From NCBI GenBank assembly GCA_010405405.1, contig MU004238.1, forward strand, positions 941,530 to 1,005,529: a stretch of 64,000 bases of DNA, written 5' to 3'. A program made the translations under genes and the position numbers. This document shows, in pieces, positions 1-64,000 of the stretch (positions are counted from its first letter, which is position 1; every line of letters begins with the position of its first letter). The stretch is from Microthyrium microscopicum. Lineage: Eukaryota. The notes below the pieces were generated by a model. The model did not search any database and was not told the origin of the DNA. It saw only the letters and a program-made list of their open reading frames with translations.

Positions 1-3000
1 TGATTGACAAGATTATCCTATAGTGAGTGATTAGTGTATAGTAAGCAAAGAGGCTGGGATGATATGAGTTACCTCAACAACAAGCAGGCTGGGCCGCTTA
101 ATAGGGACGCTGCTTGCGACCGCTTTGCCAGCTTTCCTGCTCTTTGACTCGAGAGATTTGAGGTTTGCTGGTATTCCAAGCTCAGGATTATCAGGTTTGG
201 TTGAACGTCGAGTTTGGACATAGAAGGCAAACGAGGATCCTACGCCAGATTCACTGGCCACGCCAATTTCTCCACCTTGCAGTTCTGAGAGTTCTCTGGA
301 TATAAAGAGCCCAAGACCCGAGCCACCATACTGTACATGTGTTCTGTGGCTTGCTTGTGTAAATTTATTGAACAGCATGAGGCGTTCAGCTTCAGTCAAT
401 CCTGGTCCAGTGTCCCTGACGCAGTATTCAATAAATAACGGCTCACCGTCTCCCCAATCAGGTCCATGCATGAGGTTGTGATCCGGTTTGCTGCGGGCTG
501 CAGAGTACTCGACCAGAGGATGTGATAATTTGCTGGGGCGCTCAGTGCTGGCTCTCAAAATAACCTCGATGACACCTCTACGAGTGTTAATATTGGAGGT
601 GAATTTGATCGCATTGGTCATCAAGTTAATGAGGATTTGTCCAACTCGTTGTGGATCAAGCTTGGTCCAGTCGATATTCATTCTGTTGTAAGATTCATCA
701 ACATTGAGTCTCATATCAATGCCTGCACTGTTGATCTCACTCTCAAACATCTTCAGGGCGCGCTGGAGGATAACAAGAGGTTGAACGTCAACTGGTGTGA
801 CAAACAGCATGTTTGAATCGAGCTTTGAAAGCGTAAGAATGTCATCCACAATGCGCTTTTGATGTTGGGCGCAGAGTATTATGGTCTCAGCCGCGTCAAT
901 ACAGTTGTTGATAGTGCTTTTATCACTGTCAAGTGGTGTATTAAACTCGCTCAAAACAGATGATATTTCGTCCGCGCATTGCAAAACGGCACTGAGTGGA
1001 TTACGCATTTCGTGACTGGTTATGTCGATGAATTCTTCTTGTAGACTCTTCAGTTTTACCGCTTCTTCCATTTTCTTTTTCTGAAAGCCTTGTGCCCATT
1101 TCTGAGTTGAGATATTGGTTATGTTGCCAAAGACGCTCTGCAATGCTCCCTCGGAATCGGACTCCTTTTCTGGGTGAGCGCTGAGTAAAACCCATGTGTC
1201 GGATTCGCTGCCATTAACATCAATCCATTTGGTTTTGAAGCGAAACTCAAAATTAGCAGGTTCGGCATCATGTATAAGCTTGTTCCATCTAAGTCGCACA
1301 GCTTCACGATCCGAATCGTGAACATAGTCAATCCAGTTGTCGGATAGATCTTTCGGAATGTCTGTGATTTCATACCACCGACTGTTGCAGTAAGCTAGTC
1401 GACCTTGCGAATCCGCGATAAACAAACCGGCCGGACTGAATTCGGCCATGTGGCTAAAGCGTGTCTCTATGGCTTTCGCCTCCTCGGTACGTTTGGCCAA
1501 TTGTGTGGAGAGTTCAATCCGGTCCAGAGCTGCCATTTTGGCTGCCTTTGCTCCTCGTTTAATCTCTTCTTCGAATAACACAACAGAAGCTAACGAGGTG
1601 GCTAGTTGACGAGTGAGAAGTTGAACGAATAGATTGTAGTCTTGGTCGAAAGGGCGTCGAGGATTTACTCCCAATACCATAAATCCTGCAATTTTGTTAG
1701 TGGAAGGCTCAAAAAGGCGGCTAAAGAGAGGAACTCACCCAAAACAGAATCACCAGCCGTCGCATGTACTGCGCATACAACTATCGAGCGGCATGGGTCC
1801 TTGAACCCTCGCCATTCAATTCCTTCCAGCTGCGAGTAGGGGAACTCGAGGGTTGCTGCATCAGCCAGGTCTTCTGGGTCATTGGTGCTGGATCGACTGC
1901 CTCGTCTAGATGATTGGCTGCCAAGAGCAGAGGGACCATCGACAACTCGAAGAAGGACAGTCCCATCCCCATTTAGTGCCTCTCGGAACATTGGAGCAAA
2001 GCCCTCTTGTCCACTTTTGAGGTCTACCTGTTGCGGTGCGCAAGGATGGCCCAGCGGGACGCCCAGTGCGCCTTCAAGAGTGCACTGTTTAGTACCGATC
2101 AAACTCATGCTATGAACCGACGAGGTGTCGCTGTCGATATCTTCATTTGCAGAATACAGAAGAGCAAATGGTGTGTCTTCCTCGTTGAGTTGTATCGCCT
2201 TTTCGACCGCAGTCCAGAAACCTTTGATATCTCTAGCGCAAGCCGTTCGTTCGCCAACCTCGCGAAGAGTCAACATTCTTCGCTCCGCAATCTTCCGGCT
2301 TGTCTTTTCAAAGGCAGGATTGTATAGGCCTACTACGGAACCATCTGCGCCTACCATCGGAATTAGACACCAAGAGAAGTAGGTCTCTTCAAGGTATTTC
2401 GATCGGTTCATGAATAATCGGTCATCGTCCTTCATGGTGGCCTGCCCGGTAATCTGAGCATTCAGAAATGCGCCTTTGACTTCATCCCAAATTTCGTGCC
2501 ATGCATCTTGATACCGGGAGCCCATCAAATTTGGGTGTTTCTGACCTGCGAGTGGAATGTATGCTTCATTGTAAATGGCTACAAGCTCCGGGCCCCAATA
2601 CATAGCAGCTGGGTGTGGGCTTGCCATGATGAGATTGCACATCTGTCTGAGATCTGCTGACCAGAACTTCATGGGACCCAAGGCGGTTGCACCCCAATCA
2701 ATACTGCACGCGAGTTGAATGTGCCGAGGGAGGTTATCGGTTACAGATAATCTAGTCCAGTCGAAGAAACCAACTTCAGCTTGTTCTTCGACCGAAGGCA
2801 GAGCGCCTCTAGTATGTTCTGCTATTCCTGTGGGCGAAGAGATTGCCTCGATACTGACATCGCGAACTTTTTGGCCTATGTCTTCCTGGTGCACGGTTTT
2901 ACTGCTCAGTTCTGGAATAGGAGCTGCGTTTCCAAAGTAGTCAGTAGCACCCAGGTCGGCACTAGTTCGTCCTAAGTTAGAGATGTCTCTTGGCCCTTCA

Positions 3001-4193
3001 CTAGAACGCCGAATATAGGGTGTGCCCGGTGTGGGCGCATTGGAAAGAACCGTGGATGCGGCAGAATGGTCAGCGCTGATGACTCGCACTTGTGCGCGAA
3101 GAGTGGACCTAAACCATGAAGCTCCTGCATACGAAAATTTGGGCGTTATATCAGAAGAGTCGCGAGTGCTTGCTGGTGTTAGACTCCATCGAAGGAATTC
3201 ATTGAAAGAAGCTCGCAAGTCTACATTGGGGGAGTGTAAGGCACTAAGTAGTGTCTGTGAATGTCGTAGGGCCGCGTTCGCAAATATTATATGCAATGCT
3301 GATGCGCCAATGTCGCTATGCTCATTCAAGTTGATTATAAAGGTCGGACGTAAGTCTTGTTCAAGGAACTCTGTAAAATTCAGGCTCGAGAGTAATTGCG
3401 CATGGTTAAATTGTTCCTGGCGCATGTCAGCAAGCGCTCAACCCGCAAGAAACCAATTGGCCGTGGATGCGTGATAGAATCGCACAACATACATTTTCTG
3501 GTTTTATTGAAGTCAAAGGATTGGTCAACGATTTCTCCGAGGCACTTCGACTGCCAGAAGTGAGGAATCCGCGCGGCAGGGTCACTGTCTTGAAGCTTTC
3601 TTCCTCCTGTACTTGATCAGCAACCGTACCATTATGTTCGTCAGGAAGTGTATGCAGGTGGATGTCGCACAAGAGTTGCTCATCGGTGAAACATACCTTA
3701 GCCTTGGAGAACATTAGAACCCGCGCCCCAGCTTCCCCACTGGAGAAGCGCCTACGACAATTGTCAGTATGTGATGGCTAATATGGAATTCGCGTGGATT
3801 TGTAGTATACTATATGTCTGAGAAATATTCTGTTGCAAGCTAGTACATGACATGAACAAGAAGCGCGATACAAGTGATGTTTCCAGACGAAAGCGCGCAG
3901 CAGAGATAGGTATACGGGCAGACTTACGGGGGTAGCTGAGGTCTTTCGAGGTTTGTACGCGAACGGCTAGAGAAGAACAGAGGAGAGGGTAGTTGACGAG
4001 AGGAAGGAGGCGGAGAGGTGGGACGGGTATCGACTCGAATTCTCTTGAAGTCGGAAGCAGGGAGATGAAGGTTGAAGTCGGTGATGGAACGCTGGCGCTT
4101 GGGACGAGAGGCAGTGTCGCTGGGGGATGGAGGAGAATGACTAGTAGTAGATGCTGTTGTTGTAGTAGTAGGAGGAGGAGGAGATGGAGGCAT
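1..4193 (-). CDS. Hybrid sensor histidine kinase (GAF/PAS-HisKA-HATPase-receiver); 3' end runs off the window
   Basis: H-box DITSHEMRNPL, N-box NLMTNAIKF, G1 DTGPG, G2 GGSGLGL, PAS-like region, and start of the receiver (LLVVE|DNLVN). Predicted introns 3752-3927, 3607-3696, 3417-3492, 1686-1738 and 18-72 join ORFs 3924-4379, 3427-3714, 1665-3425 and 31-1680 in frame. Start at ATG 4193 is inferred. Confidence 0.9.
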
Positions 4194-4536
4194 TAGGATT
4201 TTGAGTAGAGTTACGGGCCATTTTGGCACATAACAGGAGCAGGTTGCAGGTGCGGAAGCGGATGAAGCAGTTTCGTCATAAAAGGGCCACGGAACATGGA
4301 TTGTTGAAAGAAAGTCACGACAGGACAAGACAAGACAGTCAGTGCACTCTTGGTTAGTAACCCGGGAACCCCTAAACAAGCGCCATCAAGTCCCGAGAGC
4401 TTTGACAGAGACTCAGAGTACATCGCGACTCGGCGAGAAGTAGTCTTTGACGATTAGACGAGTCCACCATAACAATCTTGTGAAGACCAGAAAAGCCAGA
4501 AGACTCAGGGTCAGTAATTTAGGTATCTAGCCCGTA

Positions 4537-6256
4537 CTGGGTCCTACCCCTGCTGAATTCAATGTGAACTATCGGTGTGCCACCAAAAACGCCTGTATTT
4601 ACTATGTATCAAAACGACTAATTACAAGACCATTCTAAGCCCAATTTGGACGATTTTTAGTACTGTGTGTAGCCCCCATTCGCGGCTATCACTGCAGCAC
4701 AACGAGCAGGCATTGTTGCAATCAAACGACGAAGCTGTTCCTAAGTAATTACATCCTAAGCTGCCTAAATAGCTCCTCGAAGCTAAATTGGGGTCAAATG
4801 GGCATGGGTTTCATAGAGGGCCTAAATGTGATTCTTCATTCTAGCCCAAACGGCTTTAATTAGGTTCAAATTAGGTAAGTAGGGAGGGAATTCTATTACG
4901 GGGATGCCTATAGATTCTAAGGTGTCTTTAGTCAACTTCGCGGTATGTGAAGAAGCATTATCGTACATAAAAAGGGTTACTATTAGTGTTTTGTTAAAGA
5001 ATTAGCCCACTAGAGGGCAAATCTGCTTAGAATACCCCTAAGTAGTAATCATTTTCTACCGCTTCTCCTAAAATAGACAAGATCCTTTCTTATCTCTATA
5101 AAACTAACCCTAAAACATTTATCTATAAGGGTAAGAAACCTTTAAAAAGATATAAGTATCTAAATATACTTTACCTGCTTAACGAGTAATCTAACGCTTT
5201 TAGTGGTTGCTATTAACCTACGTCTCGTTAGACTAATTAACCTACTACTACTAATCTAATGACTACGTAATATAGGTATAGGTAAATTTAAGGCGTTTAG
5301 CTCTAGCAGCTACTAAAAGATATAGCTTACCTAAGGTAATTCTGCGTTTAAATCCGTGGCTTTAAAGTGCTATTTTAATAGCAGTGTTGCTAACGCTAAA
5401 GTAAGTAAATGGACCTCTAGTAAGCTTAACATACGTTATAGATTAATTCTAATAACTGTCTGTAATAAACGAGATAATCTCGTTAGTTTGTTTATTATTT
5501 AAGGCATAGTGGTAGTAGGTTCGGCGGGTAGGGGTAATATTTAGCTAAGAGAGGGTGTATTAAACCTAATTATGTGTAAATTTCAAAGCCTTAGTAATGG
5601 CTTGTTGAGGGAATCTAACGGCCTTTAAAGTATGTACTTTTAGGTAATTATCGTAGGTAAGCTATAGAGACTAATTTAATATAGTTGTACTAGAAAATAA
5701 GGTATTATTAGTCCTAAAAGAGCTAGTAGCTAACAAATTAAGAGAATCTAGGCCTTTATTAATACTAATTTAGTCTAAATTAGAATTAGGATTAGGATTA
5801 GGGAATAGGGCCCCTAAATTAAGGTTTAAGTAATTAAGGGTAGTAAGGAGGGCTAGCGGCTCTTCTGGAGCCTCTTGAGGGATCTAAACGAACTACAAAT
5901 TAGTAATGTATTCCATAGTGAATTAGTAATTAGTGAAGGGGCCAAAATAAGAGAATAAGTGTGTTTTAATTGATTAAGATAAGATAGAATAGTTGGTTGT
6001 TAAAGCCAAAATAGACGCTCTAAGGGAGCTATTTATCTGTAAGAGAACACTATAGGATTTAGAGCTAAAATAGGCAAAACGCCGCTAATTTATTAATGCC
6101 ATTATGATCTATACCCAAAACAGGTTATATTACTTTAAAATAGGTTATTATAACACCAATAAACGCCTCTATAGAGCTCCTGATCAACCTGTCTAAAGAT
6201 CAACATTGTGGATCCTATGGCTTCCACATACTGGATTCAGCAGGGGTAGGACCAAG
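4537..6256. mobile_element. RIP-degraded TIR DNA element flanked by TA (Tc1/mariner-like TSD; family unresolved)
   Basis: Left end ctgggtcctacccctgctgaat matches the reverse complement of the right end, cttggtcctacccctgctgaat, at 21/22 nt. TA lies at 4535-4536 and 6257-6258. The interior is AT/TpA-rich with no ORFs. Confidence 0.8.
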
Positions 6257-6777
6257 TATGCTGGGACGTTGTTGCTATTAACATAGTAGCGTACTAGTAG
6301 TGCTCAAGAGTAAAAATGTAAGACCAACTGGCAACCACAAAGTACAAAGGATCGGCATGGAGAAACTCAAAATGTAATGTCGTTAAACCTTGCTCTTTGG
6401 AGTTGGCCGGGGGGTTCCGCAGTTGATCAACTCGGGGCTCAACGGAAGGGCGCGTATAACAGGCACCTACTAGTAGTATGCTATCCTACTTCTATATACC
6501 TACTCTACCACGTACTTCTCTACAGTATCCTATCTTTCATATCATAGCGACCACTGGCCTCATGGAGTCACAGTCCATTATATAAACCATCTGCTTTGTC
6601 AATTGTATCCAATCTATCACTTCTGATCAACATCTACCTTGTGTTAACACGGTCTATGTAGGTACGTACAAATGCTTCTATTCCAAGGTCTGCATATTGC
6701 TCGAGCCACAATTTACGGTAAAGTACAGGTATACAGAAACACAGTTCTATTCTTCACTCACTACAAACCCTTCGCCG

Positions 6778-9231
6778 TCAAGTAGTTGCACCAGCCGTTG
6801 TTTGCAAGGGCTCTCCCTCACTCTCCGTCGACTCCCCAATCGTCACTTGGACACCTTTATCCATTGAATAGACGCGTAGTCCCATGACGCAAACCGCGTT
6901 CCAAGGCGATTCAATCACCTCTTCGTCAGCGTCTTTGGAGTCATCTGCCTTGCCAGAACCGTCTGCTCCAACTCCTTGTCGTCGAGATGATCTAGCTGAA
7001 TTTGCAGATGGCCCACTTTGGACGACAGATAGGCTACTTCCAAGTCGTCGGGCAGCTGGGACTCGTTGAGGTGCTTCGGGTTTGCGTTGTGATCCCTTTT
7101 CAACCTGCTCCCAGTCTTCACTCTTGCCGTCGGATTTGTTGTCCTCGTCAGATTTGTCGTCCTTGGAACTTTGCTCATCAATTGGCTCATCGACCTTTTC
7201 CTTCTCATCAGGATCTTCTTTGGATGAATCTTGATTAGTAGAATCCGTCTGGCTCTCGTCCTGAGCATTTTCATCGCTATTGTCGACATGCTTGTCGGAG
7301 GTATTGGACTCCTCGGCCTCGGATTTATGGACTAAGCTGTCGTTGTTCTCATCCGTTTCTTTGTTTTCCTTGGACTCCTCGGACTTTTCAGATTGTGTGG
7401 CTGAAAGCTCTTTTGGCTCCTCTTCCTTCTCGGCATCTTCCTGGTCCTTTGTTTGAACGTCGAGAGTCTCCGACTCGGGAACATTCCCTTTCATCACAGC
7501 CATATCGTGGTTCATACCAATCTGTCGGAGCTTTTGAGGCTTGCTCTCCGCGAATTTCTTGACCTGATCCTCAACCATTTGACGAGTGTCATAGCGCTGA
7601 GCAATAACCTGGGGGATTACTTCATAGGTTCCTGGCTCAAGATCTACTTCAGCCGAGATTGAGCGATCCCGCCAAAGTCCACGAGCTCGAACGATGTAAT
7701 CGGATTCCTTTGTTCCTTGCTTGCGAAGCAGAAAATTCAATGTGAATTTGTACTGACCCTCTAGGCCCCGGAAATATCGCTCGTCCAGTTTGGATAGGAC
7801 AATCACGAAATGCCCTTCCTTTGTAACTTCAATCATGAACTTTTTCTTGAGATATCCGCTGACCCATGAAACATTGACGCTTGTCCATTTGGTCACTACC
7901 TGCCATTCTTCATTGAACAGCCTAGTGCGATCAAGATAGTCGAATTCTCGGAGCATATCCTCATATGGCATCCAGAAAATACCGTTGTTTCCAAATCGAT
8001 AGTCGAGCTTTTGTAACCAGTAGGGATTCCATTCGGGGGAGCCATCGGAGAAGGGGCCATCCCACTCGCCTCCGCCCATGATGTCTTTGTGTCCCCAAGG
8101 ATTTCGAATCTGAACTAGACGAATTGATTTGCCGTCCTCGTCTTTCTCTTCGACAGCGCGCAGGATTGAATAGGCGTGACACAGTCTCAATCCGTGCTTC
8201 CAAGGCTCGCTTTCGGCACCACTTGATCGCGATGAAAGCGCAAACAGAAAGTTTTTATCCTTATTGACCATGTCCTGCCAGAGCTCGTCGGGGTCCAGAA
8301 TATTGTCGCATCTGATAGCAGTAGTAACACCGCCACTCATATCCTCAACAGCTTCGCCCATCCAGCCACCCTCCAGAGAATCATAATCGCCGTGGATCTT
8401 CGCAAACGCCTTTTCAAGAAGTGGCAACCAGGTCTCATTCTGATCTTCGCAGCTGGCAAAGAACAAAGCATCAGATCCAGTGTGATACCGCGCCCTATAC
8501 TTCCGCGCTTCTTCTCCTCTAGGATCGTAGTTGCCGCTCCAGTCCTTGTAGCGGACATAGAGCATATCATCAACAACAGTGGAAACCCACTCGCCGTCGC
8601 GATAGAACACAAATCCATATACACCACACGCCTCATTCCTCGCAACACACACCTTCTCCATCACCCCAGGTACACTACACAGCGTGCCAACAGCAGCAAG
8701 CCACCAACAATCACCCGCCTTTCCCTGGCGAATATCGACCTCGCTGAACCCATTGGCCGCAAACTGCGGCTTCTTGTAAATATATCCCACTCTTTTCGCG
8801 CCTCCTGGCCTGCTCGAGCTACTACTCTTGCACCCAGTGACACCCTCGCCTGGTGGTGAAGCACCACTACTCCCATCCTCTTCATCATGCGCCAGTCCTT
8901 CTAAACAATACTTTTCGCCGTAGCGTAAATCCCACTCAATGTCGAATTCGCTGTCTGTGAACTTTTCGTTCGTCCGCTTACATTCTCGGACTACACGTGC
9001 TACGCGTTCGCGACACTCTTGCGCGGCGGCTTCGTAGGAATCCGCGGCATTGCAGTAGGTCGCGGCACCGTCGGCGTGCAGGTTGGCTGGAAGGAGGTTT
9101 TGGTAGAGACTGGGTGGGAAGATTTGGGTTGCGCGGGATGGGGTGGGCGAGAGGAATTTGGACCAGAAATTTGTGATTGCTTTTTGAGGAGCGTCGCGGA
9201 CCTTCTTCTTGGGTTTGGCGGGAGTGGTCAT
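6778..9231 (-). CDS. Calpain-like cysteine protease (peptidase C2), 817 aa
   Basis: Catalytic triad motifs QGKAGDCWWLAA, HAYS and RNPWG, plus WLPLLEKAFAKIHGDY. Single long ORF. Confidence 0.9.
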   Translation of the reverse strand: MTTPAKPKKKVRDAPQKAITNFWSKFLSPTPSRATQIFPPSLYQNLLPANLHADGAATYCNAADSYEAAAQECRERVARVVRECKRTNEKFTDSEFDIEWDLRYGEKYCLEGLAHDEEDGSSGASPPGEGVTGCKSSSSSRPGGAKRVGYIYKKPQFAANGFSEVDIRQGKAGDCWWLAAVGTLCSVPGVMEKVCVARNEACGVYGFVFYRDGEWVSTVVDDMLYVRYKDWSGNYDPRGEEARKYRARYHTGSDALFFASCEDQNETWLPLLEKAFAKIHGDYDSLEGGWMGEAVEDMSGGVTTAIRCDNILDPDELWQDMVNKDKNFLFALSSRSSGAESEPWKHGLRLCHAYSILRAVEEKDEDGKSIRLVQIRNPWGHKDIMGGGEWDGPFSDGSPEWNPYWLQKLDYRFGNNGIFWMPYEDMLREFDYLDRTRLFNEEWQVVTKWTSVNVSWVSGYLKKKFMIEVTKEGHFVIVLSKLDERYFRGLEGQYKFTLNFLLRKQGTKESDYIVRARGLWRDRSISAEVDLEPGTYEVIPQVIAQRYDTRQMVEDQVKKFAESKPQKLRQIGMNHDMAVMKGNVPESETLDVQTKDQEDAEKEEEPKELSATQSEKSEESKENKETDENNDSLVHKSEAEESNTSDKHVDNSDENAQDESQTDSTNQDSSKEDPDEKEKVDEPIDEQSSKDDKSDEDNKSDGKSEDWEQVEKGSQRKPEAPQRVPAARRLGSSLSVVQSGPSANSARSSRRQGVGADGSGKADDSKDADEEVIESPWNAVCVMGLRVYSMDKGVQVTIGESTESEGEPLQTTAGATT

Positions 9232-11686
9232 ATTGGTGGTTTATATCTCTGCGATTTGGTGGATTGTCTGAAACGGATGTCAGTATAGAGATTTTTTGAA
9301 AAAGCTATAGGCTGACCATACAGTGATTGTCGTGATTTTCAGATGTTAACGTTTAGAGAGTAATTACTAATGTTTTTGCTTTCTCTGTATTCTCTCCTCA
9401 GAATGACTCTTTCGTCGCCTTCTTTCCAAATGTCGGTGTGGTACTGCAGGGTCCAAGATCAAATCTCACCGTTCAAGTACAACGACGCGAACCACACGAA
9501 GCGAGAAGAACTAGGCAACTGAGAAAATAAGGTAACGACGATCTATAACCTGACTCTTTCAAAGTGCGAAAATTCGTAGTCTAAATATACCTATGTATGC
9601 CCGTGGTACCTACTATCTTGAGGCCTCCCCAGGGTCCGATCCACCCGAGACCCTTCTCACCAACTCACCGGTCAGATATAAACGATAGAATCCTCGCCAT
9701 CTTGCAATCAGGCTGCAAAGCCAGTTTGGCAGTGCATGCAGTAGGCACTACCGTAGCTCAGCCGCGCCAAGCTCCCACAATCAGCGAATCACAGGTAGTC
9801 GGGAGTGGTAGCTTCGGAGCCGAGTGGAGGCCTGCAAGGCCTGTTGGATATGCGGGGCAAATTATTGAGTTGGCGAACCTGTGATGCTGAGCCACATGGT
9901 CAATACTTTGCTATCGTGGACGTCTGACAGCGATTTTCCGAAAGGGACCTGCTAGTTGCTGCATAATCGGGATGCTGTGGCTGTGGTTCCGCGGGAATCG
10001 CGGGATTGGTTGACAGAGTTCTCGCTTGAGATGGAGGCGTTGGGGCGGTTACGCAGCTTCGCTGGATTGGGGAGTATGTGTGGCTGGGGTGCAAAAGGTA
10101 CGGTATGTACAGAGATGGGCGTTTTGTTAGAATTGGAGTAGGCCTCCTGCTTGGTAGTGGCATTTCAAGGTTGGATGACAATGGCTGTGGTGGTGTTAGA
10201 GGCCGGTTGAAGTGTAATACTTCGATACTGCGATACTGCGTGGGGACTGAAACGACCTCTAGCTGGGAACATACAAGCTGAACTGAAGGCTTTGCTTCTA
10301 GCTATTGTTCTTAGACTGGGGCGATACCTAGACTCCCCGGTTCTGAACCCAGCATTATTCGGGAATGTGTGGACATACTTTGCATATCTGAACTCTGGGG
10401 AAACGCTACGAAGGATTGGCTGTCAAGGCTGTGTAACGATAGCGTACCCCAAGGTTGAGAGGCTCTAAGATCCATGAAGTGCGCTCTCTTACCGTCTCGT
10501 TCAAAGTATTCAGCATTCAAATATTAGATTACCACAGACCGAGCTGATCAATGACTTACTTACTCTAACCGGGAAGATGCTGAGAATAGGACTGTTGTAG
10601 TTGAAAAGATGTTGCCTTCTTTATTCTGAGCAATACTACCTTATATTAGGTAGTTTTGGCTAGCTTAGACCTTCGTCGTCTCTTCAAAAGTTCATCTGCG
10701 AAACATGATTGTTGAAGAAGCACTGCATACCTACATACACTCATGAGGTACCTATACCTGATTTCTTATGAATGAGCTTTGCAGCTCAAACGTCATCAGG
10801 CTGAAGAGCCTCCCAATTGGCTTAACAAAGGGGCTATCCACGTCTTGCACTAACAACACGCGCTAGTGTCGCTGCCCCACTGAGCCTCAACTCTCCAAAA
10901 ATTTCTGAAGCTTTTTCTCCTCTTCTTCTTTCTTACCATCACAGATTTGTGTCCTCGAGTTCCTGATCTTCTGGATCAGTTGCAGCGCTTGGACGTTCGA
11001 TAATTCAAGGAGCCATCTATTATCATGATGTCAATCATCCAGTCGGCAAATCTCAGAGCAAGCCAGCATAGCAACGTCAATCCTGAGTCTCTTCGTGAGC
11101 TCGGTGCGGCAGCTGTGTTGGGGGCTTCTTATTCCAATTCTTCTCGAGAGGGCACTTAGCTCGTGAATTAGGAGATAGACCAAGGGCCTACATTCTTTTC
11201 TTCAATCTTTTACTGGCTTTTATCCATCGTGGCTATGCCATGTCTTTCAACTCGTTGAATTTCTTTCGGCTTCTGTTGCTGAAGGGGTTTTCCCGTTCTA
11301 CCGAATGCTAAGCTTGGGCTTCCCTCTTGGTTCTTATATGAGTGTATATTTACGTCTTCCGTCGAAACCTACTACTGCACTACGGGTATCGAGCTCCACG
11401 CATAGCTTTTGCGATGCGTAGCAGCGGTGCGTGTTCTATAAGCCTCGATTATATTGTCTGCCAGGGCAGCAACGCGGCAATTGACCTGTGCACACTCCAT
11501 GACTGGCTATTTTGATTGCTTTGTCCGATTAACTATTAATTACATTCCAAATACTTCAAATTCTGCCCAGAAATTCTATGGACTGTGCGAATCAACGTGC
11601 CGAAGACATCATCTTGCTATCTCGACTTATGAATCGGAGCAGACTCTGTCAACGACACGCTCTAGAATTCGGCACCACTAGAAGCC

Positions 11687-12564
11687 ATGCTGTCTTCATT
11701 ATCATTTCTTCTTGCTTTGGCCTGCAGCGCCGTAAACGCAGCTCCTAAGGTTCTAATATGTAGTGACAGTACAACAGCAGACTATGCGAAAACCAATGAC
11801 CTCCAAGGATGGGGCTACTTTTTAAACGAGTATATGTCCATCAAGGTCGTCAACATGGCAAAGAACGGCCGAAGCACACGCTCCTTCATTCGCGAAGGAC
11901 TATGGGCGAAGTTACTCGCAGATACGCAACCAGGAGACTTTGTCATAATTGAAATGGGCCACAACGATGTAGGAGGTCCTCCTACAGCTTGACATGTGGA
12001 TACTGACTGGTCAAAGGGCAATGACCCAAGCGGCAAAAACAACACAGCTGAAAGAGCTTCTAGAGGAGTACTTCGGGGAATTGGCAACAATACTATACAG
12101 GGTCCTTCTGGCAAAGATGGCAAGATGGAGACCGTCCATACCTTTGGCTGGTATTTGAGAGAAATGGTCAAAGATGTACAGACAAAGCAAGGTATCCCTT
12201 TGCTATCAGGAATGGTTCCTACAAATAGCTTTACAGGGACCTCGTTTCGACGCAACTTCCCCATGGCCGAAGATACAAAGACGGTTGCAAAAGAGATGAA
12301 GGTTGAATACATCGATCACACCAAGTATACCGCCGAAAGGTTCGAGGCATTGGGCCCAGCAGCTGTCAAGAAGTTCTTTCCTCATGATAGCACCCATACA
12401 GATGCAGCAGGAGCTAGAGGTATGTTTGATATCGATCCGATGTATCATCGCTAATTATGCTTGCAGTAAACACTGAGACGTTTATAACGGCGCTGAAATG
12501 TGCAAAGTCGAAGGCTGCAGAATTTATAGGACCAACGGGCCAAGCTCTAACGCAAAAATGCTAG
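11687..12564 (+). CDS. Secreted SGNH/GDSL esterase, rhamnogalacturonan acetylesterase-like (CE12)
   Basis: Signal peptide, then SDSTT, GWG, GRSTRSF, GHND and DSTH motifs. Introns 11969-12016 and about 12420-12467. Stop TAG at 12562-12564. Confidence 0.85.
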
Positions 12565-12651
12565 GTTTCGCTTTCAAGACATTATCCGTTATACAGACGC
12601 CTCGCTAGGGGTATTATGGTACATGAACATCGTGATGCAATTCGTCTCCAC

Positions 12652-13285
12652 CTATAGTAACTTTTGACGGCCAGTGACTTGGTCCACCAAGCTCTTTGGT
12701 CCAGGCCCAACTCCTAGAACTGTAGCGCTGCCCGCGGCAATTTGTGTTCGTCCGGCATCGTGAATGATTTGCGCAGTGAGACCGAGACTCATCGCTTGCG
12801 CCTGGAGTAACAGCAACTCGTCTTCGCTCTTCGCTTGCACCGCGATTTTGGCTTGGCCGGAGGCACTCCAGGTTTTTAGTACACTATTTGGACTTGGGAA
12901 CTTGATCTCTTTGACGCGGAGGTATTTGTAACAGGCGAGGGTAGCGTGGGAGCATTGGGCGGCGATTTTGCCTAAATGCTGGTTAGTTGTGATGAATGGA
13001 AAAGAACTGGGACCATAATATACCTTTTGTCATGCCGAGATCAGTTCGCACGACTAGGACGAGCTTGCAGTCTTCGATGCTGTCGTTGTCTCTTGTGTCA
13101 TTGGCCATGATGCTATCATAATCTTCTTCCTCCTCGGAATCGAATAATTCTATCTCTCGTTGGTTTGCTGGTTGTTGTGTAGTAGGGATAGGTTTAGGAG
13201 CGGTGAACCGGCCGAGATAGAAGCCTGCTACAGTGCCTGCGAGTAGCAAGCCTGCTGCTACAGCGTAGTGAGAACTTTCCGGCAT
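12652..13285 (-). CDS. PTH2: Peptidyl-tRNA hydrolase 2
   Basis: N-terminal TM anchor, KLVLVVRTDLGMTKG|KIAAQCSHA, and IHDAGRTQIAAGSATVLGVGPGP. One intron at about 12972-13023. Confidence 0.92.
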
Positions 13286-13566
13286 TTTGTGAGTGGATGT
13301 AGGTGGAGGGTTGAAGGTGTTGAGCTGTAAAGAATGATAAATGTATGAGAGTCGAAAATATGCGCTAGATGGAGTTCTCGACTTGTCATTGGTCAAGGCC
13401 CAACCACCAAAGCTTCGACCAGATCCGAAAGTTTGCAACAGTGAGCTCGACAGTATTCGTTCTAACTCCAACCTACTTAATGAATCCAGTTACTGCTATG
13501 CTCAATCATATCGCCATATAGCAGTGAAACCTGACGCTGTTTAACCTGAGGCATTCAGTTGTCATC

Positions 13567-14664
13567 ATGTCTCAACTTCTCACCTCCTTTTCCACGCGCA
13601 GTCTTTGCGCAGCATCAAAACCTCAACCGCCGGCGCTCCAGCATCGCATACAACGTACCATCAAACCGACTTCGATACGACACTTTACCTCATCATCGGC
13701 TGTATACGCTCGAATCAATTCCAAAAGGAAACTAGCGCAGGTACATGCAACAATCCCACCCTACCCACATGGCGCCGCTCGCCTCTATAAACAATCCAAC
13801 TTCGGTCTATACGGAGGCACTCGCATCCGATTCGGTAACCAGGTTACCAAAGGCAGATGGGTCAAAAAGTCACGGCGAACATGGAAACCCAACGTCGTGC
13901 GCGCAGGGCTTTACAGTGAAGGCCTTGATGAAAAGCTCAAGCTAAAAGTGGCAACCAAAGTCATGCGCGCAATTGACAAGTTTGGAGGTGTCGATGAATA
14001 CGTTTTAGGCAACAAATCCGGGCGCATAAAAAAGCTCGGTATGAAGGGTTGGGAGCTGCGGTGGAGACTATTGAACCAACCACATGTCCGCGACAAACTG
14101 TGGGAAAGAGATGCCAAACAGCTAGGCATCGAAGGCCCGGAATTTGCAGCGGAGAAAGAGGCATTCAAGCGAATACAGGCAGACTTCAAGGAGCTTGTTG
14201 TGGCGCCGACAAAAGAGGAGAGAGCTAAACGCCATAAAGACAAGCATACTCGGAAGGACATTTGGAGAGGCCAAGTGTTTCCAAAATATGTCGAGATTGT
14301 CAATGCATACCGAACAGAACAGTCTATCCGGGAGTTGATAGAAGGCTGTAATGACCTCATGGCGGAGCACAAGGAGAACATGACATATCTCGATCAAACC
14401 GAGATCAAGCTCCTAAATTATATCAAATTCCACGAGCAAGAGGAGGCATATGATGTTGACAAAATGGATAGCCTAAAAGACAAGGTTAAGTTCTACAGAA
14501 TGAACTCCGAAAATACTCCAAACGCCATATCGACGCTTCGAGGCTCTCTTGTTGAAAGCGCCCTCATTCCAGAAACAGCAGATACAGAGCTCTCGCCAGC
14601 AGAGTATGCTGAAATACATCTTCAGCAGCTAAAAGGTTCTATTGCTAAGATCCCTTCAAATTAG
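13567..14664 (+). CDS. MRPL24: Mitochondrial ribosomal protein bL28m (MRPL24)
   Basis: Mitochondrial presequence-like N-terminus. L28 signature LYKQSNFGLYGGTRIRFGN…SRRTWKPNV…IDKFGGVDEY. Confidence 0.88.
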   Translation: MSQLLTSFSTRSLCAASKPQPPALQHRIQRTIKPTSIRHFTSSSAVYARINSKRKLAQVHATIPPYPHGAARLYKQSNFGLYGGTRIRFGNQVTKGRWVKKSRRTWKPNVVRAGLYSEGLDEKLKLKVATKVMRAIDKFGGVDEYVLGNKSGRIKKLGMKGWELRWRLLNQPHVRDKLWERDAKQLGIEGPEFAAEKEAFKRIQADFKELVVAPTKEERAKRHKDKHTRKDIWRGQVFPKYVEIVNAYRTEQSIRELIEGCNDLMAEHKENMTYLDQTEIKLLNYIKFHEQEEAYDVDKMDSLKDKVKFYRMNSENTPNAISTLRGSLVESALIPETADTELSPAEYAEIHLQQLKGSIAKIPSN

Positions 14665-14683
14665 CCATGGCCGCCTTTGTATA

Positions 14684-15871
14684 TTACACAAATGTAAATT
14701 TTGTTCCAACAGTTGAAGGAGCCAAACATCCTGGCATCTGCTTTTCGATCTCATACTTCGCCCTCCAACCAGAACAGTGTCCAGGAAATAACAATTTGAT
14801 GCCTAAATCCTTCAGATCTCGTACCGAGTTTTCGATCGTTGGTGCTTCGGCGTCTGCCAAGTGAAAACCACCCATCGCAGCATAGATAGGAACACCATTG
14901 CCATTTGTGATTCCATTCTTACAAGTGTTCACGACCCCAGCGTGTCCACAGCCCGTAAACACGACGAGCCCACGCTCTATAGCCTGATTAGCAGTTTGCA
15001 CAATAAGCAGCCAATTGAGCGATTTACCTTTCAGATTGACCATGAGATATCGCTCGTCTTTGATCAAGGTATCTTCGATCCATTTATCTTGCTCGTTCAC
15101 AAAACGCATCGCTCGCCGCAATCCAATTTCATATTCCGTGACTCGCGGTATCTCGCCAGAGATATAGAACATGTTGTCAAGAACTGTATGACCCTGAGCA
15201 TTTTTCACAACCACACCTCCAGCTTTTTCCACCTCGTTGAACGTGGGATCAGCCTCAAGAGATATGATACCGGTAGGACCAAGAAAGCCACGGTAATCTG
15301 GTCGATCAGGCTGTAAGTCAACAGTGACTGGCGATGTCTTGTTTACTGCTTTCCTGCCTTCGTTGATCATTTCAACAGCTCGGAGCATGCCTCCTACTTT
15401 CTATTAGCATTCTATGATCTATCAAACTCTAGCTCGGCTGTTCGAACCGGAGTGATCGCGATGCCAGTGTGAAAGCATTATGACTTCTACTTGGCTGATA
15501 TCTGCTCTTAGTCGGGATACGTTACGTTCCCATCCGCTTTCTTCTGGGCCAGTATCAAAGAGGATAGTACGCTTTTGATCTCCTTTGGTAGCAGTCTACG
15601 CTCTTGATCAGCCTTGTAATGAACATTCTGATGTTTTTATTCTTACGATCATCAATGAGATTCCGTGCGAGCCACAGCATATTTGATCCATTTTCACTTC
15701 TTTAATGCATTCTCCACGATTTTGAGGTGGCCCTTCTGGTGAAGCGAGAGCTATATGTAGCAGATTCCCAATTGCTGTAACATCTGGTGGATATCGTGAT
15801 ATTGGGTCAAGTTCATTGTCATTGATGACGAGGACTTCTAGGGAGTCAATTTCTTCGAGTTGGCTGACCAT
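14684..15871 (-). CDS. Metallo-beta-lactamase-fold protein
   Basis: Spliced reading gives LFDTGP, SHWHRDHSGG (HxHxDH), TGCGHAG, GGFHLA and PGHCSG. Three predicted introns. Confidence 0.85.
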
Positions 15872-18800
15872 TCTTCGATGATGCTCAGTGGTGTCTGGTA
15901 TTTTGCTGGCGATCTAGACGTGATCTATTTGGTAAAGTCTCGAGGTTGTAGGATTGTATGTCGAGTCAGTTGAAGTGATCGGTGGGATGGCAGCAGCTAG
16001 GAAGCTGACTGCAGCTTAGAGTACATAGTAGCTTGACGAGAGAGCATAGTCCATTCTTTCACTTTGTTCCGATGCTCCGATACTCCGATATTCCATTTCT
16101 ATGCAGTATAACAGAGGGAAATGTTTAAATAGAGATGCGGCTACGCATCTGGCAGAAGCCCAACAGTTTGACAACTGGATGCAATTTGTACAGAGATAGA
16201 GAGTACTCTAGGTGGAGGAAGAGCTTCACTGCCCATAAGGCACATTCCAAATCTAACCAGTTGTATTCATTTAGGAGTAGTATCGATATCTAACCTTGTT
16301 GCGCCAGAAGTAAACATGTGTTGTATGCTTTCCTTGATGAGGCTCATTATGCACCCCATCGCCAACTTGCAGTAGCAGTCACGACTCAAGCGAGACCGTC
16401 TCCGCAACACACGACTCGCAGCAACAACATGTCTCAGACACGTCATTATCTCCAACGACATCTCTTTCTTGCGTTTCCATCAACTCAACTCACTTACTTC
16501 TCAACCTTTCTCCAATTGACTAGAAACTACTGTACAATCTCACATCTACTGATGGATGACGAAGCCAATCATGGTACGAGACGATTGCGGAGAGATATAC
16601 CGACTACAGCCACAAAGAAACAGGATACGCTATGATCTTGTTAGCTAATCGGCGTCTCAATTACAAAACGAATGGATGAAATGGTGCCATCTCGAGCACC
16701 TACTATAATGGCATCGTGACTCCGGTACTACCTGTCAGTTGATGTCATACAAGAGCTAGGCAAATGCACTGGAACTATGCAGTATACAAACAACATCGAC
16801 GGACGGCAAAGATAAGATATCTTGTCCATTGTAAGCTGTAACGCGCAACATCACTCTCGATTTCTGGATAGAGACTTCAGCCACTCAATAGCCCTTGGCA
16901 AAAAACAACTTCAATATTGATTAGCGGCATCTTGGATCAAGATATCCAGATTGCAAAAAGGAACATCTCGTCAAACACCGTATTCCAAGCTTCCAGACTC
17001 TGTTTTGTATCCATACAGATGTCATTCCCCGGCTCGTACGAACAGTGCCTCACCGTCGCCAATATGCAGACTAGAAAAAAGCATCACTGTTCTGCATAAC
17101 CAAGGGTTGTACAAAAGAAACCTAAGGAACACTCTGGAGATCGGCAACATAGAACCGATACTAAGCGCTTCAACGACCACGAAACAACTCATCGCTGTGA
17201 GACTCGACGTTACGCTGTTATCACCAGACCTCTGCATCCTTTGGGATTCTTTCGTAGCACCAACACATTGCCACTGCCTGACAGATCGCTTGGGCTGACC
17301 TTGGACTTCACCGCGCCTCTGGCAATCCATCGCGGAAAGTTTGCCACCGACCTATGATGCTGCGCGTCTGAAAAGCTCGCCTCCGTTAATCGACGCAGGG
17401 CAGTCGTTTGCGACCTTATGCGACCAGGTGGTGTCACTGACTCAACCATTCCCCGGCGCACTGAACCTGCTCTCTGGAGTCGGAGCATTGCCTTCGTCTG
17501 ATGAAACTCGAGGAGGTCTAGATGTTCGGCAAAAAAGCAAGCTCTTCGTATCCGTGGGATCTTGAATGCCTAGCATAGCCCACAGCGAGGATCGATGAGA
17601 AATGCCAAACAGCAACATGGGACGTATCGGGATGTATCACTCGAGTCACAGTCAGAAGTTCAGAAATGCTCAAAATGCCTCAGAACATTTATTGTCGGGC
17701 CTTATGATATCTAGCGTGGTAATCAAGACATATTGTGGCTTCATTGGATTGGATCAACTATCCCGCAAGCGGATTTCCCAGCCACACAATCTATACGGGA
17801 ACAAGCCTGGAGATGAAAGGCTCACGCGAATGCGACAAATGCATCTTCCTGGATGTAGATGCCGAGACAAGCGAAAATGGTTAACGATTGTCGATGAGTT
17901 CATCGATCGCTACCGTGTTTGTACAACATAGCCAGCACCTGTTTCTTGGAGTTTGTCAGCCTTGCCATGCTTGTCTCGAAGCGAGCACTATGCTATATGC
18001 TTGTTAATCTTGATAACGCAAGCTCGCATAATATTCTCGCAATCACCAAGCACATGTCCAAAATTAGCATGCTCATGGTGTAGTGAATTCTGAAACGACT
18101 TTGCAAAAGTCTATCAGTATGTCAACATCTGCGTGGGATGTCGATGGTGAGAAAGATTCTTACCATCTACATTGGGAGAGAATGATTCACCTTGCAGATG
18201 GTTGATGCTGTGATAGTCCGCTAGTCGGCAGAGCATTCCCAGATTACCTGTTCCTGAAGTTCCAATCTAATCATAGAATCAGCGAAGTCGCTGTTTCAGA
18301 GGTCAGTCGACTGGAGATATCTGACGCGTCCCTTGGAAAATCGTTGACCATGGACGGAATCCACCATTTCTTATCATCTTCTTATCGTCAATGCAATCCC
18401 CGCAGATCGTTAACTGGTACCTGTCTCACCTTCGGGGTCGCGACTGACTTGTGTCCCAAGAGTTAATATATATTAAATCACGCGGTTCCTTGAAGCAAGA
18501 GGGATCTTGGTAACCCCAGCACGGTCTCTGCGAGATAGATTAAATTGTTCAGGGCTACCACGTCTCAGGCGCCCAAAATAACAACTTTTTAATATATGGC
18601 AGCGCGGGCCGTAACTCAACAGTCCCGTCACGAACTATACCGGTTGCACGGCTCGTCTTGCTATTGTCGTCGAAGCGCGACGTGTAATGAGTGGTTTTTC
18701 TCCTCGACCCCATTTCGGATTCCAACTATCCATGATGATTATGCTAACTGTAATTCATGCGTAGACTCTGGTTGGCTCTTGGAGTCTCGACAGCCTTGTC

Positions 18801-20439
18801 AATGACGTTCTTGACAACCCCAAAATCGTATACCCGATAACCGTTTGCGCGTCGATTATGAGTAAAACACAGCTTCAGCTGACGATGGTCTCGAGACCTG
18901 GATAATCGGATCGATCCGAACTCGCAAAGATGTTTGGTTGTGGTCCGTGAAACGTTCCTGGCTCTTGAATCAAACCTGACGGACCAGTTCTGTTGGTAGA
19001 ACAGATTGGGTTTCGATTCGATCTCGTTGAACGTGCATATCCCAAAAGAATGATAGGTCTATAATTATGTTTTACGGGTGTAGTCGGGGGCGCATAAACA
19101 GTTTACTGGGAAGTTTATGGACGAATGTTGCGGAACCGAGTGTTGTTTTTGTGCGACAATTGCCAGCGCATTTCACTCCATCAGCAATGAAGTTGCGGAT
19201 ACAAGGGCAAAACTAAGACATCGATATTGGCCACGCGCTCCAGGCGCATTCAACAACAACGTCCATCGTGCGACTGTAACACTTGGAGTATTGTTTTTCG
19301 TTTGATCAAAACGGGCTGGTTGAAGAATTGGGGCAAAGACAAGTAACGGTGAGCGCGGACCTGTCGCAGTGTTTGGTTTATCTCCATTCGCTCAACGGCC
19401 AAACGTTTTGTTTCGTGGCATGAGCCCTGATCCCGTCACATCCTTACTCCTCACCTCTAACCTATCATGGAGCTCTACCCCGCTGTGAAATGTGTAGGGG
19501 TGTGGGATGAGTTTTTCTTTGCAGTCGGGAAGATACAGGATCTCTGCTGCATGAGTGCCACCTTTTGGATCAAAGGAAGTAAAAGACCCGCCGTGACGTA
19601 CTGCGCAAGCTTAAAACATGGCAAGCTTTGTCGAAGCTAGCTCTAGTTTCGTTGGAGATGGACTAGGTAGGTAGCTCTCAGCTCTCGTGAGTTTGTTGAG
19701 CTCTAGGATTAGAAAACTCCAGGTTCAGGATTTTGGATTCCCACGGTACGACCGGGCAGGCATGTTTGCGGTTCCTGCTTCCATCAAAAGAGGCCATACT
19801 ACGGGGATTTTGCTTGCACGGGCGTATCGGCGCCGTACGCTGTGATTGTCCCGGCTTTGGGGCGGCGTTTCTAGCCGAGAGTAATGGAAATATGGGAGAT
19901 TCGCGTCGTGTTTGCTGGCGAAATCTCGCGACTTTTGCAAAGCGAGCCTTCGGGCAAGACGGCACTTGGGGTAAACCCCCATGTCAGGCGTGGGAATGAT
20001 TGGGACATGGAACAATTGAATATGACAATGACGCTGATATCCAGGAGATCAAAAGAAATGAGCAGTGAGGCGCAATATACTGAAATGCGATTCTAAATTA
20101 TGCAGGCGTGGCAGTAGGCGGCTGCAGCAGAAGAATGTGTAGAAGCCATAGAAGTGTAGAAGCATTTGAATTGGCCCGAGATGCAGCTCAGATGCTACAT
20201 GCGACGGACCATGATAGGGAAAGGCGCCTTCCGGGCCACACCCACTCTGCACACTGCAAGCCAAGATGCACCGAAGGGTGCAAGGAATGCCGCTAGAAGG
20301 GTGGCGCTGGGCACGAAAGTGGAGGACGTGTGGTGACAGGCTGAGGCGGCCTTCGATTGCTTCCATGCCGGGCTTCGATGCATATGGCTTGCGGACCAAA
20401 TCAAATAATGTGCTTTTCTCAAGGTTTCCCTCTTCTGCA

Positions 20440-23198
20440 CAGGAGAAGTTTCCACTCCCCTCTCCCAGAGGCCCCCCTTATCTAGAGACCCCCCTTCAGG
20501 GATCCCGACGCGTTATGGCTGAAGCTATCTTTTGTGTGGAGACGCTATATAAAAGCTGGCTTTGGCAATGGCGTTATCGGTCAGCATCAAATTAGATGCC
20601 GATTTAGAGGGCCTCTAGAGGAAGGGATACAGATCCTTCAGGATTACATTATGACCTTAGATTTGGTATTAAAAATGTGTCAATTTCTATTAAAAAGGGT
20701 GTTAAACGAAGCTTAAAGATACCTAACTTTATTTGCTAAAATACGTGTAATCATTGGATTTTGTAGACTTGAGAATTGTGTCCTTTCTCACTATAGGAAC
20801 TGTACTTTTAGTTAACGTTTTTAAATGCAGTATAAATACCACCGATGAGCTTCCTCTTCTTCTGTTTTAGTCCCTAAGTCTTAATTTTGAGTATTTTAGG
20901 GGGTAGAAGAGAGGAATCAGGGTCGAATTTAAGGTTAAGAACTAAGATAAGACTCATGGTGCAATTAATCACATCTTCTTTACCCTCTTTGAAGTTAAGA
21001 TAGTACTTCTTGATAATCCGTAAAAAATGGATTCTGTCTACAAACTCTATAGGATCTCTACGTAAATGCTAAATAATGGCTACGACGTACGGGCAAAAGA
21101 ATAACTCGTCCTGCTAGCGTAAATAGCTATAAAAACGAGTATAAAGATCTATACGATAATTCTTTAAGTCGTTCTAATCTTCTCTACGCATTTTAATAAC
21201 AGCTAAAGCTTTAGAGACGTCGCCGTTGTTATTATTCTAGAAATTGACCATACACGATAGGAATTACTTCTTATTCAACTTAAGATGTTCTTAAAATAGG
21301 TTTTGTGCGCGTAATGTAAAAGCCTAATATAAAATCGCATAACGGGTTAATAAACGCTTGAGAGAGAAAGCGACGGCGCGGGTTCGATCTGTACGCTTTT
21401 ATATAACGTAGTTCTAAACGGCGTTGAGCATAAAAAAAGGGTAATTCTCTCTCGTAAGAAGTACGGTGGTATTGGCGAATTCGACGTAATTTAAAGTTAT
21501 CGCGCTATATCGTAGACTCTTGAAATCTTTGAGTACTTATTGTTTAGGAGGATAGGATTTGATTATTAACTAGAATTTACGCCCGTAGATTTAATAATCT
21601 TGTTGTAGGAAGTAGTTAAACTAATTTTAGAAAACACAGCTTGCGTACGCTAAAAGGCGTTTACTTTTAGCTGTTCTAATTACTTTGGTAAGATTCTTGG
21701 ACAGGTAGTACGTGCACTACTTGGAATTAGTATTTTTGAATATCTTAGGGATGGCATTTTGAAGGCCTTTGTCGCGATCTAAAAGAATTATAGAACGAGG
21801 TGCTAAAAATGGGGTAAATTAAATAAAGTAAAAAGATGTGAAGGTGTAGGAAGTGCTGTAGAATTGTAATATTATAATGTTTGACGCGTTTAATAGGGTA
21901 TGCTAAAGCCGCTAAGGGTTGGAATATTTGATATTCTGGCTAATAGGTTAATGGGAAGATCCTTGGGTAAATAGAAATATTTCTTACTTCCTTCTTTACT
22001 AATCTCGATCTTTGGTATTGCTTTATTTAAGTACCTACAGAACTACTTCTAAGACTTGTTTGATTTACTTTTAAACACTACCTACGTATAAATTAATAAT
22101 TCCTTATTACTATTGATACCTATGGCTATTGCAAAACGTAAGTTATAGTCTTCTTTATAATAGTACGCGTCTAAATAGATAATTTTAGGTACATATTTCT
22201 ATAAAGTTTGACTAACGCGCGAGTAAATAAATACGCGTTTGTACTACCCTTTTTTCGCTAAATTGACCTTCATAAACACGTTGGGATTAACCTTCTTTAA
22301 GCGTTAAATATAAGAAGGAAACTGAAGGTAAGAATTTAAGAAGTCGTTAGTCGACCTCTTAAATAGCTTTTTTTTAGTTTTGTAGATTTATTAAGCGCTT
22401 AGTTTATACCCTATCGCGCGTTGAAGCATATCTTGTACGTTAGCGACTGGCGTTTGAAGCGAGATAGTACTTTCTGCTTTAGTGAGTATAGTGGTGATGG
22501 TTTTTACCTACGAGTTAATTAATCGCGGTAGTAAAAGAAGCCCTCTATAGGTGTGAATATTATTAAAATTGAGTATACTGATCCGCTAAGTTATAGTGCT
22601 ATTACTGTTTACCTGTGAGATAGATTTAGCACGCTAAAAGTACTCTTTAGGGCGTCTTTTTGCTTAATCGTAGCGTATTTTATGCCTCTTCTTGTTAGTA
22701 TTAATCGTACCTAATTAGAAGCGCTTCAAAATAGTAAACTTCTTCGTAACGATACGCATTTTATCCTTCGATCTAAATACCTAATTTAACACCAAGTATA
22801 TTAACATTTTGGCTATCTTAGGGTAGTATTTTTAAAGAATTCGAGGCAAAATTGATACTTTGGTGAACTAATAAGACTAATAGGAATCTTAATATCTTAT
22901 TTACATTGCCTTTGGCTCTCCAAAACCGATCTAGCGGTGTGATTACCTACAAAACTACAGAATCTGTAAGTCTTCTTCATCTTTACTTCACTAACGCGTT
23001 TTAAACGCGCTTCGGATACCAGATCTTGCGTTCGCGAAGCGTAAGTATAGATCTATCGGTATGCCGACTTGGAAGGCTTCGATTCTAGGCTTTTAGTAGC
23101 GTTGCTACCAAAAGCTTAGGCTCGAAGCCCTCCGGCGTAGCCGGGGGGGCCTCTGGATAGGAGGGGCCTCTGGGAGGAGGGAGTGGAAACTGATCCTG
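20440..23198 (-). mobile_element. RIP-inactivated Mutator-like (MULE) transposon
   Basis: Imperfect TIRs of about 55 bp (caggagaagtttccactcccctctcccagaggcccc… versus caggatcagtttccactccctcctcccagaggcccc…). Exact 10-bp TSD ctcttctgca at 20430-20439 and 23199-23208. Minus-strand transposase relics: IIYLDA (~22170), [S]DRDKGLQNA (~21755-21785), a SWIM CxC…CxH (~21080-21135) and a CCHC knuckle (~20763-20805), with Cys>Tyr and Trp>stop transitions. Confidence 0.92.
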
Positions 23199-25271
23199 CT
23201 CTTCTGCAGCTACTTGACTGCTTCCAATGCTTGCTTGCTTTGCCACTACTGTGCCTTGCTTTGGTTCGTTGACGATGTTGGCACTTGGTGGGTTCTAGCC
23301 TGAAATCTAGAGCAGTAGCATCGAGTACAATAGGCTTTCTTTGCTCTGTATGGCTGCTGCAGTGCCTACTCGATCAGATATGTGGGTTCAATCTCCAGTA
23401 CAGTTGCAGTAGTGGCTCAATTGCTGGCAACGCTGAACGGGGGACTGGGTGTGCTCAGACGAGTGCTGTCATTGCGGGTGGCTGGCGCCGGCATCTGAGA
23501 TCTGTGATTCGTTCTAGTGCACTGACATTGCTATTTGGCGGTGCATATTGTGGTGTTTGCGCTGCATAATGGTTATTTCCTTTACCCAGGCTCCAGGTGG
23601 TTCTGGCGGCACGAGTTGTAGAGTGAGTGGGGACTTTTTTTGGGGAGAGTAGTAGTAAAGCTTGTAAGCGTGTAAGGTAAGAGCCGTTGAAGTCTGGGAT
23701 TGGCGGATATCCACTTCGGCGTGGTCCTTCAACCTCACTCCGCAATTCATCTCTTGTGAGTTGTGACTTGTCCTGGGACCCAGAAACAACGCCAGAACTC
23801 GTTAGGCGGTTTGGAGTTGCAGTTTCCATCCAATAATCAATTGTCCGCAATACAGCTTTTTCCCTACTTTCACCATACCCTCTCATAACATCGTATCTAC
23901 TAACTTAGTAGTAATAATCATTGACGCTGCAATATCAAGTCACGCCTACGGCCAACGCATCTTTCTCTCATATCGCGGCGCTTACTATCCATACAGTATA
24001 CTCCATTAAACCCCCTCCTAAACCTTATCATTCTCAACCCACTCTCTAGTCTATTCTTGCCCCAGCCTGATGCCTCATCTTCTCAATTCCCAGTAGTCAT
24101 CTGCCAGCTAGCCTGACCCCCGCTTGGTGCGCATTCAAACGGAAGATTGCGATTTGCAGCGTCTCAATCGCATCGAATTGCCTTTCATCCTGCCTTTACC
24201 TATCCCCGGGCCTGTTGCTACGATGGAGCCAGGGTCTGGTGGATTTCTTTTAGCATCGTGGTGGGCATGGTTCAACGGCCGGTGGGCCTTGTTGTCAATG
24301 TCTACTAGCCAGCCCTGTAGCGATTGAACATGGGAAACGTGCTCCTTCATCTTCCTTCGTCTCTTGCCAATCTTGTCCGCCGGCTCGAGGATCGCAGGAC
24401 CGTTTTCTTGTCTCCTCTCGCAGCTCTCGCATCTCTCTACCCATGTCAGTCCAGCTAAGATGTCTTAAACCTGGTCTTAAGGATCCCTTGGCCTCTCCGA
24501 TGCAAGATTCCATGCCTCCATTGCCTACTGCCCATCCCATGCTCTCTCTACTCTTACCTCTCTCTCACTGAGCAAACGTGCCCTGCTTGGCCTGCTTTCC
24601 ATGCCTTGCCCGCTCGAGCATCCCCAACTAGCATCTTGTCCGCTCAGACGATTTTGCTGGCCGGTCTGCCCGCCTGTCCCACGGTGTTGTTGACCTTCCT
24701 CACCGCACGCTAAACCCTCGTCCTGGTTACTCGGGCGCCTCGCCATTGGCCAACATCTGCGGCCTGCAGCAGCTTGCAGGACGCGCAGCGAGATGCTCTC
24801 ATCTTCTTGCCCCGTCTTGCGGGGACGTTGACGATGTAACATAGCTGCCCACGCTGGCGATCCTGCCTTGTGCCTGGCAGAAGCGCAGAATTCAGCCGTG
24901 CCGTCCTGTCTCATCTCTTTCTTGTTCGCCTTTTTTTTCATGTGCTTCGTGCATGCTTCTTGCTCCTGGATCTTCCTTGGGTCTTCGCTCTCGCCTGACT
25001 GAACTCCACCATGCTTTGTTGATTCTTGTTAACCCTGCTGCTGCTCCCTCTCATCGATCCACCAAGAGGTTATCTTTGGCTCCTCGCCCACTTTAATTTC
25101 ATCTAAATATCCAAGTTGCTACCCGTTTGATACCGACTGTCGATACTTGCTTGAAGAAGGCTTTGCGTGGCCTTAGATTATATTCCCACGGCTCACTCCA
25201 CAGCCCTCGTTCGCAGTGCGCTCTATAGACGATCTTATAGTTCCCCTATTTCCCACTACACACTGTCCATC

Positions 25272-27785
25272 ATGTCTCCCACTACTCAACCCGTAGAGCC
25301 CGCCACCACAAACACCACGGCCACCACGCAGCCCAATTCTATTCGAAAGCGACGCAGACGAATTGCTGCTACTGGTGCCGCTGATGATTGCTTTACCTGC
25401 CAAAAGCGAAGAATACCTTGTGACCGTCGACGACCATATTGTAAGTTTTAGACTATTTTTCTGAAAGTTATGAAACTAACACTTCAAGGCACTCAATGTC
25501 TTGAGATCGGAAACGATTGCTCTGGTTATAAGACAACTTTAACTTGGGGAGTTGGTGTAGCCAGTCGAGGCAAACTAAGAGGGCTTTCACTTCCAGTGGC
25601 CAATTCTACTCGAAAAGCTTCTCAGGACAATCAAGAAACCAAACCTCAAGAGAAAACATCCTCAAGGTCATCTTCGATATCACATAAACCGACTGACACC
25701 GAACGCACTATGAAGGTTGAGGAATCGAATTACTACTATGGAATGACAAGTCCACAATCAGTCATGTCACCATCCTTCCAATCATCGTACATTCCATCAG
25801 CGCCAATAGCAATTCCCTCGGTATCAAGCCAAGGATGGCACGTTCCAGTATATCACGACCATTTGGAAGAATATGCTTCTCCATCGTCAAAGGCTCAACA
25901 CCAAATGATGGGGCCATCTCCGCTACAACGCGTGGCAAGCTTTAGCCCTGGATCCTACGACGATACCTTGTTTTCGGCCCCTTCTACCGGGTCAGTGGGT
26001 ACTTTCAGTGACAGCGACTTTCCTTCGCCACCTCAAGAGTTGCCGCCTACTCCAGAAGCAACACCGTGCGCAGACCCCTATATCAACAATGCTATGGATC
26101 TATTTTTAAATGGACAGGATGCAGTCCAACTACCTCAGCAATTACCCTTTGACGGGTGTTCGCCATTTGATATGAACTCTGATTCAGGAATAAACTTCAA
26201 TATGGATCCATTCGACACACAAAACATGGGCATGTTTACTATGTCGCCCACAACTCCAGTGTCGGCCATGAGCCAATTAGGAATGAGTCCAACAGCGGCA
26301 CCATACATTTCGCCGGCACGAACGCCATCGGTAGGTTCAACCTCCATGGCTGAGGAGCTCCAGTCTAACCAGCATTCGAGTTGGTCTACTCCAGTGCAAA
26401 GCACCATTCCGATTTCCAAGTACCCCAACTTGTCACCACGTATGGCATACCTTATTGATTACTACGACAAGGCAGTGTGTCCGGTTCTTGTTGCTGTTGA
26501 TGGTCAAAACAACCCCTATCGAGTCCACGTTCTGGCTTTAGCTTCAACCGCAAATCCAACATTACTGAATGCAGTGGCTGCATTAGCTGCCAACGTTCTT
26601 CACCACCGATCAAAGTCAAGTGAGAACAATTATCGCATGAGCCCAGATCCATCTCAACGAGGAGTCTGCGAAGAGGCGCTATACTACAAGAACACGGCCG
26701 TCAACCTCTTCAATACTGCTATTCGTGATCCAGCTGCTGCTCATGACGATGCAATTCTTGCGTCTCTTGTGGTTCTATCTCTCTTCAACATCTCGGAGGG
26801 CGGAATTGGCAAGCTAAAGAGTCAAATGCCTGGCATTCGCCAAATTTTAGCGCTGCGAGGCTCCAATGCCAGTCAGTTCCTCCACTGGGCGACATATTTC
26901 TTCACTCAACTTGATCTTATGTCCGCTGTGGTAAACGACCGACGAACTCAATCTCGCAACAGTACTTTGGATCTGCTTGACTTCTCTGCCAACTTGGGCG
27001 CGTTGGAACACCTTGCAAACTGTGAAGGTCGCATGCTCAAGGTCATTGCTCGTCTTGGTCGTGCCAAATTTGGTAGCTCATGGCCTACACAAGCCCCATC
27101 AACTCCAACCATCAACCCTTTCACTGGCCTTCCAATCTCGAGTCCTCAAGTCAAAGACTTTGGCAGCCTAGACTCCATTGTCAATGACGTGACCTCCACC
27201 GATGCCCGCCAAGAATTCTGGTCTGAATGGCAACACGTCCGCTCTCGCCTTCGTCACTGGTCTCGCGACAGCTTCTCCTCACCCACCACTCCATCCTTCC
27301 CCAATGGAACCAAATCCGAAAACGAATCTCTTCTTGTCACCCACGCCTCCGAGGCCTTCCGTCATGCCGCTCTACTCTTCACCGAGCGTCTCGCTTTTCC
27401 CCACATCCCACCATCCTCTCAGCAAATCCAGCACCTAGTCTCTGCTACTCTCCACCACTTCTCCTCCATCCCCGAAAGCAGTGCACTCAACAAAGTTCTC
27501 CTCTGGCCCCTCATGGTCGTCGGCGCTGAATGCGTCCAGCCCAGAGACCGCGATGTCATCCGCCTACGCTGTGGCGAAGCCATGCGCGAGAGCGGCTTCT
27601 TCGCCGGCCTTAGCGGCCTCGACATTCTCGAGCGCGTATGGGCCGCCGACGATGCCTCCTGGGAACCTCAAGCCGGCCTAGGCTGGGAAAACAAAGGCCA
27701 TATGCCCATGCTAAGCTCCCTCGGCGGACAAGCAGGCCGCTGGCGCCGCGCAATGTGCATGGTCGACCTGCGCATGGTGATGTGA
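25272..27785 (+). CDS. Zn(II)2Cys6 transcription factor, Acr-2-like, with C-terminal fungal TF domain
   Basis: GAADDCFTCQKRRIPCDRRRPYC|TQCLEIGNDCSGYKTTLTWGVGVASRGKLRG. Intron about 25441-25488. C-terminal LLWPLMVVGAEC. Confidence 0.88.
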
Positions 27786-28371
27786 AGAACCTCATCTCGC
27801 CCCTTTTATTTACGATCTTATCTGCATACGCGTCTGAATTTAACGCATACGTTCACGATCGCAACATGCATATCAATGCTAGACCACGTTTTATGGAATA
27901 CTGCATTATATGGGCATACATGGTTGGCGCATTTTATTTTTTGGCTTTTGCAAGTCTGTACATACCCTCTTGGGTGGCTTTTCTCATCATGACCTTTCGA
28001 TATCATTTGTCTTATACCCTTTTTTTGTTCCTTTGCCGATAGACTTGATAAGGAGTTGCATACACTTCCTGTTGGTCACTGGCACCATTTGGCTTTGGCT
28101 TGTTCATCAGCTGTTTGCCGCGCGAGCGTTGGATTGGCATGTAATCGGGAGTTGTTGCAATGCACTTCACGTCCGCGCATGTATGTATATAGTATCTCAT
28201 GTCAAGAATTGACACCAATTATATTCACTCCTTCCCAAACACATTCGAAGTCATTACTGTGGTGGAATCGTCTATTAATAGTCGCATTGTAGCTTCATTA
28301 AACTCATAAATCATAAGTCGTACCATCCCTTCTTTCAGTGACCTCGTCCATCTGATACCATACCAAACTCA

Positions 28372-30089
28372 TCAAGCCTCCACATCAGTCTCCTCCTCTT
28401 CAATCTCAGACAACACACTTGCCCGTCTATCCATCCTCAAGAAAGCTTTATTGACTTCATGTCCCCAATCCGACCACGCAACAATCACCCACTCCAACGC
28501 ACCCACAAGATACAACGCAATACACTGGCCCACCCACAACCCAACAAGCCCCCATCCATGAAACGCCAGATATATGCCCAAAGGTAGCGCTCCACAGTAA
28601 TAGCTGACGATATTAACCGCCGCACCAACATGCTGTCTGCCCATTCCTCTCAACGCACCACCACACGACCCATTCAATCCATCTACGTCACCTCATTAGT
28701 CGCAACCCTTTTCCCTGGTCCGGTAGGAGGAACTTACCAGCGATCTGAAATAGCGCCACATACGGCAACACCTCTGCCGTCAACTTGACCACCTTGCGGT
28801 CATCGTTGAACAGCAGCGCAAAATGCTCTCTAGTCCCCATCAAAATGGCAAGAACTACTACCCCGAGTAACATGGACAGCCAGGCGGCGCAGTTAGCTGC
28901 ACGTGCAGCACCAGTGGCATCGCGTGCACCGAGGAGGTTTCCGACGCGTGCGGATGTTGCGACGCCAACGCCGAAGGGGATGGTGTTCATTACTTGGTCT
29001 GCGGTCATGATTACGGATTGGGCGGCGAGGTCGATAGTGCCAAGTTGACCTGCTACGATTCTGTGGAATGTTAGACAGGGGGAAAGTTTGGGCGAAGTGA
29101 GGAACTTACGCGACGATTTCAAAAGCCCACCATTCAGTGCCAATATGGACGACACCAAGAAAGGCAAGGCGGGCAAAAGTGCCAGTGTTTTGCAAGCATT
29201 TTTTGCTCCAGCCGCCCCAGCATTGCCAGCCGGCGACAAAGCGTGCGTAGGATAGGAGAAGCAGGAAGGAAAGCCAGTAGCTAATTCCAGTCGCGATGGG
29301 GGCGCCCATGAGCCCGAATCCCCAGGTGTTGATGAAGAGATAGTTTAGAACGCCATTTAGAGGAGAAGTGATCAGTAGTACGTAGGTGCCAGGTCGCATT
29401 ATTTCTGATATATGATGAGCAGCGTCCAACATGAAAAATGATTTTAAATTCGCCAACTTACCTTGCGCTTGAAGATACTTCTTGACACATTCAAAGTAGA
29501 TATATCCGAGTCCACCAGGAGCTAGTACAGCTAGAAATCGTGCCGAGTCTCTTGCGATATAATCTTCTTGCCCAAGAGCAATGAATAACGGCTCAGAGAA
29601 GAACCAGAGTACAACAATCGGTATATAAAACGCTGTCAACACCACCACAGCACGCTGCAGGATAACGCCCAGATCATGAAGATTCTTGCTACCTGTGAAT
29701 GTCGCGGAGGCCAGTGTATCAATTGCCGTTGTTCCGCCCAGTGCTATAAGCCAACCCGTGGCCATGGCGAACATGTATGAGAACGCTGCAGTAGCCAGTG
29801 CTTCTGGAGACAATCGGCCCACCACAAGTACTGAAACAGTCTGTAGAGAGTTTTGAAGCGCATAAGCCAATATCACTGGAATGGATCCGCGGATGAGAAT
29901 CCAGAATTCCTGGAGGATGACTCGCGATCGCGGAATTGGGTTGCCATCTTCATCTTGCTCGACGAGTGTCGAGGTCGATTCTTCTTGGAGTAGTGCGGTC
30001 CGTTCATTTGGGTCTTCTTCACTGACGACACTTAGGCGTCGTATGGCCGGGCCCGAGGACGGCACTGATAGACTTCCAGCTCGCGGCAT
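28372..30089 (-). CDS. MATE family efflux transporter
   Basis: [36 protein letters not shown] and GALRGMGRQ across four exons. The start codon could lie slightly upstream. Confidence 0.9.
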
Positions 30090-31463
30090 CTGGAGTTTTG
30101 GAAGTAAGTCCAGTCCAGTCTGAAAATATCGAACTCCTAGTGGAGATACTTTGATTTGCGTATATTAGATGCAGCAAGGTACTTCTACGGCTTCACTTGC
30201 TCTCGTGAGTTTGGAAGTCCATTGGCATCATCGGGCATTTTATCCACTGTGGCCGGCTGAGCCTAGCGGGTACATTACCTCCAATGGGTTAACAATCTGC
30301 AAAGGCCATTGGGAAGTCTGGCAAGCTACATGCTTGCAAGCAATGGAGCTCGCAGAAGCTAAGAACCTGGCCTGGATCGGCAACAGTGCGAATGGCGAGT
30401 TTGAAGCGGCCTCTAGGAAAACAGTTCACGATTACCCTGCCAATGCGTTGTTCAGCAGCTTGGATGAAGCTTTGCGTAGCGAGTGGAGCAGCATTTGGTT
30501 TTGTTCCAGCCAAATTTGAAGTGCAGATGTCGCATGCAGGCGCTAGGCGCAACATGAACTAGCGCCGTTCCGGGCCTTTGGATTGGCGAAGAGCTTCGAG
30601 TAATGGAAACAGCACGCGATAAGCTCCACGACGATTTCAGCGACTTGTCCCGGCTCTTGCTATACATGAAAAATCCATATTTTCTGTCAATTGGATGCAG
30701 TGGAGATCGATTGTGCGTTCTGTCTACTTAGAATCGCGGAGCCGCGTTGTTGCAACGTTGGAATTGATCTTGAAAGCGCGATGACATGAATGATACAGTT
30801 GGAACAAGATGCAATTGAGGAAGCGGAAAGAATACCGCCCTCATGATTGGCCACGAGGCTGAACATGGCCCATGTCTTGGCGTGGGATTCCCGATTCGGA
30901 ACTTACCATTGCAAGACTTCACGCTGTTTCTGTCTCTGTCACGTCTGACAAGGCACGGAAATATCTTTCTACGCGTCCCACAATTGGTCACAGCTGGTAA
31001 CTTATCAAGTTCTAGAGTCTGACTGTACTCACCATACCTTTTCAAGCGATTCCCGCTAGGGTGACAAAGGTTGGTATCTAGAGATAAGGATTATGGGATG
31101 CTTCACGCCCAACTCGCGTGTCTACCGCTGAGATTTTCAGATGGTCTAACTCATGTCGGTTACATTGCCACATGATGAAGACCCCTCTGCGTGGGTAAGT
31201 GGAGTAAAGCGCCTGATGGCGTCCAAATTCTATTACCGATTCGCTCTTGTTGGCCCAAGGATATGGGATGATTCGAGATCTGTATCTACCGTACGGCGCA
31301 TGCGGTCCAGAACGTGGAGCTGGGCAGCTTCTTTTTCTTCGTCGACTTCGCGTTTAAACCAGCTTCGTCTGTTGCTCGTCTCTTCGAAGATTGAAGCTTT
31401 ACGGTCAAGCGTTAGTCACATTCGAGTCTCACCGACACATGTGTATGATTACACTCGAACGCC

Positions 31464-33486
31464 ATGTCCGAACTCGAGCACAAAACCGAATACAATGACG
31501 TGGACGAGAAAGGCGTGGTAGCGACACCAAACGGACTGGTCTTGAATGCATCTGGCCATGAAGATGTCTTGACGCGTCAATATTCGATTTGGTCGCTGAT
31601 AGGATTGGCTTTGACTGTTGATAATGCCTGGATCGCGCTGGGCGGAAGTCTTTATCTCTCACTATGTATGAAATGGAGAGAATTGCCCAGAAGTTTGCGA
31701 TATTGATGTCATACAGATAATGGTGGTCCGCCTGGTATTCTCTATGAGCTGATTGTTGCTGTGATCTACTATTTGTTCATTGGCGCATGTATTGCTGAGG
31801 TTTGACAACTAGATCCATGAAACTCAAACCGTACTGACGGTACTATAGTTCGCTTCCGCAATCCCATCTGCTGGAGGTGTCTACCACTGGGCCAGGTACC
31901 AATCCTCGATAGCATCGGCTTGGGTTCTTGTGTTAACTGCAGAGTAGTATCACTCCCGGACCAGGTGTTGGACGAATGCTTGGGTTCTTCACAGGATCAA
32001 TCAACTTTTTTGGATGGATGTTTGACTTGGCTAGTGTAAGTTGAGAACAGGATCCAGAAAGGAAACATTGTGGTTCCATTCTAACTCAATCAGATTGCGC
32101 AAATCGAAGCTGAAGTCTCCGTTCAGCTTTACGCCTCGTTACATACAGACCTCGTCATCCAGCCATGGCATACCTACGTTGCATTTCTGTTATTGACCTG
32201 GTTGAGCGTACTGTTCTGCATCTTTTGCAACAATCTTATTCCTAAACTACAAAACACTGGACTGTTCATTATTCTAGCTGGCGGTCTTACTACTATCATC
32301 GTCCTTGCAGCCATGCCAAAACAACATGCTAGCACTGCCACAGTGTTCAGAGACTGGGAGAATGGGACTGGTTGGCCCTCTGGAGTAGCATTCTTGACTG
32401 GCTGTCTTAATGGCGCTTTCACGATAGGCACGCCTGATGCCATTACTCACTTGGTATGTTGCAGCAGCCCTTATAGGCGACTCTTACTTGATAGTGGAAG
32501 CTGACGTAGTCATCCAGGCTGAAGAATTGCCAAACCCAGCTCGCGATCTACCAAAGGCTATATTTATTCAAATTGGCCTTGGAGGCATCAGTAAGTCGCT
32601 GACATCATTATCCTTCTATAGCTATGCTGATCCTGATAGCTGCCTTTCTATTTGCGGTTGCGGTACTATATGGAATCAATGATTTCAGTGCTGTCCAAAG
32701 CAGCAACGGAGCCTTCCCCTTGGCCGAAGCATACAACCAAGCTACAGGCAGCGCCGGAGCCACCTTTGGTCTTCTGTTCATCATATTTCTGTCACTACTT
32801 ATCTGTCTAGTTGGCACATTCCTGACGGTAAGAACCATTATTCGATGTTCAAAGACAAAGCTAACAGAGTCGTAGTTGAGTCGCATATGGTGGGCTTTGG
32901 CCCGTGATAACGCGACTCCGTTTAGTTCCTTCTTCAGCAAAGTCAATACAAGACTGAGCTGCCCGGTTCCAGCATTGATTCTCATCGGTATATTAGACAT
33001 TACTGTGTGTTGAGTCTGAAAGCTAACTTTCAAAGGCGTAATCTGCACAGGACTCGGTGCCATTACTCTTGGCTCCAAGACCGCCTTCGCAGATTTGGCT
33101 GGCAGCTTCATTATTCTCTCGACGACATCGTATGCGCTGCCCATAATAGGCCATCTGGCGAAGGGTCGACGTTCGATCAGGCCTGGTCCATTCTGGATGG
33201 GTAAAGCTGGGTTCCCAGTCCAGATCATAGCTGTGTTGGCTATCATTATATTCAACATTTTCTATTGCTTCCGTAAGTGGTTTATTCTGAGCTTCGACGT
33301 AACGTTTCTGACATTTGATTAGCGCCAGCATTGCCAACGACGACGGAAAGCATGAACTACAATAGCGTTATTCTGGTTGGTGTGCTAGTTTTGACTGCCA
33401 TCTGGTGGGTAATTCATGGAATGCGCAAGTACGAGGGACCAAAGATTGCTCTGCTTCATACTGAAGGAATTGAGCCGGTTCATTAG
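31464..33486 (+). CDS. APC-superfamily amino acid/amine permease (GABA/choline permease-like)
   Basis: NGGPPG, AE|FASAIPSAGGVYHWA, GTPDAITHL|AEELPNP, ARDNATPFS, PGPFWMG and MNYNSV. About 10 short introns. Confidence 0.88.
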
Positions 33487-34354
33487 ACAATGTAGCTTAT
33501 AGGCTGCTTTACATTCGAAGATTCTTAACAATACAATTACTAGAACCACAAACCCAAGTCGTTATTTGTGCCTTGGATCTGCTGAGCATTTATTTACCTA
33601 CACCAGTACCATATAAACCGCTTGAAATCTTGGAAACTTCACTAACACCTGTTGCCCATAAAACCTGGGACATTTTTTTATTTCGTTGTGGGTTCTTTAC
33701 ACCCTTATCTTCAACTTCGTACCTCGATTCTAGACCTCCACACTTATACAAGGTCAACCCCATAAAAACCGAACACGCACGCTACGAGAGCTCGAACATT
33801 AGCTTCTCAATTGGTCAATTATGGAGCTCTCAACGCAGCTAAACACCACTGAACCCTGCCTATAAGCTTCACCGGCAGATAAGCATGCATCATCATTTCT
33901 TCGAACCACCAGAGAGACTTCATGTCGTCACTCCCGTCATCGCATACTCAGTCTGGGCATGCAATTGAACGCTTCGTTTGCCAAAAGAAGCCAATTACCC
34001 ACAAGTCTAAATATCTCAGCCGTTGATAGTTTTCCCACGCGAGCTTCTAGTCAGCCAATAGGCGAGTACCGCCGCCTGCCGAGCTGTTGTTCATGCTTCG
34101 TACAGATGAACTGTGCAAGCTCCGGGATCGAGGACGTCGTTTTGACTAACGAATAGCTCAAATCATGAGAAGTCGTATCAATTGCCATGGCGAGCTTGGA
34201 GATTACCCCTCCGATGTGGGGCGAGTGATGATGCCCACAGTGAGATCAAATTCCATGGTTACTTGGTTCTTTTAAGTTGGAGAATAGTTGTTGTTTACTT
34301 TCTTGCATCCTCATCATCCTGCCGTAGTCGTTTGATTTGTAGCAGTTACATACC

Positions 34355-35976
34355 ATGAAGTGGACTTTAGTGACAGCTTCGAGCTTGCTCGCAGCCGTAG
34401 CAGCTCATGATCATGAGCATCAAAAGCCCATGGAAGGGCCACATCAAGGCTTGTGGTATAATACTCTTCCAGGTGACGGTGGAACACAGGTTCGTTCATC
34501 ATGTCCCTAGGAAATACGCCGACTCAATTGACACATTCAAGGCCGATTCAGTCTTCTCTGGCATTTCTACCTTTGGCAGAATCCCGTACCACCCATGCTT
34601 GGCCAGTGACGATGTCAAATACGACATTGCCTTCATAGGCGCTCCCTTTGATACAGGTGAATACAACTTGGGAGGATATTCGTTTCAGACATGTACTGAC
34701 ACTGCTCAGCAACGTCTTACCGACCTGGCGCACGATTCGGTCCATCTGGAATCAGGCAGGGCAGTCGCCGATTGAATCTCTAGTACGTATTACTCTAAGC
34801 TGATTGTAGAACTAGGCTCACGCAGGGTTGGATTTAGCGGTAAGAACATCCTGTGTTTCTGAAGATACGAAGAACAAAGCTCATTCGTGCCATAGGAGGT
34901 TATAACGTTCCATTGAAAGCGAACCCGTTCAACAGTTGGGCAAAAGTGTTGGACTGCGGCGATATTCCAGTCACGTCGTAAGTAGAGCCTCAAACTGAAT
35001 TTGAAATAACGACTAAGAATCGTGTGATGCAGCTACGACAATGCCTGGGCTATCCAGCAAATTGAAGAGGGACATCACAGCATCCTCAACCGAAAGCCAA
35101 AAACCGACGCAGAGGTAGAAGGGCTCTACTCAAAGAGTGGCAAGACATTGCCTCGTGTTGTCACCCTGGGAGGAGACCATACCATTACTCTCCCGCTCTT
35201 ACGTTCTATCAACCGAGCTTACGGCCCCATTACCGTCATCCATTTTGACAGTCATCTGTAACTGCAACCTTTTCTGAATATCGAACTCGCACTAATGGCG
35301 TGGCAGTGACACCTGGAAGCCCAAAGTATTCGGCGGCTCTCCCAGCAAACAAGCAAGCATCAACCACGGAACTTACTTCTTCCACGCCGCCAACGAGGGT
35401 TTGCTCGCCAATGACAGCAATATCCATGCTGGCATCCGAACCACGCTTTCCGGTCCCAGTGACTACGAGCACGACGGATACTGTGGTTTCGAGATTGTCG
35501 AAGCTCGAGAAATAGACACGATTGGAACAAAGGGAATCATTGACAAGATTATTAAACGAGTTGGCACTGAAAAGCCAGTGTACTTGAGCATCGACATTGA
35601 CACTTTGGATCCTGCGTGTAAGTTGATGATAGTGGTTTAATCTTCGACATGTCTAACTTCTTCCAGTTGCTCCAGCCACAGGAACTCCAGAGACTGGCGG
35701 CTGGTCAACTCGCGAGCTTCGAACAATCATTCGCGGGCTTGAAAGCCTCAACTTTGTAGCCGCAGATATCGTCGAGGTTGCGCCAGCCTATGACACCAAT
35801 GCTGAGTTAACCACAATGGCCGCGGCAGATGTGTTGTACGAGGTCATCACAATCTGGGTGAGTATGATCCGCTCCTTGACATATTCGTACTGACATTTTT
35901 GTAGGTTAAGAAGGGGCCTCTCAGCGTTGAAGCCGAGAAGTTCACTCGAGAATATCAAGATGCTCCAGCCAGCTAA
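34355..35976 (+). CDS. Ureohydrolase (agmatinase/guanidinobutyrase family) with signal-peptide-like N-terminus
   Basis: [47 protein letters not shown] and [11 protein letters not shown] motifs. Multiple introns, including a 2-nt exon at 34838-34839. Confidence 0.92.
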
Positions 35977-36195
35977 TCCTCTGGAGTTCAACTCGAGACT
36001 CAAATTTGCTAATGAGAAGCTGGAATGAAGAGTAGGGGTATCCAACATTATATTATTACAAAAATAATACAAATCCAAATACAAGCTCCTATTATACAAA
36101 AATAACTAGTTCCCAATCCAACCACAGTCATAAACATTATTATTACACCAAGTGACATTCCCTACCATAGCAAATGCAACTCCCCAAACAGAAGT

Positions 36196-37495
36196 TCACT
36201 CTCCAACTCTCGCCTCCTCACTGCCCACCTGAGCAGCCATCTTCTTCTTCAACCCCTTCAACTTCTCCATCCGCATCTCCCACCCGAGCCTCGCCTGCTC
36301 CTCCGCCGCCTTCGCCTTCTCCCACTTCATCAAACCCTCCCCCGCTTCCGCCGCAGCATCATGCAGCGCACCCGCCCCTTCCAACAGCGCCAGTAGGCGT
36401 CCGTCTTCCGGCAGGCGCGCTGACACTTTGTCCACGCGGAAGCGCAGGGCGTTCACCTCCAGTAGTGCTGCTTTTAACGCCTGCATGGCGGCGTCCTCCT
36501 TGCCGGACGCGGGCGCCCGGATGGTCGCAATGGGCATGCTGGCTGTGGCAGGGCCAGCAGAGGCCATGGTGGTGCCCTTGAAGGGCGAGGAGCGCGGGAT
36601 GCGCGAGGGCGTGTTGGTGGTGCTGGAAGGGGGGACGGCCTTCCGTGGTGATGGTTTGGGGGGTGGTGGTGGTGGGGAGGAGGAGGGGGAGCGTGGGCTC
36701 AGGGCGGCTTTGGACTTGCGCCGCAGCAAGTTCCGGAAACCGAATCTGCTTTTTGCGGCAGGGCGCGTTGTGGTGGTGGTGGGTGTTGGTAGTGGTGGCT
36801 GGCTAGGCCGGGCGATAGCCAAAAGGTCGTTTTTGGAAGGGGTGACGGCTTCCTTGGTGGTGAGGGCAATGCCCATCTTGGTGGTGGCGGTGGTGGAGAG
36901 GGGGAAGGGAGGAGCTGGCTTCTCCTCCGAGATGAAGGAGAATCCCTTGAAGGCTGAGGGAGGAGAAAAGCGGTTTGGTGCTGGCTTTGGTGGAGCCAGG
37001 AGGGAGCGACGGTTCATTGGGTCTGGTGATGTACCGCGCAAAGCAGGAGGAAGAGTGTCGACGTCTCTCTGTAATATATTAGAGGTCTGATGGAGAACAA
37101 CGTACTTGATGGGTGGTATCATTTCTGGTGGTTGAGATGAGAGTTTCTGGCCGAAGCGCCATTTGCTAAATATAAGTACCGATATAGCTTGCAATATCAA
37201 AGTCAACCCTCCAAATACGAGTCCAAATCCCCATCCAGCCCGCACCCATGCCATCATACGCCTCAATCGCAGTGCAAGTCACGATATCACGACATATCAA
37301 AGCATAAGGACTTACAGATGGACGACGACCAAGCGTCGGAGCAGTCATGTTGCCCGTGGGTCGTGGTAGTAGTGATTGGCCAGATTGGCCTCGTGAATTG
37401 AGTCGCGGGCGACGTATTGGGAGACCGGTATCCATTGGTCGCTGTTGCTGGCGACGAGGATCCGAAGGACGGCGCTGTTGCTTGTTGAAGTCCAT
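36196..37495 (-). CDS. Hypothetical Pro/Ser-rich protein with C-terminal coiled coil
   Basis: Long GC-rich ORF. A phase-0 intron 37069-37315 (GTAAGT…CTAAT…CAG) joins MDFNKQQ…RRPS to RDVDTLPP. Start codon uncertain. Confidence 0.55.
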
Positions 37496-39144
37496 TGCTT
37501 TACACACAAGAAGAAAGACTGGTGAGTTTTGTGTGGGAGAAGATGGTAGTGAAGCAAGCTTGGAAGAGGAAGTGAAGGTGAGATGGAGGAGAGGGGTTAG
37601 AGCCAAAACCACAGGCGAATATTCCATTGTGGGGTGTTGCTCTGGGGAGTCGCTAGGTGGAGGAGACATGATGATATTGAGGTATCCGGGAGTCACTGAG
37701 GAGTGGGAGGACGGGCAGGAGCTGTAGCAGTTGGCTGGAAATAGAAAGAACTCTCCCCAATAGAGAACTATAGCCTCGAGTAGTATGATATGAATATGAA
37801 TTGATATGTATTGTGGAAATCCAGTATGAGTGAGGACATTGGGAACCTGAGAGATGGTCATTGGAAATGAGATATGGGATCTGTCTGGTTTAAAGCAACA
37901 CAAGATACATTTTTTGGAGTTGGATCCATGGTATATAAGCCCAGTGATATTCAAACGGATAGGTGCCGAGATTGATGAGTACCCGTCTTGTGTACGACAG
38001 ATACATTTCCAGAAGGGATCCTAAGAAATGCAAAGAGGGTCAAGAAAGCCGCAAGCAGCCATGTAGCAGCCAATGGGCCGACGGTAGGTATCGAGATGTG
38101 ACCAAGGCTCAAGCATCGTCCCTAGCTTTTTAATAAGCATCGAATTCATGATGACACTTCCCAGCTCTTGAAGTTTGGCGATAAGATACACATTATCAAG
38201 TCTGCAACACCGCAACGTCAAGTTCCTAGATCTCGACAAGCACCGCATAAACCAGTGCAACCGCACCACCAAACGCGGTGGATGTTGACAGGATCGAGGA
38301 ACGCGTCGATGTTGACATTGCCTGATTACAACTCACGCGTTGCAGAATCGAGAAGCAGGCTCCTATGCTTCATTAGCTCTCGAACATGTGGACAGCAAAC
38401 ACATTGTACGATGGTACTTCAGCTCAATATATGAAAGGAAAATAACTTTTATGGATTGAAACTGGCCTATGAAAAGCCGAAAACTTACCTAAAGTCGAAA
38501 AACCTTAAGTTGAAAAGTCAGGTCGAGTAGTGTATCTAGGTAACACGCATGAATCCACGGCTAGGATCAAGCTAACATACACACCATATTCTGCCGTGAA
38601 GCCAAGCGTAAGAGACTGATGCCGACAATACGAAGCAATGGTACAAACACGGCCATGCAAACATAGCAGAACGAGCAGGCATGGATAACAGTGGTACGAA
38701 AAAGGTCAGTCGGACACAACGAAGCGCTGGAAATCAAGACGCAGTCAAGATATAGATATTGATGAGACAACCGCCGAAAAGGAACATACAAAAGCCACCC
38801 AAAATGGTGGCATGGGAAAGCAACAACATGCAATCAGCCTTTTGTAGACCACCAGTCAAACACACCACGCCTCGCTTGCCATGATTCCCGGCACAGAGAT
38901 CGAAAAAGTTATCAAAAAAGGTTATCAAAGGTAAAACAGCAACGCCACAGAAGAACAGAAAGTTGTGATAATTCGCTTTTTCTCGTATAAAACAATCCAG
39001 GCCCCGAAAGTTTGAAGAGGAACGGCATCATGCCCTTTCCGTCGTATGAAATCCTGCTGCCAGACTTGAGATGTGTAATTCCGTCCGACGTCATATAGCC
39101 TTTTTTTCCAGTAGGGTAGCTCGATACTGCGATCTGCCAGTCAA

Positions 39145-42074
39145 TCAAGCGTTAAAGACGCTTGTGAAACCGCGACTTTCAGCGTCTAGCCTATCCATTC
39201 GTGCCTGCGCGTCTGCAGCGTCGCGCTGGTTCATCTGGTCTACCGAGAGTGGAGTCAGAGGACTGGGATGGTCGGGCGGGAACATTCCCGGCAACGGGCC
39301 CAGTGGCTGCTCAGAGCCAGTTCCGCTAGCACCATTCGTTTGGAATGGGTTCGGTGACGTTGCAGTTGGCGAGGTATCGAATTCGTTCAGGCGGCCTTCA
39401 AGCGGGGTATGCATATGGGCATGGTAGGGACTATTGAAAAGAGGGTTTCGTTAGCAATTTGGTACGCTTGAAAAGTTTGGCTTCGAGCTGGTGCGGGGGA
39501 CGATGGTTAAGCAATAGCAGCAGATAGTAATGGTGATGGTGACGAAGCAGCCCCAGAATTTCAAGGCAGAGATTTCATAGCGAGCCACAAAACAATAAGC
39601 AGGACCAGATATCGTGCTAGGCGTACCAAGGCACACCTAAGCATGAGGACGTAGACGACGAAACCTCCGGCTGGACCACAGGATGACGGTCGAAAATTCG
39701 AGCAAGGCCAAAGTCGAGAAAAGCTCACACTGGGTTGATTACTCACCATCAAGCAAGGCAGCAAGACCAGGAGAAATACGATGAAGCCCAAACCCTCAAG
39801 TAAAATAGCATAATCAAGATGGAAAGTGGGAATAATGCATGGATAAATAAACTTTGATAAGTCGTCTTCCGGCAACGGCCAATGGATGATGCACAAGTGG
39901 GTATCCGCACACGAAAGAGCAGACCAACAGATGAGGCGGACTAAGCAATGCAGCAAGATATGAAAGACGTATCAGAGAGATAAGAGAGAGAGAGATGGAA
40001 ATAAAGTAGAGAACAGAAAATACCATGCAATAAAAATGAATCTTTTTCGAACCGAACAACCCCCATCGACTGTCAACAGAATAAGTCTACAAGTATGCAA
40101 CTTTGTTGGACAAATTCTGTTGAAAGAAGACTACATGAATAATGTAAAGCAAAGAGAGAAAACTAAATACAGAACAGCCCATTCCAGCATCGGGTATGAC
40201 ATGGAAATAATCCATTGGAGACATTCCTCACTAGCCTGCCTGATGATGAGCAACCGTAGCAATAAAAGCATTTCCGAAAGCAAGCCGAAAACAGTATTGT
40301 TCATCCTGTGAAATCCGAAACCGAGAGTCCTTTGGAAACCAGTGGCTTCTGGAGTGTCGTGCGATCCTTGTCCGATGGGTATTCTGGTTGTGGATGGGTA
40401 GAAATGAGCATAAGCCAAGACCAAGCATAAGGAACCGTCAAGGCATATATAACTCCGGTCCCCAAGATGGGACACAAATCGAGAGTGGGAAAACACAAGA
40501 ATGAGGGATAATTTTTGGGTCATAAGTAAGTGGGAGGCATGAAATCTTGGAAACATGTTGGAGGAAAAACTTTTGCAGGAAGGGTAAACGAAAAGCCCCA
40601 CAGGAGGACAATCTCATCGAGGGAAAGGCAGCCGTTCTCATCTGGCATGATGTGGTCGTATCGTGATTTGTAGTCATGCAGGTCTAAGAAATGATCGAAA
40701 GGTGGCCAGTGGGGAAGTCACTAAAGGGGGAGATCCTTACTACGCTAGATGTTAGTTATTGACCAAAAGTGAAATTGTGAGATCATCTTACCTTCATTGG
40801 GCCAAAATTGCCAAATGGATGTTGTGGTGGGATTCCCATGGACGGGTACATTGGTGGAGGAGGTGCTGGTCGATATGGAGTGCCAGCAGGACCAGAGTTG
40901 TTCTGGCTGCGGCCCCAGCTAAGACGAACACGAGAATTGCCGATAGGGTAGCCTTGCATCTGATTGATGGCCATCTCTGCGGCATGACGCTGGACAAACT
41001 GGACGAAGCCACAGCCCTTTCCAGGTGGAATCTTGACATAGGTAATTTCGCCAAATCCTTGGAAGAAAGATCGAAGCTCGTCCTCAGTGACGTATCCAGA
41101 AAGGCCGCCGACAAAGACAGTGGTGTTGTTAGGGTCGGTAAACTGGTTCATGGGTTGTGGGCTACCATAGAATCCCATTGGAGGAGCACCCATTTGCATG
41201 TAGTTCATGGGATTGGCACCGTGAGGCATGCCGCCCATAGCGCCTGCTCCCATGTGCTGTCCGCCCTTGTTCTTGGGGGTGGCCTGGGAGATACGCATAG
41301 GACGGTTGCCGCAGTAGACACCCTGCATTTCGCTCAAGGCACGTTGCTGATCGTTCTCATCGCTAAATCGAACGAATCCATAGCCGCGGCTGACGCCATT
41401 CATAGGATCGGTCATGATCTTGGCAGACTTGCAAGATCTGTACTTGCCTTGAAAGATATTCGCAAGAACCAGTTCATTGACTTCTGGGCCAAGATCGCCA
41501 ACAAAGATCGAGTACTCAGGACCTCGGTCATCACGGCTTCTATCAGCCAAACCGCCACCAGAGGCCCAGTTCAGCTTGAAGGTGCGCTGGGAGTTTGGCA
41601 TGGGCTGGCCATTGACGGCGAGGGCTTTGGCTGCAGCTTGTGGGCTGGTGAAGTCTACAAAGCAGTATCCAGCATTGCTACTAGGTATTCAGTCAGGTTG
41701 GCAGGGAACATGTACGAAGCATGACTTACCCAGTGAACTTGTCACGGATCATCTTGACGTTAACTGTCTCACCCATGCCATACCAGAGGCTTCGAATAAA
41801 GTTCTCATCGATCCAGGGTTCAAGTTCGCCCATCCTGAGATGGTCAGCTTATCCAATCGTACATTTCAAAGGACTTGACTTACCATAGTGTGGTCTTGGA
41901 GTCACCGCCTGCACCGTCTTGGCCAGGCATTCCCGCAGAGCCAGGTTGTTGGAATTGGCCTGCACCGTTGTCGGTAGGTGGCATTGGAGGTTGAGCACCA
42001 GGAGCGCCAGCAGCGGCGGCATTACCGTCCTCTGCTTGACCTGGCTGGAAGCCTTCGTAATTTTGAAAACTCAT
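39145..42074 (-). CDS. Triple-RRM RNA-binding protein, Nam8/Ngr1/Csx1 (TIA-1-related) family; short isoform stops at 40737-40739, long isoform at 39145
   Basis: RNP motifs TLWMGEL, AGYCFVDF, IFVGDL, RGYGFVRF, VFVGGL and KGCGFVQF. Introns about 41834-41882 and 41679-41728. Distal exon 39145-39430 is preceded by gCTAAC…TAG. Confidence 0.9.
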
Positions 42075-43449
42075 GTTTAGAGTTGATGTGGAATCGAAGT
42101 GAGTAGACTAGAGTAGTGGAGGAAATGATATCGTCGGACTGGAAGAATATCCGCAATCGCTGATTGATGTGGTGAGAGTACGCAGATGTACACGACAGTT
42201 GCAGGATACAAGTATTAATGCTAGCTATGTCAGTGAATGGTAGGAAAGTGATTGCTGAGCAAAAGTAAAAGTGGATGGAGTGTTGAGTAGGTAGCAGAGC
42301 TTGCAGTCAAGGGAGACAACGGAATATTAAATAAGGATGCCTAGATCAGCACTTACCGTTCTAGAATCACTCGTAACCACCTGACAGCAAACAACTAACT
42401 GACTCTTTGAAGAAAGAAGCCACGGACAGAAGGTAACCCGAATATTGAAAGACCAAGGAAGTCACAGCCAATAGGTACCCAGATTTCGCAGTCAAGGCAC
42501 TAATCAGAGGAACAGAACACAACAGTACGGGACACCGAACGCCGCGTAGGAGGGTCAAATCTAGTCTTGAAGACTGTGCGCGAGATTCTGTGGTCGAGAA
42601 GAGGACTAGGCAAGGTGAGAAAGGGTAGAGGGATGAAGGACTATCGACGAGCTGACCTGTGGTATGTGGTATTAGCGATCGCGTTTGTAAACCATAAATG
42701 AAAAATGTTCGCGACAAAGCAGTGACAGCAGCAGACGCAAAAACTGGACGCGCGAAGATCAAACGGTGGTAGTGGGTAGGAAGTTGGGGAGAAAGGTGGT
42801 TGCCAAGTGCACGGTTGGAGGTTAGAGTTTTGGGTGCAGCGCCGTACAGGGACCCAATGACCCTCGATGGATGCAGCTGTCCACTGAAGACGAGCGCAAT
42901 ACTCGACCAACTGCAAGTTCCCACAACAACAAGATCTCTCAAAGACTGAATCAATTGGTATGAGTCAAATTGAGACTCAATTGATGATGGATCCAGACAG
43001 TGAGGTATAGGCCCAATGCAATGCGCGCCTGAAGGCTGGGCGGGCAAGCACTGTGTTGGTGGTGGTGGCCTCCTTGACGAGCGCAAACGTGGCTCGGATG
43101 CAAGCGCGGCAAGCGCGATTGATGACGGACGGGAGGATGAGGAGCGACCCGAAGCCCAGGAAGATATCCTCAGGTCCAGCCAGATCATGCACACAGCGAC
43201 GTTCCAGGAAGCGCGGTAGGCGAGCCAACAGCCGGTGGGCTCCAGCGCAGGCGAGATGGAGATGATGCGGGGAGAGGAATGGGCAGACAGACGGAAGCAA
43301 TGAGGTATGGGTAGGTAGGGAGTGGAATAGGAACTTACCAAGCAGTTTTCAACTACTCCAGGAAGTTGGAAGCAAAGTTCTGAATCCAGGCGAAAAAGCA
43401 GCATGCAACACAAGCGTGGAAGAAAGCAGGAAAGCGGCGTTAAATTTAT

Positions 43450-43512
43450 GAGGACAAGAGAGAGAGAGGGAAGAGGGGAGAAGGGAGGGAGAAGGGAGAG
43501 GGACCAAGGGAA
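43450..43512 (-). promoter_or_regulatory. Pyrimidine-rich (CT-box-like) tract, likely near the TSS of the Nam8-like gene
   Basis: About 60 bp of almost pure G/A on the + strand (C/T on the coding strand), followed on the minus strand by donor-like GTAAGT at about 43337. Confidence 0.35.
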
Positions 43513-45705
43513 AGTTAGGTTCTGGTGGATTTGCTAGGTTAAAAGGTTTGCGTGATTCTGGTAGTCCAAGCAGTTGGCAGACTTAGGCTTTCAGCAGCAA
43601 AAGATGGATGGAATCTGGAGACGGTTACTAACGAGTACCAAAGCCAGATGGGCTCCAAGTTTGAAAAGACTGGGGAACAAGATGGCGCCGGGCCTTTGAG
43701 AGCTCCTAGCACTCTTTCGGCACGCTTCTTGCAACTCTAGTGCCATTCCCAACGACGGTAGACTCGACTCTTTCATCTTCAATTCTACATGTACAACACA
43801 CATCTACTGGCAAATCACTGGCCTCACTACTTGATCGTGATTGTTGACAACACGCGCATGTGTCGCCATTTTCCAGTCTATCCGTATTGTACTACTCGAG
43901 ACCTGTCATGCGGCAATGAGAAGGATTCAATTGAAGATGTGGTACGGTAACTGGCTGTCCATATCCGAGCTCTGACCTTCTAGAGACTCGAAAGGCAACC
44001 TCCTACTACGAAACAAGCTAAAATTTACTAGTGGTGGAGTGATAAATCCTACAACGGTACAGTTGTAGGCGAAAGTGAGACACTGACACATTGCACAATG
44101 ACAGACCCACACCATTGACCAAGAGCCTAAAAACACGACCAATCCGAGTTTGTATGATGAAGTGAGGGAGATCAAGCCATTGAAGCCAGTGCCAGCATCA
44201 TGCTCGAGTTCTCCAACCTGGGAGATTCATGTGCTACGGGTAACTTTCCTTTTCTCGCCTACGCTAGCAGAGTACCTCTTGCTCAAAGGCGTCTGCCGTC
44301 TGGAGCATCAATATGCCTTGATACGGGACAAGATAAACCACCATATGGTGCTGATATCGTGAATATTCTAGGTACCAACACGATATCAGCACGATATGAA
44401 CATGGTAAGAGTTACCTCATGCTTTCCACGCCATCAACCCTGTATGAAATCAGCCTCCTTTCTGTATCGAGTTCTGTCTTCCGATGCACGCCGCTGCGTC
44501 GCCGCATCAAACCCTCCGATCGTTCCTGGATCAAAACCTCAGACCGAAAAAGAAAGCGTGGCCGTTCTATCGATTCCAATACCATCGCCAGTCGCGCCCT
44601 GCGGAGAAAAGATTTAATCTAGGGTCCATGGACCTTGAGCCTTGTTGATCAGCCTCATCCCGCCCAGACAATAATTGCCCTCTCATGAAATCATCTCTCT
44701 AATCCTTCAGCCGCAAACAACGCGCGGGGAAAAGACTCTTTGGTTTGGTTGTCACTAAAGTCTCCCCCTCCACCATAGCACAACCCAGGGAAGAAAAGTC
44801 CGTACCTGAAAACTGAGACAAATGATGCTCGCATTCGATCCAACGCACACTTGTTGTGCAGCAAGCTTGCAGCGCATCCGCCAGCCGTCCGTCGTCGCGT
44901 GTGCATCCCAGGGGGCTCCTGGCAGCATTTGCCTTCTTGCCCTTTTTCCAAAGTTCTAACCATCCACTGAGCGGGCGAGCGCAAGCATCAGGGCAGCTTG
45001 AGCAACTGTTTGCACTGGCATGATTGGTTGGCAAATCCCTTGCCTATTGGGGTGGTAGGCCCGACATCGCTCGTGAATATTCCACCTTTAAGCTCGGTGA
45101 CCGCGGCTGGGATGGATCTTATGGTTCTGGTAGGACTTAAGAGGGTCGATGGCCCACCAGTGCGATGGTGAATTGAAATGTAGGATTCTCAAGCACATGC
45201 GTTTGTTGAGTTGAGCTGAGTTTGCCTTTGGTACGGCGCGTGTACATCTGATTGTTGCTCCTCTTCAGCTTTTGGTGAGAGCATGGTACGATTATTGGCA
45301 ATGATGGGGATACCAGCTGGAGTATCGATCCTCACTGAGGGAAAATGAGCCCGACTTTTGCTACTAATACAGCGCGTGATAGGAGAGACTGCCGTTGAAA
45401 CTGGTAACTGTAATCAATTGCACGACTCGATACTGAATAATACGTTTTCTGAATGTCGTTTTCAATCGACTTGGATCAAAATTGTGCCTTTATCCCAGTA
45501 GTCAAAACTACACCTTGCAATTGCCATTGAATCAAAACAAACAAATGCACCATGGAAACTTGTTCTCTTGTTTCCATAGCCTTGCTTAATAGATAACCAT
45601 ATAGCGAACGACCCTCCCGTAAGCGGTTGTTTGGCTACACATTACTTGATTCCAGCAATTTCCATTCTCACTCAAGAGTCCCCGTGAGCCCTCTTGGTCG
45701 TGAGT

Positions 45706-46234
45706 TCAGTCCGAGTCTGGACAATTCAGAGCGTCCGAAGCAAATTGTGCTGCCGTGCGAGCGAGATTTGGATTTCTTGTAGGATACGTAAATTCGGACT
45801 CTGCAGGGTCCACATCTGAACCTGTCGTAGAGTCTCGATCCGCTACTGTTGACCAGTCCGCATCTGCTGGTGCCGTAGGATCGGGAACAACTGCAGAGCC
45901 TTCAATCCAGCGTATCTCAATCATTCCGTCGCAGACAAATGGCTTTGAGCCTTCAGCCTCTTGGAGAAGCTGTTGCCCTACAAACTGTCATCAAGTCAGT
46001 CTTATTTTCTACAGTCATAAACTTCGCCAGACATACACGAAAGTCGTATAGACGGCCATTGATGGTCGCTCGTCCCCAGGACCGAAATGGAGCCAGCCCG
46101 GGAACGCCAGGATTCGTTTCGATCATGTTGAAGGAATGTACATGATCGCGGAGTGCTCGAGCAGACGGATCCTCTGCTTCAGGTTCCGGTCTGGGCTGAG
46201 AGAAGAATCGTGGCATGTCTTCGAAGAGGTTCAT
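45706..46234 (-). CDS. Small hypothetical two-exon protein
   Basis: ORF 45953-46234 joins in frame to ORF 45706-45924 through a GTATGT…CTGAC…CAG intron. No recognisable domain. Confidence 0.35.
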
Positions 46235-46828
46235 CCACGCTCGGCGAAGCTATTGTACGAACGGGAAGAGTACCATTTTCTCAAAACTTGTGATTAGTTG
46301 GAGATTCAATTGGAGCGAGTCCGCTGGTGAGGATTATATGTAGATAAGAATGAAGTGATTGATGCTAGATTGATCGATAGTCGTACTGTGGTAGTGATGG
46401 AGATGAGCGAAGTAAAGAGTTTGATGTTAGCTGAATACCGCTTTTTCGTAAATCGAGAAAGGGAAACAATAAGGGTAGGTAGTGCCTCATCGGGGAAGGA
46501 ACGATCAAGCTGCATGCCACTGCCACTGCCACGCGGTATACCTGCTTAAATATTGGAAGCATTGACAATATGTTCAACCACAAGGCATCCTATGTTTCAA
46601 TCGTGTCAGTACCACACCAGCGAGCGAGTCTAGAAACGAGAGATATGGCAGGCAAATGTGATACTCATCATTAAACTCTACAGACTAATCCATAGTATAC
46701 CTGCAGCTGCATAAGTGGAACGTCATCAAGGATATCAATCACCAACTCATTACAGCATTTTAGACATTCCCAGACTCCCATGCCATGCAATCAAGTCCAT
46801 CTCTCATCAAGTAGCGCTTTTGCTCTTC

Positions 46829-47456
46829 CTATTTGGCATCCGCCTTGATACCCTCGGGCAACTCAGTCGGCACGCCGGACGCATGTGCAGCCGCCTTCTC
46901 CTCCTCGCTATACTGGTCCCGTCCAGTCTCAAACACGCGGTCAAAGTCATACTCGCCCCACCGGATATCCGGGTTGAGGCCAGCGAACTTCCACACGCCA
47001 TCAATCTTCTTGTACCAATGAGTATTATGGCTGTGTGCGTGGCCCTTTACTGCGACCTCCTTGCGTGTCTCGTCTGTGTAGCGCTGATGCGGCACGCGCA
47101 GCTGGTGGTAGCCGGTGACTTCGGTGTCAGAGACCTTCTCCCAGCGGGAGCCGCCGATGAAATGCTGGGTCATGAGGAGGGGATTGCCGAGCACGTTGGG
47201 GTCTGAAGCCATTTTGACGAATTCTTCGGCGGGCATGGCTTCCCACAGCTTGCCAAGGAAGGAGCGGTAGTCGATTCTGAGGGTGGGTGCGATGACTTTG
47301 CTTAGGCGCTCCCAGTCTTTGGCATCGTAGCTATCGGCCCACTCGAAAAGGGCGGTGTTAAGACCGAGATAATCTGTTTACAAGTCAGTCTTCAGGCTAC
47401 AGAAGGCAAACATGGAGAGAAATCTCACCATCGAATGTGATGTTGCCAGCAGCCAT
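46829..47456 (-). CDS. SCD1: Scytalone dehydratase (DHN-melanin pathway)
   Basis: [43 protein letters not shown] and WKFAGL. One intron about 47374-47428. Confidence 0.96.
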
Positions 47457-48573
47457 GGTGGAGATTGTTTGATATGTACTAGAGTTTTTGGTATGGAGTT
47501 GAGTTTCCGAAAAATGTAAAAGGTGAGATTTCACCAAATTGCGACATCATCTACGTTTATATACGGACATCTATTAGTAGGACCCACCTGGTCGTCTGGA
47601 CTACAGCCTCATACTCCAACAGTCCGAGAGTCCGCTGTATCGTTGCAACGTGGGGATCCGGACAGGGGGCGCCCAACCCAAGCAGTGAGCGCCACCAAAA
47701 CCTCACCCCAACCACCAGCCAACGTCCACCCATAAAAGGTCTCAGCTGCACGTTTGAATCACAAGCTGCAGAGTCTTTGAATATCTGCCAGAAGTAGATG
47801 TATGCTGTGTTTGTCAGAATCGTTTCGCAAAGAGAGGTGCCGCCTCAGGTGTCAGACTTGGTCAATTTGGCTCATCGTTGAGTGCTACCGGTCGGTTGTG
47901 AACGAGCTTCGCCATGGGTTCGATATCTTCGGATACGGGTTGCGATTCATTATAATTGCTGGGCCCTGTCGCCTTTAGGATACCAGTCTAATTACGGAAA
48001 TATGGAGCGCTGAGCTCTGCACGTGTCTATCGGATGTCGCGATCCACGATTCCTACACACCTCTCAATATTCTACTCAGAGTACAGAATCAGTTCTGTGT
48101 CCAGGTACGACTAGATTCGGATTACACTACATAATATATGGTTTCAAAGCTGTACCTTGTGGATGGACATGCACATAACAAGCTATTCAACCAATGTTCT
48201 TCAACTCGTGCTGACGAATGTATATAAATTGTGGCTACGGTACTGACCTCAATCGATTTACGTGGGGTTCGTATCCGCACTAAGAAAGTAATTGGTATTC
48301 GAAGATTCTGTCATGCCCTTAGAAGTTTCTTCTCACATCCCAGCTTCAATGTTTTCAGTTTCGTTCAAAGTTCGTGTTCATATATTACCATTTGATTCAC
48401 ATTCAATCAGAAACATTTCACTCACGAAATGCCCAAGAGAAGAAGCAGTTCACGAAACAAGGATAAGCATGTTCAAGTCATTTTCAGCCTAATATAAATC
48501 TAGCTCATCAGCCTCAGCCTTATGGTAAGCCTTAGGCACACCACTTCGGCTTTGGACAATTGACCCAGAGACT

Positions 48574-49716
48574 TTATTCCAAAGGCGAAATCTCCAGAAC
48601 TGCTTTTCCAAAGTTCTTTCCCTGAAGCATACCGACAAATCCATCTGCCGCATTATCCATACCCTTGGTAACGCTAAGTTTTATTTTAATGCTGCCATCC
48701 GAGATCCATTGGGCAAGCTTCTCGTTGAAATCTTTTCCATATTTTGGGCCCATATTGGGGTCACCAACCAAGAAACCTTGCATAATCAATCTCTTGCCTA
48801 TGACCATAGCCAAGTTGCGAATCGGGTAAGCTTCCTCAGGCTTTACATTGTACTGCGAGATCATACCGCAGACAACTACTTAAGTCAGCAATGGCTCTGC
48901 ATGCCAATATCTCTGTGAAAGTCATAGAGGCATTACTCATCGAAGGATTCACTTACTAATTCTTCCGTACACCTTCATGTGTGTGATCGCAGCCTCAAGT
49001 GTCTCGCCACCAACATTCTCATAGTAGATATCCAATCCCTCGGGCGCCAAACGCTTCAACGCCTCATACGGCTTCTCCTTCTTGTAGTTGAAGCATGCAT
49101 CGAAGCCGAGTTCTTCTGTGCACCACTTGGCCTTTGCATCGTCACCCACGCTGCCAATGACCTTGAGTCCTTCTTTCTTAGCCAACTGTCCGACGATCTG
49201 GCCCACGGCTCCACTAGCTGCAGAGATGAAGATAGTCTCGCCTGACTTGGGCTTGCCAATCTCGTATAGTGATGACCAGGCAGTAAGACCGGGCATGCCT
49301 AGTGGACCAATATACACCATCGGGTCCAGCTTATAGGGATTCTCGAGCTTGAATGAACGACTAGTTGAGCCGCTGGGCAGCAAAGTGTACTCCTCTGTGC
49401 CAGTACCATCCACGGAAACAATGACATCGCCCTTCTTGAATTTATCGCTCTTGGAGACGACGACGGTGCTGATGGCCCGATTTGTTATGGGCTTGCCGAT
49501 CTCGAATGAGGCAGCATAGGAGCCTGCGCCGGCGGGTCGCATGCGGCCACGCTGGTATGGGTCGAAGGAGATGTAGTGGTTCTTGATGATCAGGCCATCA
49601 TCTGGACAGCTGGCTTCGTCGAGGTTGATCTCCGTTGTTTTGACTACGAGATCTTCCCCTGGCACAGGAAAGCCAGAGGGGTATTTGGCGAGAACAAGAG
49701 CTTTGTTGGAAACCAT
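48574..49716 (-). CDS. NADP-dependent alkenal/prostaglandin reductase-like MDR oxidoreductase
   Basis: SFDPYQRGRM, LGMPGLTA, ISAASGAVG, YYENVGG, CGMISQYN and GKNFGKAV. One intron about 48879-48955. Confidence 0.9.
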
Positions 49717-50352
49717 CGCAAGTAAAGTCTGTACAAATGAGTTAGGTGTCGTACACTGGAAGTTAAAGACAATGTACTCACTTATAGAAGTTGATAAAGT
49801 TGAACCAGAATGCTCATAGAATGTCAACAGAGGGATGCAACAACAGCTTGAAGATGACAAATGATCGGTTCCACTTCATAGCTTCATCTTTACATGCCGA
49901 CTCCCCGCCATTGCCGGCGGTAGCTGGAACAATTACTAGCCGTTCACCAATCAACTAAAGGTCTTAATAACTGCTTCAGTAGCGGAGAAGATTTCGGAGT
50001 GTTGTCCCTATATGGAATTTGAGCCGAGGCACAAGACCGCAAGGCTGAGAATGTTTAGTTATAATTGCCACAAACTGCTACGAGCACAGTCTTCTTGAAG
50101 GCGAGATGGCCGTGGAAGGCAAGGCGAAAGAGAAGACATCTAAATGCCAGTTGGTTTCAAATCACCTTCAAGACTTCACACTCCAAACTTTTGAGCCGAA
50201 TCCCAACGGGAATCAGCAAGGAGCTTATTCGGCAGATATTCGCTGTTCGGTCAACAGATCCATAACTTCATGATTTCGTTAAATAATGCTTACAAACATA
50301 TTTAAGTCATACAGTGCTACACATGTTATACAGAAATTGTTGAGAAATACGC

Positions 50353-52473
50353 CTACGAACCATTGGCGAAGCCAACATCCCAGCTCGGTAGTGTCATGGC
50401 TGGCATGCTTCCAGAATGAGGTACCTCTTCAATCATCCCTTGAAGAATCTCTTCTCGAGTCACCGCCCCAAAATATAAGTTTTTGAGAGCTTTCCTTGAT
50501 TGGAAGAGCTCTTGAGCTACACCCTTGACTTGCCCTAAAACAGTCTTTGCAATTGGCATTACACCAGCCAAGGTTTTGAGGCTTCCAATGTTCAGTCTGA
50601 TGTGCTCTTTTATAAGATTGTCGCCTTCCTCAGTGGCTATAAAAGACCAGTAGGAGAGATAGCAGACTGCAGCCATGGTGATTGCGCAAGTGAAGAAGGG
50701 TGAGTGTTTGGCTAATGGACAAGGCATCTTGATAAGAACGCATATGTCCATTGCTGCACGCATGGCTTTTGCTGTATGCATATCGGTATAGTTGCTGGCT
50801 ATGCCCATTGGGCCGGTGTTGACGCACGTCTTTACCTCCCTGACGTCTTCGTGGCTGAGATCTGAGCGAGGCCGGTGAAGAAGTATGGAGCACCTATGAT
50901 GACATTAGATACGCCACTTAGCCGTGAAATTGACAATACGTACGCTGCAATGATCATGTGGGCTTCGAAAAGAACTTCGTCAACCATAGCTTCCCTGTTG
51001 ATGATTTTCTTTTTACAATCAGGAAGATGCAGTGCCCAGTTGGCTAAATGAGTATCTGCCATATCCAGAGCGTTTTGATCAATCGGATTTGCGCGAGTGG
51101 CTGTTAAAACCTGCTGGACAACGCGAATGGCATCAATTCGGTATGTTCCCGAAGAGAACACAATCTCGTCAGTTTCGAAAACAGATTCTTCATAATCATC
51201 AAAAGTCTTGGCTTCCGAAAGAATACACTTTGAGCATTAGTTTCAGGCAAGAGGTTCGAGGCTGAGGTACTTACACCTTGAAAATACTCGTTGTCTTCGA
51301 TTGGGAGTGGAACATCCGTGGATACTTCTTTCAATCGCAGGTTGTATACGGGATTTACACCGGCAAACATGCCATCACAGACATACACTTCCCACCAAGT
51401 TCGACGCAAGCATTCCTCAAGAAGTGTTCCAACTCCGCCGTTTGTTGTGCCAAAGTGGCGACGATTCATGCCGATGTTAAGTGCCACATCTATTGCAGCA
51501 TACATGACATTGGCAGATTCCGGTTCATGGTCAGCCATGTGTAAACCAATAGCAAGTAGCAACATGGACTGAACATAGAAAGCGTCCTTGGAAACATTTA
51601 CTCGGGAGAGGGAATGTTGTAGAGCATATCGGAGCTCCTCGCTGTTAGCTCCAACTACATAGAAGGAACCAATGAACTGGAGTGCCAACTCAAGATGACC
51701 CTTGTCTTGGCTTCGAAGTAGATCAAGTAACTGAGATCTAGGAAGTACGAATGGATGTGCGGCGTAGAAGAAAGTATAAAAAGCGTTGACAAGACCATGG
51801 GAGGTAGTATCCATGAGTAACTGAGCTGGCGGTGGGGGCTGAAGCACGATTTGGCCATGCGACTGTGTAGGTCCGATAAAGTCAAGAGAGAATCTACCAT
51901 CCGGACTCATAGCCAGAGTCTCTGTCGTAACATTGGAAGTGTCGAGTACTGACGTGTCAATTTGGGGTGACAAACTTAAGAGTGGTGTATGGGTAGGAGC
52001 GCCTGGAGTTGTAATCAGCTCTGGTCGCCGATCACAGTTAAAGCTAGCGGACTACATGTAGCGCCTGACCCACCATATTGGCGGTTCAAGTGCTTGACTT
52101 CTTGTGGATTATTGGAATCAAACTTACTGCTCATAGAGATCGATGGCATAAATCCAGCATTGCCGGATTTGATGCGCGGACCCTTCCAGCCGCGCCGAGA
52201 CTTGATATAAGAACAATCGATAGCCTCAGAGCTGCATCGACTACAAGGTCTTTGGCCGTCGCATTTCAAGTGTCTACTACGGCAACCTGTACAAGCGACA
52301 GAGACAGCAGAGCGACTACCAGGTCCGGAATCCAAAGTCTGTCGCTCTGCGTGATGCTTACCAGCACTGCTGATGGCATCGCTGCGCGGGGAAGGAGTCA
52401 AATCCGCACTCCAAATGCCCGGAGACGTGAATTGATCCGTGACTTCGGCGCCCATGGTTGAATGCGAATTCAT
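50353..52473 (-). CDS. Zn(II)2Cys6 transcription factor with fungal-specific TF domain
   Basis: ACTGCRSRHLKCDGQRPCSRC…C, AHPFVLP and RRTWWEVY. Three predicted introns join ORFs 52015-52479, 51104-51973, 50832-51161 and 50353-50808. Confidence 0.88.
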
Positions 52474-54201
52474 TAACAACTAGACAATGGCGAGGCCGGT
52501 GAGGCCGGTAGATATGGTTAGGAGGAAATACGGCGATGTTTAAGCGTGAATAAGAAAGAGTAGGTTGCTGACAGGCACTTAAGACTACCGGCATCCCAGC
52601 TAAGGCTTTGCGACAGGCGTTAACCTTGAAACAGGCGACCAGAGGCGATAAACAAAAGGATGAAAGAATCGAGATCCTAGCAGATGCAGAGCCAGCCTTG
52701 TGCTCTCGACGAAGACATGTGCATGAGCGGCGAGCCTATAAGGTAGTGGGCAGAAGATTTAAGAGGAGCTGGGCGAAAGCGGGCAAGTGGAGGAAAAGCA
52801 GATGTCAATCCAGCAGGTCGGGATCGTGGACTGGGGGCCAGGCGTCGCGAAGTTGGTTGTACCAGCCAGGGCTAATGGATCGCCAATAGGTATAATTGGA
52901 AAGAAGCGGCATTGTTGATGAATAATATGACAGGACAGAATTGTCTGGTGACTGTAGTAGTTGGGCTCTCCACAACAGCATTGAAGGTGAGACTGTAGTC
53001 GTCGACCCTCCCCAGACTTGTGACGCCACAGTCCGCGATAGGCAAACGGGCAGACCACAATCTGCAAGACATAAAGAGATCTTGGAGCTTGGACGATTCA
53101 ATCGGACAATAACTCCAAAGTGGCTGGATTTCTTTGCAAACCTTTCATTAGAGTAATAGAGTCTAGACAAGAACATAATAGACATCGGATGTAATGAACT
53201 CTTCTTGATGCGACTTGCAAATTGTTTGCCATCTGCGGTTACTCCCGTTGATGTTCACCAGGAGCAATGCCTCGTCGACGCCCTTTGCATGTAACACAGC
53301 GTAATTTTCACCCGCGATTGGCAGAGCCTCTATATAGTTTCCAGCGAACGGGCGAAGCGCGTTTTAGCACTAGTAAAGGGGTTGGCTTGCGCCTCCAGTT
53401 CTGAGTTGCCAACATCTTCGCACGCGACTTGGTGCCACTAGTAGCTTTATCTCAACTTCATCCATTTCTGAGCCCTCGCATTTTTTCATCTTACACTTTC
53501 GCAAAGTACGAGCAAACGCTTCTTCCAGTCGCACGACTTCTTGTGCTGGGCAATTACCTCCTTCCAAGCCGTGCGCATTGTGCAACCGCCAAGGGTCGCT
53601 CACGACGCGGATTGCCTCTGTCATCATCCGTTGGGGGCAACCTCTTTGTCTCTAAGGAGACTTTCTTTCAGTCCCGTCGTGATCGCTACTCAGGGGTTGA
53701 TTGACCTGCTACGTCACCAATAATTCCTCACGATCTTCTGAGCCCAGCCACGTGGAAAGACCTTCCAGCTGGGAACAGAGGGGAGCATAGGAAGAGGTAG
53801 ATGGTCCATCGACCCGGTTCGGCAGTAACACAGTATCTAAAACAAAAAATGAGGTTCGGACTGATTGCGAATCATCTATTCTCTCTACTTCACCAAAGGC
53901 GCCAATGCCCACGCTGCAACTCAGCTTTTCAGAACGATAAAGTTTGCACTTCCATTGTACCCTCGAGTTGGGCTATGTACAGAGATAAAAAGAGAAGATA
54001 TCTTCAAAGGATATGACATCTGGGATCTAAAAACATGTAAGTCGATGGGGAAAATCTATTTTAATGACCATGAGGGCGACCTATGGGTCCAGTATGCTCC
54101 TATCGCTGAAAACGCCTTGCCAAACGTGGAACCAGATGCAGATTCAACGACGCAGCACTACCACGTTTGAAATGCATAATACAAAATACGGAAGACATCT
54201 T

Positions 54202-55497
54202 CTATACGAGGCCCGGTTTCGCTGTCTTGTTTGTCGTAAAATTCCAAACATCGACCGTGCATTCGTCAAGTGTCTTTTCAGTCTTCCATTCTAGTTCTGT
54301 TGCAGCTCGGTCAGTGCCTGCAATGCAGAAACCAACATCTCCAGGTCTCCGTCCCGTCTCGACGACTGGAATTTTCTTTGATGAAGCCTTTTCCAGACTG
54401 GCTACAACTTCTTTTACAGTGTAACCTCTGCCAGATCCGAGATTGAAGGCTCTGAATGGCTCCTTGATTCGACCTTTGGCAGCGGCAGCCAACGCGGCGA
54501 TATGGCCTCTAGCCAAGTCTGTGACATGGATGTAATCGCGTACAGCAGTCCCATCTGGAGTGTCATAATCCGTTCCAAATACTTCGAGCTGATCTTTGGA
54601 GCCGGTCAGAACTCGAACTACAACTGGAACCAGGTTGGTGGGCTTTTGTCTTGGATCTTCCCCAAGAAGGCCTGAGCTATGACAGCCAACTGGGTTGAAG
54701 TACCGAAGAGCTGTGATATTCCAGGTAGGATCTGATTTTGCCACATCAAAAAGAATTGCTTCGCACATCCACTTCGTTCTTCCGTATGGCGATGTAAGAC
54801 CAAAGACTCCTGGCTCTTGAGTAACCTGATTGCCTTCCGAGTTGGTGTAGGTGGTTGGTTCATGCACACACATTTCTTCTCTCAAGGCGACACCTTCATT
54901 GGCCTTGGTACCATAAATTGTTGCTGATGAGGAAAAGACGAAGTTCTGAATCCCATTCTCTTGGAGAAGTTGAAGGAAGTTAACCATTCCACAAACATTA
55001 TTGAGATAATACGGAATTGGCTGGCTTATTGATTCTTCCACAGACTTGTACGCAGCGAAATGGATAACGCCTTTGATCTTGCAGGTCTGGTTTCCATCGA
55101 TAGAGAGATGCGCAGGAGTCATATAGCTCGAAATTATCGATCGCATTACTGGAGACTTATAGTCGGCCTCGTGGAACTTGAGCGTTCGCCGCGGTTTTTG
55201 GTTTTGTTGCCAATATTCGGAAGCCAGGAACTCTACTCGATCGATGACTTCGCGATACGAGTTGCTCAGATTGTCAACAACCACTACATTGTATCCTTCT
55301 TTCAAAAGTTCAAGGGTCGTATGGCTTCCAATGAACCCTAATCCTCCGACCACCAGGATGTAGCTTTCGTCTTGGCTGATGCTCAGTGGTGCAACTCCAT
55401 TGTCATCGAAGAGTGTGGATGATCTTGTCGCCGGTGTATCCATCGTCCCTTGACCCCCAACCATTTCTGAAGTACTGCTAGCTCGCGATTCCGACAT
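54202..55497 (-). CDS. uge3: UDP-glucose/UDP-GlcNAc 4-epimerase, Uge3-type
   Basis: GGLGFIGSHT, IHFAAYKSV, FSSSA, YGRTK and LRYFNPVG. N-terminal extension and GAG-cluster context. Confidence 0.88.
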   Translation of the reverse strand: MSESRASSTSEMVGGQGTMDTPATRSSTLFDDNGVAPLSISQDESYILVVGGLGFIGSHTTLELLKEGYNVVVVDNLSNSYREVIDRVEFLASEYWQQNQKPRRTLKFHEADYKSPVMRSIISSYMTPAHLSIDGNQTCKIKGVIHFAAYKSVEESISQPIPYYLNNVCGMVNFLQLLQENGIQNFVFSSSATIYGTKANEGVALREEMCVHEPTTYTNSEGNQVTQEPGVFGLTSPYGRTKWMCEAILFDVAKSDPTWNITALRYFNPVGCHSSGLLGEDPRQKPTNLVPVVVRVLTGSKDQLEVFGTDYDTPDGTAVRDYIHVTDLARGHIAALAAAAKGRIKEPFRAFNLGSGRGYTVKEVVASLEKASSKKIPVVETGRRPGDVGFCIAGTDRAATELEWKTEKTLDECTVDVWNFTTNKTAKPGLV

Positions 55498-56187
55498 CGA
55501 GGCGATTGTGAGAGAACCCTCTGGAACGTCGACCGAATTTGTACAGAGAGAGTTTCTCTAAAATGTATGAATAGGGTTAAACGACAACAAATAATTGGAT
55601 TGGATTGCGCACTGGTATCTCTATCGACATGCGACAGTTTCGAAACAGCTTTATAATGGCCAAGTACAGACAGCGGAGAACTAAGCTCCCGCTGTTATAT
55701 ATGAAACCTCCCTCCCCATGATTGATGTGCCCCGGAGCATAGATGAGCAATTGGCCGTGCTTCGATACCCCATCATGTCATAGAGACACGGTTCTAGCAA
55801 CAAACACTAGTCATTTGCCTGGCATTCAGGTTTTTGGTTGCATTCTCGACTCTGCCAACGACTTTGCCCCCGGCCTGGGCCATACCCATGCGAAATACGC
55901 TGGGACCCCCAGCCATTGTAGACACCTCGATAATTAGATGATTTGGATCTACTTTGCACGAGGCGCCTCCATCTGCGGCAATCATGCTCGCAAAGTTGTA
56001 TTAGATTGCCAGAAGGTCGCGGCCGATCTGTTGGTCGACTAGCCACTCTTTCAGCTTTCCATCCAAGGAAAATTTTCGATCACTGACTTTTGATTATCTG
56101 ATCTCGTCTTGCCGTTTCTTTTTGTTTCTCAGATGCAACCAACTTACGACCTTCCTTTCAATAAACTTTAGCCCACGGCCTAGCGCC

Positions 56188-57309
56188 ATGGGAAATGCCC
56201 CACACCAAAGACCTCACCACCAGGAGAGAGGCCTTCAATGGAGACTCTCATGTGTCGTCTTCGCGATACTCAGCGCGCTGCTCTCTGCAGTTCCAGTTGT
56301 TGCTAATGTTGCCAAAACCTCGCGAGAGTCAGTTGCTCCGAGGTCTGGTATGTTAATACCACTATACATGTACCCTGTCCCCGGGGCATGGGACCCCCTA
56401 TACACAGCGTGAGCACTGCCTTGACTGATATATTTTCCCTTCATTTGCGTCCCGTCTCTAACCGCATACTCACAGGATTCAAACGCATCCATCTGTTGAT
56501 TTCATTGTGGTGATCAATCCCGCCAGTGGGCCTGGAGCAGGAGCTCTTCCGGATTCAAACTTTGCTCGGGAGATTATGCGAATGAATTCATATCCCAACG
56601 TTCGAACGATAGGATATGTCGCCGCCAACTATGGAAGAAAGGCTGCGGCTGAGGCATTTGCTGAAATTGGGAAATACACGGGCTGGAGTCAGTCGAATCC
56701 GCAACTTGCTATGCAGGGCATATTTCTAGACGAATCGCCGCAGCTTGCCGATTCGCCAAACAGGACGTTTCTAGAGCAAATCAGAACCAATGTGAAGAGC
56801 AACAAGGCCCTCTCTGGTGGCCTACTCGGTAAGCTAGTCAAACTCTCTTTTCCTCGAACCCATCACAGCGATCATGCACAATCTTGTACACTTGCCGTTG
56901 TTGCCTTGTTGAATAATTTCTTCCAAAGCTTCATCAGCACATACACCTTCCTGATATTCTCGTTCTTTGATAAAGCGACGCTAATGCGAGACGATTCACA
57001 GTGATGAACCCAGGTATGATACCGGATAATCAAATTCTGCAAACAGCAGATCGGACAGTAGTTTTCGAAGAACGATATCAAACCTACGTCAACTTGCAGG
57101 CTGCAAAGCAGCTTGCCGCCCTGCCAGATAGGAACGCGCTCGTATGCTTAATGCACTCGATTCCAGCAGACATGGACAAAGTTCAAATTAAGGCTATCGT
57201 TAACGAGTTGCGCGAATTAGCTGGGAGCATATTTCTCACCGATCTCTCAGACTTGTACTATCAACAGTTCAGCCCCAGGTTCCAGGATTTTGTTGATGCC
57301 ATGGTCTGA
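56188..57309 (+). CDS. sph3: Spherulin-4 family glycoside hydrolase (GH135), Sph3-like
   Basis: N-terminal TM segment, LIPLYMYP, VINPASGPG, GIFLDE, MNPG and VVFE. Introns about 56409-56476 and 56829-57001. Confidence 0.9.
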
Positions 57310-59833
57310 ACTACCAAGATTGAGAACAGGCAGCTTTGAGAAGAAAAGCTCCGACAGGAGATTTGAATGATCTTGGGATGCAATCGCAAGATCGAACTAT
57401 CTCATTCCATAGCTCTCACATTTGCCTGGAACCCGGCTCATATATCCAAGTTTGCATTTTTACGATTATCTTTAGACTCTTGTAAGATCACTGGCCGGAT
57501 CACGATCAAGGATTCATACATTTAGAAAGAAAGCGGCATTTCAGATCTACATATATTGTTTTGATATTCCAACTGCAGACGGATGCATATGTATATAGTA
57601 ATCAGTCATCCTTCTGTGTTGAAATCAGTCTTCTCAGATAAAAATAACCTCTGTGAAAGCATCAAGAGCCAGTGACAAAGTCAAATCCACTCCCTAGGAG
57701 CAACCTCATCAGCTGGGCTTTCTTATCATTCACATAACCAACGACCAAGAAATTGCGGGACAATTCCAGAACAAAGGTCAAGGTTCCAAATATCCTCGTG
57801 AACGATTATGTTTATTCCTGGCTTCGAATCGAAATGAGCCAAAGAAAATCTTCTTCGAAATTTACATCAACATGAAAGGTTACCCTTCTGCCTTGTTAAT
57901 GAAATAACGATTTTCTACCAGGAAAGAAGTCTATTAATAACACCAGATCTTGGACTTAAACTGATGTAGTATATAACCAGACTCATATGATAATCACCTG
58001 TGCAAAAGGCCAATCAGTTTGTGGGCCGTGAGGATACATACAAGGGCACTGTCAGTTTGCATTTGACCCATTGCACATGAAACTTAGTCAAATTTGTTAT
58101 ACTAGATCATAAAGCCTCGAGCCTCTTATTCATGCAACAATTGCTTAGGTCTTCTGATCATGTGGAAACTTCGTCGGCAGAAGATATTACCTGCAAGACT
58201 GACAGTTTTTAAACACGACCGCTCATGCGAGGTTACAGTCATAAAGCTGATCTGATTGAAGTAGAACTTATCTTATAGATCAAAACTCTAACTAGTGTAA
58301 TCATCTCAAGCTGACATGGTATCGCTTGATCAGTGGATTGTTACTAGTCGCTTGTCTATCGTCAACGGAAGATCGGTTTGTGAAGAGTAACTCTTACTCA
58401 AACCAGAGGCTCTTGAGCGCCCTATGGCAAAGTCTTGCTCATTCGAGTATAAAGCCTGATGAGTTCTTATTAGTCGCTCGATACACGCGGGACACTTCAT
58501 ATGAGCTACCCGGGACATGAACTCTATGTGAATTTGCAGCCTCAAGATCTGTTGATTGATTTGACTGAGAAGTACGTTGTGCATCGGCCATTGAGCCTCC
58601 CATGTTTCGCCGACGCTTCTAGAATGTAGACACCTTCTCTGTTGATACCCTTTCCGTCACTCTCATGCGTTGCATCGGGCCTTTCCCTAGACAACCATGT
58701 GCCATATAGCTATGTGCTGGGATTCCCCACGTTGTGCATATAGTGCGACTTAACCAGGATCCATGTCAAAATCTCTGCATCATGCAAGATCTAGAGTCAC
58801 AAGAGCGCGTTGATCTACCAATAAATTGACGCAACGGGAGATTCATGTCCCACTCAGAAAATGGACAGGAGATATCAGGGATTGTTTGGAAACCGAGAGC
58901 TGTCATCCTGATGGATCTTGCAGAGAAAGTGATAAAAACGTGCGATTTTTTAGCTTTCAACTTCACCTGCTGATGAGGCGCAAGGACGATCCAGCTCCCG
59001 GTATCAATCTCACGAGGCTCTTGCTAGTTGACTAGTCGAATCGTTTTGATTACTTGCATTAGCTTACAGTAGTCCAAGACAGTTACGGGAACGCAGAGGT
59101 CGACATCTCGTCCATTCGGGCACTATGGCATCAGATCTGGCATATTATTTTGTGCATGAACAAGCCCGAATGTGACGAAGAGGACTTTTCGGTGAAAATA
59201 ACAATATGTCTGGTCACATTCTCTGCCTAGTCATGCAAAACCCTGATCAATTTGCTTACGCTGGAGGGCAGAAAGTTCAAAGCGGATATTTATTTACCAA
59301 GCGTCGCTCTTTCACTGTGGCCGAGAGCATCGAACTTAACTTCTTAGGTATTGATACTAGTCCGTCGGGCAAATTGATGTTAGTCTTGGAGGCTCCGCTT
59401 GGGTGGAGCTCTTCTTGACCAAGTCAACTGAACCTCTATGCCTTCTTTTTTGACTTGTCCCGTGAAATGAGCCGACCTGCAATAAGGCTCCACCAAACAG
59501 TTCGTGGGTCGGAGAAGAACACTAGTAAAGCAGGCCGGGAAAGTCGTTAAAGATGAAGTTGATAGCTGGCAGACACAAATGAGATGGACCAAACGAATTA
59601 ATGAGTGATTGGTTTTGTATGCAAAACGCCATGCCAATGCTGTAAACGAATGCTGTCTAAGTAATATCCTATTCATGACTCCATGCTCCTGCCAGTGTTG
59701 TAGATAGTATCCTGATTCTTTGAGTAACCGGATACCGCGATCTCGTAATGGCCCTAGCAGATCAGCCTCTATTACATAAGACTTCAGGATTGTCAATTAT
59801 GTCGGGGTTGTTGATGTTGCGCCACTAGCAATG

Positions 59834-60888
59834 TTAGTTTGATGCTACAAACGTTTCTGAAACTTTAACTAACTTGCACTGCTCAATCCAGCCGTCCAAG
59901 TTGAAGTTCTTTATGACTGTACTGAATTCGTAGGATCCATTGGCAGGTCCATCGTTCTTGCAGAAATTCGAGGCAAAGTTTGACTTAACCTCTGAAGGGT
60001 ACTCGATGTGGAAAACAGGTTTGCCGCTTTTGATGAAAGGGCTGTACTTGTCGCACTCCGAGAATTGGACGCACTGTTCCTGGACGCTAAACTGTACCGC
60101 TGGCAGTACACTGGGGATGATGGCAGCGGCGTTCTTGAGGCCGAGACCCATGCGCAACGACTGCGTCTGGTTACTCATCCATCCTATGAAATTAATAGAA
60201 TCGGTTTGTGTCATTCCAATGCCGTTGTCATTATCCTACAAGAGATGATTAGCAAGTACTCCAGCTAGTCCTTCCAAAATCAGGTACTCACATAAGCATC
60301 CATGTTATCTGGATCGATGGCATCGCACCCCTTTTGCGCTGCCAAATTGATTCGGCTAGTCATGATACTCCTCACGTTATCGCTATTCAGATTGAGCCAT
60401 TTCTCACCAGGCCAACCTTTCAGCCCTTTGCCTTGATCGCTCGCCTTGAATTGATTCGAATCTGGTCTGTCTGGCTCATAGCTGCCAGCACTAAAGTAGC
60501 ATATAACTTTCTTGCCCAAGTTGTGTAGAGTATCAATTGTCGATTTTGGTGTCAAGAACAGATCAATGTCGAATATGCCAACATCCGGAACGACACTGGA
60601 AGCGCCATCAGGAACGTTGATCGACTTCAACAAGACAATCTGCCAGGTTGAATTGACTGGAGGCTGGTATACTGAGCCATTTGTAGGTGCTGTTGGTAGA
60701 GGCGATGCTGGTGTTGTTGATGATTCCGAATTGTCTCCACCACTTCCATTGTTCAAGCCTAGACCCAGTCCGAGTCCAAGGCCCAGTGCGACGATGAAGA
60801 TGCCGACAGCGATGGCAATAACAAGAAGTTTTCCTCGCCGACTCCTGCGTCCCCACCAACTGCCTGATTTCATCTTTTGCTCGTCCAT
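59834..60888 (-). CDS. ega3: Endo-alpha-1,4-polygalactosaminidase (GH114), Ega3-like
   Basis: Type II TM (LGLGLGLGLG), DIDLF, VICYFSAGSYE, GCDAIDPDNMD, GLKNA, EQC and PVFHIEY. One intron about 60237-60291. Confidence 0.9.
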
Positions 60889-62552
60889 TGTATCCTCGCA
60901 CCTATAACCAACAATAGTCTCTACCGGTTTGTATTGAATCTGCTGTGTGAATGGGCGCGAATCAGCTCAGATAGCCGCTCAACGGGTTCCAATGTGGATG
61001 CGAGGCGGAGGGAAGCTAAACGCTTACTGCGAATAGGCTTTGCCTGTGAATGGTGCGGGAAATGGAGAAAGAGGGCTCGAAGACTTGGGAGCGGTTGTTC
61101 GCTATCTAACCATAGCGAATGGTATAGATTTGAACGAAATGTAACGAGCGACAATCGAGCTTTGGCGATGCTCGCGGAGGTGCGAAGGAAAGCGTATCTG
61201 CTAGATTAAAGAGGAGGGCTGGTACTGGTTGGCTGTTAATGCTCGGTGCGACCTTCTACTATGTATGCCTACTAGTCGCAGAAAAGCAGAATCATGGTCC
61301 CAGCTGGACAATGGAAAGAGTCCACGGATGGATGCATGGAAGACAAATCACAAAGTGGTGTTGGTTTAGACTCTCTAGTGAGCTGAAAGAGACTCCACTT
61401 TTCACGCGTTCTAGAAGGCGTTTTGGAAGGTTTCCTCGTTGTGGCTTGATTCTAGCGGCAAATCAATGCAAGGGCCTAATTCTGTTGATCTGCATTGTTT
61501 GCTTATTTGGGCACGACAGGCTTGACACTCCAAGTTCACCGAGTACCGTAACTACCTGTCATCGTCCAAACCGCCGCCCATGTTTGACGTTCTCACGTCT
61601 AGTCCTTCTCAGTCAGTTGAGCAGAAACCAAGATAAGCGATAGGTACCCTAGGCTGTGGCGAAGAGTGAAGACTCGCTACCCTATGCGTCAGCCCTCAAG
61701 GGCTTCAATATCACCATATATTTTATATGTTATGTTTGAAGAGACTTTTCCGCACTCAGCTAAGCAAGCTCAGTACATGTTGCGATATGTTCGTCTTTGG
61801 TAACTTAGTCCCTATGTGCAGAGAAGCTATCCTTGTTTTGCTTACTACGTTGGCTTTCGTATCCACGGCAGCTGGTCATGAATTGTCTACAATTTCCTTT
61901 TCGAAATTGCTAACTACGATGATGCCAGTAATCAATCGAATTTCGACAAAAAAAGGACCTGGTCGAAAAAGTTCGTCAGCTAATCGGGGTCGCCTTCTTT
62001 GATTAGTTTGAACGCTATAATTTTCAGGACGTACTGCCGTTGATTATTTCTTTTTCGAACCGGACGCAAAGCAGATCTCTGGAAACACCAGAAAGGCTAG
62101 AGGTTCACGAAAATCGATTGTGTAAATCGTGTAGTTGCGTTATCTTCAATTGGATGATTTTATGATTGGGAATGTCCTTGACAAAATGGGAGCACCTGAA
62201 GATTGTGACTATATTTTCTAACTGTTTTGATGTCTTGTAGACATATGATGAGAGCCACCCAGAACCGTCATGGTCACGCGTCACAACGCTACCTGGTACG
62301 GTAGATATAATACATCGTGTCAATATCTCTTAATGATGCGCAACATGGACATTATACACAAGCTGCGTGCTTGAAATGCACCTTCCCAAACGCCTCCTAG
62401 CTGCAATATGCATATATATCAACAATAAGGTAGACAAGCTACTACGCTATGAGTAGTGTCCAGTACAATAAACGTGCAAGCTTCTTTTTCATGTCCAACC
62501 ATGGAGGATCGCTTGATATAAGAGACTTGCAAATGCAAAAAGCGAAGGGCCA

Positions 62553-64000
62553 TTATAGCCGTATGGGCTCGCGGAATGGAACAGTCACTGGTTGGCCTTC
62601 CATCTTGACCCAAAAGGTCAAAGGGTCGTTTCCAACCTTTTCACGCTTCGCGTTGGCTGGTGTGGCGGCTTCTACTGGAAGAGTGACTGGTATGGGTACT
62701 TTGCACTTGTTTTGCGTGGCGGTAGTGACAGTGATGGAGATGACTGAGTTTCCATCGTCCGAGTAGTTCCATAAAATACCCGGACTGCATTGATCGCGAG
62801 ACATGCGGTCCATGAATGCCTGCGCGGTATCGTCATGTTTCAGAGTGATGATGGGCCAATCCGTGCTGATAAAAATATTAGCATGCTGCAAACATTGGCT
62901 ATGGTATTACAGGGCCTGGAACTTACAGGCGAACCATCTCCTGGGTGACAATTTCGGTCCATGTTTGCATAAGACCGAGTTGAAGCTCCACTCCGTTCAC
63001 CATAGTGGTTGGGACATCAGCCACTCGCAAGTTGGCTTGATGGAACATGTACCTAAACAGATTAGCTGCTTGCTTGCGATCAGAAATAAAATCGACCTAC
63101 GGGTCCCAATGAAGACCTAGCAAATACTTCGTATTGGTATTTCTTGCGTCGTCCAACAAGTGCTGGTAGTCACCAGAGCCACCAGAAGTAGTTGTCCACT
63201 CATTCAAGGTACAATCGGGAAGGTCACAATTATAGTATATCGTGGTAGCCCATCGTGGCATGATGACCAATCCTGGGTAACCGTTGACAGCATTCGTAGA
63301 GATTGCTGGCCAATACTCATTCTGCTGATTCCGTAGAATAGGACGGGTGTTATCGCCAACAACGTGTTTGATACCATTATCCATCCACGCTTTGATAGTA
63401 TCTGCGTTATGTAGTCCAGTGATAGCTGGTGGAATAAGGCCGGCAGTGGAATAGCGTTTGGCAGCGGAGATGCCTGATTGCTGAAGCCACGCGCGGTTGA
63501 AAGAGATTTCTTTCGATGCATCGGCGTAAGTGGCATTGTTGAGGGCCTCATGAGTGCTTGTACGGTTAGCTATATCCTCGTTATGGACATGCATATGGAG
63601 GACTATACTTACAATGTGTGAGAGACGTGCATGAATGCGTCCCGCTTAGTTGGGTTCTTGAACCATTGCATCAATGGATCAAGATTAGCGCAAGTTGTTG
63701 ACCAGCGATAAACCTGTGGAGCGGCAGGCCAGATATCAACTCCTGATCCCGGCAGTTTGACGTACTCGAGAACAGTATCGACCTGATCTGGATATTCTAT
63801 CGCTTCAATTGGGTTGCAAACGCCTTGCTGATTTAAAGCAACAGCAGCCTCGATATCACCATTGCCGTTGTGACCGATCTCGACCATATAGTTGGAGCCT
63901 TTGGGCAATCTGCGGTTGATGTCTTTCATCCAGGTAATATGGTGCTCTAAATCTGATGGTCGAAGGCGGAAAGTTGAACCTTGAGGTTGATACAAATCGG
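62553..64000 (-). CDS. agd3: GAG deacetylase Agd3-like (CE18), 3' part; 5' end off-window
   Basis: EIGHNGNGDIE, HVSHT|THEALNNATY, IPPAITGLHN, VGDNTRP, PRWATTIYYNCD, MFHQANLR and WPIITLKHDD. Confidence 0.9.

Follow-up and report, generated by a model that had tools for sequence, protein, structure and literature searches.

A probable [D1,2] stwintron linked to alternative C-termini in an RrmA/Csx1-type RNA-binding protein gene of Microthyrium microscopicum

In a 64,000-nt stretch of Microthyrium microscopicum DNA, the whole of which is referred to here as the window, the last coding intron of an RrmA/Csx1-type three-RRM gene is very probably an expressed [D1,2] stwintron. Two donors would be paired with a single acceptor in this intron, and the choice between them would decide whether a 394-aa or a 488-aa protein is made. 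The evidence comes from the sequence, from splice joints in assembled RNA contigs and from orthologous loci of other fungi.

Structure of the gene and of its last coding intron

The gene lies on the minus strand, and its last coding intron reads AAG|GTAAGA…ACTAAC…GTAG|TAAGGA, with the codons ATG AAG at positions 40797-40792. A sequence-only reading of this region had proposed a [D1,2] layout with a 52-nt internal intron at 40740-40791, and this was borne out by the sequence as well as by the RNA joint 40792^40739. Nucleotides 1 and 2 of the external donor are separated by an internal U2 intron that has a donor, a branch site and an acceptor of its own. The external intron of 1310 nt has a canonical branch site, GCTAAC (39455-39450), positioned 20 nt before CAATAG, and a canonical acceptor, CAATAG|T, at 39431/39430. 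Once the internal intron is removed, G40792 and TAAGGA together form GTAAGG. The [D1,2] consensus is G|GU...AG|URWGY according to excerpts of PMC9024468; position 6 of the regenerated donor is G and not the consensus Y. An alternative [A2,3] route of stwintron splicing is described in the same excerpts (PMC9024468). Here the exon that follows the acceptor begins with T, which makes this route unavailable, so that only the [D1,2] order yields canonical sites. The parts of the gene are as follows.

42221..42356, minus strand: 5′ UTR intron, 136 nt (joint 42220^42357, GT..AG, contig record 3)
41884..42074, minus strand: coding exon 1, with the ATG at 42074-42072 and a phase-2 end (sequence; joint 41833^41883, cut +1)
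41835..41883, minus strand: intron 1, 49 nt (joint in runs X1 and X2)
41730..41834, minus strand: coding exon 2 (sequence and contig joints)
41678..41729, minus strand: intron 2, 52 nt; its acceptor is a tandem TAGTAG, of which the distal AG is used in the RNA contig (joint 41677^41730)
40793..41677, minus strand: coding exon 3, comprising the end of RRM1, RRM2, RRM3 and a Pro-rich linker, and closing with the AA of the last codon common to both forms (Pfam; 100% identity to P0001)
40792, minus strand: G1, which is base 3 of the Lys codon in the short form and base 1 of the external intron in the long form (in joint 40739^40792, missing from 39430^40793)
40740..40791, minus strand: internal intron of the [D1,2] stwintron, 52 nt, with GTAAGA, ACTAAC (40756-40751) and GTAG (sequence; 52-nt-skipping joint in contig record 2)
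40737..40739, minus strand: TAA, which stops the short form and supplies positions 2-4 of the regenerated G|TAAGG donor (sequence)
39747..40739, minus strand: alternative exon, 993 nt, 3′ UTR in the short form and, in the long form, a section of the external intron (unbroken in contig record 2, with a splice at either end)
39431..39746, minus strand: 316-nt intron with the proximal donor GTGAGT at 39746-39741 (joint 39430^39747, GT..AG)
39145..39430, minus strand: coding part of the terminal exon, in which T ends the AAT (Asn) codon, followed by 94 codons and TGA; 3′ UTR in the short form (ORF; end-to-end alignment of the orthologous tail)

The 316-nt intron and the external intron have a common branch site, GCTAAC, and a common acceptor, CAATAG. 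The length of about 1310 nt that the sequence-only reading gave to the external intron was correct, but its segment 40739-39747 (993 nt) is kept as an exon in the short-form mRNA. The same reading had called this intron pyrimidine-rich; its C+T content does exceed that of the whole window strand (50%), but only modestly, at 62% in 40739-39747 and 60% in 39746-39431. An (AG)11 run was the only repeat in the 1309-nt stretch, which had no second copy in the window and matched none of the 80 orthologous loci. The 993-nt exon contained no repeat and likewise resembled nothing in the rest of the window or in these loci. A transposon origin of the extra intron length found no support in this comparison. 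A search of 38500-42600 against Rfam (E<=1) returned two chance-level matches, both outside the external intron, which therefore contains no known intronic RNA.

Assembled RNA contigs carry the junctions of a short and a long form

The RNA evidence came from run X1 of the same organism, which comprises assembled contigs, not reads, from one run of one study; four of its four records were at least 99% alike. We regarded X1 as cDNA because its contigs are spliced, three further canonical introns of the same gene having been removed. Contig record 2 contains the joint 40739^40792 (GT..AG), which corresponds to the short form and to the splicing intermediate from which the internal intron alone has been removed. 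The long form is represented by the joint 39430^40793, the position of which is unambiguous. This mature junction lacks G1, hence its appearance as a GG..AG intron (CT..CC on the plus strand). A third joint, 39430^39747 (GT..AG), showed that the 316-nt intron is removed in the short-form mRNA, and the start of the terminal exon at 39430 is the exact start of contig record 1. The two junctions that the earlier reading had put forward as a check, 40792^40739 for the short form and the GG-AG junction 40793^39430 for the long form, were thus both found exactly in the X1 contigs. The outcomes that would have spoken against that reading did not occur among the joints listed for these contigs: none used the AG at 40745, and the long junction contained no intermediate exon. 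Contig depth, a rough figure from which isoform ratios are not reliably read, was 860 at the long junction, 1660 in the contig that has the short junction and the 993-nt exon, and 2009 over exons 1-3; the contigs do not tie a junction to distant exons. X1 cover was absent at 39462-39715, and one contig joins across that stretch. From a second run, X2, with cover in 5 of 30 bins of a relative, came intron 1 only.

Computed translation of the gene without the 52-nt intron gave AAG TAA and a protein of 394 aa ending in ..GPMK. With the distal AG of intron 2 in use, this product is identical, letter for letter, to P0001, the annotated M. microscopicum protein at NCBI, and it is the short ATG AAG TAA protein that had been foreseen. 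The gene model thus represents the short form and misses the long one, as had also been anticipated. Joining AA|T resulted in a predicted protein of 488 aa, ..GPMNPYHAHMH...SVFNA. The expectation that the regenerated donor, G(40792)+TAAGGA, would be joined in frame to the acceptor at 39431 and add about 95 residues was met by the joint 40793^39430 and by a translation of AAT (Asn) plus 94 residues. One-step splicing from the visible phase-0 donor would add 10 codons after ..PMK and then stop (404 aa, computed), again as predicted, while use of the proximal AG at 40745 would yield ..PMKRSKDLPL-stop. The stop codon of the short-form mRNA is located 990 nt upstream of an exon junction, and its 3′ UTR is therefore both long and intron-bearing.

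Two donors and one acceptor

These observations are consistent with a mechanism of two steps. In the first step, which is represented in the contigs, the intron at 40791-40740 is removed and AAG is joined to TAAGGA. The resulting junction would serve both as the stop codon of the 394-aa protein and as the regenerated 5′ splice site G|TAAGG. In the second step, for which the contigs contain both outcomes, two donors would pair with the acceptor at 39431. Competition between them is suggested because removal of the 316-nt intron in the short form involves the same acceptor. Use of the regenerated donor would lead to ..PMN followed by the 94-residue tail, whereas use of the downstream GTGAGT at 39746 would retain the 993-nt exon and lead to the mRNA for the short protein. 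The switch would then determine how much full-length protein is made relative to truncated protein and long-3′ UTR mRNA. This mRNA may be sensitive to NMD, and control of the isoforms by the protein itself is possible.

The protein and its C-terminal tail

Three stretches of the protein matched RRM_1 in Pfam (E 1.5e-38), and the AlphaFold2 model of the orthologue P0071 has three predicted beta-alpha-beta-beta-alpha-beta units. Yeast Nam8 was the closest solved relative (E 8.8e-73, residues 57-358), closer by E-value than Pub1 (1.6e-22) or TIA-1 (2.7e-21). Orthologues with 82-85% identity carry the name Csx1-type regulator or 'RNA binding protein involved in regulation of arginine catabolism'. 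The earlier description of a Nam8/TIA-1-like protein therefore holds for the Nam8/Ngr1 branch, but on sequence grounds RrmA/Csx1-type is the most fitting label for this member of the branch. Three RRMs are likewise present in RrmA of Aspergillus nidulans, Csx1 of S. pombe, and Nam8 and Ngr1 of S. cerevisiae. RrmA and Csx1 control mRNA stability according to excerpts of PMC4282371, in which 'intron', 'splic' and 'isoform' do not occur.

As judged from alignments, the 94-residue tail is the ancestral C-terminus of the family. In agreement with the proposal that it would be conserved, the tail proved homologous to orthologue C-termini, including those of Morchella and Tuber proteins, and ten proteins, these two genera among them, have the junction ..AP[ML]-N-PH/Y... 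A search with residues 392-466 of P0071, which relied on shared words, gave six hits only; alignment and HMMER searches reached further, and a full HMMER search with a tail profile identified 55 tail-bearing cluster representatives. Among the 120 best orthologues, the protein ends at K in 50 and continues as K-V.. into the intron in 52, while ten carry the tail. Since 102 of the 120 stop at K or read into the intron, the ancestral C-terminus is missing from most annotations; even among the ten tail-bearing models, nine invent other junctions. Compared with PDB entries, yeast Nam8 included, the tail had no significant match (best E 0.71). In the P0071 model the tail has a pLDDT below 50, except for a helix at 435-454 with a pLDDT of about 60, and this predicted structure is too weak for functional inference.

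Recurrence of the layout in other fungi

The G|GT…AG|TAAG layout, for which a comparison of orthologous loci had been proposed, recurs as G|GT(or GC)..AG|T(A/G)A in 30 of the 80 loci. Their nearest named proteins are from Dothideomycetes, Eurotiomycetes and Lecanoromycetes. All ten genomic loci that were checked have a tail exon starting with YAG|T CCN in phase 2. The cDNA-type contig L060 equals the genomic locus L057 minus the internal intron (100% identity), and the AA|T junction is present in the cDNA-type contigs L001 and L015. The external intron of 1310 nt compares with about 450-580 nt in relatives, in which the spans including the internal intron are 501-633 nt.

Conceivably, only the short ..PMK protein matters, the second splice being a tolerated relic or noise and the tail decaying in this lineage. 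The annotated protein and the 102 orthologues mentioned above fit this explanation, and so do the cDNA-type contigs of relatives, which are mostly short-form. Moreover, the donor G or the tail is missing in some lineages. Two of the 80 loci (L005 and L047) have the internal-intron layout with AAA in place of AAG and thus no donor G, two cDNA-type contigs (L070 and L074) read AAA TAA, and a Eurotiales-like cDNA ends in ..PMNY-stop. No internal intron and no recognisable tail were found in 16 Cladosporium-like loci, and the tail profile detected nothing in several [D1,2] loci whose downstream sequence extends over 1.5 kb or more. The long form is therefore not indispensable everywhere. The window tail itself is divergent (33-48% identity to other tails) and, by proxy prediction, mostly disordered. 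However, with a rough contig depth of 860 against 1660 for its short counterpart, the long junction is no rare variant. In relatives, strong purifying selection acts on the tail exon, with 22 synonymous and 3 non-synonymous changes between L036 and L044 (dN/dS 0.03), and the C-terminal motif of the tail is retained from Pezizomycetes to the window. Furthermore, the window tail is 52% identical to that of P0152 from another species, the lineage-specific insert included, and the phase of the acceptor is kept in all ten loci checked. We therefore regard a role for the short protein alone as rather improbable.

The final junction taken by itself is that of a GG..AG intron, and the contigs are silent on the order of splicing. 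It could thus have arisen in one step from a non-canonical GG donor (AA|GGTAAG), with no two consecutive canonical splices. Yet the intermediate from which the 52-nt intron alone has been removed is abundant, and the G|GT..AG|TAAG arrangement, required only for a two-step route, is the one that recurs in the 30 loci. Where the internal intron is absent, as in L063, there is a plain donor, AA|GTAG... GG donors are not known to be used by the U2 spliceosome, and we consider a one-step origin very improbable. That the junctions are assembly artefacts or stem from contaminating or other DNA is hardly credible: although the RNA type of X1 was only guessed and the contig with the junction extends a mere 30 nt to a side, there are six joints with canonical boundaries in contigs of 100% identity that indicate cDNA, the k-mers spanning the junction have a depth of 860, and the same K-to-N junction occurs in independent sequences of other fungi.

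A broader version of the stwintron reading is doubtful as a whole. It would hold that the arrangement is an ancient recursive-splicing switch, older than the split of Dothideomycetes, Eurotiomycetes, Lecanoromycetes and probably Leotiomycetes. The switch would have been kept to apportion full-length Nam8-family protein and truncated protein on a long-3′ UTR, NMD-prone mRNA, and the protein itself would set the choice via a pyrimidine tract and a conserved GGAGTT just downstream of the regenerated 5′ splice site. In 31 sequences, the stretch from +7 to +30 behind the regenerated donor was 70% pyrimidine, against 58-63% farther downstream, a weak hint of U1 snRNP association or of activation of weak 5′ splice sites by U-rich sequence beyond them. 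Relatives have a GGAGTT element close to the regenerated donor; in the window it is missing from the first 130 nt, and a single GGAGTT about 284 nt downstream is no more than chance would give. A conserved 3′ UTR element of other Dothideomycetes was not found in the window at up to 4 mismatches.

Relation to known splicing systems

According to excerpts of PMC9024468 and PMC12403724 (Flipphi, Fekete), the [D1,2] stwintrons of Pezizomycotina also have an internal U2 intron between G1 and U2 and are removed by two canonical splices. One-step excision leaves the G and causes a +1 frameshift, a known mis-splice, as it would here. In contrast to those stwintrons, the intermediate of the present gene is a finished, abundant mRNA whose stop codon arises with the regenerated donor, and a further donor downstream would compete for the same acceptor. 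[D1,2] stwintrons with similar sequences are, as a rule, specific to one species in the excerpts of PMC12403724, whereas the present layout is common to loci whose nearest named proteins belong to three classes. A [D5,6] stwintron in a reticulon-like gene of Aspergillus niger is associated with exon skipping (excerpts of PMC6616335 and PMC9024468); it differs in type and gene, and the PMC6616335 excerpts do not mention a protein isoform ended by a regenerated donor. In the literature searched, which left out Flipphi 2013 and Ag 2015, there was no prior description of a stwintron in this gene, and one text file of the PMC9024468 supplement contained no RNA-binding terms.

The arrangement also resembles metazoan RS-exon splicing as described in excerpts of PMC6224609. 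In both, an exon is joined upstream first, its own donor then faces competition from a recursive 5′ splice site, and inclusion brings an early stop. Indeed, the regenerated 5′ splice site and the downstream donor are both used here (joints 39430^40793 and 39430^39747). Metazoan RS-exons, however, are found in very long introns, whereas the present case is fungal with a first intron of 52 nt. At a classical recursive site the acceptor is followed by a complete GT donor (AG|GTAAGT) and the upstream exon loses nothing. Here the donor does not lie wholly downstream of the acceptor, and G1 (G40792) is supplied by the upstream exon and removed in the second step. The intron therefore works like recursive splicing, but not of the classical kind.

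Implications

Stwintrons have mostly been viewed as curiosities of intron gain and loss. The present gene points to a use for them, in which intermediate and final product alike are abundant mRNAs whose reading frames end differently, and in which the stop codon of one isoform is the regenerated splice donor itself. Recurrence across class-level distances argues that the arrangement is selected. Should the broader regulatory reading be true, this would be the first stwintron with a demonstrated regulatory function. The rrmA gene of A. nidulans and its counterparts in other Eurotiales offer tractable systems for asking whether recursive-type splicing, together with NMD triggered by a 3′ UTR intron, may set the dose of an RNA-binding protein.

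Gene layout and protein identity

The gene lies on the minus strand of the window and has the following features.

42074-39145, minus strand: gene for a three-RRM protein, read from the sequence
42221-42356, minus strand: 5′UTR intron of 136 nt, spliced in the main RNA contig
41677-41681, minus strand: exon 3 opens at a tandem TAGTAG acceptor, of which the RNA contig takes the distal AG, with 41677 as the first exon base
40791-40740, minus strand: internal intron of 52 nt, GTAAGA..GTAG, with ACTAAC at 40756-40751; TAAGGA follows
39431, minus strand: acceptor GCTAAC..CAATAG, after which the open frame requires two upstream bases

Coding exon 3 ends in ...CCA ATG AAG. Removal of 40791-40740 forms AAG TAA, and the same ligation builds a GTAAGG donor from G40792 and TAAGGA. 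The predicted products are proteins of 394 aa (..GPMK) and 488 aa (..GPMN plus a tail of 94 residues), while a one-step splice would give 404 aa, out of frame. The sequence-only reading had proposed a [D1,2] stwintron here, and all of its coordinates proved correct when the window was re-read. At the tandem acceptor, the distal AG gives ..FTGNAGY.. and the proximal AG would insert one Ser. Depth over the 5′UTR intron was lower yet above zero, a hint of partial retention.

The short product is identical to the annotated protein P0001, named RNA-binding domain protein of Microthyrium microscopicum at NCBI. Orthologues with 78-86% identity over exon 3 have been annotated, for example, as 'mRNA binding post-transcriptional regulator (Csx1)' or as 'RNA binding protein involved in regulation of arginine catabolism'; the latter is the Aspergillus nidulans protein RrmA, a regulator of mRNA stability according to the available text of PMC4282371. 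Yeast Nam8 was the best solved relative over all three RRMs (E 8.8e-73), with Pub1 and TIA-1 far behind, so that the earlier label 'Nam8/TIA-1-like' was fair; 'RrmA/Csx1-type' is more exact. As far as the consulted part of PMC2766253 goes, NAM8 homologues occur in all fungi analysed except two, and NGR1 is confined to Saccharomycetaceae.

Both forms are present in RNA

Only one RNA run, X1, covered the stretch well (share 0.79). Its assembled contigs matched the window at 100% and showed six spliced sites with canonical boundaries, and X1 is therefore cDNA. Both predicted junctions were present: joint 40739^40792 skips 52 nt (GT..AG, minus strand), and joint 39430^40793 skips 1362 nt with an apparent GG..AG on the minus strand, its position being unambiguous since zero bases fit both sides. 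A third joint, 39430^39747, skips 316 nt (GT..AG) and had not been foreseen. A single contig of 1054 nt runs through the 52-nt splice, the complete 40739-39747 and the 316-nt splice, in that order, which shows that the short-form mRNA is a finished molecule. This mRNA has its stop at 40739-40737 within a 993-nt exon, a junction 990 nt past the stop and the terminal exon as 3′UTR. Mean contig depths, which are rough figures, were 860 for the long junction, 1660 for the short junction plus the 993-nt exon and 2009 for exons 1-3; rough as they are, they rule out that either form is rare. Of the listed X1 joints, none used the proximal AG at 40745 and none was the one-step junction 40792^39430, although assembled contigs drop rare variants.

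A separate 4869-nt RNA contig begins at the terminal-exon boundary 39430 and extends past 38700 (minus strand); its length would take it over the next ORFs on that strand (36196-38020), to about 34560. It could reflect overlapping or read-through neighbour transcripts, or an assembly merge.

The layout recurs in orthologous loci

A scan of metagenome contigs yielded 80 orthologous loci (L001-L080), which were classified by layout.

Layout of the 80 loci (slash, splice boundary)
G/GT (or GC), 49-83 nt, AG/T(A or G)A: 30 loci, 26 by rule and L006, L065, L068 and L069 by eye
Same layout with AAA and no donor G: 2 loci (L005, L047)
Stop immediately after a Lys or Gln codon: 29 loci
Asn codon and continuous frame: 17 loci
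Contig ending too early: 2 loci

In 13 genomic loci the tail was located on an exon of its own further downstream. This exon starts with YAG/T CCN, thus in phase 2, in 10/10 inspected loci (L048, L049 and L067 are near-copies that were left uninspected), and this phase requires a donor after AA. The whole intron span was 501-633 nt in inspected relatives, 212 nt in L063 and 1362 nt in the window. No downstream tail exon was found in L005 and L047. The Lys codon is AAA in these two genomic loci and in the cDNA-type L070 and L074, which leaves no G there for rebuilding the donor. In one lineage (L006, L009, L010, genomic; L017; L021, cDNA-type) the internal intron consists of CAG-rich sequence that stays in frame, and it is retained in a contig with upstream introns spliced; its retention would give a third C-terminus, K-V-G-G-polyQ..-stop.

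The class with a direct stop is mixed. Some members are cDNA-type contigs representing the intermediate, L060 being genomic L057 minus the internal intron at 100% identity, and genomic L063 has a plain AA/GTAGTT donor. Another 16 of the 29 are Cladosporium-like (L023, L025, L026, L028, L029, L035, L037, L039-L042, L050, L059, L061, L062, L072), read CAG TAA AGC and end in ..APRQ; L026 matches P0028 of Cladosporium inversicolor at 100% identity. For four of them, found on contigs of 10-214 kb, this means that the genome itself lacks the internal intron. This group has no recognisable tail and retains the conserved downstream block. In the Asn class, the cDNA-type L001 and L015 have short tails, L058 lacks introns altogether, and 14 loci (L012-L014, L020, L022, L024, L031, L032, L043, L051-L055) are intron-free at this position, their frame running from ..AAMNPNAHHMH.. 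to ..RFEADGR..YQQ-stop. The two long genomic contigs checked in this group (L053, L055) keep an upstream intron and lack the one at this position.

The named proteins closest to [D1,2] loci came from Cercospora (L004, 96%), Cenococcum (L018, 100%), Penicillium (L027 and L073, 95% and 98%), Lecanora (L036, 96%) and Pleopsidium (L038, 96%). L068 reads GGG/GTAAGT..CAG/TAAGCA and is closest to P0076 (95%), whose C-terminal region resembles Pseudogymnoascus proteins. The simplest history would start from an old phase-2 intron with donor AA/GTAR, giving Lys-stop if retained; the internal intron would have entered between G1 and T2 later, prior to the class split, and several secondary losses would have followed.

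GGAGTT occurred 30-56 nt past the regenerated donor in 18/31 sequences, or 17/29 non-redundant ones (first 130 nt; L002-L080; for example L004, L007, L026, L030 and L068), against a shuffle control with mean 0.7 and maximum 6, an excess that is overstated because the sequences are related. In many Dothideomycete-like loci it sits in a longer conserved block, ..GCCTTGAGTGAG..GCACTTTAGCGGGAGTTGGTC... GGAGTT was not found within the window's first 130 nt past the regenerated donor.

The tail as the ancestral C-terminus

Among the 120 best orthologues, the C-terminus lay exactly at Lys in 50, read into a GT as K-V.. in 52 and lay at Gln in 2; 10 had the tail, ending in ..RLEADxRGYDSVFAQ, and 6 ended otherwise. 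One of the ten, P0071, encoded on a contig of 2.4 kb, has ..APM-N-PH... The remaining nine (P0013, P0015, P0035, P0051, P0060, P0079, P0081, P0106, P0108), the majority of them predicted from lichen metagenome bins, are gene models that enter the tail by nine different invented junctions and not by ..M-N-P... Such variety is expected if gene finders are unable to splice a GG..AG intron, and the nine junctions are an annotation artefact of it. P0001 is annotated as the short form, so the gene model missed the long form. A tail profile retrieved further proteins from Morchella sextelata, Tuber melanosporum and Tuber brumale, all with ..APL-N-PHAAHMH.., and Asn replaces Lys at the junction in ten proteins in total. 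By full HMMER search, the tail was recognised in 55 cluster representatives, for the most part short stand-alone ORFs, as expected of an exon called alone. One of these, P0152, matches the window tail at 52% identity over its full length, window-type insert included. The tail exons of two related loci show 22 synonymous against 3 non-synonymous differences (dN/dS 0.03). No tail relatives were found in the PDB, and an AlphaFold2 model of P0071 leaves the tail disordered apart from a single helix at 435-454 (pLDDT about 60). On these comparisons, the tail is the ancestral C-terminus.

Mechanism and significance

Both products and the intermediate exist. By splice-site rules, removing the internal intron first is the only order with canonical sites. 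An [A2,3] route requires a G after the last acceptor, as described in the consulted part of PMC9024468; the base here is T, which excludes it. After internal-first removal, the regenerated GTAAGG (mismatch at +6) would compete with the consensus GTGAGT at 39746 for acceptor 39431. RS-exon recursive splicing, in the portion of PMC6224609 consulted, follows the same donor-competition logic; the stwintron here departs from it in consuming one G of the upstream exon.

A spliced 3′UTR intron and a long 3′UTR trigger NMD in Neurospora, according to the accessible text of PMC10578600. The short-form mRNA carries these features and might be subject to NMD, and through this the switch may also adjust the gene's dose. 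In Eurotiales-like cDNA (L015, P0056) the AA/T junction is still made despite a 'tail' of only NY-stop, which would favour a role at the mRNA level. The available part of a Histoplasma preprint (10.64898/2026.08.26.747414) reports CSX1 isoforms with long 3′ trailers, at higher abundance in hyphae; a twin intron is not mentioned there. Autoregulation, also raised by the sequence-only reading, might be suggested by analogy and weak sequence hints only.

The searched literature, which lacked the first two papers on stwintrons and some supplementary files, never joined stwintrons with 'RNA binding'; in its available texts, 'RNA-binding protein' was generic, and the RrmA paper mentions neither introns nor isoforms in the part consulted (PMC4282371). 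Within these limits, this stwintron of an RrmA/Csx1-type gene appears undescribed. [D1,2] stwintrons are already known as a kind; new here are an intermediate that is itself a mature mRNA with its stop made by the regenerated donor, the probable competition of that donor with a second one, and conservation over class-level distances.
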